64,000 nt of DNA from a virus. Taxonomy: Duplodnaviria > Caudoviricetes. A program made the position numbers and the translations under genes. Below the pieces are notes generated by a model, which had not been told where the DNA came from, did no database searches, and was given only the letters and a program-made list of their open reading frames with translations. Location: IMG/VR virus record IMGVR_UViG_3300029297_000002, positions 5,586 through 69,585 of that record; one strand, given 5' to 3'. Positions 1 through 64,000 of the stretch are shown piece after piece; position 1 is the first letter of the stretch, and every line of letters starts with the position of its first letter.

Positions 1-176
1 AGAATATCTTTCCATCGAAAGCGAAGTGTATCTGATGCTCGACAGGCTGTACAGAATGACAGTCGGGCATACATTTCCCAGCGATAGTCTCCGTCTTTAT
101 GAAGGCAATCCAGGAATCTTGTGAACTCATCATAAGGAAGATGGTCACTGGTTGTAATTTGATTTTTCTGTCCCAT
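1..176 (-). CDS. Tyrosine recombinase/integrase family protein, 5' part (runs off window edge)
   Basis: Not in the ORF track. Manual translation from ATG at 176 gives MGQKNQITTSDHLPYDEFTRFLDCLHKDGDYRWEMYARLSFCTACRASDTLRFRWKDI. TACRASDTLRFRWKDI resembles box I (TGxRxSExxxLxWxDI) with the catalytic Arg. Confidence 0.7.
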   Translation of the reverse strand, partial: MGQKNQITTSDHLPYDEFTRFLDCLHKDGDYRWEMYARLSFCTACRASDTLRFRWKDI

Positions 177-203
177 ATTATTTGTACTTTCATTTTTGTG
201 CTG

Positions 204-235
204 CAAAGTTACATAATGAAAATGGAAACGCCAAA
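204..235 (-). promoter_or_regulatory. Bacteroidetes sigma-A type promoter for the recombinase
   Basis: Minus strand TTTG (235-232), 20-nt spacer, TAACTTTG (211-204), matching the -33/-7 consensus TTTG-N19-21-TAnnTTTG. Confidence 0.7.
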
Positions 236-286
236 AGATTTATTATAAATCTATCCTTTTGATATAAAATTTCCAAGAAACAAGAA

Positions 287-320
287 AGCCACCGACTATT
301 TTGTGGCTTAGTCGGTGGCT
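287..320 (-). terminator. Intrinsic terminator after ligase
   Basis: 12-bp perfect inverted repeat AGCCACCGACTA/TAGTCGGTGGCT, followed on the minus strand by TTCTTGTTTCTT. Confidence 0.7.
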
Positions 321-336
321 CGTGCATCATGGTTGG

Positions 337-2331
337 TTAGAGCCGTTTGAAAGATTCAATAGTTAAAATTGGTATGCCGAGTGTTTTAGCCTTCACCGCT
401 TTGCTTGAAGACGAATTAACATCGGCTACAATCAAGTGCGTCGTATTTTTCGACACACCGCTAACTATTTCACCTCCCTGCGCAGCAATTTCTGCCTCCA
501 GTGCTTTGTCGCGAACACCGGTAAAACATACTTTCATGCCAGCATATTTGTCACCTGTTGGTTTTTGAGGCTCTTCCATCGGAAGGATTTTGAGTCTGTT
601 TTGAGCTACAAAATCATAGAATGGCACAATACCTTTCAGGAATGACTGCATGGTTTTGTTGAGAGCAAGGAATTGAGGTGTCTGCTCAAAGCCATCTTCA
701 GTAAAGATGTAGCCGTGTGCAAAGGCAAATCTGTCATTTTCGGATAGATTGGAAACGATACTTTTTGCTTTTACTTGTCCTATGCCAACAAAGCAGTCGC
801 TGGCGTGCATCAGTTTGATTACGTCCACGCCGTCACGGATTTTTTTATTTGCAGACAAGATGACGTTAGCGATTGATTCTCCAAATCCATCAATCAGCAT
901 AAGCTCATCAAAAGTGATGTCAAGGATTCGCTGGAGGGTGTTATACCCCGCCTTGAACATTTTTGATATTGTCTCTTCGCCCATTTGTTCTGCCTCTAAT
1001 GTTGTGTAGAAGTGCACGACTTTAGCAAGGCGTATGCCAGGGCATTCTGGATTGGTGCAGACAAGCTCTACTTTGGTATCATTCCATTTGGTCGGTTGTC
1101 CGCAGTCCGGACAATACAGAAGGCCATCACGCTGTTCTACCATCGTGTTAGCTGTTGCCTCTTCCATGACATCGAGTATTTTTGGAATCACGCCGCCTGA
1201 GCGAGTGACCGCAATTCGTGCACCTGGCCCAATGCTGTTTTCAAAGATATATTTTGCATTGTAGCCTGTGGGGTTCTCCATTGTGCAGTCTCCTGTATCG
1301 ACCGCATCTATATTTACGACTGGCTTCAATGCCCCGGCTTTGCTAATCTTCCAGTCGATACCTCTGACGGTAGTTTCAAATACATCTGTGAAATCTGGAT
1401 GTTTGTAGGCGATAGCATACAAAGGATTTCCTGTTGTTTGCTGGCGACCAATGGTTTTCCAAAGAAGAATGTCATCCAAATAGATAACAAGTCCATCAAT
1501 GTAGAAATCCTTGCGCCACTCTTTGAATAGCGTGGCCAACTTTGTTTCATCAAGCTCGGCCACGGTCACAACGGTGCCATAGATGTTTTGATGATATTTG
1601 TTACAAAGAGTTTGGTACAACTGGGTATAGGTGGTAAAGTTGTCCAGATCCAACTCGCTTACACCGTATCGGTAGAATGTGGTGTGCTTCAAGAGCTCGG
1701 ATGGCTCGTCACGATTGATAAAGCCGGCGACTGTGTTGCGTGGAGATTTGAATTTCTCTCCTGTAGAATCAGAAACTTTTCCTGCAAGTTCCTGTTCCCA
1801 TGTTTTGCAGTCAAACACTAACTCTCCAAAGGTATAATGGAGGTCACTGGTACCGTCTTCTTTATATGATGCAAGCAGATTGTAATGTGCTGAGCAGTTT
1901 TGCCCTTCGTTGTCTGTTCCACCACGCGAATATACTTTCCCTGCCAGTTCGTCACGCAGCCAAGATACGCCATCGAATTTTGGCATGACTACTAATTTGA
2001 CTGTTGTTGGTATTGCCATTGAAGTCAGCCATTGCTTAATCTCAGTAACCGATTTGACTTTATTCAATGACTTCATCGGAATAGGGAGTTTGACTTTGCG
2101 CCCTTTGTTAGCAGCTGCTGGTTCAATATGCTGAAACCATTCATGGTTGGGAGCGAGACGTTTGAGTTCTTCAACTAACTCGTCATAACAAGCGTCTGAT
2201 ATTTGCGGATTTCCTTGACGGTAAGCTTGGTTGTACCGTTTGATGGATTCCGCAAGACCTGTGATATATTTTTGATTATCCATTGCTGATGAATTTGAGA
2301 AAAAAGATTGCATCAGAGTTGACACAACCAT
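337..2331 (-). CDS. ligA: NAD-dependent DNA ligase
   Basis: Domain Ia YRQGNPQISDACYD, adenylation motif KFDG, SPRNTVAG, DGLVI, OB fold (RSGGVIPKI), Zn finger CPDC..CTNPEC, HhH, C-terminal BRCT (VCFTG..VSKNTTHLI). The real start may be ATG at 2283. Confidence 0.95.
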   Translation of the reverse strand: MVVSTLMQSFFSNSSAMDNQKYITGLAESIKRYNQAYRQGNPQISDACYDELVEELKRLAPNHEWFQHIEPAAANKGRKVKLPIPMKSLNKVKSVTEIKQWLTSMAIPTTVKLVVMPKFDGVSWLRDELAGKVYSRGGTDNEGQNCSAHYNLLASYKEDGTSDLHYTFGELVFDCKTWEQELAGKVSDSTGEKFKSPRNTVAGFINRDEPSELLKHTTFYRYGVSELDLDNFTTYTQLYQTLCNKYHQNIYGTVVTVAELDETKLATLFKEWRKDFYIDGLVIYLDDILLWKTIGRQQTTGNPLYAIAYKHPDFTDVFETTVRGIDWKISKAGALKPVVNIDAVDTGDCTMENPTGYNAKYIFENSIGPGARIAVTRSGGVIPKILDVMEEATANTMVEQRDGLLYCPDCGQPTKWNDTKVELVCTNPECPGIRLAKVVHFYTTLEAEQMGEETISKMFKAGYNTLQRILDITFDELMLIDGFGESIANVILSANKKIRDGVDVIKLMHASDCFVGIGQVKAKSIVSNLSENDRFAFAHGYIFTEDGFEQTPQFLALNKTMQSFLKGIVPFYDFVAQNRLKILPMEEPQKPTGDKYAGMKVCFTGVRDKALEAEIAAQGGEIVSGVSKNTTHLIVADVNSSSSKAVKAKTLGIPILTIESFKRL

Positions 2332-2337
2332 TTTGAA

Positions 2338-2553
2338 TTATCGAATAGTTCCTTGAACTTCTACTGGTACAAATAGTTCTTCAAACTCTTCTTTCTGGCG
2401 AAAGAAAATCTCGTTTATGTTTTCTGCTTCATCATCAGCTCTTGCATAGCCGATGGCATCGTACCATTTGCGAGACTCAACGCTTTTGAATTTTGCTTTC
2501 TCGATCACGATGTGATAGAGATGTCCTTTGTAGAAATATAATGGCTTCATCAT
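2338..2553 (-). CDS. Small hypothetical protein (weak DUF1653-like appearance)
   Basis: 71-aa ORF overlapping the dut stop; YKGHLY and FFRQKEEFEELF pattern. Confidence 0.55.
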   Translation of the reverse strand: MMKPLYFYKGHLYHIVIEKAKFKSVESRKWYDAIGYARADDEAENINEIFFRQKEEFEELFVPVEVQGTIR

Positions 2554-2993
2554 TTCACACCTGTTGAGTTGAATCCACCTTCACCACGATCTGTTGAGTT
2601 GAGCGTATCAGTCTCTTCCCATTCAATCTTCACGTATTCTTTGGCGACAATCTGACAGATGCGGTCGCCGTTGTTTACAACGAATGGTTCTGTGCCGAGG
2701 TTGTGGACAATAGCTCCCACATCGCCACGATAATCCGCATCCACCGTGCCAGGAGCGTTTGTCAACGTGATGCCGTGTTTGAGAGCCAAGCCGGAGCGAG
2801 GACGGACTTGCAGTTCGTAACCTTCGGGCAGCTGGATATTGATTCCGGAATGAACCAGTTTACGCTCACCAGGCATAATGGTGATGGGGCTGTCGGTAAA
2901 TGCACGGAGGTCCATGCCGGCGGACATAATGGTTGCATACTGGGGTAACTCGTTATTCGAGTGATTGATAACTTTTACTTTGATGGTTTTCAT
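2550..2993 (-). CDS. dut: Trimeric dUTPase
   Basis: All five motifs present: SAGMDL, RPRSGLA, GTVDADYRG, GDRICQ, RGEGGFNSTG. Confidence 0.97.
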   Translation of the reverse strand: MKTIKVKVINHSNNELPQYATIMSAGMDLRAFTDSPITIMPGERKLVHSGINIQLPEGYELQVRPRSGLALKHGITLTNAPGTVDADYRGDVGAIVHNLGTEPFVVNNGDRICQIVAKEYVKIEWEETDTLNSTDRGEGGFNSTGVK

Positions 2994-2999
2994 TTCTTA

Positions 3000-3332
3000 T
3001 TACTTTTTAGAATCTTGTTTGTATTCTGTTCCTTTACGAGACATGTCAGCGGTAGGGTAATATTTACGTGTAACCCCGCACATTGAATCATAATCTTCCA
3101 ATTTGAGCGTTCCATAGTCTCCGCTTTCTATCTCAATATCTTCAGCAAGATAGCGGAAGTATTGTCCGCAGCAGGAGATACAAGGCCCAATACATGCTAA
3201 ATGAAGCGACGACCTTGAAACTTTGAATGAAGCTGCGGCTGCGGTGAGCGAATGGTAGTAGCCGACAAATCTTTTAAGTGGGTTAAAGACCAACACAGGT
3301 TTGCCAGTCTTGTTATTCAGATTTTTCTTCAT
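3000..3332 (-). CDS. Hypothetical protein with NUMOD1-like HTH
   Basis: KPVLVF..FVGYYHSLTAAAASFKVSRSSLHLAC resembles the NUMOD1 DNA-binding module. Confidence 0.5.
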   Translation of the reverse strand: MKKNLNNKTGKPVLVFNPLKRFVGYYHSLTAAAASFKVSRSSLHLACIGPCISCCGQYFRYLAEDIEIESGDYGTLKLEDYDSMCGVTRKYYPTADMSRKGTEYKQDSKK

Positions 3333-3768
3333 AGCTACTTATCGTGGAAAGGACCTTAGGCGATAAGCGGGCTCTCGCGGATGATACCAGATACGTGTCT
3401 GATACCGCTACCCCATGTGCGAATAGTTCAAAGGTTCTATCACACATATACGCCAGAAAGTCAGGTTCGACAAATGCTATGAACAGGAACATAAATGCTC
3501 CATCAATTAGATAATGCCCTTCTTCGTTTATAAGACACACTTGGTCATCTCCTATTTCATAAGTATCGCACAGAGCTTTAATTTGGTAACGATAATGGTT
3601 GAAGAATGGCTGGATGGGCTGCGGTTCTGCCATCTTAGACAGATAGCGTGTAGCGTCAAAGTACGAGTGCCCAGATTCGTTTTGACCAAAGAGCAAGTTT
3701 GGAAATTCAGGAAAGGATTGCTCTTTACACTGAAGTTTGATTTCGCCTTTCCCTGCTTGCCCCAGCAT
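3313..3768 (-). CDS. Hypothetical protein (possible KilA-N-like DNA-binding fold)
   Basis: 151-aa ORF in a tightly coupled operon; the YFDATRYL motif is weakly KilA-N-like. Confidence 0.5.
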   Translation of the reverse strand: MLGQAGKGEIKLQCKEQSFPEFPNLLFGQNESGHSYFDATRYLSKMAEPQPIQPFFNHYRYQIKALCDTYEIGDDQVCLINEEGHYLIDGAFMFLFIAFVEPDFLAYMCDRTFELFAHGVAVSDTYLVSSARARLSPKVLSTISSYEEKSE

Positions 3769-4313
3769 TAGCTAAGAGCGAAATTCTCAACCTTATTCTT
3801 ATGTACGTCAAGGGGCCAATAAATAGCTTCTGCCTTGTCAAATTTTGTGTCTCGGATTACAAAGTCAGACATTGTTTTTCCAAGATGCTTGTTGATTTTT
3901 TCATTTGCGTCCGCATTGGACAGTGCCGGCACATAAAAGTCTTCGACGGTTTTCTTTTCCTTGCCAGATTTTTCATCGATAGTCAAGAACATTACTTTGA
4001 CCATGTAAAGACCAACACCTGTAGTTTCGTCCTCTTCAAAGAAATTACAGCAAAAATCCTTTACTGATTCCTCCTGAGCGAGGGTGTCGTTAAACAACAC
4101 GTCTGAAATCTTGGTTTTGATGATTTCGTAATTAACGCTTCCGAATTGAGTGCGGTTCAAAGAAGAGATGATTTCATTTACCAGCATTTCAGCTTCCGTA
4201 TAGCTTGTTGCCAGTATCAGTTCCTCAATCTTCTTTTTCGCCAAAGCACCATTGGAAAGCTCGACCGTACATTCCGTTTTTATCCGGAAATAGCTAAGTG
4301 CTTTTTCTTCCAT
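3768..4313 (-). CDS. DUF4494-like Bacteroidetes protein
   Basis: Duplicated pattern NGALAKKKIEELILATSYTEAE / SGKEKKTVEDFYVPALSNADA. Confidence 0.6.
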   Translation of the reverse strand: MEEKALSYFRIKTECTVELSNGALAKKKIEELILATSYTEAEMLVNEIISSLNRTQFGSVNYEIIKTKISDVLFNDTLAQEESVKDFCCNFFEEDETTGVGLYMVKVMFLTIDEKSGKEKKTVEDFYVPALSNADANEKINKHLGKTMSDFVIRDTKFDKAEAIYWPLDVHKNKVENFALS

Positions 4314-4350
4314 AATGATTTGAATTGAAGTGAAACTTAATTTGACTCTG

Positions 4351-4358
4351 CAAAGATA
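4351..4358 (-). promoter_or_regulatory. Bacteroidetes -7 promoter element for the leftward operon
   Basis: TATCTTTG on the minus strand, about 38 nt upstream of the ATG at 4313, in an AT-rich divergent intergenic region. Confidence 0.65.
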
Positions 4359-4530
4359 TATAAAATTTTCAATATAACAATAATAAAAACCATCTTTTTA
4401 GCATACTTTATTTTTGTAACAATTGATATATAGCATATTATGTGTTTAATTGGAAACAAAAATAGTTTTATTGACTATTTATTTCAGATAATTATGTGTC
4501 AGGTCTTAAAACAAAACAGCCTGAGAATAT

Positions 4531-4538
4531 CTATTCTT
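4531..4538 (+). promoter_or_regulatory. Putative late promoter motif CTATTCTT (copy 1, portal)
   Basis: Same motif at 8051, 13503, 35476 and (as CTATTCTA) 12820, each in an intergenic gap before a structural gene. Confidence 0.55.
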
Positions 4539-4560
4539 CAGAAAGTAAACATTGTAACAA

Positions 4561-5892
4561 ATGGCTAACGCAGAATTATCAGATAAAGAGCTCGTCACGC
4601 AAAAGCTGGAAAGCATATTTATGACCAGCAAAAAAAGCGTGCAGGAGTATGTTAGGGAAATCGAGCGCAGATGTCGATTCCAATCTTCATATCGTCACCT
4701 ACAGAACGGTACGGTGTTGGATGACCGTGGCCGTTTGATAGACATTTATGATGCTTGTGTTCAGCAAGACGCTCATCTGCGGGGTGTTATGGAAACTTTG
4801 TTCTCTCAGATTGTTGGAGAGCGGTTTATGATGGCAAGTCAAAATGAGAAAGGGAAATATACCAAAGACATAGCTGCTACCAGAAAAATCCAGAATACTG
4901 AATTTTTGAAGATTATACGTGGTATAGCAGAATCAAAACTATATGGCTATACAGGATTAGAGTTTTTGGTTAATCCAGAAGCAGAACGCGGTGGTCTTCA
5001 TGTCAACTACGTGGAACGTCGTAATATCTTGGCAGACCAAAGAAAAATTGTGCAGCGTCAGGGTATTTGGATGCCACAGTGGAGTTTTGATGACCCTAAA
5101 TATTCTGACCACTATGTACTTATTAACAGTGGTGAATTGGGGCTGTTCTCGGCTGTCGCTCCTTTGATTTTGGCTAAAAAATTCACTTTTGCCAATTATG
5201 TCAACTTTTCTCACACATACGGTCAGCCTATTATTCATGGCAAAACTGAGTCTGAAAACACTGTTGACCGCAAACGAATGGCGAATGATATTGCGAGTGC
5301 GGCTCAAAATAAGGTAATTGTTACCGGTCTTAATGATGAGGTTGACATAAAAACATTCACTATGTCGAACTCTGAGCATGTGTTCACTGGGCTTATTTCA
5401 ATTGTGGATAAAGATGTCTCCAACCTTATTCTTGGATCAGAGTCTATGGCGGGAGCAACCCAGTCGTATGTAGGCGCAACCAGAGCACATGAGAATATCT
5501 TCAGAGACCGCATAGAGGTGTATCGCGATTACATAGAACTTGTAATGAACGAGACCGTAATACCTCGTTTGGTTCGTTTGGGCTATTTACCGGATGGACT
5601 GGAGTTCAAATATTCTAAGCGCATTGAGATGTCCGATGAAGACCGCATACGCCTCTTTCAGAACCTCACTACATCATGGGAAATGGATCCAGAAACAATT
5701 GAGCAAGAGTTTGGTGTGAAGGTTAAACGACAGCTCAACGTGATGGACGGCATGGCTGGTAGCCCGACTGGTGGTGGGGGTGACGCGGGGTATAGCCGTA
5801 CAGCTACCAGACATTTAACCGATGAAGAATATTTTCGCAGATACGGTCATGCCCGTGAAACGCAAAATTTTCTTCGGGAGAGGGGGAAATAG
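4561..5892 (+). CDS. Portal protein (DUF935/Mu gp29-like)
   Basis: QDAHLRG, ESKLYGYT, FSHTYGQP..GK, VSNLILG, ETVIPRLVRLG; first gene of the head cluster, followed by gpF. Confidence 0.85.
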   Translation: MANAELSDKELVTQKLESIFMTSKKSVQEYVREIERRCRFQSSYRHLQNGTVLDDRGRLIDIYDACVQQDAHLRGVMETLFSQIVGERFMMASQNEKGKYTKDIAATRKIQNTEFLKIIRGIAESKLYGYTGLEFLVNPEAERGGLHVNYVERRNILADQRKIVQRQGIWMPQWSFDDPKYSDHYVLINSGELGLFSAVAPLILAKKFTFANYVNFSHTYGQPIIHGKTESENTVDRKRMANDIASAAQNKVIVTGLNDEVDIKTFTMSNSEHVFTGLISIVDKDVSNLILGSESMAGATQSYVGATRAHENIFRDRIEVYRDYIELVMNETVIPRLVRLGYLPDGLEFKYSKRIEMSDEDRIRLFQNLTTSWEMDPETIEQEFGVKVKRQLNVMDGMAGSPTGGGGDAGYSRTATRHLTDEEYFRRYGHARETQNFLRERGK

Positions 5893-5909
5893 GTCCGGCC
5901 CCCCTCTCC
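5865..5909 (+). promoter_or_regulatory. Putative programmed -1 ribosomal frameshift signal (portal to gpF)
   Basis: In-frame heptamer A AAT TTT (5865-5871), 5-nt spacer, then a perfect 10-bp stem GGAGAGGGGG (5877-5886)/CCCCCTCTCC (5900-5909). The -1 frame is the gpF frame, open from 5859 to 6782. Confidence 0.7.
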
Positions 5910-5963
5910 AATGTAGTAGCCTTACGACAACCTGATGACAACAAGGACCGGCACGAAGAGGAA

Positions 5964-6782
5964 GTGGCAATACTTATTCCTCTATTCCACGATTTCGTCA
6001 TTAGTGTTATCCAACATGAGGATGAATGGGGGTCCTTAGAGGCGTTGATGGAAGCTCGTGCTGATATTGCCATTAGAAGAGCGTGTGCCGGTTTTGGGGT
6101 TGACTTTGAGGAAGCGTTACGTCTCATACGCAATGCTGACGGTCTTGACAATGAGCAAATAGCTCAGCGGAATATCATTTTGTCCGCAGTTGATAACCTG
6201 GTTGACTTTGCGGTTGTGGAAGAATATCACATGGCTGATGATATGGCAGAGTTAGAAGAAGCACTAACGGAAGAGGAAGCAGAAGATGTGGAAGATGAAG
6301 ATTGGTTCAATTTCTATCTGCCAGTCTTTTCTAAATTCCATGACCAATACATGCGTACAGAAAACATGGACATAGAATATGCCATGATTGTCGCTGCCTA
6401 TTTATCGACGATTAGAAACGACACGACTCTAATGTACATGACGCAAGGTGATGAGCGAGTACGTCCGTGGCATCTTCAGTATGAAGGATTTACTGCTCCT
6501 AAGTCAATGTTTCCAGCATGGCTTATTCCCCCTATTGAACATAATTGTCGCTGTTATTTGGTAGAAGACACGTCAACAGTTATAGCTTCTATTCAAGCAT
6601 CTGCGATACCAGAGATGCCTGATTGGTTTAATCGTACATTCAAAGAAAGCGTGGCTCTTGGTGGTCGCATTTTCTCTGATGAGCACCCATATTTTCAAGT
6701 TGATGAGCGGCATGTTGGCCGTCTCAATGCCATAGCAAATCGTCTCAAAGCAAAGTATTTGAAAGATGGCGAATGTGAATAA
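5964..6782 (+). CDS. Minor head morphogenesis protein (Mu gpF/SPP1 gp7 family), possibly made as a portal fusion
   Basis: YMTQGDERVRPWH and PPIEHNCRCY motifs. Only a GTG start is available at 5964, and the frame is open back to 5859. Confidence 0.85.
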   Translation: MAILIPLFHDFVISVIQHEDEWGSLEALMEARADIAIRRACAGFGVDFEEALRLIRNADGLDNEQIAQRNIILSAVDNLVDFAVVEEYHMADDMAELEEALTEEEAEDVEDEDWFNFYLPVFSKFHDQYMRTENMDIEYAMIVAAYLSTIRNDTTLMYMTQGDERVRPWHLQYEGFTAPKSMFPAWLIPPIEHNCRCYLVEDTSTVIASIQASAIPEMPDWFNRTFKESVALGGRIFSDEHPYFQVDERHVGRLNAIANRLKAKYLKDGECE

Positions 6783-7299
6783 AGGCATACCATTGATGCC
6801 ACAGCAATTTCGTGAGCAATGGGAACCGCTGCCTCACTTGTTTGACTTGAACCTTTGGAACTTTCAAGTGTCGGTAGGACAGTCTGCCGTTGATATTTTC
6901 CAAAAGTCCTTTGATATGAAACGCTTCAATACAAGAGGCAGCGTGGTTTGGAGGCATAGCCCTAAACGTAATAAAGGAGGCTTCACTGTTGGTGGACTGG
7001 TGGAATCTCGGTCATTGCGAAATTCTATCGCCTATGAAACAGAATCCTACAATCGCTCCAGAGGAAAAGTTAAAGTTTTCACTGACCCGAAGGCGTTTAA
7101 CGGGACTTACAATCATAAAGGGTTTTGTTTTGCAGCAGTGCACAACTCTGACGACCCATCTGTACGCACTGGTCGGGTAGCCAATATGCCTCAACGACAA
7201 TTCATGCCAACAGAGAAGCGTGACTCGTCTGTGATGAACGACAAATTGAGAGAGTTAGAAAGAATCATTTTTAGAACATTCCCAGGTGTAAGACGATGA
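6766..7299 (+). CDS. Virion morphogenesis protein (Mu gpG-like neck/tail completion)
   Basis: LVESRSLRNSI, FAAVHN, NMPQRQFM motifs. Confidence 0.7.
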   Translation: MANVNKGIPLMPQQFREQWEPLPHLFDLNLWNFQVSVGQSAVDIFQKSFDMKRFNTRGSVVWRHSPKRNKGGFTVGGLVESRSLRNSIAYETESYNRSRGKVKVFTDPKAFNGTYNHKGFCFAAVHNSDDPSVRTGRVANMPQRQFMPTEKRDSSVMNDKLRELERIIFRTFPGVRR

Positions 7300-8024
7300 T
7301 AATTGATAAGCATAAACCAACACACCCTACAGAGCCAGAAGAGGTACCTGTGGTGCCGGAGCCTGAAATTGACGAAGTTCAGGAAGTCGTGGAGACCAAC
7401 CCGATGATTGAAGCGTACAAGGCTGTAAGAAAAATTTTAGAGTCTATTCCAAAGGATCCTAAAAACCCTAAAAGTCCTCGATTGTTCAAAACTATCAAAT
7501 TGGACAATGGCCAGTTGAATCGAATTAAATATAATACGCATAATAAGGAATACGGGCTCGTGTTCCCGGCGGTGTTTATACATTTTATCAATATTTATTA
7601 CAATGTTGGTACCTCCAGCATTGCTGAGGGTAAAGGCACTATGCGTATTCATTATGTGTTGAATCGTCTCAACAACAGTGATGATGAAGTGGAGTGTGAA
7701 GGTATGGAAGTTTATAAGCGTATAGTGTCTGCTATAGAAGCGCAGAAAGCCAATTTCCCGGCACTTGTGTCAAGGTTTCAGTTGGAGTATTGGGATCAGC
7801 CATTGACTTTCGATGATGCTTTACAGCCCTATTGGATTGATTATCAAATCTGGTTTCAAGACTTTACTTCATACGCTTATAAGAATTACCAGGATGTGTA
7901 TGTTACGGTGCCGCCGTTCACTCAGCCAAGCGACCAAAATGAGATTGCCAACCCCGATCATCTTCCAAATCACGAATATCCGAAGTTTGAAGACATTGCA
8001 GGATTCAAAGATAAAAAAGAGTGA
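7296..8024 (+). CDS. Putative tail terminator/completion protein
   Basis: FPAVFIHF motif, position in the head-neck cluster, ATGA coupling. Confidence 0.45.
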   Translation: MIIDKHKPTHPTEPEEVPVVPEPEIDEVQEVVETNPMIEAYKAVRKILESIPKDPKNPKSPRLFKTIKLDNGQLNRIKYNTHNKEYGLVFPAVFIHFINIYYNVGTSSIAEGKGTMRIHYVLNRLNNSDDEVECEGMEVYKRIVSAIEAQKANFPALVSRFQLEYWDQPLTFDDALQPYWIDYQIWFQDFTSYAYKNYQDVYVTVPPFTQPSDQNEIANPDHLPNHEYPKFEDIAGFKDKKE

Positions 8025-8050
8025 TTTCACCCTACTCAAATTGCAATCCT

Positions 8051-8058
8051 CTATTCTT
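8051..8058 (+). promoter_or_regulatory. Putative late promoter motif CTATTCTT (copy 2, protease/capsid)
   Basis: Starts 27 nt before ATG 8078; TTTCAC ends 20 nt upstream, as at copy 3. Confidence 0.55.
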
Positions 8059-8077
8059 GGAAAAAGAGTAATCAATT

Positions 8078-9343
8078 ATGGATGCAGAAAATTTGAAATA
8101 TGTAGTTGGAAAGGCTGAGGAAGGCCAACCGGCTATCATTCGCTTTTTTTCAGCCGTAGATGAGTACAGTGTTCGCTGCTTCAATGATGAGTTCTTGTGG
8201 TTGCAAGACTATGTGAAACCTTCAAAGATTATTGTGATGATCAATTCTGAAGGAGGCTCAGTGTTGTACGGAATGAGCACGTTCTCAGTTATTCGCTCTT
8301 GTCCTATTGAAGTCGATTGTGTAATAGAAGGCATTGCAGCTTCGATGGCCAGCGTTATCTGGGCTGCTGGTGATAACCTTTATATGCACGATTATTCATT
8401 GTTGATGATTCACAATCCTTTCAATTCAAAGGTTGAGGATGATGACCCATCGGTAAAGCAAACCGTTGAAGCTTTCCGCTCACAATTGGAAACTATTTAT
8501 ACTAAACGGTTTGGACTTTCCAAAGACAAGGTTGCGGAAATTATGAACGGCGAGGGAGATGCGGACGGTACTTTCTTCAGTGCTAAAGATGCTGTGAAAG
8601 CTGGATTCCTGCCGTCAGAGAATGTCATCAAGACCTCTAAAAAGGTGCGTGACAAAGTGAAAAACGAGATGATAGGCATTGATAGCGCAGCTGAAATGCG
8701 CAATATCATGTCTGCCGTATCTGCTGAAGTGGACGAAAATAAACTTATCGAGGCAATTACTGCTATTCGTAATCAGAAAGATAATTATTCACCAATCCAA
8801 GAAAACAAAATGGAAAACAACGAAAAAAACAATTTCGACGCCATTTCAGCACAACTTGGACTCGCTAAGGACACTCAGGCCGCAGCGATTGAAGCTCGCA
8901 TTGCTGAGTTGATCAATGCAGAAGCAACACTCAAGGAAACTCAGGGTGAGCTTACTGCCACGAAGATCAAACTCGAAGGCAAGGAAGCCGACCTCGCTAA
9001 CGTCAAAAGCGAACTGACCGAGACTAAGGCAGCGCTTCAGGCGTACAAGGATGCAGAACAAGCTGCTCTCAAAGCCGAGATTGCAACGGTTATCGATGAT
9101 GCAATCAAGGCAGGTAAAATTGAGGCTTCTGCAAAAGATGCTTGGACAAAGATGGCTGAGTCTGACTTTGCCACTGTCAAGAGCACTCTTGCATCAATCC
9201 AGGCTCGTGAAGTAATCACAGAGGTAATCGCTAAAGACCCTGCGAATGAAGGCAAAATCGAGGAGACGTTGAAAGACGTTGATGCTCAGATGCAAGCCAA
9301 AATCAAGGAGAAACTTGGCGAGGTAAAATTTGAAACATTTTAA
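8078..9343 (+). CDS. ClpP-family prohead protease fused to coiled-coil scaffold
   Basis: INSEGGSV, GIAASMASVI (catalytic Ser), LMIHNP (His), FSAKDAVKAGF; Ala/Glu/Lys-rich helical C-terminal half. Confidence 0.9.
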   Translation: MDAENLKYVVGKAEEGQPAIIRFFSAVDEYSVRCFNDEFLWLQDYVKPSKIIVMINSEGGSVLYGMSTFSVIRSCPIEVDCVIEGIAASMASVIWAAGDNLYMHDYSLLMIHNPFNSKVEDDDPSVKQTVEAFRSQLETIYTKRFGLSKDKVAEIMNGEGDADGTFFSAKDAVKAGFLPSENVIKTSKKVRDKVKNEMIGIDSAAEMRNIMSAVSAEVDENKLIEAITAIRNQKDNYSPIQENKMENNEKNNFDAISAQLGLAKDTQAAAIEARIAELINAEATLKETQGELTATKIKLEGKEADLANVKSELTETKAALQAYKDAEQAALKAEIATVIDDAIKAGKIEASAKDAWTKMAESDFATVKSTLASIQAREVITEVIAKDPANEGKIEETLKDVDAQMQAKIKEKLGEVKFETF

Positions 9344-9361
9344 TCTCCCTACGTTATAACA

Positions 9362-10459
9362 ATGGCTACAATCAATTTTGCCGGTAACACTTATGCGGGC
9401 GAGGTACTTGAAGACCTCCTTGTTTACACCGCGAAGGGGAATGAGACCTATGAGGCCGGTCTTATTCATGTGAAGCCCGGTATTCAGAAACGCTACGTTT
9501 TGCCTCACATTCAGTTGGGCTCCATCATTCAGGACAACAAGCCTACACCGACCTCTACCGAGGGCGCTGCCAATGACACAACCGGTTTCAACCAGTATAA
9601 GCTGTCTGAGCGTTACCTCGACCCGCAGGATTTCATGGTTTACCTTGAGTTCAATCCTCGCGATTTTGAGGAGTATTGGCGCTTTGCTCAGCCTGAAGGA
9701 CCTCTCGTTTTCCGCGAACTTGACCCCGCTGTTCAGAAGACGATGCTTCGTCTGTTGCTTGACAAGAAAGACCAGTACATCAATGATTGTATTTGGTGTG
9801 GCAAGAAAGGTGGCATAGACGCAAATATCACAGCTCCTGTTGGGGCTACCACCCTCGGTGGCGCTTCTGCTGCTGGGTTGATGAAGTACTTTGACGGCGC
9901 ACTTGCTCGCATACTTGCCAACCTCAAAGCTCAGGCTGCAACCGCTCCTACTGATGCAGACAAGAACGAACTGGCTTCCGGTAAGGTCGTATTGGCTGGT
10001 TCTACTGCCTTCAGCACTGGTAAAGACGTAGAAGATGCTCTTTATGCGATTTGGAAGAAGACTCCTTCCAATATTCGTAAGTCCAAGAAGCTCAAGTTCG
10101 TCATGGGCTGGGACATTTGGGATCTGTACGACCAGTACCTGACCACTCAGAAGGATTACAAGTATGTAGAGAACCCCGACGTCAACAAGCGTACCTTCAA
10201 GGGTAAGGAAATCGTTGTCATTGACGGTATTCCGGAATCGACCATCTTCTTCGGTAAGTTCTCTACCGACCAGGATTCTTGCCTCTGGATGGCCATCGAC
10301 TACAGTACTGATGAAGAGTCCGTGAAGGTTGAACGCCTTCAGGCTAACTCTGAGATGTACTTCTTCCAGATGCGTCTCAAGATGGACGTCAACCTTGTTC
10401 GTCCGGGCGAGATTATTGTTTGGACTCCGTACAAGAATGGAACAACTACAGGCGGTTAA
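9362..10459 (+). CDS. Major capsid protein
   Basis: 365 aa, directly after the protease/scaffold, strongly biased (high-expression-like) codons, followed by a terminator. Confidence 0.8.
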   Translation: MATINFAGNTYAGEVLEDLLVYTAKGNETYEAGLIHVKPGIQKRYVLPHIQLGSIIQDNKPTPTSTEGAANDTTGFNQYKLSERYLDPQDFMVYLEFNPRDFEEYWRFAQPEGPLVFRELDPAVQKTMLRLLLDKKDQYINDCIWCGKKGGIDANITAPVGATTLGGASAAGLMKYFDGALARILANLKAQAATAPTDADKNELASGKVVLAGSTAFSTGKDVEDALYAIWKKTPSNIRKSKKLKFVMGWDIWDLYDQYLTTQKDYKYVENPDVNKRTFKGKEIVVIDGIPESTIFFGKFSTDQDSCLWMAIDYSTDEESVKVERLQANSEMYFFQMRLKMDVNLVRPGEIIVWTPYKNGTTTGG

Positions 10460-10494
10460 AGAGATGTTGAATCACGAAGTGTAATTGTATCATC

Positions 10495-10534
10495 AAAAGA
10501 GGAGTGGAGATACCGAAACTCCATTCCTCTTTTT
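10495..10534 (+). terminator. Intrinsic terminator after capsid gene
   Basis: AAAAGAGGAGTGGAG/CTCCATTCCTCTTTT stem (one G-U pair) ending in a T run. Confidence 0.75.
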
Positions 10535-10559
10535 AATTGTAACTCAATAAAATAATCTT

Positions 10560-10901
10560 ATGGCTAAAATAAAGAAGTCCGAAGACAATGCGCCGGTTGC
10601 TGAACAGGCAATTGCACAAGAAGTCGAGGCCACAAAAGAAAATACAGAGGTCGAAAAGACTGAAGTGGTTGAGCCTGAAACAGAGGCTACAAAAGTTGAA
10701 GATTCTGCTAAGGAAGAGAAAGATGAAGCCAGTGCTAAATCACAGGACGATATTCCCGAATACGTGCTCGCCTATCTGAAGAATCATACAGAAGAGAAGG
10801 CGGTGTATTTTGACAAACTGGGCGGTGTATTTTCAGCAGATACTCCGAAAGTTTTCCTGAAGGATGCAGTCCTCTACCAAAATCCATTTTGCAAACAATA
10901 A
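10560..10901 (+). CDS. Acidic hypothetical virion-associated protein
   Basis: 113 aa with a Glu/Lys-rich N-terminus, between capsid and sheath genes. Confidence 0.65.
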   Translation: MAKIKKSEDNAPVAEQAIAQEVEATKENTEVEKTEVVEPETEATKVEDSAKEEKDEASAKSQDDIPEYVLAYLKNHTEEKAVYFDKLGGVFSADTPKVFLKDAVLYQNPFCKQ

Positions 10902-10913
10902 AACTATCATACA

Positions 10914-12248
10914 ATGGCATTAGGAAATGTTTTTATGAGAGACACGGACGGCAATATTCCGGTATTGCGCTCCAACACCATTGAAAATGTGTGTGGTCTC
11001 ATTTTTGACATCTCTGGTCAGACTAACTTTTGGACTACCGGCGGTGGGGCAAACATCGCAGATACTTGGAAGGACAAGGTGATAGAGTTGAACAGCCTTA
11101 ATGATGCAATAGAGGCTGGTATTACCGCTTATACTGGAGAAGTTGATAGCGAAACCAATGCCAGCACCGATGTATTGGCAGGTATTCCTTACTATCACAT
11201 TCGCCAGTTCTTCAACATGGCCGGTGGAAGCGGTCGTCTGTTCGTGATGTTTGCAGATTGTTCTAATGACTGGAACGCCATCATTGAGATGCAGCGTGCA
11301 GCCAGTGGTGCAATCTTCCAGATTGGCGTATGGACAGAGCAACAGCTTTGGACTAAGCCTGATGAGAGTGCAAACGCTTACTCTATCGGTCTTGTGGCCG
11401 ACATCAACCGTGCAGCTATTGAGCTTGCTGATGAGTATTTCGCCCCTGCTTCAATTTTGCTTTGCGCAAACACATCAAAGGTCAAGATTGGCACTACCAC
11501 TTCCAATAAGATTGCTGTCAGTCAGATTCCTTCTTGTGTAGTTGACGCTCGTTACGTGACTGTGCTTTTATCTCAGTCAATGGAAGAAGATGTTCGCCGT
11601 ATGCAAGCATCGCTTGAATCTACGACTCCTGTCGGCGTTGTAGGACTTGCATTGGGTACTCTGACTCAGGCTGGCGTTGGTGAGTCTATCGGCTGGGTTC
11701 GTCAGTTTGACCTTGTAAACTATGTTCCGGCAATCGAAATGGGATTTGGCGACTCCACTGTTGTTGATGGACTCATCACCAATGGCTTGAGTTATTCGGC
11801 ACTGAGCAAGTCTCAGCTCAATGCACTGGAAGAGGCTGGTTATGTGTTTGTACGCTCTTTCGAGGGACTGGAAGGACACACATACTTTGCTAACGACCAC
11901 ACTTGTTCTGCTGGTGATTTCTGTACCATTTCACGTAACAGAACTATCAACAAGTCTCGTCGCCTTATTCGTATCGCCTTGCTGCCTTACGTGAACTCAC
12001 CGATCAAAGTTGACCCCTCTAATGGCAATCTGTCTTCTGCTCAGGTTACTGTTTTCGAGAACCTTCTCAAAGACATTCTGAATGAGATGGAGAGTGCAGA
12101 GGAAATCAGTGGAACAGCTTTCGTAACCGTTCCTGCTGAACAGAATATTCTTGTCACCAAAAAGCTGACCCTCTCGTATGGTATCGTGCCGATGGGCTGT
12201 GCAGAGTCTATCGAGGTTACGGAAGGTCTTTACGTTAGTCAGCAGTAA
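10914..12248 (+). CDS. Contractile tail sheath protein (DUF2586-like)
   Basis: 444 aa; YYHIRQFF, LEEAGYVF..YFANDHT, RNRTINKSRR, IVPMG; precedes a tube-sized gene. Confidence 0.8.
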   Translation: MALGNVFMRDTDGNIPVLRSNTIENVCGLIFDISGQTNFWTTGGGANIADTWKDKVIELNSLNDAIEAGITAYTGEVDSETNASTDVLAGIPYYHIRQFFNMAGGSGRLFVMFADCSNDWNAIIEMQRAASGAIFQIGVWTEQQLWTKPDESANAYSIGLVADINRAAIELADEYFAPASILLCANTSKVKIGTTTSNKIAVSQIPSCVVDARYVTVLLSQSMEEDVRRMQASLESTTPVGVVGLALGTLTQAGVGESIGWVRQFDLVNYVPAIEMGFGDSTVVDGLITNGLSYSALSKSQLNALEEAGYVFVRSFEGLEGHTYFANDHTCSAGDFCTISRNRTINKSRRLIRIALLPYVNSPIKVDPSNGNLSSAQVTVFENLLKDILNEMESAEEISGTAFVTVPAEQNILVTKKLTLSYGIVPMGCAESIEVTEGLYVSQQ

Positions 12249-12266
12249 TAAAAATTACATACGACA

Positions 12267-12716
12267 ATGATTATCAATAACGTAGCCTATTCATGGGCAA
12301 TGGTTCAGCTGACATCCTTGGCACTTACGGGGTCAGCAAACCCTAATCCAATCATCCTTCAGGGTGTGACCGCTATCAAGTGGAACAAAAAGAAGAAGGT
12401 TGAGACCAATTATGGTCTTGGAGGTGAGCCGGTAAATCGTGGTTTTGGTAACACTGAGTACACTGCTCAGATTACGATGGACTACAATACTCAGGTTCAG
12501 CTGCGAGCACTCAAAGGCTCTTTGATGGCTCTGGGCGAATTTGATCTTGTGTTGTCTTTCGCAAACGAGTTCAATTCTCAGGATTTCTCTACAGAAACTG
12601 TGACTCTGAAGGGCTGTCTTTTCAACGAGGACGGCATGGAGGTATCACAGGATGACACCAACATCACCAAAGAGTTCGAGCTTAACCCCTTCAAAATTGA
12701 ACTGAGCACTAAATAA
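12267..12716 (+). CDS. Tail tube protein
   Basis: 149 aa after the sheath; YSWA, YGLGGEPVNRGFGN, TVTLKGCLF. Confidence 0.8.
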   Translation: MIINNVAYSWAMVQLTSLALTGSANPNPIILQGVTAIKWNKKKKVETNYGLGGEPVNRGFGNTEYTAQITMDYNTQVQLRALKGSLMALGEFDLVLSFANEFNSQDFSTETVTLKGCLFNEDGMEVSQDDTNITKEFELNPFKIELSTK

Positions 12717-12748
12717 TTTTCTTCCATAGGATTTATTAGAGTGAACGG

Positions 12749-12784
12749 ATGCGGCGCCAGCAATGATTCTGGTGCCGCATTTTT
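12749..12784 (+). terminator. Intrinsic terminator after tube gene
   Basis: ATGCGGCGCCAG/CTGGTGCCGCAT stem followed by a T run. Confidence 0.8.
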
Positions 12785-12819
12785 CTTGAAGATTTTCACT
12801 CCTTTGAATAAGTGATGCC

Positions 12820-12827
12820 CTATTCTA
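12820..12827 (+). promoter_or_regulatory. Putative late promoter motif CTATTCTA (copy 3, chaperone)
   Basis: Just after a terminator, 41 nt before ATG 12861; TTTCAC ends 20 nt upstream. Confidence 0.45.
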
Positions 12828-12860
12828 TATTGAGTATCAACTTTAATTTATAAATGAATC

Positions 12861-13256
12861 ATGGAAGAAGAAAAAACTCTTGAGCTTCAGACCATCGAAG
12901 AACTCGATCCCAAGCTCCGTGCAGCCGTTGAAAAGAAGGTTGCAGACCTGAAAGCAAATAACCCCAAAGCAAAGATTTTTCCGCTTATGGTGGACGGTGA
13001 TCCGGACGATGAAAAGGACGTATATATCGGCTACTTCTGCCAGCCTTCGTTCATCACGTTCTCCAAGTACATGACTTTCGCACAGAAAGATCAGGCTTCG
13101 GCTATGCGTCAGCTTGCGCGTGACTGTTTCTTGGATGGCGACAAGGAACTCATTGATGACGACTCTCTGTTCCTCTTCGGTCTTATGGGTCAGCTGAACA
13201 ACATCATTCAGATGCGCGGCGGTCGTGTCATAAATTTATCGAAACCTGGGAAGTAA
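12861..13256 (+). CDS. Tail assembly chaperone (lambda gpG equivalent)
   Basis: Between tube and tape measure genes, with a slippery site near its 3' end. Confidence 0.8.
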   Translation: MEEEKTLELQTIEELDPKLRAAVEKKVADLKANNPKAKIFPLMVDGDPDDEKDVYIGYFCQPSFITFSKYMTFAQKDQASAMRQLARDCFLDGDKELIDDDSLFLFGLMGQLNNIIQMRGGRVINLSKPGK

Positions 13257-13423
13257 GAGAGGACGACTATTTCCGTCAAAAGATAATTCTCTTGCGACAT
13301 TACTTTCCAGGTGTTAATATCGATGACCTTGATGAAGAAGATTTTGCCAGGCTGGTGTGCGATGCGGAGTGGATGCACAGTCAAATGGTCATCACCAGAC
13401 ACGCAAATGCTTTAGGATTGTAA
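13232..13423 (+). CDS. -1 frameshift extension of tail chaperone (gpGT equivalent, about 187-aa fusion)
   Basis: In-frame A AAT TTA (13232-13238). The -1 frame reads FIETWEVREDDYFRQKIILLRHYFPGVNIDDLDEEDFARLVCDAEWMHSQMVITRHANALGL* with no early start codon of its own. Downstream stem 13244-13256/13300-13312. Confidence 0.8.
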   Translation, partial: KFIETWEVREDDYFRQKIILLRHYFPGVNIDDLDEEDFARLVCDAEWMHSQMVITRHANALGL

Positions 13424-13442
13424 TTCGATAACTCGTTGAAAG

Positions 13443-13480
13443 GCCCCGTTACAAATATCGTGTAACGGGGCTAATCTTTT
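13443..13480 (+). terminator. Hairpin/terminator before tape measure gene
   Basis: 11-bp perfect stem GCCCCGTTACA/TGTAACGGGGC followed by TAATCTTTT. Confidence 0.65.
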
Positions 13481-13502
13481 CCCCATGCCTCATCTCCTAT
13501 CT

Positions 13503-13510
13503 CTATTCTT
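13503..13510 (+). promoter_or_regulatory. Putative late promoter motif CTATTCTT (copy 4, tape measure)
   Basis: After a terminator, 28 nt before ATG 13531. Confidence 0.55.
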
Positions 13511-13530
13511 TGTAAAAGACTGATTCGATT

Positions 13531-16500
13531 ATGACCGGACAAACATATCAAGTCAATTATATTGTAAATGTTGATGCAGCCAACGCTCAATCCGCAATCA
13601 ATTCGTTTAAGCGGGCCGTTGCATCAATGGATAAGGCTACGAAACCAATAACGGATTTACAGCGTAAAGTCCGTGGTCTCGTGGAGACTATGAGTGCGCT
13701 TAATCGGGGTAAATACTCGGTTAAGATTGATACTCGTCCAGCCACTCAAAAGATTGGCAAGCTGATTCGCGCTTTGCAAATGGCAAAAGTCGAAGTGCAA
13801 CAGCTTAATGCAATGGGTGTGACTTTAGGAGGTGTTGGCAATAAGAAAAGAACAGCATCTCGTACTGCCGTTACCGCCGCACCTATTGGCGGTTCCAGTT
13901 CGCGTACAAGGACAGCGCCTTCACGCTCATCCAGTACGACCACAGCAGCTACAAGGCGTTACGCAACCTCAGTTATGCGACACCCAACTAATCTTGGATA
14001 TAAGCTTTGGGGTCCTACTCCGCTTCCTAATAATGGCGGTATGGCTATTGATATGCTCAAGGGTATGGGTATTGCCTATGGTATCGCAGGAGCTGGTATG
14101 CTGGTTTCTGATGTCGTAAATCAGGCTTCTGAGTATGACAATGCAATGAAGACTGTTGAGAACATTTTGAAATCTCACGACACTGCCGAAAATTTCGCTG
14201 GCAGGTTTGCGCAAATGACTCAGGTAGTCCGTAATGTCGGCATGAAGACTAAGTTCAAAGTTACAGAAGTTGCAGATGCCGCTAAGTTTCTTGCAATGGC
14301 CGGGTTCAATGCTGATGCTATTCAGCAAGCAATTAGTCCTATTGCAGACATTGCATTGGTCGGTGATACCGAGCTTGGTAAAACTGCGGACTTGGTCACA
14401 AACATTATGACCGCTTACAACATTGCGCCAAATCGGATGCGTAATGCAGCGGACATTATGACCAACACATTCACCATGTCAAACACTACTTTGACGGAGA
14501 TTGCTGAAGCTTATAAATATGCAGCATCACTTCTGTCTGCTGGTGATGTGTCTTTTGAAGAGGCTACTGCTGCTATTGGTGTGTTAGGAGACGCTGGCAT
14601 AAAGGGCTCTCAGGCTGGTACAACCATGCGTACCATTATGGCGAACATTGCTAATCCAACTAAAAAGCAGCTTGAAGGTTGGGAAGGTATTGGCGTTAGT
14701 TTGACAGACAAAAAAGGTAAGAGAAAAGACATTCTTCAGATATTCCAAGAACTTAATACAAAGAATCTGGACGTTGATGCTTTCTACCGTATATTTCATA
14801 AAACAGCAGCTTCTGGAGCAGTGGCTCTTGCTGCTCATGTAGATAAATGGGAAAAGGTTTATTTGGAAAACTTTTTGGCCGGTGGGATGACACGCCGTTT
14901 GGCAGAAGAAAAACAAAACACATTTCAAGGACTATGGGCACAACTCGTTTCTGTGTTCACAGATCAAGGCGTAACTGCATTTAATGGTGTGCAGGGGGCC
15001 TTACGTGGTTGGATGAAGATGGCAATCAATTGGATGGATCCGAACAAGAACCCTGATGCACAGAAGGTGTTTAAGGAAGTGGCTAATAGTCTGATGGAGT
15101 TTATTCAGATTTTGATAGATGCTTCTAAATGGTTTGTTTGGTTCTTTGATAAATTTGGTGGCCTCGTCAAGACATGGGCTAAGTTTCAGTTGATGATTTG
15201 GCCCGTCGTCAAAGCTGTAACGGCTCTTAGGAGTGTATTTCTTGGACTCTTGGGTTTAAGGAAGGTAGGCAGTGTACTTATTGGGCTGTCTGGTGTATTT
15301 GGCAATCTTAATAAGAGGTTACTTGTTTTAGGCACTACTTTAGGGCAAGGTGGGTGGTTTAAGCAAAGATTGGGTAATGTAGTAACTGCTATTGGAAACA
15401 CAGTCCCTGTAGCAGCACCTGGCAGTATGTTAAATACGGGTCAGTTATCTGCATTTGGAGTTCCTATGGGTATAGCGGGGTTTGCTCCATTGTCATATAA
15501 ACAGTACATGAAAGCAGCTAAAGGCTTGGATTTGTCCAGACCTCATGCTTCAACCAGTGGCTATTATCTTAACAGAATAGACAATCTTGGAAGAGAGGCA
15601 GAAGTAGCTGCATGGAACTCTGGGGTGTATCAGGCTCGCCAAGCAGAAGATGCAGCTGCACTAAAGCGATATAAGCAGAATCAAAAGACGTTCAACAAGC
15701 GTGTTCGCAACATGCAAATCAAGAATGGTCTTAAAGGGTTTGGCAAAATGGGAGTTGGTGCAGCCGTTATGGGTCTTGGTATGCACCAGATGACAAAAGA
15801 AAATGCAAATGGCTTGGATGTTGCTTCTGGAGGACTCTTTGCTGCGGCAGGAATGGCTGCAATGGTTGGAGGCCCTATTGGGTGGATAGCCGCCGCAGGT
15901 TTGGCTCTTGGTGGATTAGGTGCATCTTTAGCCAGTTTCAATCAGAACCTTGATGCTCTTTCTGGATTTGTTAATGATTTCTCTAATAGCCATCAACTTC
16001 TTGACGGCGCTTTATTGAATGGCAATACTCGTACTGAGCGTTATCTTGAATTTGTGTGGCGTAAGAATTACGATATAAACGACCTAATTCAGCGCCGTGT
16101 TGAATTGATGACAGAGTTGCTGGGCATTGAGACACCAAATGCGACTACTACAAAAGATGTTGGCAATGAAATGTATAAAACTATGTATGAGAAGTTTTAT
16201 GCAGCTGACTCTATGTGGGGTAGCCGTGGTGCAGCTTCTCGTGCAGCCGAACTCTTTAATAAATACGGTCAGGAATTTGGGTTATCAGTTCGTAATTACA
16301 ATGGCGATTGGTATTATCAAGATGCTAATGGAAAGTATATTAGGTTTGCTAACCCTAAAGGTTCATCCGACACCAACGATGCTGTTATGTATGATGTGGC
16401 TGCGGCAATGGAACTGCTACATGGACAGTATCGTTCAAAAATTATGGACGAGAATCAGCATCATTTGGCTCAGATGCTTTATGGAAAAGCTACTGTTGAA

Positions 16501-17769
16501 GACGCGAAGAATTGGCGTGATACGTTTGCCGCCACATACGGTCCCGCTTCATGGACAACTCTGATTCGCCCGGATCAGTGGAATGAAGATACTGATGTCG
16601 CTAAATATTGGTCTGGAGAAGACATTGCTAAGTCATATATGGGTGCTCAGCTTCTTTGGAAATCAATGTACCAAATGGTTGAGGCTCAAAATGCTATTGC
16701 CGATTTCAAAGAGAAATTAGCCGCTGGTAATTTGACAGAAAATGATGTAGTTCGGGCATTGCGATGGGGTGACTATGATGTTCTCGGTCAGACATTGGCT
16801 GACTATAATCCAAATGATGTTACCAGTTGGTTTCGTAATATGGGCTATGCTGGCGATGGTATATGGCGTGACCCTTCAGGTCGTAAAACGCCAGAAGTTA
16901 TGGCTCAAACCGCTGCCGGTCAGATGCAACGTCTTTTGGAATCTATCCAGAAGCTTGGGCTTGAAGCAGATCCATCCACTCAGGCACTCCAGACATACGC
17001 CAATACATTGCTTACATTAGCTCAATCGTTTATGGGCTCTAATGAGGCACTGTCTGGTTCACATGATGGAGAAATAAAAGAACTGAATGGTCAGAAATGG
17101 CGTTGGAACGCGACCACTAAACAATGGGAACTTATCAATGACAATAATCAGCCAGCTCAGATTTCACAGGGATTGGTGGATATGTCTAACAATATGAATA
17201 CGTTGTTGACAGCCGTTCAAAATGTCAATTCACAATGGCCTACTTTATTTCCTACTATTTATCAATCAAATGCAGGTTGGGCTTACAATAACACCAGTCC
17301 TTATAACTGGGGCGATATTACTACAAATGGCATGTTGTTGAATCCTTTGTCAAATTCAAACAACGAGCAACAATTTAGTTGTTGGCCCACATGGAATGGG
17401 AGCAATAACTTGATGACACCTCAGATGAGTTATACGACAACAGGCATTACTATGACTCCTCAGCAGATGGGCAATGCTGTTGCAAAGCCTAATATGCCTG
17501 GAGTACAAACTGGATCTGGGCTTGGTACTAACGGCAAAGATGGGCATACTGGCACTAAATCATCAGATTATAAGTCTAATAAAAAGGAGCGTGCCATTCC
17601 AAAACAGATTAACATCAACATCCAGAATTTGATGAAGGTGGATTCAATTGATATGACCAACGAAAACAATGTTGCAATAATTGAGAAATTAAAAGAAAAA
17701 GTTGCCTACGCACTCTATGAAGCCGCTGCCGACGGAACAATGATGCTAAATGGCCTTTCAAACACATAA
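13531..17769 (+). CDS. Tail tape measure protein (TP901-family core)
   Basis: 1412 aa; EVADAAKFLAMAGF, LGDAGIKGSQAGTTMR; hydrophobic Gly/Ala segments. Confidence 0.93.
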   Translation: MTGQTYQVNYIVNVDAANAQSAINSFKRAVASMDKATKPITDLQRKVRGLVETMSALNRGKYSVKIDTRPATQKIGKLIRALQMAKVEVQQLNAMGVTLGGVGNKKRTASRTAVTAAPIGGSSSRTRTAPSRSSSTTTAATRRYATSVMRHPTNLGYKLWGPTPLPNNGGMAIDMLKGMGIAYGIAGAGMLVSDVVNQASEYDNAMKTVENILKSHDTAENFAGRFAQMTQVVRNVGMKTKFKVTEVADAAKFLAMAGFNADAIQQAISPIADIALVGDTELGKTADLVTNIMTAYNIAPNRMRNAADIMTNTFTMSNTTLTEIAEAYKYAASLLSAGDVSFEEATAAIGVLGDAGIKGSQAGTTMRTIMANIANPTKKQLEGWEGIGVSLTDKKGKRKDILQIFQELNTKNLDVDAFYRIFHKTAASGAVALAAHVDKWEKVYLENFLAGGMTRRLAEEKQNTFQGLWAQLVSVFTDQGVTAFNGVQGALRGWMKMAINWMDPNKNPDAQKVFKEVANSLMEFIQILIDASKWFVWFFDKFGGLVKTWAKFQLMIWPVVKAVTALRSVFLGLLGLRKVGSVLIGLSGVFGNLNKRLLVLGTTLGQGGWFKQRLGNVVTAIGNTVPVAAPGSMLNTGQLSAFGVPMGIAGFAPLSYKQYMKAAKGLDLSRPHASTSGYYLNRIDNLGREAEVAAWNSGVYQARQAEDAAALKRYKQNQKTFNKRVRNMQIKNGLKGFGKMGVGAAVMGLGMHQMTKENANGLDVASGGLFAAAGMAAMVGGPIGWIAAAGLALGGLGASLASFNQNLDALSGFVNDFSNSHQLLDGALLNGNTRTERYLEFVWRKNYDINDLIQRRVELMTELLGIETPNATTTKDVGNEMYKTMYEKFYAADSMWGSRGAASRAAELFNKYGQEFGLSVRNYNGDWYYQDANGKYIRFANPKGSSDTNDAVMYDVAAAMELLHGQYRSKIMDENQHHLAQMLYGKATVEDAKNWRDTFAATYGPASWTTLIRPDQWNEDTDVAKYWSGEDIAKSYMGAQLLWKSMYQMVEAQNAIADFKEKLAAGNLTENDVVRALRWGDYDVLGQTLADYNPNDVTSWFRNMGYAGDGIWRDPSGRKTPEVMAQTAAGQMQRLLESIQKLGLEADPSTQALQTYANTLLTLAQSFMGSNEALSGSHDGEIKELNGQKWRWNATTKQWELINDNNQPAQISQGLVDMSNNMNTLLTAVQNVNSQWPTLFPTIYQSNAGWAYNNTSPYNWGDITTNGMLLNPLSNSNNEQQFSCWPTWNGSNNLMTPQMSYTTTGITMTPQQMGNAVAKPNMPGVQTGSGLGTNGKDGHTGTKSSDYKSNKKERAIPKQININIQNLMKVDSIDMTNENNVAIIEKLKEKVAYALYEAAADGTMMLNGLSNT

Positions 17770-17772
17770 TGT

Positions 17773-18888
17773 ATGGGTTACTTTAATAGTGTATGGTCTA
17801 ACCTTGTATTTAACGCAGGAAATGCGACCTCTGAATTAGTAAGCAGCCTTAACTGGCGCTATCAAAAAACTCAGGGCGGTATTCAATATGTTTCCAGATC
17901 TGCGTATAAAAGTGCTTTGGTTCATGTAGCCAAGCAACTTGCCATGTCAACCTTGGAAGGAGAATTAAATAGCCTCCTTCCAAGGTATGAAAGATATGCT
18001 CGTGATAAGATGAGAGACGCGATGCGCGTTCAGCAAGAGGCTAATCGCAAAGTGCTTATCAATAATGGTAAAAAGTCCACTGAGGACTTTGGCTTCATTG
18101 TATGTGAGGGCGGGCATAAACTTATTGCCAAGACCAAGTACGGTACTCCAGTTCCTGAAGCTCTGATATTGTCTTTTGATGACCAAGAAAAGGTACATTA
18201 TGATGATGTGCTTTGGGATGAAAATACAGTGGAGTCTTATACAATCAAAAAGAAGAGTACGTTGGAAAAACTTTGGAATCCCGGAAATGAGATTGAGCAC
18301 AACCTCCAGTCTTCTAAGGCCGATCCTTTTGACACAAAGACGGTCTTTCATATCGACCTGGCTCCAAAAGTGTCGATGAATAGCAGTAAAAACGTAATCT
18401 TGACTCAAGTACAAGGCCGAGATTTCACTCGTAAAGAGTTGGTTTCTGGTGGTGATTTGACATATAACATAAGTGGCTCTATTGTATCAAATGATGAAGG
18501 TGTGTACCCGACCGAAGCAGTGAAACGCTTTGTGAAAATCATGCAATACAATGGAATTGTGAACGTGAATTTTATCACATTCGGATTGCTTGGTGTTACT
18601 CGTATCATCATCAAGGATTTCTCACTGGATGCAATCGAATACAAAAACATCCAGCCTTACAGTTTTACGTGTGTTGCGGTTGAGCCTGATGATGCAATTA
18701 CCATCCAGGCTGACACAATTGCTGCAATCAACAAAGACCTTGCAGAATCTCAATGGGACACTTGGTACAAGGCTATTCTTGATAACAAATTGGCTCAAAT
18801 GGCAGCTAAGACAGTTTTGAATGTTGCTACAAGTACAACGTCATCATTAACCGGCGCCGGCCTAGACGCATTACTTCCTAATATCTAA
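17773..18888 (+). CDS. Baseplate/tube initiator protein (DUF6046-like)
   Basis: After the tape measure gene; KNVILTQVQGRDFTRKELVSGGD motif. Confidence 0.55.
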   Translation: MGYFNSVWSNLVFNAGNATSELVSSLNWRYQKTQGGIQYVSRSAYKSALVHVAKQLAMSTLEGELNSLLPRYERYARDKMRDAMRVQQEANRKVLINNGKKSTEDFGFIVCEGGHKLIAKTKYGTPVPEALILSFDDQEKVHYDDVLWDENTVESYTIKKKSTLEKLWNPGNEIEHNLQSSKADPFDTKTVFHIDLAPKVSMNSSKNVILTQVQGRDFTRKELVSGGDLTYNISGSIVSNDEGVYPTEAVKRFVKIMQYNGIVNVNFITFGLLGVTRIIIKDFSLDAIEYKNIQPYSFTCVAVEPDDAITIQADTIAAINKDLAESQWDTWYKAILDNKLAQMAAKTVLNVATSTTSSLTGAGLDALLPNI

Positions 18889-18893
18889 ACATT

Positions 18894-20384
18894 ATGGCAG
18901 ATTTTGATACAAACAAGCAACCGGGTTATCACATTCTTATTTCTTTAATTGAGGTGTGGACTCCGAAAGACAAGAAAAAACCCAATGGTGAGATTAGTGG
19001 GGACGTGATGCGTATCTGTGAAGTTGAAGAAGTGCAAATTGAAGAATCATTTAAGAAACTGATTGGCACTGCTTCAGTACGCTTTCCTCGTGGCACTATT
19101 ATTCGCAAGACTATTACAGCCAGAACTGCCGAAGAAGAAAAAGATTTTCAGAAAATTAGTGTCAATCTATCAAATAGCGGCGTGGTTGAAGAAACTCGTA
19201 CTGAAACCTCCGTTGCATCTGTTAATACATTCAAAATAGGTCAGCGTATTAAAATTTATCTGGGTTACACTACAGACCCACTGGTTGCAGAAATGGCCAA
19301 AACGGGGAATACTGGCAAAACAATTTATAATGATAATGACACGTATCAAGAGTATCTGTCGAATTTCAAAAATACTGGCCCGGACTCAAAAAAGTATATG
19401 AGTTTGATGTTTGATGGGTACATCACCAAGGTTAGTTTGGACACTCCTATTGAACTGGAGTGCGAGAACCTTGCCAGTTATCTAAAGACAGTTACTTGCC
19501 CGAAGGTTAAACTGAAGAAGTGTGAGGTGAAAGATTTTCTGAGCGACAAGGGACGATACAAGATGCTTCAGGACACCGGATTGATTTTACACCCAGACAC
19601 CGCAGGAATGGATTTTGACTTGGGAGCAGTAGAATTGAGCACCGAGTTAACTGTTGCGGATGTATTGACAGAATGGGCTAAGTATGGTATGTTCTGTTAT
19701 GTTAGTGATTACAATGGTCAGCCAGCTGTTCAAATAGGACGGGCGTATTTTTCAAATCCAGGGAGAGATTCATTATTGAACGCAATCACGGTTCCTGGTA
19801 TTGTACCTATCCATTTCGACTATCATGTTGCGGACAATGGACTGACATTGACTTCCTCTGATAAGGATTTCTTGGCTGTTAAGGCAAAGGGCATATCGTC
19901 CGATGATAAGTTTATTAACATCACAATATTAAGGAATACCAAGTACGACCCAGGTAAGCCGGAGTCTAAGAGTAATTCTCGTTATCGGTATGTCAATGAA
20001 ACAAAATTGAGCAAGAAGGCTTTGAAGGCAGGAAAACGGTATTTGACAGATGCACCTAACGACAAGGTTGATATGAAGCTCTATACTCAAATCGCTTTCG
20101 TATCAAAAAAAATCCCAACCACCGTTGAGAAATTGGCAGAAGAGGCAATTAAGTATTTTGAAGGTTACAATATGACTGGAATAGAGGGGGCGCTCACGTT
20201 ATTTGGTGACTTGCATATTCGGACCGCCCAACAAGTTCAGTTAATTGACAACAGATACCCCGGAAAGAATGGCATCTATTTAGTTGAGGAAGTTACTACA
20301 ACTTTCGGTACAAAGGATGGATTCCGTCAAAAAATCACATTGCCGTATTGCATTAAGAGAGAAGGTAACAACGACAAGAAATAA
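18894..20384 (+). CDS. Baseplate hub protein (Mu gp44/P2 gpD-like)
   Basis: GQRIKIYLGY, FDGYITKV..IELECE, GIYLVEEVTTTFG..GFRQKITL. Confidence 0.7.
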   Translation: MADFDTNKQPGYHILISLIEVWTPKDKKKPNGEISGDVMRICEVEEVQIEESFKKLIGTASVRFPRGTIIRKTITARTAEEEKDFQKISVNLSNSGVVEETRTETSVASVNTFKIGQRIKIYLGYTTDPLVAEMAKTGNTGKTIYNDNDTYQEYLSNFKNTGPDSKKYMSLMFDGYITKVSLDTPIELECENLASYLKTVTCPKVKLKKCEVKDFLSDKGRYKMLQDTGLILHPDTAGMDFDLGAVELSTELTVADVLTEWAKYGMFCYVSDYNGQPAVQIGRAYFSNPGRDSLLNAITVPGIVPIHFDYHVADNGLTLTSSDKDFLAVKAKGISSDDKFINITILRNTKYDPGKPESKSNSRYRYVNETKLSKKALKAGKRYLTDAPNDKVDMKLYTQIAFVSKKIPTTVEKLAEEAIKYFEGYNMTGIEGALTLFGDLHIRTAQQVQLIDNRYPGKNGIYLVEEVTTTFGTKDGFRQKITLPYCIKREGNNDKK

Positions 20385-20389
20385 TAATT

Positions 20390-21382
20390 ATGAGTAACAA
20401 TACCAAAAAACATTTGACAGACCATTCATCCAATGAGATGATACGCGAGGCTATACGCGCTATAGCTTTGAAAGGTGTTGTCAATAGTCAAACGGGGGCT
20501 GTTCGAGGTACATCTAAAGTTACTGGTTATGTTGCTAAGATACATTCCGATGAAAGCGATGAGTTATTTGGAACAATAGACGTGCAGGAATATGCAGATT
20601 GGTCAATTGCAGAGTCTGATGACGCTAAAATAGGCTACCATGAAGGTGTTTTACTGACCGCCATTCAGAAGGATAATCAAGGCTATATCATTATTCCTAA
20701 GCTGTATTCAGATGTCCTTGTCAGCAAAGACCCTGAAACCAATAATGAGTATGTCACGATGTTCTCTCACGTGAATCTTATCCAGCTCGATTCCCATGAA
20801 AAAATCATGGTGGGTGTGCGTGAGCGTGAGGAATATAAACCGGACGACGAAGATGCCCCAGATATACATGAGCTGGAGCTTACAGGCATACAGACAACCA
20901 CCGAATACACCAAAGATTTAGCTAAGACTATTGCTGTTACCGATGAAAATGCAGAACATGTGGCAACGCAAGTCATAGGAAATGACCCTGATGATGGCTT
21001 GGAAATCAAGCATGATGTTTCAGGAAAATCGACATCTACTATGACCGAAGATGACATAGTGTTGGAGCACGATAAAGCTAATGTCACTCTGGACGGCTCT
21101 CAGGCAAAAATGGAGATGGGTAAGTCTGCTGTAATAGCTGAAGACGGTACTGTGTATGTCGGCAGCAAAAGTGGTACTGATGATGCCGTTTTGGGTCAAC
21201 AGCTTGCTACAATCCTATCAGATTTGGTCGGCTATCTTGGCCAAATGATGACTCCGACAATGATGGGGCCGCAACCGCCGGCCAACGTCCTTGCGAATTT
21301 TATTGCACTGAAGGCAAAAATCCAATCGTTTGCATCCAGTCATAGTGGATTCTTAACAAAGAAGGTTCAAATTCAGAAATAG
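20390..21382 (+). CDS. Baseplate spike protein (gpV-like)
   Basis: N-terminal OB-like region (IIPKLYSDVLV), beta-rich middle, DAVLGQQL..TMMGP tip; follows the hub gene. Confidence 0.6.
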   Translation: MSNNTKKHLTDHSSNEMIREAIRAIALKGVVNSQTGAVRGTSKVTGYVAKIHSDESDELFGTIDVQEYADWSIAESDDAKIGYHEGVLLTAIQKDNQGYIIIPKLYSDVLVSKDPETNNEYVTMFSHVNLIQLDSHEKIMVGVREREEYKPDDEDAPDIHELELTGIQTTTEYTKDLAKTIAVTDENAEHVATQVIGNDPDDGLEIKHDVSGKSTSTMTEDDIVLEHDKANVTLDGSQAKMEMGKSAVIAEDGTVYVGSKSGTDDAVLGQQLATILSDLVGYLGQMMTPTMMGPQPPANVLANFIALKAKIQSFASSHSGFLTKKVQIQK

Positions 21383-21384
21383 TT

Positions 21385-23220
21385 ATGGCAGACGCACAAC
21401 TTAATTTTAACGAGGAAGAACTTGATAAAAAAAGTGACCTGTATCATTTATATGACAGGCTTTATCAGGGGATGGTAAAAGCAAATGAGATTGATCCTCC
21501 GGCTTTCCCATCTTCTGAAGATTTGCTCGTATTAGACGAAGAAGGCAATCCTGTTTTTGATTCTAATGGAGAGCCGGTGCTTGACCAAGAGAAAAAGGCA
21601 GAAGTGGATAAAGTCGCATCCGGCTATTCTACAATTCTGATGAAAAATTCGGCATACCTCTTTGCCAATTCTATTTTGTCCGTTTTGAGCGGAGGTGGAA
21701 GTGGTGGCGAAGGCGGCGATACCACAGGTTTTGTATCTCGTGGAGGCGACTCTATGAAGGGCGCATTGTCTGCATGGTACGGGTTCGATGCCGGTGTCAA
21801 TGGTCAGAAAATCTTTGAGGTATCTATTGATGCGGATGAGAAGAAATGGGCTATTGTGCATGGTGGATTGCAAGTTAAGGGCGATGCCAGCATTACAGGA
21901 ACATTAGACTTTGGCGATGGGATTTCATTTGGTGGTAATAAGTCCATTTATTTGGATAACAATGCTCTTGTCATAGAACGGCAAAGCATATCCATGAAAG
22001 GCGACATCGAAATTGACGGCACCTTCAAATTGGGCGATGTCCTTATCAATAAGGATGGCATTTTCTGGGACAAGTATGAGTTCTATCATTCGGGAAACTC
22101 GAATAAATCCGATGTGGACTGGACTATGAAAGATGCCAATGCGTATGGCAATCTGTCAGTCAAAGGCAATGCTTCAGTAGAGGGCGCTCTTGCCGTAAAT
22201 GATGGCTTTTCTTTGGGGGCATTAAAGAAACAACTCCTTTATTCTGAAAAGATAGACCAAATAGCAGAGGATGGCAGCGTTACTTCGATAGCTCGTACCG
22301 TACTTGATTCCGATTTGCGTATCATCAACGGGCATGGAATTAAATTCGACGAAGATTATATTATCAATGTACGCAATAACCAAGTGGTATCGTTTTCAGC
22401 TCCCGGAATGATAATGAACTTGGGTGATAGTGATAATGGCAAACAAACCAGTAAAATATCCCTACAGGCTGATATTTGGGATTATTCCAACAATTTTAAG
22501 CTTGTTTCAAAAGAAGGTGCTGGAAACTTTGTGAATGGATTGCGGACGCAGTGCGCTGTGAATGGGGCTTCTGTATTGGAAACATTTCGCACAGACGTAG
22601 ATAATTTAGGCGTTTTGTTTCCCAAGCAAATTCGCTTTGGCACTATCGAGGGGCCGGCGATTTATCAAGACCCCGTTACTGGCAAACTGAACATCCAGAT
22701 ACCCTATGTTAATGGTGAAGCAGAAGGACATCCGATTGAACAATTAAAGTTTGATACATTCTTTGCTCAGACCACTTCTCCTTTTAGAAACAAGGCATTA
22801 GACTGGTCTGCTACACTCCATTTTAATACTGATGGGGAATTTTTCGCCTTCGACAAACCGGTGGAAGCGGATTATTTTGCAATAAAAAGCGAGCAATATC
22901 ACACCAGACTGATTGAAGATGCTCTATTCTTTGATGACGGAAAGTTCATAGAAGGTGTAGTTGACGGTCTTCGATATTCTGGCAACGGCTACTTTGACGG
23001 CAGTGTTTCATCGCCCAGTTTTGCGAGTGGCTTTGCGGGTTATGGATGGGCAGTCAAAGATGAAGTAACAAATGGAGGCTTTCACGCCACCTTCGATTCT
23101 CTCACGGTTCGTAAGAAAATGAGAGTTTATGAGCTTGAAGTCCAAAAAATATCATGTACCAACGGGTCTTTTTGGGTCAGTGATTCTTGCTCAGGAGACG
23201 AAGTAATAGCGTTAGAGTAA
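21385..23220 (+). CDS. Tail/fibre structural protein
   Basis: Gly-rich beta repeats; FASGFAGYGW and DSLTVRKKMRVYEL near the C-terminus. Confidence 0.55.
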   Translation: MADAQLNFNEEELDKKSDLYHLYDRLYQGMVKANEIDPPAFPSSEDLLVLDEEGNPVFDSNGEPVLDQEKKAEVDKVASGYSTILMKNSAYLFANSILSVLSGGGSGGEGGDTTGFVSRGGDSMKGALSAWYGFDAGVNGQKIFEVSIDADEKKWAIVHGGLQVKGDASITGTLDFGDGISFGGNKSIYLDNNALVIERQSISMKGDIEIDGTFKLGDVLINKDGIFWDKYEFYHSGNSNKSDVDWTMKDANAYGNLSVKGNASVEGALAVNDGFSLGALKKQLLYSEKIDQIAEDGSVTSIARTVLDSDLRIINGHGIKFDEDYIINVRNNQVVSFSAPGMIMNLGDSDNGKQTSKISLQADIWDYSNNFKLVSKEGAGNFVNGLRTQCAVNGASVLETFRTDVDNLGVLFPKQIRFGTIEGPAIYQDPVTGKLNIQIPYVNGEAEGHPIEQLKFDTFFAQTTSPFRNKALDWSATLHFNTDGEFFAFDKPVEADYFAIKSEQYHTRLIEDALFFDDGKFIEGVVDGLRYSGNGYFDGSVSSPSFASGFAGYGWAVKDEVTNGGFHATFDSLTVRKKMRVYELEVQKISCTNGSFWVSDSCSGDEVIALE

Positions 23221-25748
23221 TGGCAGCACCGGTCAAACTGGGAAAATACCAAATACTGATAGCCCCGGATTCAAAGAAGGTTCAGGGTTTACGAACAGGC
23301 GATATTGTGCGTCGTCAATATTTTGATGGTGCCAATATCATCTATTCGCTTATGTGCGTATTGTCGTATGGCACGACAAAGCGGTTCTCCACTGAGGCGC
23401 AATACGATTCTAATGGAGAACCCATATTCAATGCAGATGGCACTATACTCACTCAAAATGTTGAACGAGACGTGCCTTATTTTATTGGGGCTCTGTTGGA
23501 AGGAGATGCGCCTAAAACCAACGAGCTGCTTGACTTTGCCAGAATTACTAATCTTTTCGACTCAGACCGGTCAGGTGCCTTGTATCTTACAGCATCGGAT
23601 GATAAAGCTCCGTTCATGGATGTCATTGATGGTCTTGGCCGAAACAAGAGTATATGCTGGCCGGAAAATATTGCCAGTGAAGCGTTTGAAGACCCACGCT
23701 CGCAATACATTGTAAAAGGAAGTGGTCTAACCGCACTTTTCAAAGGGAACGATAGTGGCCAAAATCGTATCGTGCGTTTAACTCGTAGTGCAGCAACGAC
23801 AGGATTCTGTGGGTTAAGCCAAGAATTTTATGAACTGGTTGCAGCCCAGAAGCGAGTGCTTGTTTCTTATAAGGCCAGAGCTAATAAAGCAGTAACTGTT
23901 AATGCTGAGATTGGGTATTCGGTTGCTAATGTAAAGGATGCAGAATGGACTGAAGATTTTGCCGAAGATTGGCATTATCACTTTCAGGCTATCAATGTTC
24001 TTAATTCAGGACGACACCTTCGTACATTCAGGCTGGATTTTCAGAGTTTGGGGGTAAATGATTGGGTAGAGATTGCTGATTTCAACATTATATTATTGGA
24101 TAGCATCTCTAATTTTGGCAGCGCCACTGCTATGCGTATCGGTAAACTTGAAGGAGTGAACGATCCAGTGTTTGGCACTCTTACTGGGTATGGTGCGTAT
24201 ATCCAAAAATTGTATGCTTCCCAGACCGCTCATATTTCAGGTACATTGACTGCCGGAGATGAAAATGGCTTTGCTTCCACATTCTATGCAGGTAAAATAC
24301 ACCGTAACTGTTTTAGAAATTCATGTGATGTTAATTTTCTGAGCAGTATTACTATTGACAATGACACGCTTTTGAACCCAACTGGTATGGGTAACGTGTA
24401 CAAAACAATGAACTCCAGTGAACTGATAATGTTTGCTCAAAGCAGAGAGTGGTTGAATACCCATGCAAAGGAGCGATATTGTTTTTCATTCTGGGGATAT
24501 GCTGGAAAACCGTGTCAGATTGGCATCAAACAAAACGGGAAAGTCATTGGCACACTTCAAATAGCATCAGATCAATGCCATGAGTGGCGTAGGCTTCATG
24601 TGTTCTTTGATTTACTGATTCCTGAAAAAGATACGGACGACTTGTTGCTTAGTCTGATTCCTACATTCACCAGCTCAATATATCAGTCTGTTGCCGGTAG
24701 TCTCAATCCTGATGAGCAAGTGTTGTACGTTACTGCACCTCAATTAGAAACTGGAGAGTATTGCACGCAATACCAGCCAACTGATGATATTTTGGATGAA
24801 ACCAATGACTATGGCGCATGGTTTTCGCGTGGTGGTATTGGAGGTACTATCCAAAATCCATTGCTTCGATTGAATTATGATGGAACCGGTGCTATTGACA
24901 CTCGTACCAATTCATTCAGACTGAATCAGGATGGCTCTGGTCATTTGGCTAATGAGAATATCAAATGGGACCATAATGGAAAAGTCACGTTTGGTAAAGA
25001 TGTAACACTTAATTGGGATAATTTATCTGATGATGCGCAGGATGAGATGGCAAATCGTTATATGCGTATTCTCGGACAAGACACCTTTACTATCATCGGA
25101 CAAGAGGATTCTACAAACGGTAAAACGTGTAGCCCATCATCCATTGTGATGTCGTTGGAGGAGGTTGGCTTTGCTTCATCGTCCAGCCAGCGTCAATGGT
25201 ATTTGTTAATCGGAGATGAATGGGTTGCAATACCTGGCGCAAATGGCAATGCACTGGAGGTATTTCCTGATTCTTGCTATTGGTATGGTTATGTTACTAC
25301 ACCGCCGGACACTGATGAGAATGGCGCCACTATCACATATCATGGCGAGAGTCGTGTGTCATTCAAATGCGAAATTAAATTGAATGATTCCAGAACATAC
25401 ACTGATACATTCAATATCATTAAGCAGTATGTTCAAGGATATACGGTTCAAATTACTTCATCTAAGGGTAACGCCTTTCAGAATGGGGTATGCGCAACCG
25501 TATTAACTGCTACTGTATATTATCAAGGTCAGCCGGTCAATTTGGAATATGCGTTGGAGCATTTTACGTTTGCTTGGCACCGTTATAATGTCAATGACTT
25601 AAATACAGACCTTGGCTTTGAGGATTTGGATGTTACGGATGGCAACAATGTACTAACACTAAATTACGAAATGGACGGTTCTGATCTTTTTGTATGCGAG
25701 ATTGGACTGGCAGATCATTTCGATTATTCATTCCCTATAATTTTCTGA
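23220..25748 (+). CDS. Tail structural protein with carbohydrate-binding-like/Ig-like domains
   Basis: Start reassigned to ATG 23220 (TAATG overlap with the upstream stop); CBM-like segments (YCFSFWG..EWRRLHVFF..APQLETG). Confidence 0.6.
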   Translation: MAAPVKLGKYQILIAPDSKKVQGLRTGDIVRRQYFDGANIIYSLMCVLSYGTTKRFSTEAQYDSNGEPIFNADGTILTQNVERDVPYFIGALLEGDAPKTNELLDFARITNLFDSDRSGALYLTASDDKAPFMDVIDGLGRNKSICWPENIASEAFEDPRSQYIVKGSGLTALFKGNDSGQNRIVRLTRSAATTGFCGLSQEFYELVAAQKRVLVSYKARANKAVTVNAEIGYSVANVKDAEWTEDFAEDWHYHFQAINVLNSGRHLRTFRLDFQSLGVNDWVEIADFNIILLDSISNFGSATAMRIGKLEGVNDPVFGTLTGYGAYIQKLYASQTAHISGTLTAGDENGFASTFYAGKIHRNCFRNSCDVNFLSSITIDNDTLLNPTGMGNVYKTMNSSELIMFAQSREWLNTHAKERYCFSFWGYAGKPCQIGIKQNGKVIGTLQIASDQCHEWRRLHVFFDLLIPEKDTDDLLLSLIPTFTSSIYQSVAGSLNPDEQVLYVTAPQLETGEYCTQYQPTDDILDETNDYGAWFSRGGIGGTIQNPLLRLNYDGTGAIDTRTNSFRLNQDGSGHLANENIKWDHNGKVTFGKDVTLNWDNLSDDAQDEMANRYMRILGQDTFTIIGQEDSTNGKTCSPSSIVMSLEEVGFASSSSQRQWYLLIGDEWVAIPGANGNALEVFPDSCYWYGYVTTPPDTDENGATITYHGESRVSFKCEIKLNDSRTYTDTFNIIKQYVQGYTVQITSSKGNAFQNGVCATVLTATVYYQGQPVNLEYALEHFTFAWHRYNVNDLNTDLGFEDLDVTDGNNVLTLNYEMDGSDLFVCEIGLADHFDYSFPIIF

Positions 25749-25752
25749 TAAT

Positions 25753-25974
25753 ATGGCTATAGAGAAACTGACAATAGGAATTAAGACTGCTAACCAAGGA
25801 GTTAATGCCAGTGGAAAACTTACAGCTGCTGAGTTTAATAAATTGGTTGAGAAAGTAAACGAAATGATTGCGTCGGTAAATTCCACTGTGTACATCACGC
25901 AAGAAGAATATGATGCTCTGTTGGAAAACAATCAGATTATTGATACTGTCGAATATAACATTTTTGAAGAATGA
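25753..25974 (+). CDS. Small tail-associated hypothetical protein
   Basis: 73 aa; GKLTAAEFNKLV, ITQEEYDAL. Confidence 0.65.
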   Translation: MAIEKLTIGIKTANQGVNASGKLTAAEFNKLVEKVNEMIASVNSTVYITQEEYDALLENNQIIDTVEYNIFEE

Positions 25975-26150
25975 TTATCAGAAACAAGTTAGAATTATCA
26001 GCCCGGTATTATGGCCGTCGTGCTATATCTGCAACTTATAAAGGTACTCGCCTGATATGGGAAGCCGTTAGCAACTGCTTAGCCGGTGGGTGGTGGCAAC
26101 ATGGGCATGGCTGGGATTATGGAACCGGCTGGGGTGCAAATCGCAAATAG
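25971..26150 (+). CDS. Small Trp/Gly-rich protein (59 aa, below ORF-track cutoff)
   Basis: ATGA overlap with the upstream stop; MIIRNKLELSARYYGRRAISATYKGTRLIWEAVSNCLAGGWWQHGHGWDYGTGWGANRK*; fills the gap before the DGR target. Confidence 0.7.
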   Translation: MIIRNKLELSARYYGRRAISATYKGTRLIWEAVSNCLAGGWWQHGHGWDYGTGWGANRK

Positions 26151-26171
26151 TATATTTTAATAATAATTTCT

Positions 26172-29100
26172 ATGGCAAAGAATACTGTAATTCGCAAAAC
26201 TTTGACCTCGCTAAAGGAACCTTGGTGCAATAAAGAACTGAGAGAAAGCGTGGACATTGAAGACATTGAAACCTTTCTGAAGAGCCAGCTCGGTTCTAAG
26301 ATAGGCTATCCAGTCATTCCACAAACTAAAGATACCGATGGTTATTATCATCTTTGGGGGTTTGCGGACAAGGCTGCTTATGATGATTATATGACCGATC
26401 CTGATTCTAATGCGGATTTGAGATTGGCTAATATAGCGATTCCGCTACTTGAAGAACAAGGTGGAATCAGCAATATCGTTAAGCTGACCAGAATCTCTTC
26501 AGGTTCGATTGTGACCAGTAAGCCAATTGCAAGTGTAGAAGTATCTTATCTGTGGCAGCAGTACAATCCTATCACTCAGGAAACAACGGACCAAGATGAA
26601 GATGCAACCATTGTTGTGTCTTGTCGTACACAGAACTCAAATGGAGCATGGGGTTCATGGGATTCCAGCAAGGAGTTTACTGTGAATATCCAATCCGGTC
26701 AGACCAAAGCGATTGACCTGAGTAAGCTCTTGACATCTGATGCTACATATCAGGTGCGCTTGGTTGCGACTGGTGAAACCAGTGGCATTTCTGCCAGTCC
26801 TGTTACAATGACAATCGTGTATTCTAATGTTGCCGCAAACTACGAAGGCTCTATTGCAACTGCTTATCAAGGCGCGAGTGTACAGTTACCCTTCCGTATT
26901 TCTGGTAGTGTACAGAAGCAGCTTCGTATCAAAATTAACGGTTACACGAAAAACTATACACTGGGCACTGCCACTTATATCGATAACACTTATGGTGCGG
27001 TGCTTAGTCAGGCTGAGTTTACGTTAGTGCGTGGGGCGGTAAAGGCAGAGGCATGGATTGCTTTTGGTGAGGGCTACACCGCAGAGACAGAACATCAAGA
27101 GTTCCAATTTATCTATATTCCAGAAGGAGATACTTCGACAACACCTATTCTGGCAGTTACGGATATTATGGAAGAGTTCCAGAACTGGACTCGTGCAACC
27201 ATATTCCGCTATGCTATTTACAATCCGGTTCAAAGTGAAACCCAACTGAATATAATTCTACAAGATAGAGATACAGGTCAAGCATATATCCAAAAGAGCC
27301 AGGTGTGTGTTAATGGTGAGGAATACGCCTTTGATGAGAACTTCTCTATGGAGTATGAAGGCGAGGAACAACCGAATATAATTCATGCTCAGGCTGTGTT
27401 TACCAATGCAGCAGGCGTAACATTTGGTAACAATATCAATTTTACTGTTGACAATTCAGAAAACTTTGCACCTACCAAGGGGGCAAATGTCGTAATTTCA
27501 GCAGAAAAGCAAAGCATTGTTATTGATGAGGTCAAGTATGAGTTGAGTGACTTGTTGTCTAATCCGAAAGACACTAATACAGGTTGGCTTAGTAATCTGG
27601 AATCAGATTCTACCGGAGCGCAAGTTAATGTCCCGGTTCTTAGTATTGGCGCTGGCAATCGTTTGACTGTACCGTATGAATTGTTTAATGAGAATACTGG
27701 TCAGAATATTAACGGTGTAGAGGGATCCATTACTATTGAGTTTGACCTTAAAGCCAAGAATATTGTGGGTGACGCGCCTATTATTGACGCCTCAGCCCCT
27801 TTCAGTCAGGCTTATACAGGATTGAAATTTTATCCTACGCGTGTAGTTTGCTTGAGTCGTAATAATTTTACGGAAGATATTTGCGATGCTCACTACCAAG
27901 AGGAAGTCCGTGAACATATTGCAATTAACATTATTCGTAATTTGCGTGGTGAGGGCATGAACCTTGTTCGTATCTATGTCAACGGTAAGTCCAATCGTTC
28001 ATTCATCTATACTGATGAGGACAGATTCACACCTATTGGCGTGGCTGGCGCACAGAACATTGTGATTGGCTCAGATGAAGCTGACGTTGATATTTATGGT
28101 GTTCGTATTTACAAAGGACAGCAGCTTGGTTCTACTCAGATTCAGAATGACTACATGGCTGGGATGCCAACCATTGAAGATAAAAAGTTGTTCAAGCGTT
28201 TCAATTCAATTTTTAATGGTACGGAGATTGGTTATGACTTGTGTAATGCTATGGGGCTCAACACGATTCTTCGTCGTATTCCAGAGGGCGGTCATTACCC
28301 TTCTCGCGAAAATCAAAGCAAGCAGAAAAATGTGGCTGTTGATGTTCGCATTTACACCGAGCGTGGCAATGCCGAAAGTCTTGACACTAAGCACTCTGGT
28401 ACGTTTACTGGTATGACTGATAAGGGGCAGGGAACTTCTGCTAAAGGTTATTATTGGTGGAACATTTCTGATGGTTTTGAAGACGATGAAGAAATCTCTG
28501 CTGATGAATATAACGCGAATGATCCGACTCACTATACAGAAGATGGGAAATACTATAAGAAAATATCGTATTTCAACTCATTGGATGGGGTAAGCCAAGT
28601 GTATGCTTCCAAGTATGAGTTGGAAGAGGGTCGTGGCGGTATCACGAAATTGGTTGGTAAGTGCAACTATGCTTCTCCGATGCAGAGCCATAAGCTTGGT
28701 GCGATTTGGGCTTATGATGAGCTTTGGCAGTCGCTCGTCAATAATGGAAGCGATGGTCGTCCGGTGCTTCAGGACACCCATGCTTGTTGTTACGAAAAGC
28801 CGTTCCTTGCTTTTTATCAAATAGGCAATGGTAATCCTGTGTTTTGTGGTTTCCAGACTTGGGGTAGCGGTAAAGGCGATAAGAAAACATTTGGTTACGA
28901 TAAAAAGAAAAGCCCTGACTATCTCTGTGTTTCTGGAGCCGATAATGGTGCTATTGCAGCACTTTTCCAAATGCCTTGGATTGTCAATAAAAACACACAG
29001 GGCGCATGGGAAGGGAATATCTATGCTAAGAGCGTAACTATCAATACTGGCGATATTAAAAACGGCTACTGTTATAAGAGTGGTAATAGTGATACACTTG

Positions 29101-32100
29101 CTTTTGAAGTTGAAATTGGTTCCAAGTATGATGGTGGAGAAACAGATAAGGGCGTACTACGCATTGAGGATGAGGCAAAGGGTGGTACAGAAAACACCCT
29201 CTATACTCATTTTGCAGACTTTGCTAATTTTGTTTTTGCATGTTCGCCTTTGTTGAAGCCTTATGCCGGCACTGAAGCTCAATTGATTGCGGATAGTGAC
29301 AATTTGGTCCGTGACCATCAGTATTGGATTTTCAATTCTGGTTCAGACCGCTTTAATGTGTATTACTTTAACCCCGCAACCGCTAAGTTCGAGAAAATTG
29401 TCAAGGTTCCTACTGCGTGGGGAAGCGATGGCCGTGCTTATACTTATGGTAGTCCTAAACTTACTGAACAACTTGCTGGAATTGTTATCAGTGTTGATAC
29501 GGTTGATGGCAAGCAAAATATGACACTTGAAGAGGCAATGAATACTTTGGGGACATCAAATATGGATGTGCTTAATGACATTTTCTCTAAGGCTCGTGTT
29601 GCATATTTTGCTGCTCACGCTTCTGCGTACCTCGACATTACTGATATTGTATTTCATCAGTCATTTGTCAAACTGGAGGCTTGCACGGATAACCGTACCA
29701 AGAACGTATATCCGTGGATTGATCCGGCGATTGACAAATTGGTTCGTTGGAAGCAGGACGACCTTGACACTATCAAGAAGACCGATAACCAAGGTCGTCA
29801 AACTAAGCCGTATTATGCGTTGGAACATACTAAAGATGCTAATGGCAGCAACTATTGGAATGGTGAGAACAACATTCTCTTTACTCTTATTGAGCGTGCA
29901 TATCCGGATCGTATGCGCAATATGATGCGTGACATCTTCACTCTTATGGCTCAAATTGCTGGAAGTGTAGAAGAATATATGCAGAAGCGTTATTATTGGG
30001 TTCAAGAGTATTTCCCGGCTGTGGCATATAATGAAACGAGCCGAGTGCTTTACGAAGTTGCTCAGGTGAAATTGATGAGTGGGCTTATCGATGTGAGTCA
30101 AGACCCAATCACACAGGCTGTAGGAGATCAGTTGGAGTGCGAGAAGCAGTTTATGAATCAGCGTTTACCGATGCTAATGTCATGGTGTGAGTATGAGACA
30201 GGTGGTGATGGCACCCTCAGTTTCCGTTCCGTGAATAACCAGCAGGGGCAGTCACCCACATACGACATAGAATACACCGCTTACCAGTATATTTATCCGA
30301 AGTTGGCGATTGGTGGTAGCATGGCAGCATTGTATGCCAAAAAAGATGGAGAGTGGGTTAATCAAGGTAGCGAGCCTTACCTCTGTGCCCCTGGAGAGAC
30401 TGTACGCTTCATTGTCAATACTGACTCCAATACTCAGTTTACACTGCGCTGGATGCACTATGCTAAGAGTATTGGCAATCTTGGTGCGCTTCCATGCGGA
30501 GAAGATGGTAATGTAAATATAACCGGAAGACGACTGAGAAAATTAGAGTGTTGGTCAGCAAACGGGGCTCCAATAGAATTTCATCCACGAGGAATCGTCA
30601 TATCAAATTGTCGTAATCTTGAAGAAATAGACTTCACTAATGCGTCAGCGTTCTCTGGTACGTTCTCTGCGGATTTGCCACGCCTACAATCGTTGTTACT
30701 GAGCGGTTCGTCATACACCAGTGTAACACTCCCCAAAACATCAACACTGACCGAAGTGGAGTTGCCGGGTACTGTTAATGCTATCACTGTTGATGGTCAG
30801 CCGAATCTTGTAAGTATGCTGGTTGAGGGAATGGAAAACCTGCGGACCCTGCGTATTATTGGGGAACATCAGATTCAGCAACAGACACAATCACTTATAC
30901 AACTTGCCTATACACAAGCTAAAAATCTCAATCTTGTTGAGATTGATAATGTATTATGGACAGGGTTTGCCGTAGATGCTATGATGTGGTTGCAGCAATT
31001 AGAAGCCAATTTGACTGGTAGTATTAGCTTGAGTGGTAATTTGTCATTCGACAATAAATTGGCATTGGCTAACACTTATGGGAACATTGATGATGCTGCT
31101 AATAAGTTGTTTATCAATTATACAAAGCGTGCAATTAACAGTATTTCTGTTAATGGTCCAACATACATAGCTGAAACTGGAATATACCAGTATAAACTGG
31201 TTTGCTCTCCTTCTACCGGTAATGATGTCGCTCTCAAAGATGGGAAATTGGCTATCAAATGGGGTATTGATGATAGTGCCAAAACTTATGGTACTTTTAT
31301 TGATTCTGCAAATGGTATTTTACAAGTTACCAAATTGGATGAAAGTGGCACTGATATGCGTTATTTGGCTCAGTGTGAGCTTACGAAAACCACAGGTACT
31401 ATTTTAACCGCAGAGTTTCAGGTAGGATTTTATCGGCGAGTGCCTAAAATTGGAGACTTTGCTTATGCAGACGGTACATTCGATGATCAATACATGAAAG
31501 ATAAGACATTGGTTGGTATTGTTTATAAACTTGACGAAATGTGGCAAGGTGACAATGAAGCAGAGCCTACTATTTTTACTGGTTATAATAAGCCGACAGA
31601 ATCTTTTAAGGAAACAAGGAAACTTGTGGGTTATCAAATTAGTGTTGACGCTAAAGAGAATATCCCATTCAAAAGCGAAAGTGGCTTTATCAATGCTGGT
31701 AGTTCTGTTTGGGGGCTTTATCCAAGTAGTGACACAAACGGACATGGTAGCATACAAGGTGAAATTAGTGCGGCTACTGGTATCTCCAGTATTTTCGATT
31801 TGCCTGGTATTGTCAATATTACAACCTGTGGCTTGACAGGTGGACCTAATAATGACTATCAGACAATCGGCAACTATCTTGACATCAACGAAGATGATGG
31901 GTTCAAAGATTATTCTGAAGCATCAGGCTGTGTAGTTGATTGGCAGGGAAAACAAAAAACGCAAGCAATTGTACGCCATGCGAATCAAATCATCAACGCA
32001 TATTTGCTTTCAGATGGAAATGAGTCTGTAGGCATTTATTTTACCGATGATGATGGTAATGAGCATCAATTGTCTGGTATTCCAACTACAGTGAAGGAGT

Positions 32101-32732
32101 TAGCCAACGCAATGGAAATACTTCATAAAGCCAATAATAACTTAACGAAATACCAACAGTTTCTCTATCCAGCAGGATATGGATGTTATCTCTATCAGCC
32201 TACAGTGAAGGAAGGAGAGCAACTTGATCCTCAATATGCTTCTGGGAACTGGTATTTACCGGCTTGTGGCGAATTGTATCGCCAGTATAGTTTCTTTGCG
32301 AAATCCAGAACTGGAGGTATGAATGAGACCTATCAAGAAGGCCAAGGTACCAGCCCGGCTAAGAGTGTAATTGACGATATGATTTTAGCGGCAATCAATT
32401 CTTCGGAGCCCAATGAAATAAAATCTAATGTCAATCCATCACACGTGGAATATGGCAATTATACTGGGCTTGAGATAGCCGCTATCAATCGATATTTCCA
32501 TTCATTAGTGGAAGCCGAGAAGCCAATCTACTCAATGATTCTATGGAGAGCTTTGATTGCTAACGGTGCATCTCCGTTCACCCAGCACAGCGCAGGCGGC
32601 CACTGGTCATCCACTGAGAACAGTGCCGGCTACTCGTGGTACGTGTACTTCTACAGTGGTAACAGCGGCAACGGCTTCAAGTACAGCATTGGCGTGGTTC
32701 GCCCTGCTGTAGCCTATCAGTTTTTTCTTTAA
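26172..32732 (+). CDS. DGR target protein: large tail fibre/adhesin (LamG-like, CotH-like, LRR-like and C-terminal C-type-lectin-fold regions)
   Basis: 2186 aa; VRIYVNG..IGSDEADVDIYGVRIY (LamG-like), DNRTKN..QDDLD (CotH-like), NCRNLEEIDF/LPRLQSL (LRR-like), WYLPACGEL and HWSSTE..VVRPA (CLec) containing the VR. Confidence 0.85.
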   Translation: MAKNTVIRKTLTSLKEPWCNKELRESVDIEDIETFLKSQLGSKIGYPVIPQTKDTDGYYHLWGFADKAAYDDYMTDPDSNADLRLANIAIPLLEEQGGISNIVKLTRISSGSIVTSKPIASVEVSYLWQQYNPITQETTDQDEDATIVVSCRTQNSNGAWGSWDSSKEFTVNIQSGQTKAIDLSKLLTSDATYQVRLVATGETSGISASPVTMTIVYSNVAANYEGSIATAYQGASVQLPFRISGSVQKQLRIKINGYTKNYTLGTATYIDNTYGAVLSQAEFTLVRGAVKAEAWIAFGEGYTAETEHQEFQFIYIPEGDTSTTPILAVTDIMEEFQNWTRATIFRYAIYNPVQSETQLNIILQDRDTGQAYIQKSQVCVNGEEYAFDENFSMEYEGEEQPNIIHAQAVFTNAAGVTFGNNINFTVDNSENFAPTKGANVVISAEKQSIVIDEVKYELSDLLSNPKDTNTGWLSNLESDSTGAQVNVPVLSIGAGNRLTVPYELFNENTGQNINGVEGSITIEFDLKAKNIVGDAPIIDASAPFSQAYTGLKFYPTRVVCLSRNNFTEDICDAHYQEEVREHIAINIIRNLRGEGMNLVRIYVNGKSNRSFIYTDEDRFTPIGVAGAQNIVIGSDEADVDIYGVRIYKGQQLGSTQIQNDYMAGMPTIEDKKLFKRFNSIFNGTEIGYDLCNAMGLNTILRRIPEGGHYPSRENQSKQKNVAVDVRIYTERGNAESLDTKHSGTFTGMTDKGQGTSAKGYYWWNISDGFEDDEEISADEYNANDPTHYTEDGKYYKKISYFNSLDGVSQVYASKYELEEGRGGITKLVGKCNYASPMQSHKLGAIWAYDELWQSLVNNGSDGRPVLQDTHACCYEKPFLAFYQIGNGNPVFCGFQTWGSGKGDKKTFGYDKKKSPDYLCVSGADNGAIAALFQMPWIVNKNTQGAWEGNIYAKSVTINTGDIKNGYCYKSGNSDTLAFEVEIGSKYDGGETDKGVLRIEDEAKGGTENTLYTHFADFANFVFACSPLLKPYAGTEAQLIADSDNLVRDHQYWIFNSGSDRFNVYYFNPATAKFEKIVKVPTAWGSDGRAYTYGSPKLTEQLAGIVISVDTVDGKQNMTLEEAMNTLGTSNMDVLNDIFSKARVAYFAAHASAYLDITDIVFHQSFVKLEACTDNRTKNVYPWIDPAIDKLVRWKQDDLDTIKKTDNQGRQTKPYYALEHTKDANGSNYWNGENNILFTLIERAYPDRMRNMMRDIFTLMAQIAGSVEEYMQKRYYWVQEYFPAVAYNETSRVLYEVAQVKLMSGLIDVSQDPITQAVGDQLECEKQFMNQRLPMLMSWCEYETGGDGTLSFRSVNNQQGQSPTYDIEYTAYQYIYPKLAIGGSMAALYAKKDGEWVNQGSEPYLCAPGETVRFIVNTDSNTQFTLRWMHYAKSIGNLGALPCGEDGNVNITGRRLRKLECWSANGAPIEFHPRGIVISNCRNLEEIDFTNASAFSGTFSADLPRLQSLLLSGSSYTSVTLPKTSTLTEVELPGTVNAITVDGQPNLVSMLVEGMENLRTLRIIGEHQIQQQTQSLIQLAYTQAKNLNLVEIDNVLWTGFAVDAMMWLQQLEANLTGSISLSGNLSFDNKLALANTYGNIDDAANKLFINYTKRAINSISVNGPTYIAETGIYQYKLVCSPSTGNDVALKDGKLAIKWGIDDSAKTYGTFIDSANGILQVTKLDESGTDMRYLAQCELTKTTGTILTAEFQVGFYRRVPKIGDFAYADGTFDDQYMKDKTLVGIVYKLDEMWQGDNEAEPTIFTGYNKPTESFKETRKLVGYQISVDAKENIPFKSESGFINAGSSVWGLYPSSDTNGHGSIQGEISAATGISSIFDLPGIVNITTCGLTGGPNNDYQTIGNYLDINEDDGFKDYSEASGCVVDWQGKQKTQAIVRHANQIINAYLLSDGNESVGIYFTDDDGNEHQLSGIPTTVKELANAMEILHKANNNLTKYQQFLYPAGYGCYLYQPTVKEGEQLDPQYASGNWYLPACGELYRQYSFFAKSRTGGMNETYQEGQGTSPAKSVIDDMILAAINSSEPNEIKSNVNPSHVEYGNYTGLEIAAINRYFHSLVEAEKPIYSMILWRALIANGASPFTQHSAGGHWSSTENSAGYSWYVYFYSGNSGNGFKYSIGVVRPAVAYQFFL
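32586..32713 (+). repeat. DGR variable repeat (VR)
   Basis: 128-nt ungapped match to 33417-33544 with 19 mismatches, 18 of them at TR adenines. Confidence 0.97.
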
Positions 32733-32739
32733 TCTTCCT

Positions 32740-32764
32740 GGCGAGCTGCTTAAAGCAGCTCGCC
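32740..32764 (+). promoter_or_regulatory. DGR target-recognition hairpin/cruciform downstream of VR/IMH
   Basis: Perfect 11-bp stem GGCGAGCTGCT-TAA-AGCAGCTCGCC, 7 nt after the target stop, with no U tract. Confidence 0.8.
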
Positions 32765-32791
32765 TATAACCGTTAAATAAAACTAAAAAAT

Positions 32792-33307
32792 ATGGATATA
32801 AATGGAAAATCTATGACTTATGAGGAAGTGTGTGACTTGTTTGATAGTTCGCCTTTTAGCGAGCCTGATGACTCTGTTGTGCTTTCCAATGATGAAATAA
32901 ATCGTGCCCGTCGCAATAAAAGAGAAGCCCGTAAGAAGGCTACTGGATTTCAGAATACGCCTATTTACAGGTCATTGCACGCTTCTATGAGGCTTATCAT
33001 TGAGATTGTGCAATTGATGCCCAAGAAAACTGTAAAAGTATCTGACATCTTACTCCAAAATTTTACGGATATGATTCGCTGGACTGCGGCAGCATATAAT
33101 CATCAAGATGATTTTCTTAAACAAAATGCACTTGAAGAAGCTATTTCTTTAATGAGTGTGATTAAAATTACGCTCAATTGTATGTCCGGTCTCGTTAGCG
33201 CTACGAAGCACAAGCAGCTTATTGCGTCCTTTGACGCAGTGATACGTCAACTTGTAGCATGGCGTGGCTCACTAATACAAAGCCATGGTTCCGATGACGA
33301 AGCCTAA
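32792..33307 (+). CDS. avd: DGR accessory variability determinant (four-helix bundle)
   Basis: Helical 171-aa protein between target and TR; TPIYRS..MPKK and IRQLVAWR motifs. Confidence 0.8.
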   Translation: MDINGKSMTYEEVCDLFDSSPFSEPDDSVVLSNDEINRARRNKREARKKATGFQNTPIYRSLHASMRLIIEIVQLMPKKTVKVSDILLQNFTDMIRWTAAAYNHQDDFLKQNALEEAISLMSVIKITLNCMSGLVSATKHKQLIASFDAVIRQLVAWRGSLIQSHGSDDEA

Positions 33308-34775
33308 TAGCTGTAACATCGGAAGAGAGCTTGGAGCTTTGCTCGGATATGGGCGGCTGACTCCGTTTCATGGTATAAACTATGTTCGGAGTTACGAAGC
33401 TGCACAGCCGCATATAAACAGCGCAGGCAACCACTGGTCATCCACTGAGAACAGTGCCAACAACTCGTGGAACGTGAACTTCAACAGTGGTAACAGCAAC
33501 AACAACAACAAGTACAACACTAACGTGGTTCGCCCTGCTGTAGCTCATCCGACAAAGGCTTGGCTTCGATTAAGGGAATCTTTACAGGAAGCGTATGAAG
33601 ACTGTTGCCGAGGCAAGACTTCCAGTCAACAATTCCAGGATTACATTCCCATCGCTAACGAAGACTTGGACTTACTTACAACGGAACTAATAGAGAGAAC
33701 CTACAAACCAGGGACCTCTACCTGTTTCCTTGTAAGATTTCCTAAACTTCGAGAAGTATTTGCAGCAGCCTTCAGAGACCGTATCATTCATCACTGGATT
33801 TGTATGCGGTTGGTGCCTCATTTTGAAAAACTCAATGAAAATATCGGTAATGTAACTCATAACTGTCGAGTTGGGTTTGGAACCAAATCGGCAGTTGATG
33901 GGGTGTTTGAAGCCATCAAAGAAGTCACCTTCGATTATGGCATGGAAGCCTACTTATTCAGAGGAGACCTGGTAGGCTTCTTCATGTCATTGCCCCAGCG
34001 CCGTATGTGCGATAATCTGATTGATTTTGCACAAGCCGAATATCATGGTGATTTCAAGAATCTGCTGATATGGCTACTGGATGTGGTTGTGATGCACCGT
34101 CCTGAATTGAACTGTGTGTTTAATTCAGATCCAAAAGATTGGGCAGGATTGGCTCATAACAAATCATTGTTCAGGACCGGAGAAGGACGTGGTGCCCCAA
34201 TCGGGAATCTTACCACCCAATTATTTGCCAATTTCTATATGGCCGATTTCGATGCCTTTATGATGGATTGCGTGAAAAAACTGAGAGCAAGAGGCATCAG
34301 GGCTGCTTATCATCGTTTTGTGGATGATTTCATCTTGGTGTGTAATGATAAAGAAGCATTGAAGTGGTTGATACATGCTGTTGAAATTAAGATAAAATCT
34401 ATGGACTTGGTAATCCATAAGGACAAACGATACTTCCAGCCGGCCAGTCATGGAGTGCTATTCGTTGGCACATACATTAAGAATGGTCGATTGTATTTGA
34501 GCAATAGAACTATCGGACGATTCACTGATAAAGCTAAGGAAATCGCAGAATTTATGAAACAGCCAGCAAAAGAAATTACTTCAGCCGACCTTGATCATAT
34601 TCTTGCGACTCTCAACTCATATCTGGGTTTCTGTAAATACCGGCAAACTTATCGAATCCGTCGCAAAGCCATGCAACCGCTTATTTACTCCCAGGAGTTT
34701 AAGAGGTATTTCAAAATCAACAGAAATGTCTCTAAAGTTACCTTGAGGAAACAATGGAAGACTATTATTAGATAG
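33285..34775 (+). CDS. DGR reverse transcriptase (TR lies in frame within the 5' end of the ORF)
   Basis: PKLREVFAAAFRDRIIHH, GDLVGFFMS, GAPIGNLTTQLFANFYM, HRFVDDF, FVGTYI; no maturase or endonuclease domain. Exact start uncertain. Confidence 0.93.
   Translation: MVPMTKPNSCNIGRELGALLGYGRLTPFHGINYVRSYEAAQPHINSAGNHWSSTENSANNSWNVNFNSGNSNNNNKYNTNVVRPAVAHPTKAWLRLRESLQEAYEDCCRGKTSSQQFQDYIPIANEDLDLLTTELIERTYKPGTSTCFLVRFPKLREVFAAAFRDRIIHHWICMRLVPHFEKLNENIGNVTHNCRVGFGTKSAVDGVFEAIKEVTFDYGMEAYLFRGDLVGFFMSLPQRRMCDNLIDFAQAEYHGDFKNLLIWLLDVVVMHRPELNCVFNSDPKDWAGLAHNKSLFRTGEGRGAPIGNLTTQLFANFYMADFDAFMMDCVKKLRARGIRAAYHRFVDDFILVCNDKEALKWLIHAVEIKIKSMDLVIHKDKRYFQPASHGVLFVGTYIKNGRLYLSNRTIGRFTDKAKEIAEFMKQPAKEITSADLDHILATLNSYLGFCKYRQTYRIRRKAMQPLIYSQEFKRYFKINRNVSKVTLRKQWKTIIR
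33417..33544 (+). repeat. DGR template repeat (TR)
   Basis: AAC-rich copy of the VR (15 AAC codons in 42). Confidence 0.97.
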
Positions 34776-34786
34776 AAGAATATATT

Positions 34787-35440
34787 ATGAAACAGATTTG
34801 CAAATTCAATACACGACCGGCCACTATCAATAATGGCGGGCATAAAAAGGGACACTGGATAGTGTGGCTCAATCTTCAGGTATCAGAAATTGAGCAACTG
34901 TCAGAAAATCAGGATGAGCACTTTCAGGCTACCACGGAACGATTGGTGTTGGCCGACCGTTCTATATCTGCATTTCTTGATGCTGTAGATTCAGCTCATA
35001 TCGCAGAGGCGACCACTGAAGAACTGGAATCGATTTTGCGATTCTTCCAGTCCGAAAATGACGTTGAGGCATGGAAAGCGATTCGGAAAATGCAGATACA
35101 AGGTTATGACAATAGCGAAAAGGTCAATCTCTTTTATTTTGACGGCCTTGCCCTTTGGCTTGATAAGGCAACCAGAGTGGGGTTGGTCAATTCTATAACC
35201 ATTGAGAAGAAGGCTAAGCGTGGCACAACTTGTTTATGGTTTGGAAGCCATAGTGTCAATATCAATGTTGATGTTGCTCTGGAAATCTTGTCGCAACTTG
35301 AATTGTATGCGCATGAATGTTATAATGTTACCGCACAGCATTTGGCTCAAATAGATAAATGCAGCACAGTTGAAGCTCTTAGGGCATTTAGTATTTGTGC
35401 TGATTACCCTGAAATACTTCAGCTTAAAAATGCAGAATAA
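34787..35440 (+). CDS. DUF4376-like protein (possible fibre assembly chaperone)
   Basis: YDNSEKVN.F, WLDKATRVGL, LELYAHECYNVTAQH, DYPE. Confidence 0.6.
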   Translation: MKQICKFNTRPATINNGGHKKGHWIVWLNLQVSEIEQLSENQDEHFQATTERLVLADRSISAFLDAVDSAHIAEATTEELESILRFFQSENDVEAWKAIRKMQIQGYDNSEKVNLFYFDGLALWLDKATRVGLVNSITIEKKAKRGTTCLWFGSHSVNINVDVALEILSQLELYAHECYNVTAQHLAQIDKCSTVEALRAFSICADYPEILQLKNAE

Positions 35441-35475
35441 AGCTTGGTTTTGACACCATGCCATGAGAGTTTTGA

Positions 35476-35483
35476 CTATTCTT
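35476..35483 (+). promoter_or_regulatory. Putative late promoter motif CTATTCTT (copy 5)
   Basis: 27 nt before ATG 35503, downstream of the DGR cassette. Confidence 0.55.
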
Positions 35484-35502
35484 CATAAAGACTTAAAGTA
35501 CA

Positions 35503-38118
35503 ATGGGCACAATAGCAAAAGGAGAAATCACACTTAGTCCGGTGAACGATGCTTATACAGTATTGCTCACCCCGTCTTCGTGTTCGATTTCTGCTGATTT
35601 TGATGGCTCAAATCCCAATTTGACTAATGCAAAAGGCACAATCACAGTTAAGCGTGGAACCAAAATAGTACCATTCAAAGTACGTCAAGTTATATATTCT
35701 TCTGCTGGAATTTCCGTAAGTTGGCCATTTCAAGAGGTTACAACGCTGTCCTTTGCGATGACTAAACTTGCTAATACTATTTTAGACGGTTATGTGAAAT
35801 TCCAAATTACCACACAAGACGGTTTCAATTATACAACCGAAGTTCAATTCTCTTTCAATGTAGTACGTGAATCGACCATGCTTGATTGGATTCAGGATTG
35901 GGAGGGCAATAAAACCAAAGTTGGTGGCACCTATATAATGACCCCCAAGCTGTTCGTTGGTAAGAAAGAGGCCGTCCTTGACACTTCTGGCACTCAGCCA
36001 ACATGGAAAGAAGGAGCATTGACAGGCGTGTACATCGGCCCTGATTTGCTTGCTTCAGGTGAGAGCAGCAATGGTATTTACGGTTATCTAAAAAGTCAAG
36101 AAATCTTTCATCTAAATGGAGATGGGGGCATGATTGGTGGATGGGGCATTGACTCTTATGGTATCTCCAGCAAAGAAGGTAGGCTGCAAATTCTCAGCAA
36201 TGGTGTAATTCGCGCTATCAATGCAGAAGGAGACGCTATATGGAGTATCGGAGAAAACGGTGAAGCCAGTTTTGCGATGGAGAATGTGAGATTTTATGCA
36301 AACGGTGACGCCGAGTTCAAAGGGAAAATCACATCTCAGGAAGGCTCTATAGGTGGATGGACCATTGAGGAGGGGCGTATTTATAATATACCTATTGGAA
36401 TATCTGCTGCCCAGAAATATATTGCCATTGCAAACGTGAGCAAACTTGAACTCGACAGTGAATGGGGAGATGACCATTGGGGGTGGATGCGTGGATATGG
36501 CGGCGCCGCATTATATTATAGCGCCAGCAATAATTTTGGCTTTGTAGCGTATGGAACAGGTGGGGATAATTTAGTTTTTTCCGCTGGTTCTACCAATTGT
36601 ATTGCCGGCTGGAACTTCGATACAGAAGCAATTTGGTCTGGTGATAAGAATAATACTGTTAAGGGATATGCTACAAATGGCATAACAATTGGCTCTAATG
36701 GTTTGCGTGGTATCAAATGGTATATTGACGCAAATGGAGACGTGTCGTTTATGGGAGGCAAAATCACATTCTCTGCTGCTGACAATGGCGGTGAGATTGT
36801 GGGGTGGAAACTTAATGCAAGCCGTTTCTCTACGGATAAGATAACTCTTGTGTCAGATGACGCAAACACTGGGCTATATATGTCTGCTGCGGCAAATTCA
36901 CAGTTCAATTCCAGGTCTGCTGCATCATTGGAAAACTTTATAGATTCCTATGGTGGTATTTACTTGAAGGTTAAAGCTGATAGTGCAGACCTTGCTGCAT
37001 ACGATTTGAATGGTAAACGTATTTTCAAGATTAAAAGCAATGGTGTCAGTCGTATTGCCGGCTGGAACTTCGATAACGCGACCCTCTACACTGGCACTGC
37101 CGCAACTTCTGGATATACAAACACTGGAGAAATCACTCTTGGTCCTACAGGATTGCGTGGCTATAAATGGAAATTTGAAAACGATGGCTCTGGCGCATTG
37201 GCTGGTGGTAAGATCAATTGGGATGCAGACGGCAATCTTAATGTTGATGCTCAGATTAGCGCAAACAATATTACTGCTGGTACTATATCTACTGCATCTA
37301 TTCAATGTGAAGGAAAATGGGCTTTACTTACAGACGGCTCAGGATATTTAGCATCCAACCATCTGTTTTGGGATGATAATGGTAATCTAACCGTAGAAGG
37401 AAAGATTGTTGCCACATCTGGTAGTATTGCGGGGTTCAAAATTTCATCAGGGTGCATCGGGGTTGAAAGTTCAAGTAGTTCTGAACCAGGGTCAAATTCG
37501 CAAGCGGATTGGGCAGCTTTAACAATTTATAAAGATTTCTTTAAGGTTGGAGGAGCTAAAGGATATGTCATGTTTGGCAATGATGTTATTCCGGGCACAG
37601 CAGGTGGTGCTTTCACTGCTGTTGGCCGTATTGTCAATAATGCTCCTAATACTTTTGGGTATTATGGATTTGATCAAGCAAATTACGGTTTGCTAATCAA
37701 TGTTACCGGTGGTACGAAAAACTATGGTATAGAATCAAACGCTGCTTTGAAGGCTCCTGCATTTATCAACACAAAAGCTAAAATATTGACTTTTGAAAGT
37801 GGCTCCTATACTGTTGATTTCTCGCAATACAATATTATTTTGATGTATTACAATCAGCCAGATTATAGCGGTACAGAAGTCGCTCTCCCAACAGAATCAT
37901 CTGTGGCACAACAATTTGGTCTAAGCACTCTTCCAGATGACTTTGCTACTATAGTGACTTTTAGAGTAAGACCTGGTTCAAAGAAGATCATATTGAAAGG
38001 TATTTATAATCACAATGAAGGAGTGCAAGATTACGAAATGGCTTCTGGAGATTCTATAACAGTGTTGATTAGCAAAATTGATGGTTTCAGATACCAAATA
38101 CTAAATCATTCAAGTTAA
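35503..38118 (+). CDS. Tail fibre-like protein with I(G/A)GW repeats
   Basis: Repeated IGGWGI/IGGWTI/IAGWNF/IVGWKL/IAGWNF/IAGFKI units. Confidence 0.65.
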   Translation: MGTIAKGEITLSPVNDAYTVLLTPSSCSISADFDGSNPNLTNAKGTITVKRGTKIVPFKVRQVIYSSAGISVSWPFQEVTTLSFAMTKLANTILDGYVKFQITTQDGFNYTTEVQFSFNVVRESTMLDWIQDWEGNKTKVGGTYIMTPKLFVGKKEAVLDTSGTQPTWKEGALTGVYIGPDLLASGESSNGIYGYLKSQEIFHLNGDGGMIGGWGIDSYGISSKEGRLQILSNGVIRAINAEGDAIWSIGENGEASFAMENVRFYANGDAEFKGKITSQEGSIGGWTIEEGRIYNIPIGISAAQKYIAIANVSKLELDSEWGDDHWGWMRGYGGAALYYSASNNFGFVAYGTGGDNLVFSAGSTNCIAGWNFDTEAIWSGDKNNTVKGYATNGITIGSNGLRGIKWYIDANGDVSFMGGKITFSAADNGGEIVGWKLNASRFSTDKITLVSDDANTGLYMSAAANSQFNSRSAASLENFIDSYGGIYLKVKADSADLAAYDLNGKRIFKIKSNGVSRIAGWNFDNATLYTGTAATSGYTNTGEITLGPTGLRGYKWKFENDGSGALAGGKINWDADGNLNVDAQISANNITAGTISTASIQCEGKWALLTDGSGYLASNHLFWDDNGNLTVEGKIVATSGSIAGFKISSGCIGVESSSSSEPGSNSQADWAALTIYKDFFKVGGAKGYVMFGNDVIPGTAGGAFTAVGRIVNNAPNTFGYYGFDQANYGLLINVTGGTKNYGIESNAALKAPAFINTKAKILTFESGSYTVDFSQYNIILMYYNQPDYSGTEVALPTESSVAQQFGLSTLPDDFATIVTFRVRPGSKKIILKGIYNHNEGVQDYEMASGDSITVLISKIDGFRYQILNHSS
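36599..37075 (+). repeat. Perfect 24-nt direct repeat (36599-36622 and 37052-37075)
   Basis: GTATTGCCGGCTGGAACTTCGATA occurs twice, in frame, 453 nt apart. Confidence 0.85.
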
Positions 38119-38798
38119 TGCGTAGAGATATAGAAATACATATTATAACTGGTGATGTTGCCATCAGCCCCCGGAATAAAATCAAATTGAGAGAGTTTCG
38201 GTGGGTTGATGAACCGACATTATTATCTCGTTATATTTATGGTGAGATAGATGTGCCATATACACTTAGCGAGCGCACCATACTTAATCAAGGGGTGTGC
38301 TTCGTAATTCCTTATACACCGAAATACAAAGAGTTCATGCTCCGAATCCGGCGTGTAAATGAAGATGGATCATTTGTCTATGTCAACAACGATGTAGATG
38401 GTTCCCAGTGGTTTATTGTTAAGTCACAAGTGTATGGCGCCACATTAAGAAATGTATTTGCATCAGAGTTGCCTTCTATATCGGAGAATGGATTCTTCGT
38501 CATGCTCAAAGATGGCATTGCTCAATTATATTCCAGCAGTCAATCCGATTTTAATATCATCAAGGCTGGACGACAGAACGCAAACTGCCTTCTTGCTTGT
38601 TTCCCTGGTGGCAACTATCGTTACCCATTGACGGGCGTTGGCCTTGCTCGATGGATTAACTCAAACAATGTGACATCAACCAGTCTGACCAAAGTACTTC
38701 AAGATGAATTTGGTGCAGACGGCGTAACCATTCGTAATGCCGCCTACAATTATGAGACCAAGCAAATGGAGTTGGACGCAAAAGATTTGGAGGGCTAA
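38118..38798 (+). CDS. Putative baseplate wedge protein (gp25/gpW-like C-terminus)
   Basis: YRYPLTGVGL motif; start of the wedge gene cluster. Confidence 0.45.
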   Translation: MRRDIEIHIITGDVAISPRNKIKLREFRWVDEPTLLSRYIYGEIDVPYTLSERTILNQGVCFVIPYTPKYKEFMLRIRRVNEDGSFVYVNNDVDGSQWFIVKSQVYGATLRNVFASELPSISENGFFVMLKDGIAQLYSSSQSDFNIIKAGRQNANCLLACFPGGNYRYPLTGVGLARWINSNNVTSTSLTKVLQDEFGADGVTIRNAAYNYETKQMELDAKDLEG

Positions 38799-38801
38799 AC
38801 T

Positions 38802-39704
38802 ATGGGCGTATATACAGTAAAACCGAACCAGAATTTGTTTGATGTAGCTCTGCATTTGTATGGCAGCATCGAAGGACTATTTGACCTTCTCATTAGTAAC
38901 CCGGAACTCAATATGACTTCAGACCTTGTGTATGGTCAAGAACTCATATACCATGAAGATTTTGTATTGAATGAATCAGTTGTGAGCGAGTTCAAAAAAC
39001 AAAATATCACCCCCTCATCTGGAGCACGTAAAGTCTATTTCAAACGTCCTGGTGAAGATTTGATATTCCTTGTAGGAGTCAATGCGAATATGGTCTTCAC
39101 TTCCTTCAAAGCTGCGGGAGAAGGTACAATGATTATTGATTGGGGAGACAATACGGAATTGGAACATGTACAATTATCCGTAGCTGTACAATCTATTGAA
39201 CATTATTTTGATAATGAGACAGAAAAGAGACGCATCCGCATTTATGGAGATACCCAAATGCTAAAATTCACTCAGCTCGATACAACAGGGTTAGGTGGAG
39301 CTTTGATTCTTTGTAAGCCTGTTGTTGTCGATGAATATGCTTGCACTAATCGTGGGTATTCATTGGTAGGGTTATCTATGTTTGAGGGCACATATAAGAT
39401 AGACCTTCATTCGACTACTATTGATAGTCTGCTACCGATAGGCGACATGAGCCTTCAGGAACTTGACTTGACAGATGTTCGTTTCCTGCATGATAACACT
39501 GTGGACGATTATTTTGAATATATTGTGGCTCATCATGCCGACCGTCGGCCTTGCACTATATGGCTGACAACAGAGCCTTCAGAAAGAGGATATGCAGCTA
39601 TCAATACAATTCTAAATGAGCCGGAGTGGAACATTTCAGACACATGGGAATTTTATATTAACAATCAATTATATCAACCTGACAATGGCACGAACATTAA
39701 GTGA
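38802..39704 (+). CDS. LysM/tail-X-domain baseplate protein
   Basis: N-terminal YTVKPNQNLFDVALHLYGSIEGLFDLLISNPEL. Confidence 0.65.
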   Translation: MGVYTVKPNQNLFDVALHLYGSIEGLFDLLISNPELNMTSDLVYGQELIYHEDFVLNESVVSEFKKQNITPSSGARKVYFKRPGEDLIFLVGVNANMVFTSFKAAGEGTMIIDWGDNTELEHVQLSVAVQSIEHYFDNETEKRRIRIYGDTQMLKFTQLDTTGLGGALILCKPVVVDEYACTNRGYSLVGLSMFEGTYKIDLHSTTIDSLLPIGDMSLQELDLTDVRFLHDNTVDDYFEYIVAHHADRRPCTIWLTTEPSERGYAAINTILNEPEWNISDTWEFYINNQLYQPDNGTNIK

Positions 39705-40593
39705 AATATATGCTGAGGCAAAAGATAGTCGCAACCAGTATCTTGAGCTCACAGAGTTCGAGAACAGCTCTAAGATGTCTATAATTGACGCATTTACATG
39801 GGTTACATCGGCGTGCATCTGGACATTCGAAAATGTTTTGGATGTATTTAAGATTGATCTGGCGAAAGACCTTCAGAATCGAATCAATGGCACTCCGGCA
39901 TACTTTGCCAATGCTCTATTGAAATACCAATCTGGCGATGAACTGGTGGTGAATGAAGATGGGACAGCCTTTTCTTATCCTAATATTGACGCATCTAAGC
40001 GTGTCATTACGAAAGTGGCATATTTTGAGGAGGAAGAGGTTGGGTTCCATGATAAGCTGGTTCGTTTCAAGATAGCGACAGGAAAGCCCGGCGCCTATGC
40101 TCGTATTGAGGAGGACGAGTTGATTTCAATCCGGGCCTATCTCAATCAAATATTGTTTGCCGGTCAACATGCTAAAGTGGTTAGTCGCATTGGTGATGTA
40201 TTGATACCACGGGTAGTTGTGTATTACGATGGTGCTGTGACCGAAGATGAGATGTATCAAACAATTGAAGATGCCCTCAATGAATATATCGCTAATATCG
40301 AGTTTAATGGTTTAGTGTATGCTCAGAAAGTAATTGATAGCATCCAGAGCGTTGAACACGTTACTGATGTGTCTGTTTCTTCAGACGATACTGACCATCA
40401 AGGCATATTTGTTGCCAAGTATGACGACGATAATCATCTTATCAAAGATGAAAATGGCAATGTCCAGACTAAAATTGGACGCTACTATATCCCCAATTCT
40501 GGCTATATCAAGCAGAGCTCTTGCGCCGATGAGGAAGTGGATATTCCTTTGTGGCGTGATACAATAATTCTTAAACTGGAAGATAACGTATGA
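39685..40593 (+). CDS. Baseplate J-like wedge protein
   Basis: Start reassigned to 39685 (MARTLSEI); IEDALNEYIANIEFNG..IDSIQSVEHVTDV. Confidence 0.65.
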   Translation: MARTLSEIYAEAKDSRNQYLELTEFENSSKMSIIDAFTWVTSACIWTFENVLDVFKIDLAKDLQNRINGTPAYFANALLKYQSGDELVVNEDGTAFSYPNIDASKRVITKVAYFEEEEVGFHDKLVRFKIATGKPGAYARIEEDELISIRAYLNQILFAGQHAKVVSRIGDVLIPRVVVYYDGAVTEDEMYQTIEDALNEYIANIEFNGLVYAQKVIDSIQSVEHVTDVSVSSDDTDHQGIFVAKYDDDNHLIKDENGNVQTKIGRYYIPNSGYIKQSSCADEEVDIPLWRDTIILKLEDNV

Positions 40594-41117
40594 GGTACTT
40601 TATCAATTTTGACAAAACGATAAATCAGCTTGTGCCTTACTATATAGGAGGACGCAAACTGATTCTATATCTGCAAGCATTGATGTCCCCGTTACAGCGT
40701 GTCAATGACGGCTTTGTAGAATATGCCAAAGAAACGAGAATCGAAGCCGCTATGACCTCTCAGATTGTTAAGTTTGAGTGGTACCTCAATCGTAAATTCA
40801 AAAAGTATTTTGCGAATGGTGGGCGAATTGCGATTAAAAACTCTGAAGCATTAGGCACTCCGATTTATCACGAATCAGCCAACATTGACGTGGAGCAAAA
40901 TATATTAGTGTACCACGACAAAGAGGCTGGTGTTACTCGCCAATTGATTTTATATCGTAGTGATGAACAGACAGAAGAAAGCTCTGTTAGTTTTATCGTT
41001 ACGACACCCCAAATTGATACGAAGCTTATTACAGAGCAAAAATATGTCGCAATGCTGAAATATGTCATAGACAGGTATCGGCTTGCAAATAAAACTTATA
41101 TCATCAAATACGATTGA
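40590..41117 (+). CDS. Baseplate wedge protein (gpI-like position)
   Basis: Follows the J-like gene; SQIVKFEWYLN, IDRYRLANKTY. Confidence 0.55.
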   Translation: MRYFINFDKTINQLVPYYIGGRKLILYLQALMSPLQRVNDGFVEYAKETRIEAAMTSQIVKFEWYLNRKFKKYFANGGRIAIKNSEALGTPIYHESANIDVEQNILVYHDKEAGVTRQLILYRSDEQTEESSVSFIVTTPQIDTKLITEQKYVAMLKYVIDRYRLANKTYIIKYD

Positions 41118-41118
41118 A

Positions 41119-42879
41119 ATGAAAGAATTTAGCGCACAAACCGGTGGACGTTACACCTATGCCGACGACCTGGAAAACCTTCAGGATTTGGCGTTAGCTT
41201 TTGCTCAGATTTTTGATGACTGTGACAACTTCATTGTAAGCGGTTGTGAAATTACAGGCAGTGCTATCAGTGCTGGCTATGTGTTCTTGAATGGAAAATT
41301 CCGCTATTTCTCAGGTGCTACAGGTATCACGTCATGGCCCCAGTACATTTATGAAGCCAATTCTACCGAAAATATGCCTTATGAAAGCGGTGGCTCAAAG
41401 GTTGGCCGTAACATTTATGGATGTGCCATAGGTAAGTCTGTCCCCGTAAAGCAAGACGAGCTCACTGGTAAAGCCCTTCAGTCTATTGCAATGCCTTCAA
41501 CAGGCGGGCTACGCATGAAGGACGCCTTTATCGGTAAATACGCTCTTTTGCTCAATCCTGCAAGCAGTTCGCAAACTGTCAACAGTGTTGTAAATTTTGC
41601 CAAGACAATCAATGCTAATGGCGATGTTACGGTCAACAAGAGTGTCACTATTAAATCTGGTGCAATCAAAACAGAGATAAACTATAGCGGCAGTACGCTT
41701 AATGTCAAATACACCGGCAATGCGAATAATTATCAATTGTCGTTAGAAGACGGCGTGGGCCTTCGCTTTTATGCAAATGGTACTTTGATTGCCACCATTG
41801 GAGCATCTGCTATAACTTTCAGCAAACCAATATCAGCAAATGAGGGCATGTTTGGTGGGCTCGTACTGACTGCTAACAACTTGTATCAAGGAACGGCCAA
41901 TGCGACCAGTGAGTTGGCTATCAATGTATGCGGTTACAACGGCGGTATCACCCAGTTCAGAACCACCCATATCGGAAATGGTAAGGGAAAAATTCTGTTT
42001 AGCATTGTCGGTTCTGAAGGAAGTGCCAATATATATGGCGTGACAAAAATAGAGGCTGGCGTTACTGATGGGCTAATCCTGAAAGCAAATGCTCAGAAAG
42101 AAAACAATAATCTGACTAATGCTATTTCTTGGCGTGACTCACTCAACAATGTTATGGCCCGCATTGGCTTTTTGAGCACCACAGATCAAGTATTCTCTAT
42201 TTTGGCTCCATCATACAATCTCAGTATTATGGGCCACGCCAATGTAAACATTGGTCCGGCTATTATGGAAGATGGCATATTGCTTTCTGAGAAATATGTG
42301 CTGGCGACCAATTTCACTAAAGAATTGAATAAGAAAGCCAACACAGCAGACGTTTATACAACCATTCAAGCAAATGAGAAATTTGCGATAAAAGCCGGTG
42401 GGTTATCGCAGTTTGTATCGACAGCTGTTACTGCGGATGATTGCCGTTTTCATATAGGCGCTATTGGCAAAGACGATTTGAACTCGTATGCAAAACTGTC
42501 AAATTGCCTTGCTGATATGGCAACAAGCGATGCACTAAAACAGAAGATCCGCAACAACATCGGAGCTGCTGGCGTAGGCGATTTTCAGTCTAAATTAACA
42601 GATTCTGGTTGGAAATGGATTAAAGATTCACTGTATGTACGTCAAATTGGCAATATAGTTTGCATACAGGGTTCTACTAAAACAGTACATTCAGGTACGG
42701 TATTTACTATTCCAAACACTATAGCACCTCCAAGCCATTCTGTGAAGCACACGATAGCATTTTCTAACAACAGGAATTGGACTTGTAAAATCGCTGCCAA
42801 TCAAAGGGCATGTACAGTTGTCTATTGTAGTGGCAGCTGTGGGAAAACAACAGAATTTTCAATCACTTATATGGTATAG
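41119..42879 (+). CDS. Baseplate-anchored tail fibre protein
   Basis: Start reassigned to 41119; DDLENLQ, IVSGC..ISAGYVFLNG N-terminus; DSGWK..YVRQIGNIVCIQG C-terminal domain. Confidence 0.65.
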   Translation: MKEFSAQTGGRYTYADDLENLQDLALAFAQIFDDCDNFIVSGCEITGSAISAGYVFLNGKFRYFSGATGITSWPQYIYEANSTENMPYESGGSKVGRNIYGCAIGKSVPVKQDELTGKALQSIAMPSTGGLRMKDAFIGKYALLLNPASSSQTVNSVVNFAKTINANGDVTVNKSVTIKSGAIKTEINYSGSTLNVKYTGNANNYQLSLEDGVGLRFYANGTLIATIGASAITFSKPISANEGMFGGLVLTANNLYQGTANATSELAINVCGYNGGITQFRTTHIGNGKGKILFSIVGSEGSANIYGVTKIEAGVTDGLILKANAQKENNNLTNAISWRDSLNNVMARIGFLSTTDQVFSILAPSYNLSIMGHANVNIGPAIMEDGILLSEKYVLATNFTKELNKKANTADVYTTIQANEKFAIKAGGLSQFVSTAVTADDCRFHIGAIGKDDLNSYAKLSNCLADMATSDALKQKIRNNIGAAGVGDFQSKLTDSGWKWIKDSLYVRQIGNIVCIQGSTKTVHSGTVFTIPNTIAPPSHSVKHTIAFSNNRNWTCKIAANQRACTVVYCSGSCGKTTEFSITYMV

Positions 42880-42881
42880 CA

Positions 42882-43091
42882 ATGAAAACGTACAATTCAC
42901 CCGCACAGGCTCGCAACTTGCGAGAAATTGAGGCCGCAGCCGCCTCTCCAGTAATTAACATTATTCCTACAATCAATGGCGACATTCAACCCGTACAAGC
43001 CGCAGAAGAAGGGGAAGAAAAGAGGACGGAAGCCGAAGCCGAAACCCCAGCCAAAAAAACGCGGTCGAAAAAGAATACCAAGGAGGTTTGA
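42882..43091 (+). CDS. Small hypothetical protein
   Basis: ATG 2 nt after the fibre stop; overlaps the next ORF by 116 nt. Confidence 0.45.
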   Translation: MKTYNSPAQARNLREIEAAAASPVINIIPTINGDIQPVQAAEEGEEKRTEAEAETPAKKTRSKKNTKEV

Positions 43092-43365
43092 TGAAGTTCC
43101 TCTTGGTTATAGTTTGCGATTGAACGCCCCATTAGAGTTCGACCTCATTATGCAAGTAGTCGGCTCTAATGGGATCCCAGACGCAGATTTGGTGGAAGCC
43201 ATTAGCTATTCATCCAAAAATACATATTTCAGGACTGTGGATTTCAGACGAGTTCTGATTTTATATAGAAATGAAGGCTGTTATGCAGAACACCCCAAGA
43301 GACCACCAAATCCTAAAACTATTGTGACTGCGATAAATAAGCGAAAAAGTATGATGAAAGGATAA
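42976..43365 (+). CDS. Basic protein with AT-hook-like KKRGRK repeats
   Basis: KKGKKRGRKPKPKPQPKKRGRKRIPRR; ends just before a terminator. Confidence 0.6.
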   Translation: MATFNPYKPQKKGKKRGRKPKPKPQPKKRGRKRIPRRFDEVPLGYSLRLNAPLEFDLIMQVVGSNGIPDADLVEAISYSSKNTYFRTVDFRRVLILYRNEGCYAEHPKRPPNPKTIVTAINKRKSMMKG

Positions 43366-43388
43366 TTTCAAAAATAGTCAAAAAAATT

Positions 43389-43420
43389 AGTGCGAATGAG
43401 GAAATTGTTCGCACTTTTTT
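43389..43420 (+). terminator. Terminator at end of structural region
   Basis: AGTGCGAAT/GTTCGCACT stem followed by a T run. Confidence 0.75.
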
Positions 43421-43442
43421 CACGCTCTTGAAAATTTTTGAT

Positions 43443-43450
43443 TAACTTTG
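43443..43450 (+). promoter_or_regulatory. Bacteroidetes -7 promoter element for thyX-nrdDG
   Basis: TAACTTTG(CA) in the intergenic region, about 60 nt before ATG 43513. Confidence 0.65.
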
Positions 43451-43512
43451 CACCGCATTTCAAATTGACTTCGTACAGAATTTATTTGTTAAAACTATGC
43501 AAACTCCTATAA

Positions 43513-44235
43513 ATGAAGGATTTTACTGTGTCTGTACGAAAGCTTACAGACTTAGAACTTTTACAAGAGGCGTGTGCTACGACGTTTTTGGGAACCAGTC
43601 ATGCGACACTAAGTTCTCTTTATAAGTCTGAGCACTCTCCAGTACGCACTCAGCTGTTTTGGATTAGCCTCAAAAACATTCCTCTTTACATTAGTACACA
43701 CTTAATTCGTCACCATGTTGGTTCTGTTCCTTTTCAGCTAACTTGTCGAGATGATAGAAACGGGGGCAACCCTGGTCTGCCCGGCAAGGTGGATTTAATT
43801 ATTGAGCGTATCAGAGGATTGGTAGATACTTGGCATAATGGTGGTGCATTTATTAGCAACCATCAGCATGAAGTAGATGCAATCTATGAAGAGCTGGAGT
43901 GGCTTAAAAATAATGCTGACAGAGAAACTCCAGTCAACCTTAGTTTATGTATCAATGCCCAATCATTGATTGACATGTCGAAGTTGAGATTGTGTACTGG
44001 ATGTGCATCGCCCGGCACTGTAGTCGTGTTTCAGGCAATAAAAGAAGAGATTGTAAAAATTGACCCAGATTTGGCTTCGGTAATGGTTCGTAAATGCGTG
44101 TATCGAGGTGGCATTTGCGGAGAGCCAAGATGCTGTGGATTTAACGGAACTCAGAAATTTCGTGAAGAATTGTCTCGATATTTATCAAATTTCAATCAAA
44201 AACAAAAAGGGTTATTCCATGAAAACTGTAATTAA
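43513..44235 (+). CDS. FAD-dependent thymidylate synthase (ThyX/Thy1)-like protein, divergent
   Basis: EHSPVR, HLIRHH, INAQSLIDMSKLRLC; adjacent to nrdD. Confidence 0.65.
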   Translation: MKDFTVSVRKLTDLELLQEACATTFLGTSHATLSSLYKSEHSPVRTQLFWISLKNIPLYISTHLIRHHVGSVPFQLTCRDDRNGGNPGLPGKVDLIIERIRGLVDTWHNGGAFISNHQHEVDAIYEELEWLKNNADRETPVNLSLCINAQSLIDMSKLRLCTGCASPGTVVVFQAIKEEIVKIDPDLASVMVRKCVYRGGICGEPRCCGFNGTQKFREELSRYLSNFNQKQKGLFHENCN

Positions 44236-46420
44236 ACGCGATGGTCGTAAGGTGCCGTTTGATCAGATGCTTATCACTAAGGCGATTCTCGCCGCGATGA
44301 AAGAAGTTGGTACAACGGATGAAGACTATGCAATCAAAATCGCTAACAAGATTGCAACCAAGTGCCCCAATGAAATTTCCGTTGAGGAAATTCAGAATCT
44401 GGTGGAAGAGAGCTTGATGGCTTCCAAATATAAAGATGTAGCGCGTGCGTACATTTGCTATCGTAATGAACGTAGTAAGGCCCGTCATCGTGAAAGTGAC
44501 CAAACAATCCTTAGCATTATCGCTGCTGAAAAGAACGACATCACTCGTGAAAACGCCAACATGAACGCCGATACTCCTGCCGGCATGGTAATGAAAATCG
44601 CCAGTGAACGAAGCAAGGAACTGGTAGATGATTATCTTTTATCTGAAGAAACAAAGCAAGTTATTGCTGATAACATTCTTCATATTCACGACAAGGATTA
44701 TCTGCCTACCAGAAGTTTGACTTGCATCCAGCATCCCGTAGATAAAATTTTGAGCGGAGGTTTTCAGGCTGGACATGGAGAATCACGTCCGGCTAAACGT
44801 ATTGAAACAGCAAGCATTTTGAGCTGTATATCTATGGAGTCGGTTCAAAATGTCATGCACGGAGGTCAGGCTATCCCGGCATTTGATTTCTACATGGCAC
44901 CTTATGTGCGTGTTACTTTTAAGGAAGAACTCAAGAAGTTGGAAACTGTTAATGAGGTTGACTTGTCCGAAGCTTATGATGCACCTTATGATGATTTCCT
45001 TATCAGACCTTTGGATGGTATGAAATCGTGGGAGCGTATGGTACAGCACGCTATGAATGAAACTGTACGTCGTGTACATCAGTCTATGGAGGCTTTCGTA
45101 CATAACCTGAACACCATTCATTCCCGTGGCGGTAATCAAGTAGTCTTCAGCTCTGTCAATTACGGTACTGACACATCGGCAGAAGGCCGTTGCGTAATCC
45201 GTGAACTACTGTTGACTACAGAAAAGGGAATTGGTAACGGCTCTACTGCTATATTCCCCATTCAAATCTGGAAAAAGAAACGGGGCGTGAGCTATCTGCC
45301 TGGTGATCCAAACTATGACCTCTACAAATTGGCGTGTCGCGTAACGGCAAAACGCTTTTTCCCGAACTTTGTTAATCTTGACGCACCGTTCAACCAGCAT
45401 GACAAATGGCGTGCAGATGACCCCAAACGATACATGTATGAAGTAGCCACGATGGGATGCCGCACCCGTGTATTTGAAGACCGTCATGGCGAGAAGACTT
45501 CTGTGGGTCGTGGCAATCTCAGTTTTTCGACTATCAACCTTCCAGGCATCGCTTTGAGTGTTCGAGATATAGAAGATGAGAATGAACGTATCATCGCTTT
45601 CTTCGATAAGCTTAATAAAGCGATGACGGTAACAGCACGGCAGCTACTCGACCGATACGAGTTTCAGTGCACCGCTAAAGCCAAACAATTTCCATTGTTG
45701 ATGCAGGGCTTGTGGGTCGGTTCCGAAACTCTTGGCCCCAATGATGAGGTAAGACCAGTACTTAAACATGGTACCTTGGGAATCGGTTTTATTGGTCTTG
45801 CAGAATGTCTTGTAGCACTCACGGGTAAGCATCACGGAGAAAGTAACGAGGCCCAGGAACTTGGTCTGAAAATTATAGGCATTATGCGTAATTGCGCTCA
45901 GGCATTTTCCGACCATTACGATATGAATTTTTCTGTTCTTGCAACACCGGCAGAGGGTCTTTCCGGTAAGTTTACAAAGAAAGACAAGCAGAAGTATGGC
46001 CTCGTTCCTGGCGTAACAGACAGAGAATATTACACCAATTCAAATCATGTGCCAGTGTACTACAAATGTAGCGCTGCGCATAAAGCACAGATAGAAGCGC
46101 CTTACCACGAATTAACTCGTGGTGGACACATCTTCTATGTCGAGCTGGATGGTGATGCGACACACAATGTAGAAGCCGTAATGAATGTGGTGGATTTGAT
46201 GGACAAGTTCAATATTGGTTACTGTTCAATCAATCATACCCGCAACCGTTGCCTTGATTGTGGATATGAAGATGCTCAAAAGGAACTGCATACATGCCCA
46301 AATTGCGGAGGCGATAACATAGATACCCTTCAGCGTATTACCGGTTATCTTGTAGGCACAACAGATCGTTGGAACTCTGCAAAACTTGCAGAACTAAAAG
46401 ACCGGGAGACACATGAGTAA
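44219..46420 (+). CDS. nrdD: Anaerobic (class III) ribonucleoside-triphosphate reductase
   Basis: ATP cone VIKRDGR (start reassigned to 44219), HIHDKD, MGCRT, GRGNLSF, ATPAEGL, YYTNS, CxxC..CxxC, glycyl radical loop RITGYL. Confidence 0.97.
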   Translation: MKTVIKRDGRKVPFDQMLITKAILAAMKEVGTTDEDYAIKIANKIATKCPNEISVEEIQNLVEESLMASKYKDVARAYICYRNERSKARHRESDQTILSIIAAEKNDITRENANMNADTPAGMVMKIASERSKELVDDYLLSEETKQVIADNILHIHDKDYLPTRSLTCIQHPVDKILSGGFQAGHGESRPAKRIETASILSCISMESVQNVMHGGQAIPAFDFYMAPYVRVTFKEELKKLETVNEVDLSEAYDAPYDDFLIRPLDGMKSWERMVQHAMNETVRRVHQSMEAFVHNLNTIHSRGGNQVVFSSVNYGTDTSAEGRCVIRELLLTTEKGIGNGSTAIFPIQIWKKKRGVSYLPGDPNYDLYKLACRVTAKRFFPNFVNLDAPFNQHDKWRADDPKRYMYEVATMGCRTRVFEDRHGEKTSVGRGNLSFSTINLPGIALSVRDIEDENERIIAFFDKLNKAMTVTARQLLDRYEFQCTAKAKQFPLLMQGLWVGSETLGPNDEVRPVLKHGTLGIGFIGLAECLVALTGKHHGESNEAQELGLKIIGIMRNCAQAFSDHYDMNFSVLATPAEGLSGKFTKKDKQKYGLVPGVTDREYYTNSNHVPVYYKCSAAHKAQIEAPYHELTRGGHIFYVELDGDATHNVEAVMNVVDLMDKFNIGYCSINHTRNRCLDCGYEDAQKELHTCPNCGGDNIDTLQRITGYLVGTTDRWNSAKLAELKDRETHE

Positions 46421-46907
46421 TATACTATATGTAGCTAAGATTGTCAGCTCAACCTCAGTTGATGGGGTTGGGCTGCGCAATTCCCTGTATGTGTCCGGGT
46501 GTAATTTTCATTGTCCCAGATGTCATAACAAGGAATGGTGGCCATTGGAGTCTGGGCAGGAAATGACAATTGAGGAAGTTTATGCAGCTCTTAATGCTGA
46601 CGACTTCAATATTTCCATTCTTGGCGGCGAACCTCTTGTGCAGTACCCAGCAATTCTTGAACTGTGCCGACTCATTAAAGAACGCACTGATAAAACTATT
46701 TGGATGTGGACCGGATATGAAATGACACAAGTTAAAAGCTTGTTTAACGACCTGATAAAATATGTAGATGTCATAGTTGATGGGGTTTTCAAAGAAAACT
46801 TGCGAGATACGACACTGCCATTTAGAGGATCGAAAAATCAGCGGATTTATGAGATTGTACATAATCCAGAAATCCGCATTACTGATATATCTAACAGGTT
46901 TGATTAG
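46413..46907 (+). CDS. nrdG: Anaerobic RNR activating radical-SAM enzyme
   Basis: VDGVGLR, CxxxCxxC (CNFHCPRC), LGGEP, DVIVDG, FRGSKNQR. Confidence 0.96.
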   Translation: MSNILYVAKIVSSTSVDGVGLRNSLYVSGCNFHCPRCHNKEWWPLESGQEMTIEEVYAALNADDFNISILGGEPLVQYPAILELCRLIKERTDKTIWMWTGYEMTQVKSLFNDLIKYVDVIVDGVFKENLRDTTLPFRGSKNQRIYEIVHNPEIRITDISNRFD

Positions 46908-47028
46908 TGTAACAAGCAAACACTTTCAAAAATAATCTTTTTAATATAAATGAAAATGTTAAGTACTTGATTTACAGCAATAATACAAGACACATTTTCA
47001 AGTCCTTGAAAAATTTTCGCCCAAAAAT

Positions 47029-47059
47029 TTTGTTAGGTTGAAAAAATGTCTTAACTTTG
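47029..47059 (+). promoter_or_regulatory. Bacteroidetes sigma-A promoter for the recombination/replication operon
   Basis: TTTG (47029-47032), 19-nt spacer, TAACTTTG (47052-47059). Confidence 0.75.
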
Positions 47060-47091
47060 CAGCGCAATCAATAATAACGAATGAATATGAC

Positions 47092-47565
47092 ATGATTAGA
47101 AGTAAGGGCATAGTCGAAGTCCATGAGGGCTATGCCGACACCAGCGAGCTTGAAGAGGCTGTGGACATTCTGCCAGATGGAGAATATGGTTATCTCCTGT
47201 TTGACAAGAACAAGAACCGCTCGCTACCTCAGTTGAAGTTTCTTTTTGGGTATTTACTGAAAACTCTAAGTGAAGAGTTAGAAGGCAACCCAGATCCGGA
47301 AGCACTATACAGTTATTTTGAAGAGCTTTATGCTCCGATTCATCGCTGCAAAATCCCAGGAGAGGCAAATGTATTTGAATACTTTGACCTTAAAAACGAA
47401 CCAGCAACTGAGATGGATTATGTTATTGAAAAAATTATCCATCATGCCAAGACAGAATGGGGTATTGACCTGCTTTCCCGCGAAGGGATTAAAGCTGCTG
47501 AAGCAGCAGAACTTTATGCAGGTGCCTATGCTGATACTTGGAAGAATTATCAAAGGAAAGTCTAA
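47092..47565 (+). CDS. Hypothetical protein (possible NinB/Orf-like recombination accessory)
   Basis: Start reassigned to ATG 47092, downstream of the promoter; NRSLPQLKFLFG and EMDYVIEKIIHHA motifs. Confidence 0.5.
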   Translation: MIRSKGIVEVHEGYADTSELEEAVDILPDGEYGYLLFDKNKNRSLPQLKFLFGYLLKTLSEELEGNPDPEALYSYFEELYAPIHRCKIPGEANVFEYFDLKNEPATEMDYVIEKIIHHAKTEWGIDLLSREGIKAAEAAELYAGAYADTWKNYQRKV

Positions 47566-47579
47566 AAGACAATTCTCCC

Positions 47580-48983
47580 ATGATGGAACAAGAAAAAAAA
47601 GCACGTACACTCCATGACGTGTTTGCGGCATCCCAAGAAACATTTGATGACGCAAAGAAAAAGAGTGCAGAAGAGAGCAGCAAACGCGCCTCGTTTTTCC
47701 GTTTTGCCAAAGATGGCACTTATGCTATTCGTATTCTTCCTTTGGCACCAGTTCAAGACCAGGATGGTAACTTCTTACCGTTGGAACGTAAGGGCTATGA
47801 ATATCCGCTTCGTTCTTTGATGCTCAAAATTGAGAACGACAAGAAGCTGGTGAAGGGCAAGCCGTCTATTACCTATGTTACAGTTTGTAACGCCAAGTAT
47901 GCCTTTAAGGAAATCAACGCAGACCTTATTGACACCTATGTTTCCGTGGCATGTGAAAAGTACGCAGACGATGACAAGCTCTGTAAGAAGTTGCGTGAAG
48001 GCAGTTTTTCCGGTGGCTTGAAGTGGGATTCGCGTCGTTGCATGTATATCATCGACCTTGACAATCCCGGCGATGGCATCCAAATCCTCCAGCTTTCTTA
48101 TTCACAGTACAAAGACCTTGAAGAGCGCAAGTTGAACTTGTGGGGCAAACTGAACAAAAACGGAAAGATGGTGCCATGCCCTATTTCTTCTATTGACTCA
48201 GCTTATCCTGTTGAAATCACTCGTAAGACTGAGAATAACAAGCCGGCATACAGTTTCAACATCGACACCGTATCTGATAAGGATGTTCTGGACGAAGCTA
48301 TCCTCCAGCAACTGATTGACATGCCTCGTCTCCCAGAGCAAATTTACCGTTACACTCGTTATCATTTGGAGGCTACTGTTGCTTATCTCAGTCAGCTCGA
48401 TGAGAAGTTTGACATCGATGTGATGAGCGAAGACAAGGTTCAGAACTGTATTGACCAGATCAAGACCTTGCTGCCGGCAGACGATCAGTCTCACTTTACT
48501 CTTGGTGAGGGTAAAGAGGATGAATCTGATAGCGACTCTGCTAATGACATTGATTCTCTGTGGGCTCGTTACGATGCTCTTTGCAATGATGACCTCGATG
48601 ACCAGACTGCTGAAGGACAGGAACTTCGCACTGACATTATGGCTTATATTGAAGCGCATAACCTTGACGTAAAAGTAACTCGTAAGAAATCCAATGAAGA
48701 CATTCTGAATGAAATCGAGGATGAACTTGCCACAGTTGCCAACAATAGAGGTAATGAAGAAGAGGATGAGGAGGAAAAGCCCGATCCTGCACCTAAACGC
48801 CATCAGGCCCCTGTTGAAGAAGAGGAAGACGATGCAGAACCCGCTCAGCCAGCCGATGAGGAAGAGGACGATACGCCAGAACCTGAACGTCCCCGTTCAC
48901 GTCGTGAGCGCAATGATGACACCAACGAACCGGCTGCACGTGCAAGTCGCCGTGGAGCCCGTCCACCTCGTCGTCGTGAGTAA
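47580..48983 (+). CDS. Putative single-stranded DNA-binding protein (T4 gp32-like) with long acidic tail
   Basis: FFRFAKDGTYAIRILP, YPVEITRK; acidic C-terminus; upstream of the nuclease/ATPase pair. Confidence 0.6.
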   Translation: MMEQEKKARTLHDVFAASQETFDDAKKKSAEESSKRASFFRFAKDGTYAIRILPLAPVQDQDGNFLPLERKGYEYPLRSLMLKIENDKKLVKGKPSITYVTVCNAKYAFKEINADLIDTYVSVACEKYADDDKLCKKLREGSFSGGLKWDSRRCMYIIDLDNPGDGIQILQLSYSQYKDLEERKLNLWGKLNKNGKMVPCPISSIDSAYPVEITRKTENNKPAYSFNIDTVSDKDVLDEAILQQLIDMPRLPEQIYRYTRYHLEATVAYLSQLDEKFDIDVMSEDKVQNCIDQIKTLLPADDQSHFTLGEGKEDESDSDSANDIDSLWARYDALCNDDLDDQTAEGQELRTDIMAYIEAHNLDVKVTRKKSNEDILNEIEDELATVANNRGNEEEDEEEKPDPAPKRHQAPVEEEEDDAEPAQPADEEEDDTPEPERPRSRRERNDDTNEPAARASRRGARPPRRRE

Positions 48984-49002
48984 ATAACAACGCACTTTAA
49001 CC

Positions 49003-49040
49003 GAAATGTTCACCCAGTTAAGTCTGGGTGAGCGTTTCTT
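49003..49040 (+). terminator. Hairpin (possible attenuating terminator) after SSB-like gene
   Basis: GAAATGTTCACCCAG/CTGGGTGAGCGTTTC stem with G-U pairs. Confidence 0.55.
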
Positions 49041-49049
49041 AAAACTCCA

Positions 49050-50099
49050 TTGATTATGGCAAAGAAATCTCCCTGTGCGTTGTTGATAAATGACATTCAC
49101 GCCAGCAAAGACAATATAGCCGAATTTCGTAAGAACTGGAATGAGGCTTTACAACTCTGCAAGCAGAACGACATACTGTATCTGATTGTAGGAGGTGATA
49201 TGTGGCTTTCACGAAGTGCTCAAACCTTGGATGTCCTTATGGCAGTCCGTTGGGCTATCTTGGAAGCCACAAAACAATATGGGCTGTATGTGATTCTTGC
49301 AGAAGGCAATCATTGCAAGGTCAATCTTGAAAATGTCGAAGGCTACAGTCATGTGTTTTCTGACTATGAAAGTGTAGAAGTCATCAATGACTTTACCGAT
49401 ATAGACTTGTCTGATGAGCTTTCCTTATATGTAATGAGTTATTTCCCAGAAAACGGCTCTTTCATCGAAAGGTTGAGCGACCTTCAGCAAAACATTGACA
49501 GCAAGAAAAAAAATGTATTGTACATTCACGAAGGAATACGTGGAGGTTTAGCTACACCAAGTGATGATGAACTTCCGGCTAATATATTCAAAGATTTTGA
49601 TGCTGTATTAGTTGGGCATTATCATAACCGCAAGCAAATCCCAGGAACTAAAATCGAATATATTGGCTCTTCCCGTCAACACAACTTCGGTGAAGATGAA
49701 GAGAAGGGCTACACCATACTTTATACAGATGGCTCCACCAAGTTTGTCAAGAACGAAGTGAACCAGCGATACAAGGTTATCGAAGTCGATGTGGCAGACA
49801 TGGACGATACTTTTATGGAAATGTTGGTTAAAATCAAGGCTGACAATCGCTATAAAGTCAAAGTTCGTGTAAAATGCAATTCTGCCCAGTCGTCCGCAGT
49901 CAACAAACAGCAGCTTGCTGATGCCGGCGCAAACAAAATTGAGCTTGTCACAGAGCAAACAGAAGTGATACGCACTGACCATCAGAGTATCACACAGAAG
50001 TTTGACAAGTCAGGCATTAAGGAAGAGTACACCAATTTCTGTACTCAAAAATCCATCGATAATCAGCTTGGTCTCCACTATCTTGATAAACTGAAGTAA
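49050..50099 (+). CDS. SbcD/Mre11-like metallophosphoesterase nuclease (T4 gp47-like)
   Basis: DIH, GGD, GNH, GHYH, YIGSSRQHNFGE. Confidence 0.9.
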   Translation: MIMAKKSPCALLINDIHASKDNIAEFRKNWNEALQLCKQNDILYLIVGGDMWLSRSAQTLDVLMAVRWAILEATKQYGLYVILAEGNHCKVNLENVEGYSHVFSDYESVEVINDFTDIDLSDELSLYVMSYFPENGSFIERLSDLQQNIDSKKKNVLYIHEGIRGGLATPSDDELPANIFKDFDAVLVGHYHNRKQIPGTKIEYIGSSRQHNFGEDEEKGYTILYTDGSTKFVKNEVNQRYKVIEVDVADMDDTFMEMLVKIKADNRYKVKVRVKCNSAQSSAVNKQQLADAGANKIELVTEQTEVIRTDHQSITQKFDKSGIKEEYTNFCTQKSIDNQLGLHYLDKLK

Positions 50100-50101
50100 G
50101 T

Positions 50102-52444
50102 ATGTGGCATCTGAAATCCATTCACGCAAAAAATCTTTGCTCGTTCTTGGAGTTGGATTACTCTCCAAAACAAGGCGCTGCAACCCTGATTTTCGGTAAT
50201 AACCTTGATAGCGATTCCCAGAACTCTAATGGTTCTGGCAAATCCGCGTTGATAGAGGCTATTGCAATCGGACTTACTGGAGAACCACTCCGTAAAGTAA
50301 ATGCCGATGAAATTATAAATGACACGAAAGACGAGGCGTTTATTGGCATTGTTCTTACCAATGATGTATTAGGAGAGCAAATGACCGTGAATCGCCGCTT
50401 GTCCCGTAAGCAACCCCAGCAAATCCAAATCATCAAACAGTCAGGACCATACGACGATGATGCTGAAGAAATCAGCCAAGCTACGGTTGCTGATTACAAC
50501 AAATACATCCTTGACCAAATTGGTTTGTCCAAAGATGATATTTTTGGAAATTTCATTCTGACTGCCCGTAAGTACAAATCTTTCCTTGCCAGCTCTGATA
50601 AGGAGAAGAAAGAGCTTATCAATCGCTTCAGCAACGGTATCATGGTGGACCAGTCTATCGAAGAACTCCACACAGATATGGAGCCGATTGAAGCAGAGTT
50701 AAAAGAAGCGGAGAAAGAAGTCGCCACTTGTACCGGTCGTGTTGAAGCTCTTGGTACGGAGATAGAAAAAGCTATCAATGAATCGGCTGAACGTAAGGCA
50801 ACTAATGAATCTCGTATTAAAAACTGGAAGGACTTGATTGCTCAGAAACGTGCAGACATCCGTACAACTAAAGACAATATCGATAAGATTGACGCAAGTC
50901 TGGACGATTTGGATGCACTTGATGCAGAAATGCAGGAATTGGAAAACAGTGATAAGACTGTTGACGAAATCCTAAATACCATTGCAGATAGTTTCAAGAA
51001 AAACGACATTGCGCTCACCACGGATTATCAGCACGAGATAAGCGTTATCAATACTCAGTTAGATACTGCCGCTAAAAACGCCAAACGATTGGCCGATGAA
51101 GCTCAAAAACTGAGTGTTGAGCTTAGTAAGCAAGAGAAAGAATACAGCACAACAAGCGCAGAGCTCAAGGCTAAATTGGACAAAAACAACGCTAATCGCC
51201 AAGAGTGTGCTGAACACTTGGAGAAATTGACTAAGGCTGTAAAACGTCTGCGTAACAAAGCTGACTCATTGACCAATGAGGAGAGCACAAAAAAGCGTGA
51301 AGCTGCATCTCTTAAAAATCAGTTGGCCGGCATCATCCAGTGTCCGAAGTGCAAGCATGAGTTTGTCCTTAACGCTCAGTTGGATATTGAAGCAGCTCGT
51401 AAGAACTTGAAGTCTTTGCAATCTACCATCGAGCAGATTGGAAAGGACTTGGTTGCCAATAGCAACGAATACGACAAAACGGTACAAGATGGCAAAAATC
51501 AGCGTGATATAGAGTCTGCATTGGATAACGAGCGCAAGCAGATTGTGCAGGATTCTGACGACATTGAAGAAGCTATCCACGATGCTCGACAAGCTTTGGC
51601 TCAGTGCAACCAGAAAATCGCTGATGCCAAAAATGAAGTTACCTCTGTTCAGGGTAAATTCGCAAAAATCCGCAAGCGCATCTTTGATGAGGTGTTTGAA
51701 ACGATTGACAGTGCTTATAAGCGCCGTGAAAATCAAATCAAATCTCTGGAAGAGGATGTGAACACAATGAAAGGCTCTATCGCATCGTATGAAAAGGCTA
51801 TAGACGAGGTTCAAAACGCTTCAGAAGAGGACATATTAGTATCTCTTAGGAATAGTCAGGCTGAACATCAAAAAGCTCTTCAAAAAGCGGTAGAAACCAA
51901 AAATGAGGTAGAAGGGCGACTCAATGAATTGAAGGCTCAGGAAGCCTATTTTGTGGAGTTCAAGACATACCTCGCCAACACAAAAATCAATGCCATTTCC
52001 CAGATTACAAACGAGTTTCTGGAAACCATTGGCAGTGATATACGAGTTGCGTTATCCGGCTATACAATTTTGAAGTCTGGTAAAGTACGCGACAAAATCT
52101 CAGTCTCCCTTTTGAGGGATGGCGTTGACTGTGGCTCTTTTGAAAAGTTCTCTGCTGGAGAGCGAGTAAGAGTTGAACTTGCCAGCGTACTGAGTATGAA
52201 TCAATTGACGAATCTGAATTGCGCCGATGGGAAAGGTCTTGACCTTCTTATCGCGGATGAGGTTCTTGACAGCGCCGACGAGCAGGGGCTCGCAAGTGTT
52301 TTCAAGGCTCTCAACCAAACGCAAATCACTTCATTAGTGGTTAGTCATGGTTTGACCAATGAGGGCTATCCCAACAAAATTACTGTAACAAAAAGTAATG
52401 GGATTTCCTCAATTTATGAAACAACAAACAACGACCACAACTGA
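50102..52444 (+). CDS. SbcC/Rad50-like ATPase (T4 gp46-like)
   Basis: Walker A NGSGKS, coiled coil with zinc hook CPKC, signature FSAGE, Walker B LIADE, H-loop VSH. Confidence 0.93.
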   Translation: MWHLKSIHAKNLCSFLELDYSPKQGAATLIFGNNLDSDSQNSNGSGKSALIEAIAIGLTGEPLRKVNADEIINDTKDEAFIGIVLTNDVLGEQMTVNRRLSRKQPQQIQIIKQSGPYDDDAEEISQATVADYNKYILDQIGLSKDDIFGNFILTARKYKSFLASSDKEKKELINRFSNGIMVDQSIEELHTDMEPIEAELKEAEKEVATCTGRVEALGTEIEKAINESAERKATNESRIKNWKDLIAQKRADIRTTKDNIDKIDASLDDLDALDAEMQELENSDKTVDEILNTIADSFKKNDIALTTDYQHEISVINTQLDTAAKNAKRLADEAQKLSVELSKQEKEYSTTSAELKAKLDKNNANRQECAEHLEKLTKAVKRLRNKADSLTNEESTKKREAASLKNQLAGIIQCPKCKHEFVLNAQLDIEAARKNLKSLQSTIEQIGKDLVANSNEYDKTVQDGKNQRDIESALDNERKQIVQDSDDIEEAIHDARQALAQCNQKIADAKNEVTSVQGKFAKIRKRIFDEVFETIDSAYKRRENQIKSLEEDVNTMKGSIASYEKAIDEVQNASEEDILVSLRNSQAEHQKALQKAVETKNEVEGRLNELKAQEAYFVEFKTYLANTKINAISQITNEFLETIGSDIRVALSGYTILKSGKVRDKISVSLLRDGVDCGSFEKFSAGERVRVELASVLSMNQLTNLNCADGKGLDLLIADEVLDSADEQGLASVFKALNQTQITSLVVSHGLTNEGYPNKITVTKSNGISSIYETTNNDHN

Positions 52445-52904
52445 GAAACTTGCTCGTAATGAAGTGGCCGCACTCGACATCGCAACTCACACCGGCTTTT
52501 TCTGTTTGAATGAGCGTGGCACATGGGATTTCACTGAATCTATGCGCCGTAACAACAATAAACAGCACAAGGCTTTCCGAGACACACTGATTGATTTCAT
52601 CCAGCGTAACGGAATTAAGCAGGTTGTGGCTGAAGATGTCAGTGTAAATAACCACTTCACTGATACACGCAAACTTTCAGAGTTTCGTGGAATTTTGTTT
52701 GAGGTGTGTGACACCCTCGACCTGCCTGAGCCCCATTTTATCAATCCGGCATCCCTTAAAAAGTTTGCCACTGGAGATGGAAAGGCTACAAAGGCAAAAA
52801 TGATTGAGTTTTGCAAACTCAGATGGCAAATTGAGCCCGGCGATGATAATGAGGCCGACGCAATTCACATATTCTTCTGTTATATCAAGCGTTTTAACCT
52901 CTAA
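52416..52904 (+). CDS. RuvC-like Holliday junction resolvase
   Basis: ALDIATHTG, VVAED, LKKFATGDGKATKAKM, DNEADAI; start likely ATG 52416. Confidence 0.85.
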   Translation: MKQQTTTTTEKLARNEVAALDIATHTGFFCLNERGTWDFTESMRRNNNKQHKAFRDTLIDFIQRNGIKQVVAEDVSVNNHFTDTRKLSEFRGILFEVCDTLDLPEPHFINPASLKKFATGDGKATKAKMIEFCKLRWQIEPGDDNEADAIHIFFCYIKRFNL

Positions 52905-52906
52905 TC

Positions 52907-53170
52907 ATGCAGCCAGTTAATAATGTATTTCCAAAGGAAGTTAAGAAGCATAAGAAGGTTTTGAACAAGCATCTGAAAGAGTTCTATCAATTATTGGACT
53001 CCCAGCCCAAACCTTCAAATGAGACAGTACGAGCTGAGTTCATAAGACATGAATCAGAGTGGCGTGTACACTGTGTCATCCACCGTCTTGGGACACGTAT
53101 AGCAGATTTGTTTAATGCTAATGTGTCGCTCGCATGGGAACAAAAGTACACTCTACCGAACAAAAAGTAG
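52907..53170 (+). CDS. Hypothetical protein
   Basis: 87-aa ORF coupled within the operon. Confidence 0.6.
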   Translation: MQPVNNVFPKEVKKHKKVLNKHLKEFYQLLDSQPKPSNETVRAEFIRHESEWRVHCVIHRLGTRIADLFNANVSLAWEQKYTLPNKK

Positions 53171-53784
53171 ATGTCGATTGCCTTCCAGAAGTAATAGCCC
53201 GCAGAACAGTTCTCTTCAATCAATACGTTCTGCCCTTCTCTAATATGATCTACAAATTATGTAAGGATTATAGTTGGAGCCCGCAAAACGTAGAAGAGAA
53301 CTATTCTGAGGTTATGGTAAACTTCTATAGAAGAATAGAGACATACGATCCGAACCGACCAATAAGAACGTGGATTCACATTTGTGTCAAACGTCAGGTC
53401 TGGGCTTGTGAGCGACAGAGAAATGCCCATAATAATAAGAGCGACGACAATGATATTGATGATTATAGGGACGAATTGTTGAATGATGATCATGTCAGTG
53501 AAAATGTTTTGGGTGTAGATAATTGGCGTGAGCATTATAGTCCTGATATAGTTGAAGTCATTGACGAACTAAAGCCAAGATACCGAGACGCATTGATACT
53601 CCAGGAAGCTGGGTATTCACTGAAAGAAATTGCAGAGATTGAGTATGCTAAAGGTTCATTGAAAACTCTCAACATTGATACTATTAAAAGCCGGCTTAGG
53701 TTGGCAAGACAATATTTAAGAAACAACCTTACTAAAGATGGTCAACGAATACCTCATCAAACAGACCCTGAAGATGTTCCATGA
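53134..53784 (+). CDS. RNA polymerase sigma-70 factor, ECF-like
   Basis: Region 2 (VEENYSEVMVNFYRRIETYD..IRTWI) and region 4 HTH (GYSLKEIAEI..TIKSRLRLAR). Confidence 0.88.
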   Translation: MGTKVHSTEQKVDVDCLPEVIARRTVLFNQYVLPFSNMIYKLCKDYSWSPQNVEENYSEVMVNFYRRIETYDPNRPIRTWIHICVKRQVWACERQRNAHNNKSDDNDIDDYRDELLNDDHVSENVLGVDNWREHYSPDIVEVIDELKPRYRDALILQEAGYSLKEIAEIEYAKGSLKTLNIDTIKSRLRLARQYLRNNLTKDGQRIPHQTDPEDVP

Positions 53785-54328
53785 GATTGTAGTTAAGCTC
53801 ATACATCCAGGTTGTCGGCTTCCACAAGGCGGGGAACCGACAAGAGTTATGCGTACAGCTCTCCAACGGGTTGAAAAGAAATATGGTGCCCTTACAGCTC
53901 AAAGAATAGTTGATTATGTTGTGTGCTCATCCTATGCTTTCAAGGATAGGGGTGCAAATTGGAAATTGAACCAAGTATTTGGACCGAAGTCTCTTGAACG
54001 ATTTAACTCCGATAAAGGCCGTATGTTCTTTGAAAACAAATGGCTGGAATCTGAAGATTTGAGTCGGTCGTTACTGCTAAATATGATTGTTGACCGTAGC
54101 GAACACCCCAAGGCAAAATTCATTTTTGTCCCCAGTGAGGAAGGCACTAAGCAAAGGCTACTTAATAGAGAAGTCGGTTTTGCTATCTGTCAAACCTCTA
54201 CATTGGGGTGGTCGCCTTTGTCAACAGCATGTTCGGAGTGCCACTTTGTTGCAAAATGTAAAACAGAAACTCAAAAAAAATATCCGGAAATCTTCCGATT
54301 AAGAATAGAATATGTCAGCAAACAATAA
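53738..54328 (+). CDS. Hypothetical protein with C-terminal Cys cluster
   Basis: C-x13-CxxC-x5-C; directly upstream of the replicative helicase. Confidence 0.65.
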   Translation: MVNEYLIKQTLKMFHEIVVKLIHPGCRLPQGGEPTRVMRTALQRVEKKYGALTAQRIVDYVVCSSYAFKDRGANWKLNQVFGPKSLERFNSDKGRMFFENKWLESEDLSRSLLLNMIVDRSEHPKAKFIFVPSEEGTKQRLLNREVGFAICQTSTLGWSPLSTACSECHFVAKCKTETQKKYPEIFRLRIEYVSKQ

Positions 54329-55658
54329 AACAAACGTCCTTTCGGAAGCTTTCATCGAAGATTTGTTTATCACATGTATAGAGGACAGTTATATACTTTC
54401 GATGGTATGCGAGCATTTGGAAGAAGAACATCTCCCAGATCGCAATACAGCAGCTGTTCTCAAAGCTTTTAAGGACTATTATAGAGAATATCGACGAGTG
54501 CCGAATTACTCAATTATTCAGCAAAAGCTCGCTGGCAAGAATGGTGCCCTCAGATTTTGGAAGGAAGCCTATGATAACGGTGAAGCATTTGCTACTGATG
54601 AATGTCTTGGCTTGCTCGAAGAATATCTAAAACGTGTTGAATTTCAGAAAACATATAAGAAAGCCGGTGAGGTGTATAATCGAGAAGGGTTAGAAAGTGC
54701 CCAGCAACTGCTTGCAAAGCACGTGGATTGGATGCGTACATTCTCATTGACCGAATCAACTTATACCGATGTGATTGATACTTTTACAACACGGCATATT
54801 CAAAATCGTGCTAAAAACAATTCCCGTGGTACTATACGTGCTATCACACGCTTTTATATTGATGAGCTGGACAACCTTAACCAAGATAGGGATTTGCGTG
54901 GTCAACTTTCCTGTATCTTGGCTCCAACTGGTGTTGGTAAAAGTCATGCGGCTCGTTGGATAGGCTCCCAGGCTTGTATTGACGGTTTTAACGTACTCCA
55001 TTTCCAGTTAGAAGGCAGCCGAGAGGAAGTTGAAAATGCTTACTCTGCGGCACTTGTTGCTTGTAATGCCTATAGTTATGAAAAGGGCTTTATCAAGGAT
55101 AAGGACATGGATGCTTTTGCTAAAGAATTGGAAAGCATAGCCGGCAAATTGTACGTCAGAAGTTATCCAAAATTCAATCAGCATGTTTCCACTATCAATA
55201 TCAAGGAAGCTATTGCTGAGTTTCGCAAGAACTATGGCGTTAAACCGGATATTATCCTCATTGATTCTATGGACTTATTGAACGATTCATCTGGTCGTAA
55301 GTATGGAGATAGCGGAGAGCGCCTGAAACGCATCGCTGTGGCAAATGACTTAAAGGATATTGCCAGTGAAGAAGAAGTCTGGGTGGTGACGACTTATCAG
55401 GCACGCATAGAAAACCCTGATTGGGTGAATGACGAAAAGAACGTATTAACGGAATACTCGTCATCGGAGGCTAAAGGAATCGCCCAGCCACTTACTCACT
55501 TGATTACTCTCAATCAATCCGCAAATGAGCGTCGTGAAAAGACGATGAGAATCCATGTTGCTAAGAGTCGTTTCTTCCCCAAGGGAGATACATTCAAAAT
55601 AGCTACAGATTATGACCATGAAAGGTTCTTCGACCGGCAAAGAACAGCCAATCTTTAA
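54312..55658 (+). CDS. dnaB: Replicative SF4 helicase (DnaB/T4 gp41-like)
   Basis: Walker A APTGVGKS, FQLE, ILIDSMD, VVTTYQ, KSRF arginine finger. Confidence 0.9.
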   Translation: MSANNKTNVLSEAFIEDLFITCIEDSYILSMVCEHLEEEHLPDRNTAAVLKAFKDYYREYRRVPNYSIIQQKLAGKNGALRFWKEAYDNGEAFATDECLGLLEEYLKRVEFQKTYKKAGEVYNREGLESAQQLLAKHVDWMRTFSLTESTYTDVIDTFTTRHIQNRAKNNSRGTIRAITRFYIDELDNLNQDRDLRGQLSCILAPTGVGKSHAARWIGSQACIDGFNVLHFQLEGSREEVENAYSAALVACNAYSYEKGFIKDKDMDAFAKELESIAGKLYVRSYPKFNQHVSTINIKEAIAEFRKNYGVKPDIILIDSMDLLNDSSGRKYGDSGERLKRIAVANDLKDIASEEEVWVVTTYQARIENPDWVNDEKNVLTEYSSSEAKGIAQPLTHLITLNQSANERREKTMRIHVAKSRFFPKGDTFKIATDYDHERFFDRQRTANL

Positions 55659-55672
55659 TATACGGAGGTGTT

Positions 55673-56719
55673 ATGTATATAAGTAAGGAAGATAAAGAAT
55701 ACCTGATTCGTGAACTTCAGGCTGAGCTTCACGCAAGACTGGACGGCGGTCGTAAAAACCTAATAGTCCCCGAATGTATTTGGTGCGGTAAGACCGGTGG
55801 CAAACTTGGAATTTATGTTGGCCCTGAAAAGAATGGCAAAGTATTCGGTATGGCACATTGCTTTTCTTGTGGTAGAACTTGTAAAGACATTAACCGATTT
55901 GTAGAAGAAATTGGCCGATCTGATTTACAGGTTAAGGACACAGCCAAATTTACTCCAGTAGAAGTACCGGAGTTCTTCAATCTGGAAGAGGATGAGATTG
56001 ATGATGAGCTTGTGGTCGTAGAAATGCCGGAATCTTGGAAACGGTGTTTCAAAAACCCATATTTGAAATCTCGCGGCTTTACCACTGATGATTATGCCTA
56101 TTTTCCTGTTGGGACAACTCGCGGCCTAAACTTTAAGTTTGACGATTATGTGGTTTTCCCGATATATGATGATGGCGACATTGTAGGATATGTCTCCAGA
56201 CATGTATGGAGCAAACAGGATATTGACGAATACAACGACAAAGCAAAACGTAACAACAAATATCAGATTCGCCGATACAATAATAGTATTGAAAACGATT
56301 TTGTCAAGCTCCTATACAATTATGATTCAATAATTGAGGATGAGACTGACACCGTAATATTGGTTGAGGGTATATTTGATGTCATTGCCCTTACCCGCAA
56401 ACTGGATTTGTATGACAACCATCGTATAGTGGCAGTCTGCACATTTGGAAAGAAAATCAGCGATGCCCAGATTTATAAACTGCAAAGTAAGGGCGTCCAT
56501 GACATCATCATAGGTTACGATACGGATGCGTCAGACGCAATCAACGTGGCCGCAGACAAATTGAACGAATACTTTGACAATGTAATGATTGCCAAACTCG
56601 TAGGTGAAGGTAAAGACTGGGATGACGCAAACTTTTGGGACATCTATGATACTTTCTCAGAATCTCTATTTACTCCAATCGAATATAAACTGAGTAACGT
56701 AGATGGCAAAATCAGATAG
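55673..56719 (+). CDS. dnaG: DNA primase (Zn-binding plus TOPRIM)
   Basis: CIWC..HCFSC, YLKSRG, VVFPI, LVEGIFD, GYDTD, KDWDD. Confidence 0.9.
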   Translation: MYISKEDKEYLIRELQAELHARLDGGRKNLIVPECIWCGKTGGKLGIYVGPEKNGKVFGMAHCFSCGRTCKDINRFVEEIGRSDLQVKDTAKFTPVEVPEFFNLEEDEIDDELVVVEMPESWKRCFKNPYLKSRGFTTDDYAYFPVGTTRGLNFKFDDYVVFPIYDDGDIVGYVSRHVWSKQDIDEYNDKAKRNNKYQIRRYNNSIENDFVKLLYNYDSIIEDETDTVILVEGIFDVIALTRKLDLYDNHRIVAVCTFGKKISDAQIYKLQSKGVHDIIIGYDTDASDAINVAADKLNEYFDNVMIAKLVGEGKDWDDANFWDIYDTFSESLFTPIEYKLSNVDGKIR

Positions 56720-58436
56720 AATCATCGAATTGTATGAGTGGCTGGAGCAGAACAAAATTCAGTACACACAAATAGATGCGGAAGTTATTGATATTCCTGG
56801 GTTTGGTAAGGCGTATTTCCAAGACACCCAGCGATCAACCTACAATTCAATCTTCCGCAAAGATACGGACGGTAACTTTATCTTTAATAGTTTGGTGCGT
56901 CCAGAAGAATTGCTGAATGATGGCATTGAGAATATCATTTTCAAATTCGGCAACAACTTCTACTATCACAACCTAAATCAAGATTTCAAATTGAATATCT
57001 TGAAGTACGTTGGTGAGCGAGCCAAGTTACAACATGACATCCCATTTGTAAATCTTGGGGTACACACCCCCTTTGAACTCTTAAATGGCAGTTTTATGCC
57101 GGAGGAATGGATTCGTAAGGCGAAGTATTTAGGTCATACCGCATTGGGGGTATGTGACTATAATACTATGGCCGCTTGCTTTGTATTTCAAAAAGGTTGT
57201 GACGCTGCCGGAATCAAGCCAGTGTTTGGTTATTCCCTTACTGTTGAGGCTGATGGATTTAACTTCGGAGCAAAGGTCTATGTTCAGACGCAACAAGGTT
57301 TTCGTAACCTGCTGAGAATCCAAAAAGCGATTATGGTAGATAATGTGGAAAACAAGACTATAGATATTTCAGAACTGCTTAATCGAGCAAAAGGCAATGC
57401 ACTTGTGCTTGATAAATATGCGCCCACTTCTTTCGTGGGTAACAAGCAAGTGGTTGATACATTAACACAGGCGTTTGACCGCATTTTCTATCAAGTTGAT
57501 TTGTCAGAATACAAAGCCGAGCGTATTGACATCAAGGTTTTAGAAGCCACTAAAAAGTATTTCCATGAATGGTATGACGACAGCAAAATGCCACGCCCTG
57601 TACTGCTTAGCGATGCGTATTATCTTGACTCCGACGACGCCAAGAATAAAATAATTCTCAACAAGGTAGCAGAAGGTGCCGCACACGAACAAAGCAACGA
57701 CCAGTATTTCAAAGATATTGATGAGCATTATGCTTTGTTTGAGGCCCTATTTGGAGAAGACTGGGATATAGAAGGATTGTTTCGTGAATGTGCAGAGAAC
57801 ACGTTCATCATTGCAGACCATGCAGAAGGGCGTATGGACACTACCAGAAACTATATGCCGAAATACGACATGACTCCGGAAGAACTGGAGAAATATGGCA
57901 CCACCCACAATATGTTCAATCAACTTTTGGAGGAAGGACTTCAGCGTTTGGCTCCTAAAGATAAAATGGATCAGTATCGGAAGCAGATGGAGTATGAGAA
58001 ATACATCATTGAATCTACTGATAATGTGGACTATTTGCTTGTGCAGTATGATACTTGCAACTGGGCTCGTAAGAACAACATTTTTGTGGGTTGTGGACGT
58101 GGTTCTGCTGCCGGCTCTCTGCTTCTTTATTTGCTGGGAATTACGCTAATAGACCCTATTAAATACAATCTCATCTTCGAGCGTTTTCTTCTTCCTGAAC
58201 GTGCCGGACTGTCTCCAGCAGATACAACCATTATTGGTAACGACATGGATTCTAATCGTTATTTTGAGCTCACATTATACGATGGCAAAATCATCAAAGT
58301 CGATTACGATGCTGAGTTCATGGTTAAGCGGACGGGAACAGAAGAGCCTATCAGAATATATGCTGATGAACTCCAAGAGGGTGATGACATCATCTTTGAT
58401 AACAAAGACATTCTTTTTACAATCAACGAGTTATAA
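56703..58436 (+). CDS. dnaE: DNA polymerase III alpha, N-terminal fragment (PHP plus part of palm) ending in an intein-N-like tail
   Basis: VHTPFELLNG, IKPVFG, SDAYY, GRGSAAGSLLLYLLGIT.IDP..LIFERFL; homology stops at PERAG. Confidence 0.92.
   Translation: MAKSDRIIELYEWLEQNKIQYTQIDAEVIDIPGFGKAYFQDTQRSTYNSIFRKDTDGNFIFNSLVRPEELLNDGIENIIFKFGNNFYYHNLNQDFKLNILKYVGERAKLQHDIPFVNLGVHTPFELLNGSFMPEEWIRKAKYLGHTALGVCDYNTMAACFVFQKGCDAAGIKPVFGYSLTVEADGFNFGAKVYVQTQQGFRNLLRIQKAIMVDNVENKTIDISELLNRAKGNALVLDKYAPTSFVGNKQVVDTLTQAFDRIFYQVDLSEYKAERIDIKVLEATKKYFHEWYDDSKMPRPVLLSDAYYLDSDDAKNKIILNKVAEGAAHEQSNDQYFKDIDEHYALFEALFGEDWDIEGLFRECAENTFIIADHAEGRMDTTRNYMPKYDMTPEELEKYGTTHNMFNQLLEEGLQRLAPKDKMDQYRKQMEYEKYIIESTDNVDYLLVQYDTCNWARKNNIFVGCGRGSAAGSLLLYLLGITLIDPIKYNLIFERFLLPERAGLSPADTTIIGNDMDSNRYFELTLYDGKIIKVDYDAEFMVKRTGTEEPIRIYADELQEGDDIIFDNKDILFTINEL
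58209..58433 (+). other. Degenerate N-terminal split-intein (Hint)-like segment, 75 aa
   Basis: LSPADTTI (block A-like), YFELTLYDGKIIKVDYDAEFMV (block B-like, TxxH replaced by DYDA), ADELQEGDDI. Confidence 0.7.
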
Positions 58437-58438
58437 TT

Positions 58439-59764
58439 ATGGAATTGACAGATGAAATGAGTCGTGCGTTTCAAATCATAGAAGAAACGAGAGACAGCCT
58501 CTTCATTACAGGCAAGGCTGGAACCGGGAAGACTACATTCCTGAAGTACATAGTTGAGAACACTCATAAAAATATCATTGTGGCTGCATCAACCGGGATT
58601 GCAGCTATCAATGCAGGGGGTGTGACATTGCATAGTTTGTTTGGAATCCCGTTTGACTTACAAGGACCAAATTCGCCTATCAAAGGAAAACTGTATCAAG
58701 ATAAGTTTGAACTATTCGGTAAACTTGATACGCTTATTATCGATGAAGCGAGTATGGTCCGGCCAGATGTGCTGGATTATGTGGATCGAAAACTGAGGCT
58801 CTACAGAATGAATGAACTTCCATTTGGCGGTATTCAAATCGTGCTGTTTGGAGACTTGTTCCAGTTACCTCCGGTTATAAAGAAAAACGAGGAAATCATT
58901 CTTCGACAGTGGTATCGTGGAAACTACTTCTTCTATTCTCATGCACTTAGAGAAGTAGGTTTTCAAATTGTTGAACTCACTAAAGTATTTCGTCAGAAAG
59001 ATGAACGATTTGTTAATATGCTAAATCGCATACGAGAATATCAACTTCTTCCGATGGACATTGATGATTTGAGCGAACTGCGGGACAATCGAGAGAGCAA
59101 AGACTTCAATACACAAGCTATTCATATTTGTTCATTGCGCCGCGATGCCGATAAAATCAATAGTCAAATGATAGGAGAAACGACACATTCATTTATAGCA
59201 GAGTTCAAGGATGCTTTCAATCCTAAAAATGCGCCTTGTGATTTGGATTTGAAGCTACGTGTTGGTGCTCGCGTAATGACTTTAGTAAACGATAACAGAC
59301 ATGGGTTCTATAATGGTTCTATGGGCACAGTAACTGATATTAGTGCCACTAAAATTGGAGTAATGTTGGATGCCGGCCATCAAGTAATCATTGAGCCTTT
59401 CACGTGGGTTGACCGAGAATATAAAGTTAATGGCAATGAGATTGAAACAATTGAGAAAGGAAGTTGCAGACAATTCCCACTTACTTTGGGATGGGCAATC
59501 ACAATTCATAAAAGTCAAGGACTGACCTTTGACAACGTGGTTATACATTGCCCCTATGCGTTTGCCCCTGGAATGTTATATGTAGCATTGAGCCGATGTA
59601 CTTCGATGAAAGGAATCGTAACGGATTTTTTCATTAACAAAAGAGCCATTATTAAGGATAAAGAGCTCATCGCTTTTAACCACATCTGCCGGAATAACGG
59701 TAATAAGTTTAATCTTGACGTATATCGTGCCATTTGCAAAAGTTTGAGCTATGAGGGTAACTAA
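58439..59764 (+). CDS. PIF1-like SF1B helicase
   Basis: GKAGTGKT, TGIAA..GVTLHS, IIDEASM, FGGIQIVLFGDLFQLPPV, FRQKD, QFPL..WAITIHKSQGLT, YVALSR. Confidence 0.95.
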   Translation: MELTDEMSRAFQIIEETRDSLFITGKAGTGKTTFLKYIVENTHKNIIVAASTGIAAINAGGVTLHSLFGIPFDLQGPNSPIKGKLYQDKFELFGKLDTLIIDEASMVRPDVLDYVDRKLRLYRMNELPFGGIQIVLFGDLFQLPPVIKKNEEIILRQWYRGNYFFYSHALREVGFQIVELTKVFRQKDERFVNMLNRIREYQLLPMDIDDLSELRDNRESKDFNTQAIHICSLRRDADKINSQMIGETTHSFIAEFKDAFNPKNAPCDLDLKLRVGARVMTLVNDNRHGFYNGSMGTVTDISATKIGVMLDAGHQVIIEPFTWVDREYKVNGNEIETIEKGSCRQFPLTLGWAITIHKSQGLTFDNVVIHCPYAFAPGMLYVALSRCTSMKGIVTDFFINKRAIIKDKELIAFNHICRNNGNKFNLDVYRAICKSLSYEGN

Positions 59765-59846
59765 AATACAAGAACATCATACGAAACATCCAGTCAAAGT
59801 ACTGGATTGTTTCGTTGACTCCGGCTATGTAAAAACAGAGCACGGA
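59751..59846 (+). other. Degenerate C-terminal split-intein-like segment, 32 aa
   Basis: MRVTKIQEHHTKHPVKVLDCFVDSGYVKTEHG followed by Ser; block F-like VLD..V; ends His-Gly instead of His-Asn. Confidence 0.65.
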
Positions 59847-61928
59847 TCACTTCCTGACGTGGACAACGATTTCCAGTCAGACAAGCGTCAAGAAGTTAAG
59901 GAATACATAGAACGCCGTTACAATCACGATGGTAAGCAGCGCGTGTTTTCTGCCGGTACATTTACCACTCTAAAGGCCAAGGCGGTTATTAAGGATGTGG
60001 CTCGTACAATGCGCATCAGCCCTTCTTTGGTAAATTATCTAACGGCTATTATAGAGGATGATGGTGCCGATTATACAGAAATCTTCAAACTTGCGGCTTC
60101 TAACCGAAAGATTGCCAAATTTATCCATGACTATCCGGAACTATTTGAAGACATACGCACTCTCATGTTTCAACCTCGCTCCAGTTCGGTCCACGCTTCA
60201 GCATTACTTGTAACTCCGGACGATATGGACGGCGAAGATGTGGAGTGTTTTGACTTTGTGCCTATTAAAAAAGTTGACGACATCCTTGTAAGTGAGAATA
60301 GCGGTTACGACCTCGATGAACTGGGCTTGCTCAAAAACGACTGTCTGGCAACTAAGGAGCTTTCCAAACTTCACCAGACTTTTGATCTAATCAATGAGCA
60401 TTATGGTGCCGGCCTTACAATGGAGGGTGTAGTGGAAAGTGATTTGGCTAATGAACGTGCATACGAATTGTTACGCCAAGGCTGCACGCAGAATGTATTC
60501 CAGCTTTCATCACGAGGCATGACGAAATTTTTGGTTGAGATGCAACCCACTTGTATTCACGATTTAATTGCGGCCAACGCTTTGTTTCGTCCGGCAACAT
60601 TGGAAAATGGTTCAACAGAGGCTTATGTTGACAGAAAAAAAGGACTGGTTGCGCCAACGTATCTTTGGGGTACTTATAACGCCCTGAATGACACATTCGG
60701 GTTGATTACTTACCAAGAACAAGTTGCCCAAATTGCTCGTGAAGTCGGCGGCTTCTCGTTAGGTGAAGGTGTGAAACTCGTAAAGTTTATCTCAAAAAAG
60801 AAGGCTGAGAAGATTCAAGCCATGCGTGAGAAATTCTTGAAAGGAGCAAAAGAGAACGGCTGTCCGATAGAAGATGCCATTGCTATTTGGCAACAGATTG
60901 AAGCGTGCGGTTCTTACCTCTTTAATAAATCCCACGCAACTGCCTATGCTGTTACCTCATATATCGGTGCTTTTCTGAAAGCACAATATCCAACAGCGTT
61001 TTATACGGTCGCACTGGAATGGGCTGATGACAAAGAGCTTATTCCTATTATGTCTGAAATGGAGGCTTGCAGCAACGCTAAGGTAGTGTCTCCAGACATC
61101 AATAAGAGTGCGATGAGTTTCTATACGGACTATGAAACCAATCAGATATTCTGGTCGCTTTCTCGTATTAAAATGGTCGGCACAAAAGCGGTTGATTGGA
61201 TTATCAACGAGCGCAACAAAAATGGTGAGTTTACCAGTATTAACAACTTCATTGAGCGCATATTCAAGTATAAACTCAAAAAATATCAATACTGGGATGA
61301 TCCAGATAATGAAGATGAGGTACAACGATGCCCGGTCAATGCCCGTCATGTCCTCAACCTTATCCTTGCTGGATGCTTTGACAAGATAGAAAACGCACTA
61401 TCGGTAGTTGAAAGATATGCAATTGTGGAGAAGGCTGCGGAGACCCTTGGGTTTGAAATCAAACAAAAAGATTTCCCAGATGACTTACGCAACAAGCACT
61501 ATTTCTGGTCTCAGCAACAAATTAAAGTGTCCGGTCTCGGAGCCATTGACTATAAACGAATCTACGACAACAGCGCGATTAAAGAGCAGATTCGTGGTCG
61601 AGCAGCATACACTACGCTTAAAGACTCCTTGAGTGAGGATAAAGATGGTAGAAAGGCCGCTATTGCCGCTACCATAGTAGAAATGGAGGAAAAGAAGTTC
61701 ACCAGTAAGAAAACTGGGGAACAAGAGGTGTTCTGCAAAGTCACCCTTCAGCAGAATAACGATATGGCAGAATTGGTGATATGGCCTGAAGAGTATCGTA
61801 ATGCTCGTGCCTTACTCATTGGTGCCAAGAACAAATTGATAATCTGTATGGCTACCGTGAAATACAGTGACTACGTTGGCCATAATAATTTCCAACTCAC
61901 TCGTAACAATTTTATTGAGATAATATGA
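59751..61928 (+). CDS. dnaE: DNA polymerase III alpha, C-terminal fragment (catalytic Asp residues, fingers, HhH, OB) with intein-C-like leader
   Basis: SLPDVDND, HASA, LLKNDCL, VFQL, YQEQ, YLFNKSHATAY, PDINKS, GCFD. Confidence 0.93.
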   Translation: MRVTKIQEHHTKHPVKVLDCFVDSGYVKTEHGSLPDVDNDFQSDKRQEVKEYIERRYNHDGKQRVFSAGTFTTLKAKAVIKDVARTMRISPSLVNYLTAIIEDDGADYTEIFKLAASNRKIAKFIHDYPELFEDIRTLMFQPRSSSVHASALLVTPDDMDGEDVECFDFVPIKKVDDILVSENSGYDLDELGLLKNDCLATKELSKLHQTFDLINEHYGAGLTMEGVVESDLANERAYELLRQGCTQNVFQLSSRGMTKFLVEMQPTCIHDLIAANALFRPATLENGSTEAYVDRKKGLVAPTYLWGTYNALNDTFGLITYQEQVAQIAREVGGFSLGEGVKLVKFISKKKAEKIQAMREKFLKGAKENGCPIEDAIAIWQQIEACGSYLFNKSHATAYAVTSYIGAFLKAQYPTAFYTVALEWADDKELIPIMSEMEACSNAKVVSPDINKSAMSFYTDYETNQIFWSLSRIKMVGTKAVDWIINERNKNGEFTSINNFIERIFKYKLKKYQYWDDPDNEDEVQRCPVNARHVLNLILAGCFDKIENALSVVERYAIVEKAAETLGFEIKQKDFPDDLRNKHYFWSQQQIKVSGLGAIDYKRIYDNSAIKEQIRGRAAYTTLKDSLSEDKDGRKAAIAATIVEMEEKKFTSKKTGEQEVFCKVTLQQNNDMAELVIWPEEYRNARALLIGAKNKLIICMATVKYSDYVGHNNFQLTRNNFIEII

Positions 61929-62446
61929 AACCGTTGATTATTTGTATTGTTGGAGCATCTGGAAGTGGTAAAACAACCGCTTCCATGATTCTCCAACAGC
62001 AGTTGGGATGGACTGCTATTGTGTCTTATACGACACGTCCTATGCGTAAAGGAGAGGTAAATGGAAAAGACCATTGGTTTGTTAAACCAGACCAAGTACC
62101 TCCTCAAAGTCGAATGTGTGCTTACACAAATTTCGGAGGTTATGAATACTGGACAGAGTGGGACCAATTCCTTACGCTCTTTCCCAGTGTGTATGTAATT
62201 GATGAAAAGGGACTCGTAAATTTACAGAGTAAAGAATCTACTCCTTTCCCATTCTCTCTGGTGACAATCAAGATTAAGCGAGATAATTTGAAAGACATTG
62301 ACGATAAGCGTAAAGCGCGAGACAATGACCGTATCAACATCCCAGATGAACTATATGATTATGTCATCAATAACAATGGCTCGATTGAGAATCTTCGCGC
62401 CACTCTTTATTTAACAGCACAGTGTATAATTCAAAAACATCAATAA
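61925..62446 (+). CDS. Guanylate kinase-like nucleoside monophosphate kinase
   Basis: GASGSGKT, SYTTRPMRKGEVNGKDHWF, DYVINN. Confidence 0.88.
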   Translation: MKPLIICIVGASGSGKTTASMILQQQLGWTAIVSYTTRPMRKGEVNGKDHWFVKPDQVPPQSRMCAYTNFGGYEYWTEWDQFLTLFPSVYVIDEKGLVNLQSKESTPFPFSLVTIKIKRDNLKDIDDKRKARDNDRINIPDELYDYVINNNGSIENLRATLYLTAQCIIQKHQ

Positions 62447-62447
62447 T

Positions 62448-63227
62448 ATGGCAGCACCTAAAGAAGAATCCCCGGTATTGGTAGCGTTTACCCTGGACTT
62501 TGAGACCGGCGGTTTGAAATGTCAGACATCGGCTTGTACTCAGATAGCGGTACATGCCACTCGACTCGATACTTTTGAAAAGATTGGCACATATCAAAGC
62601 TACATTGCCCCTTATAACCGTAAGGAAATAGCCGGCGCCACCAAAAAACGCAAAACATTGAAGTCAAAATATGACAATGATGATGCGGTGTCAATGGACT
62701 ATGAGGCAAGAGCGTTGGAATATTCAGCTATCACTATGGATATGCTGGAGTCCTATGGCAAACCCATTGAAATAGTGGCACAGGAGGTCCTTCAGTTTAT
62801 GATAGACAATACGCCTAAGTGTCCTAAAAACATGAAACCATTTTTGATAGGACAGCATATCGCATTTGACGAGGGGTTCCTTTGCCAAATGTTCGAGTAC
62901 GCTGGCCTTATGAATGAACTGAAAAAGGTTCTCCGGGGAGACGAGGATTTCTACGGGAACTGGCATCCGCTATATGTAGATACGATTGTACTTGGGCAGC
63001 TTGCGCTATGCCATTTGCCCAATGTCAACTCATACAAACTGGAAATCATGTGTGAAAATCTGGGAATTGAGTTGGACGATGCCCATGATGCAGATGCAGA
63101 TGTTTCGGCCACTACCAATGTCGCCGCCGTTCTCACTCAGCGTATGAGAAGTATAGGTGGCGAATACGAAGGTGAAGAACTTGCAATTTCAAAGGCCGAA
63201 AAATCACGCAAACACTTCAAAATATAA
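62448..63227 (+). CDS. DEDDh 3'-5' exonuclease (DnaQ/epsilon-like)
   Basis: DFETGG, HIAFD..FL, VDT, AHDADAD. Confidence 0.88.
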   Translation: MAAPKEESPVLVAFTLDFETGGLKCQTSACTQIAVHATRLDTFEKIGTYQSYIAPYNRKEIAGATKKRKTLKSKYDNDDAVSMDYEARALEYSAITMDMLESYGKPIEIVAQEVLQFMIDNTPKCPKNMKPFLIGQHIAFDEGFLCQMFEYAGLMNELKKVLRGDEDFYGNWHPLYVDTIVLGQLALCHLPNVNSYKLEIMCENLGIELDDAHDADADVSATTNVAAVLTQRMRSIGGEYEGEELAISKAEKSRKHFKI

Positions 63228-63233
63228 TAAACT

Positions 63234-63506
63234 ATGTCAGAACAGAAGCAAGAAGGGGCATATTCCCACATTGATGAACCTGTAGTACAGTTCAAAGTTA
63301 ATTCCGACCGCATTATTCGTGAAGTCATAAATGCAGATACCAAACAAGTACTTGTTCATATCTCCGGTTATGACCTTCAGATTAACTTTAACATGCAGTA
63401 TTTGAAGTCTATAGAAGATGTTGAAGCCGCTTGCAGCGGTATCTCGCAGTTGTTCAGAGACATCATCATGGAAAAATTGCTGGAAGGGAATAAACCGGCA
63501 GAGTAG
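63234..63506 (+). CDS. Hypothetical protein
   Basis: 90-aa ORF with an A-rich start context. Confidence 0.65.
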   Translation: MSEQKQEGAYSHIDEPVVQFKVNSDRIIREVINADTKQVLVHISGYDLQINFNMQYLKSIEDVEAACSGISQLFRDIIMEKLLEGNKPAE

Positions 63507-63575
63507 AAAACGACTATTTGTTAATGAGTATGGGTTATCACAACGATAGCCCAGCATTAACGAATTATCGTGAAC

Positions 63576-64000
63576 ATGGAAAATAAAAATATCCTTACAG
63601 ACCAAGAGATACTTTTCTGTGACCTCTATGCAAATGGAGAAGCGCCTTATGGTGGTAATGCGGCAAAGTGCTATCAGGAAGTATTTGGCGATAGAACACA
63701 TCGTGCAAAAGGTCTTGCCATTCGTATGTTAGCTCGTCCTGAGATTCAAGAATACTTGAAGTCTCTTGACGAGCTTCCGTATGAAGAGGCTAAATATATG
63801 AAAACATTCTTGCGCGAGAACCTTGTAAGCATCATCAAAGAATGTGCAAGTGCTGAATATAGAGACCGAAAAGGTACATTACAATCCCCAGCCGCCCTTC
63901 GTAGCGTAGCGGTCAATGCCTCCAAAGCATTGATGGATTTGTACCCTGTCAAAGAAGCTCATGTTAGTAAAATCAATATCGATGGTGCTGGAGAAGGTGG
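63576..64000 (+). CDS. Terminase small subunit-like protein, partial (runs off window edge)
   Basis: Not in the ORF track. Manual translation MENKNILTDQEILFCDLYANGEAPYGGNAAKCY..RMLARPEIQEYL resembles the TerS HTH pattern; open to the window end. Confidence 0.7.
   Translation, partial: MENKNILTDQEILFCDLYANGEAPYGGNAAKCYQEVFGDRTHRAKGLAIRMLARPEIQEYLKSLDELPYEEAKYMKTFLRENLVSIIKECASAEYRDRKGTLQSPAALRSVAVNASKALMDLYPVKEAHVSKINIDGAGEG

Follow-up and report, generated by a model that had tools for sequence, protein, structure and literature searches.

A probable programmed −1 frameshift between the portal and MuF genes of a gut Bacteroides-type phage

Organization of the portal-MuF junction

The window analyzed, a 64,000-nucleotide (64-kb) stretch of DNA, derives from a large gut phage of the Bacteroides type. 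The closest cultured relative was Bacteroides phage BS-TP1 (PMC12694917), at 80% nucleotide identity. The portal gene was found on the plus strand as a zero-frame ORF at positions 4561 to 5892, encoding 443 aa with the C-terminal end ETQNFLRERGK, and its product matched the Pfam family PF06074 (Portal_Mu) with 153.1 bits against a cutoff of 23.9, spanning profile positions 2 to 336 of 336. The 3' end of the gene reads GAA ACG CAA AAT TTT CTT CGG GAG AGG GGG AAA TAG. It includes the slippery heptamer A_AAT_TTT (5865 to 5871, plus strand), which has the canonical X_XXY_YYZ form in the zero frame, with AAU (Asn) as the P-site codon and UUU (Phe) as the A-site codon. Seven codons past the heptamer, the portal frame ends at TAG (5890 to 5892), and this stop lies inside the 13-nt loop (5887 to 5899) of a hairpin at 5877 to 5909, for which a stimulatory role is predicted. 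The 10-bp stem is formed by GGAGAGGGGG (5877 to 5886), the exact reverse complement of CCCCCTCTCC (5900 to 5909); it is separated from the heptamer by a 5-nt spacer (5872 to 5876), and the hairpin has a minimum free energy of −21.6 kcal/mol.

In the −1 frame, a TGA at 5856 to 5858 is followed by an open stretch from 5859 to 6782, leaving approximately 303 to 305 codons after the slip. The predicted fusion therefore amounts to 437 + 303 = 740 aa, compared with 443 aa for the portal alone, with a predicted trans-frame junction peptide of ETQNF/SSGEGEIGPAPLSNVVALR. The first codons after the slip (5871 to 5921, plus strand), corresponding to SSGEGEIGPAPLSNVVA, are predicted to form a disordered linker, and the body of the MuF/gpF-like head protein occupies 5922 to 6782 on the plus strand, with helices upstream of any conserved start. 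The window protein scored 24.4 bits against PF04233 (Phage_Mu_F), for which the gathering cutoff is 29.6, while the same profile matched 40/42 aligned family members at an E value of ≤0.01 (best, 1.4e-10), and gp44 of BS-TP1 carries the annotation Mu protein F-like. The coordinates given in the original prediction for the heptamer, the stem, the loop stop, and the open −1 frame were all reproduced on the sequence, and its estimate of a fusion of about 740 aa versus 443 aa agreed with the recount.

Conservation of the heptamer and the downstream hairpin

Related junctions were collected in sets that grew from 37 (first set) to 95 with IMG/VR searches and to 148 with a metagenome search; one extra contig (L044) breaks off 17 nt into the site. 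In the first set, A_AAT_TTT was present in frame, 3 to 8 codons upstream of the portal stop, in 37/37 sequences, and the in-frame heptamer was likewise found in 95/95 and 148/148 members of the extended sets. Altogether, none of the 149 related junctions extending to the site lacked it. Among 61 distinct 88-nt junctions, the sole invariant columns were the seven heptamer bases, three of which are wobble positions, and entropy was 1.0 to 2.0 bits at all 30 positions upstream. The codon preceding AAT differs among relatives (CAA, AAA, ACA, GTA, or GCA), its final base always being A.

The bare motif AAATTTT was not enriched in the window, with 26 matches on both strands versus 33 expected; the case for the site is built on its frame, its position, and its conservation. 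Across the stop-to-stop ORFs in the window that span 100 codons or more, 86 in-frame X_XXY_YYZ heptamers were counted, and at 5 of them the −1 frame stays open for 60 codons or more. Two of these five belong to spurious ORFs nested within larger genes, and the five also include an A7 run at 47593, whose −1 frame extends for just 75 codons, and the G/GT-type tail-chaperone site of the phage itself, A_AAT_TTA at 13232 to 13238, upstream of a 1412-aa ORF (13531 to 17769). The hairpin at the portal site was by far the strongest, the other heptamer sites giving −6.8 to −8.5 kcal/mol. The earlier remark that the portal and chaperone sites have AAATTT in common was correct. The chaperone −1 site is also kept in BS-TP1.

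For the 96-nt junction, the predicted folding energy was −31.5 kcal/mol (z = −2.06), with 5/200 shuffles equally stable. A covariance model of the site gave a single match in the window, at 5865 to 5916 with 72.6 bits. In 46/46 distinct junctions a stem-loop was present, with energies between −12 and −25 kcal/mol and its stem beginning roughly 5 nt past the heptamer; the spacer measures 5 nt in most relatives, with a range of about 2 to 7. In an alignment of 45 sequences that was itself fitted to the structure model, 91.9% of the cells were paired and two-sided changes were seen in 8/10 pairs, and a plain MAFFT alignment gave the same trend. Two-sided changes occupied 83 cells of the stem compared with 27.1 in shuffles, and the covariation score was 0.503 versus 0.284 in shuffles (reached by 0/500) and at most 0.301 in slid controls. 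Controls slid by −1 to −3 still paired in 72 to 81% of the cells, and part of the covariation signal arises because the purine/pyrimidine-tract stem tolerates register slips.

A pseudoknot had also been proposed, based on the complementarity of GGTCC (5892 to 5896) to GGACC (5945 to 5949). As a conserved element it was rejected, with 64.5% of the cells pairing in 22 aligned junctions. Only members of the close clade kept the second helix whole, with no variation on either side, and it was broken in all relatives outside that clade; with 2 cells showing two-sided changes, covariation was uninformative. Judged from these sequences, the pseudoknot may still form within the close clade, and a canonical −1 frameshift cassette does not require one. 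Between 5500 and 6300, no intrinsic-terminator-like and no sigma-70-type promoter-like sites were found. No Rfam family matched the hairpin, and the sole match, to ssnA on the minus strand at 5784 to 5813 (14.8 bits against a cutoff of 37.3), was taken as chance.

The MuF frame and alternative routes to its expression

In every complete locus, the MuF frame was −1 relative to the portal and overlapped it. In 10/55 distinct junction regions, the −1 frame begins precisely with the AAA of the heptamer, and in 29/55 it begins no more than 2 codons earlier; in none of the 55 does ATG, GTG, or TTG occur between the start of this frame and the heptamer.

Alternatively, free MuF could be the sole form produced, arising from independent or coupled initiation; some other pressure would then maintain the heptamer and hairpin, for instance the residues of the portal C terminus, the stability of the mRNA, or re-initiation control. 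The candidate starts would be GTG 5964; ATA, GTA, or GTG codons overlapping the portal stop (NTAG/NTGA); and a conserved Met at codon 61. GTG 5964 to 5966 (plus strand) is the first ATG/GTG/TTG of the −1 frame in the window and the sole start-like codon before codon 60. It is preceded by AAGAGGAA, but its AGGA-type motif stands just 1 nt away; Bacteroidota are not known to depend on Shine-Dalgarno pairing. The same position is GTA in BS-TP1, and the GTG is absent there from most relatives, while the ATG annotated as the MuF start of BS-TP1 has no counterpart in the window. GTG 5964 is probably an internal Val codon.

Across the junctions, some layouts do favor a free protein: a start-like codon precedes helix 1 in 32/55, a GTG overlaps the TGA portal stop (GTGA) in 8/55, as is typical of translational coupling, the codon-61 ATG occurs in 31/37 sequences of the first set, and the distant Flavobacterium phages pippi8-1 and FPSV-S27 have a MuF ATG 4 nt after the portal stop. 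Against this, the position of the first start-like codon was scattered from codon 7 to codon 61 among the 55 junctions, 23 of which had none before codon 31, and two lineages (L004 and L017) had none before codon 60. A conserved independent gpF start, which the original prediction had named as a finding that would speak against it, was thus not present among the relatives.

The coding properties of the region point the same way. For codons 15 to 60, pN/pS was 0.10 to 0.32 in 14 pairs, compared with 0.08 to 0.28 for the remaining gene, indicating the same purifying selection on both. Just after the slip, pS was low (0.08 to 0.25, with one pair at 0.48), a depression of synonymous change attributable to the hairpin and dual coding. 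An AF2 model of MuF from 42 sequences reached a pLDDT of 84.6 and a pTM of 0.84. Residues 1 to 19 had a pLDDT of 33 to 40 and were predicted to be disordered, and helices at 27 to 50 and 54 to 77 had values of 89 to 98. GTG 5964 corresponds to residue 34 and the only conserved Met to residue 62 (codon ∼61); both therefore fall within confidently predicted helices, into which a start at either would cut. By these substitution rates, the sequence ahead of the sole conserved Met behaves as a coding region. The model had no fold matches in the PDB at an E value of ≤0.001, so structure gave no functional lead. Protein constraint would moreover explain neither three invariant wobble bases beside fully variable flanks nor the −1 frames whose opening coincides with the heptamer. 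Exclusive synthesis of free MuF is accordingly an unlikely account, although free MuF could also be made in some phages, given the start-like codons and GTGA overlaps in part of the junctions.

That the frame changes in the transcript, through RNA polymerase slipping on the A3T4 run and without involvement of the ribosome, appears very improbable. The site is a homopolymer pair, and slippage of this kind has precedents in some phage and IS genes, but polymerase slippage needs roughly 7 to 9 identical bases, a length far above runs of 3 A and 4 T, and a covarying hairpin at a distance of 5 nt is a signature of ribosomal recoding.

Four protein clusters (P0002 to P0005; 729 to 763 aa) carried PF06074 in one ORF, two of the four also carrying PF04233, and were 35 to 46% identical to the −1 ORF. 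They are joined between the portal RYGxxR motif and the MuF N terminus, where the window shifts frame. Seen as protein only, these fused forms may be assembly errors. Locus searches of IMG/VR and metagenome contigs returned only relatives with the −1 layout, ≤76% identical, and no in-frame fused locus; the longest ORF was at most about 500 codons in 56 metagenome loci, and the loci L037 to L095 all had the −1 layout. In the window and all DNA loci examined, portal and MuF lie in two frames. Sequencing runs were compared as contigs, not raw reads, and contigs from three independent studies spanned 5842 to 5909 with 0 indels and 0 base differences, which disposes of the indel error considered earlier. 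The RNA-library run X18 gave contigs at 5400 to 5657 and 5912 to 6280 and none across the junction. An artifactual or decayed origin of the offset, through a sequencing or assembly indel or through pseudogenization of a once-fused gene (in which a one-base deletion would yield the present layout), is effectively refuted by the recurrence of the same offset in 149 junctions from many assemblies and a cultured phage, by the base-for-base agreement among studies, and by a downstream frame that is intact and under purifying selection.

Proposed mechanism, significance, and known systems

The preferred reading is that the hairpin stimulates a programmed −1 frameshift at A_AAT_TTT, which fuses the portal to the gpF/MuF protein; we assign this reading a probability of about 0.88 from the sequence comparisons. 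The 3' end of the Mu-type portal gene thus very probably holds a conserved −1 ribosomal frameshift cassette. This is the core of the original prediction, which passed every comparative test suggested with it: the heptamer was kept in all junctions reaching the site, the stem showed compensatory changes in 8/10 pairs with a score above 500/500 shuffles, and the −1 offset with overlap was found in 149/149 junctions. The support is comparative throughout.

On late portal mRNA, a translating ribosome would arrive at A_AAU_UUU with its P site occupied by tRNA-Asn and its A site by tRNA-Phe, while the G/C-rich hairpin of 10 bp, 5 nt downstream, would withstand unwinding. Some ribosomes would then move one base back (AAU UUU to AAA UUU) and go on in the −1 frame. 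Those that do not slip would end 7 codons on, at the loop UAG, giving the 443-aa portal, whereas slipped ribosomes would produce the fusion of ∼740 aa, composed of portal residues 1 to 437, a disordered linker of ∼19 residues, and the MuF/gpF-like protein. The efficiency of slippage may set the MuF copy number, giving a substoichiometric number of tethered gpF domains. The fusion may become part of the portal dodecamer, leaving MuF attached at the crown on the inner side of the capsid, and the linker might later be cleaved by the prohead protease.

A stronger version holds that frameshifting is the only route to full-length MuF, so that slip efficiency fixes how many of the 12 portal subunits bear MuF inside the capsid, and that such sites arose repeatedly with different heptamers; the odds on this combination are about even. 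A relative of the Peternella_1 MuF found in IMG/VR (L102) carries T_TTT_TTC together with a hairpin of −39 kcal/mol, and Peternella_1 itself has an A-run. If a repeated origin is true, this would be a second widely conserved class of tailed-phage frameshift beside tail chaperone G/GT, and if the frameshift is the only route, every MuF molecule would be attached to a portal subunit from its synthesis onward.

For tailed phages, textbook examples of conserved recoding come from tail chaperones and a few capsid genes and, to our knowledge, not from portals. Classical −1 frameshifting is known; portal and MuF would be a new gene pair for it. No description of portal-to-MuF frameshifting was found in the freely accessible literature searched, which included passages of PMC12694917, PMC7911831, PMC7302621, PMC8008677, PMC10885494, PMC10367356, and PMC13596623. 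The word "frameshift" does not occur in the main text of the BS-TP1 paper (PMC12694917), and in that of PRFect (PMC10885494), MuF-like genes appear only with VIP2 toxin fusions, among "false positives." The prediction is directly testable, since BS-TP1 is cultured (PMC12694917). If confirmed, it would provide a way for a low-copy internal head protein to reach the portal vertex at a set stoichiometry without separate recruitment. MuF annotation would also need correcting across a large group of abundant gut Bacteroidales phages, where the genes are now given arbitrary internal starts, as in gp44 of BS-TP1. In addition, it would supply a natural, strongly conserved −1 signal for recoding studies in Bacteroidota, which differ from E. 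coli in their tRNA sets and in how translation is initiated.

Among known systems, G/GT frameshift sites often have no hairpin, whereas a strong covarying one is present at the portal-MuF site. The −1 frameshift of the tail assembly chaperones in lambda and most long-tailed phages, reportedly described by Levin et al. in 1993 and by Xu, Hendrix and Duda in 2004 (works cited in PMC7302621 and PMC8008677), likewise relies on an X_XXY_YYZ heptamer that is conserved toward the end of a late structural gene; a single mRNA gives rise to a short product and to a fusion extended at its C terminus, in a ratio that is presumably fixed. There, however, tail genes directly upstream of the tape measure gene are concerned, while the present site lies between the head genes portal and MuF, and the extension is a whole folded protein of 300 aa that is a separate gene in other phages. 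The bacterial −1 frameshifts of E. coli dnaX (tau/gamma) and the IS3 family similarly combine a heptamer with a downstream stem-loop stimulator. Their sites are A_AAA_AAG with an upstream Shine-Dalgarno-like stimulator, and no such element was evident or conserved in the fully variable 30 nt upstream here. Frameshifting in dnaX truncates the protein, whereas that at the portal-MuF site would lengthen it.

In the Microbacterium phage clusters EA3/EA5/EA8 and EB, portal-MuF genes are reported as in-frame fusions (PMC7302621), and these share with the window the covalent, portal-first join at the same junction, as do P0002 to P0005. Such fusions are single uninterrupted ORFs that place MuF on every portal subunit, whereas the window has two frames, from which a mixture of plain portal and fusion is predicted. 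SPP1 gp7 binds the portal and is present in few copies. Like Mu gpF, it belongs to the same family (PF04233) and is encoded directly after the portal. In SPP1, Mu, and the Flavobacterium phages named above, MuF has its own start and binds non-covalently, whereas here a covalent tether through recoding is predicted.

The portal-MuF junction in the window

The portal ORF of the window (4561..5892; Pfam Portal_Mu, 153 bits) ends with the codons GAA ACG CAA AAT TTT CTT CGG GAG AGG GGG AAA TAG, and because of this codon order A_AAT_TTT at 5865-5871 forms an X_XXY_YYZ slippery heptamer in the portal frame. A hairpin starts 5 bases past the heptamer, with perfect pairing of GGAGAGGGGG (5877-5886) with CCCCCTCTCC (5900-5909) and a 13-nt loop containing the portal TAG stop. 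The -1 frame, which encodes the gpF/gp7-like minor head protein MuF, follows a TGA at 5856-5858 and is then open until 6782, with GTG 5964 as its earliest ATG, GTG, or TTG. All of these coordinates had been placed correctly in the original prediction, and the predicted fusion length of 740 aa (437 + 303) follows from them. An indel error at the junction was dismissed, as contigs of three independent studies cover 5842-5909 with no indel and no base difference. Further downstream, a ClpP-like prohead protease, which might later release MuF, is encoded at 8078..9343.

The bare heptamer motif was not enriched in the window. Long ORFs of the window contain 86 heptamers in frame, of which only 5 give access to ≥60 open codons in the -1 frame: the portal site, a tail-chaperone site, an A7 run at 47593, and two spurious nested ORFs. 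Among the five, the hairpin of the portal site is much the strongest, and the combination of features at this site is unique within the window. The A-run (A_AAA_AAA, 47593-47599) is in frame in a stop-to-stop ORF (47282-47617), seven codons ahead of the terminal stop; the -1 frame it opens spans 75 codons only, and its hairpin is weak (-6.8 kcal/mol). The tail-chaperone-type pair (ORF 12858-13256 and -1 ORF 13160-13423) adjoins a 1412-aa tape-measure-sized ORF on the upstream side. Its first ORF ends in ATA AAT TTA TCG AAA CCT GGG AAG TAA, so that A_AAT_TTA (13232-13238) is in frame and seven codons ahead of the stop; this heptamer shares AAATTT with the portal site, as had been proposed. The chaperone site is identical in the temperate Bacteroides phage BS-TP1 (PQ571274), a cultured phage whose annotation lists the short ORF alone. 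This conservation suggests that such a heptamer is the phage's usual slippery site.

Conservation of the heptamer, frame and hairpin

BS-TP1 was the closest record, with 80% nucleotide identity over 4561-6782. It has the heptamer, the hairpin (with one G-C to G-U change), and the -1 offset in common with the window, and in its -1 frame a TAA directly precedes the heptamer AAA. Together with the window, BS-TP1, and GenBank MT835494, the 150 related loci fetched (35 + 57 + 2 + 56; some contigs present twice) gave 153 sequences. The junction was absent from four, whose contigs stop short of it, and one further contig (L044) stops 17 nt into the junction with the heptamer still visible. In all of the remaining 148 sequences, A_AAT_TTT is in frame, the portal stop follows 3 to 8 codons later, and MuF is encoded in the -1 frame; L137, L153, and L157, initially removed by a length filter, were verified by visual inspection. 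Among the relatives, MuF was between 98% and 34% identical to that of the window.

An alignment of 61 distinct 88-nt junctions had no invariant column apart from the seven of the heptamer, and entropy was 1.0 to 2.0 bits at all 30 positions upstream, at every codon position. The codon before AAT specifies Gln, Lys, Thr, Val, or Ala, with the third base always A. An invariant heptamer beside variable flanks, with an A-ending codon of changing amino acid, is a pattern that protein constraint cannot produce.

A stem-loop of -12 to -25 kcal/mol starts ~5 nt after the heptamer in each of 46 distinct 58-nt junctions, with stem sequences that vary by lineage (GGAGAG/CTCTCC, GGAAGG/CCTTCC, GGAAGA/TCTTCC, GGACGA/TCGTCC, and GGGAGCGGAA/TTCCGCTCCC). 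A covariance model built from 25 sequences matched 45 of the 46 sources at E ≤ 1, missing L086, and gave a single match in the window. In the model-fitted alignment, 91.9% of cells were paired and 8 of the 10 pairs had changes on both sides (83 such cells versus 27.1 in shuffles). The covariation score was 0.503 versus 0.284 in shuffles (reached by 0/500), with slid controls at ≤0.301, although the structure guided this alignment and purine/pyrimidine arms permit slips of register; with plain MAFFT the trend was the same but weaker. The hairpin was not accounted for by any terminator-like or promoter-like site or by an Rfam family. Comparison at the nucleotide level showed the heptamer, spacer, and covarying hairpin to be conserved and the -1 offset to be obligatory.

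Some relatives (L113, L122, L151, L148, L120, and others) lie on metagenome contigs of 300 to 627 kb, far above the ~110-kb phage size, so family members may be integrated prophages; the BS-TP1 paper reports that no BS-TP1 homologues were found in bacterial chromosomes in NCBI (PMC12694917). In four loci of one sub-lineage (L065, L123, L124, and L128), the junction is intact and the -1 MuF frame is broken after 110 to 146 codons, with a 380-codon ORF further on in L065; this may reflect an insertion within MuF or a break in the assembly.

The MuF N-terminus and natural fusions

In BS-TP1, the annotation of the MuF-like gene (gp44) begins at an ATG that the window lacks at the equivalent position, and GTA stands in place of the window GTG 5964; hence the two share no MuF start codon. 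Across 55 distinct junction regions, no start-like codon was found between the -1 frame opening and the heptamer. In 10 regions the opening coincides exactly with the heptamer, and in 29 it lies no more than two codons away. The position of the first downstream start-like codon varies between codons 7 and 61, with none before codon 31 in 23 regions, and an ATG at codon 61 is the only one retained across lineages. The stretch before this ATG is clearly coding, judged from substitution patterns, because pN/pS of codons 15 to 60, past the portal stop (0.10 to 0.32 in 14 pairs), resembles that of the rest of the gene (0.08 to 0.28); synonymous change was lowered only across the hairpin.

An AlphaFold2 MuF model from 42 family members (pLDDT 84.6, pTM 0.84) has residues 1 to 19 disordered, plausibly a linker, followed by helices at 27 to 50 and 54 to 77 (pLDDT 89 to 98). 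Both the window GTG (residue 34) and the conserved Met (residue 62) fall inside these predicted helices. As a point against the frameshift reading, some start-like codon precedes helix 1 in 32 of the 55 junctions, and in 8 a GTG overlaps a TGA stop; in some phages, such starts may provide additional free MuF beside the fusion.

A search for longer homologues yielded four protein clusters (729 to 763 aa) encoded by a single ORF, with 35 to 46% identity to the -1 ORF. All four contain PF06074, and two also contain PF04233. Aligned with the two window products, their join lies between the portal RYGxxR motif and the MuF N-terminus, at the frameshift position; two of them (P0002 and P0003) have a long low-complexity linker there, acidic and lysine-rich. 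In-frame portal-MuF genes are also described for Microbacterium phage clusters EA3/EA5/EA8 and EB (PMC7302621). The existence of such genes indicates that the covalent product is a viable architecture. The MuF N-terminus of the -1-layout relatives is start-less yet constrained and folded, and natural in-frame equivalents exist. The more distant Flavobacterium phages pippi8-1 and FPSV-S27 have separate genes without the heptamer, with an ATG four bases past the portal stop, which makes this recoding layout a derived one.

Portal-to-MuF frameshift sites may have arisen separately in a different lineage. The IMG/VR contig L102 encodes a MuF with 33% identity to the MuF of Winogradskyella phage Peternella_1. 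In its junction region (1896-1970), T_TTT_TTC lies in frame, three codons short of the portal stop, with a -39.4 kcal/mol hairpin 2 nt after; the -1 frame opens one codon ahead of this heptamer and lacks any start-like codon upstream of codon 31. In Peternella_1 (L096:2525-2660), the portal end carries CCT AAA AAA AAA AGT; the -1 frame opens directly at this A-run, and MuF is annotated from a GTG 99 nt past the portal stop.

Proposed recoding model and known systems

A real programmed -1 frameshift yielding a portal-MuF fusion is highly probable (nearly nine in ten). This core of the original prediction was supported by the conserved heptamer and offset, the covarying stem, and the start-less MuF. 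The pseudoknot proposed with it was not, as its helix 2 was paired in 64.5% of cells and broken in all sequences outside the close clade. Ribosomes meeting the hairpin would undergo a tandem slip of tRNA-Asn and tRNA-Phe from AAU UUU to AAA UUU, while the majority, not slipping, would terminate at the UAG in the loop. The few 740-aa fusions would co-assemble into the portal ring, with MuF tethered via the ~19-residue linker on the capsid-interior side, and slip efficiency would set the MuF copy number.

No description of portal-to-MuF frameshifting was found in full-text searches of the main articles of open-access papers; the PRFect text covered names MuF-like genes solely in connection with VIP2 toxin fusions (PMC10885494). 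The site would work like the lambda G/GT tail-chaperone frameshift and the hairpin-stimulated sites of dnaX or IS3. Unlike these, it concerns a new gene pair, and what the slip would add is an entire protein that other phages make from a gene of its own.
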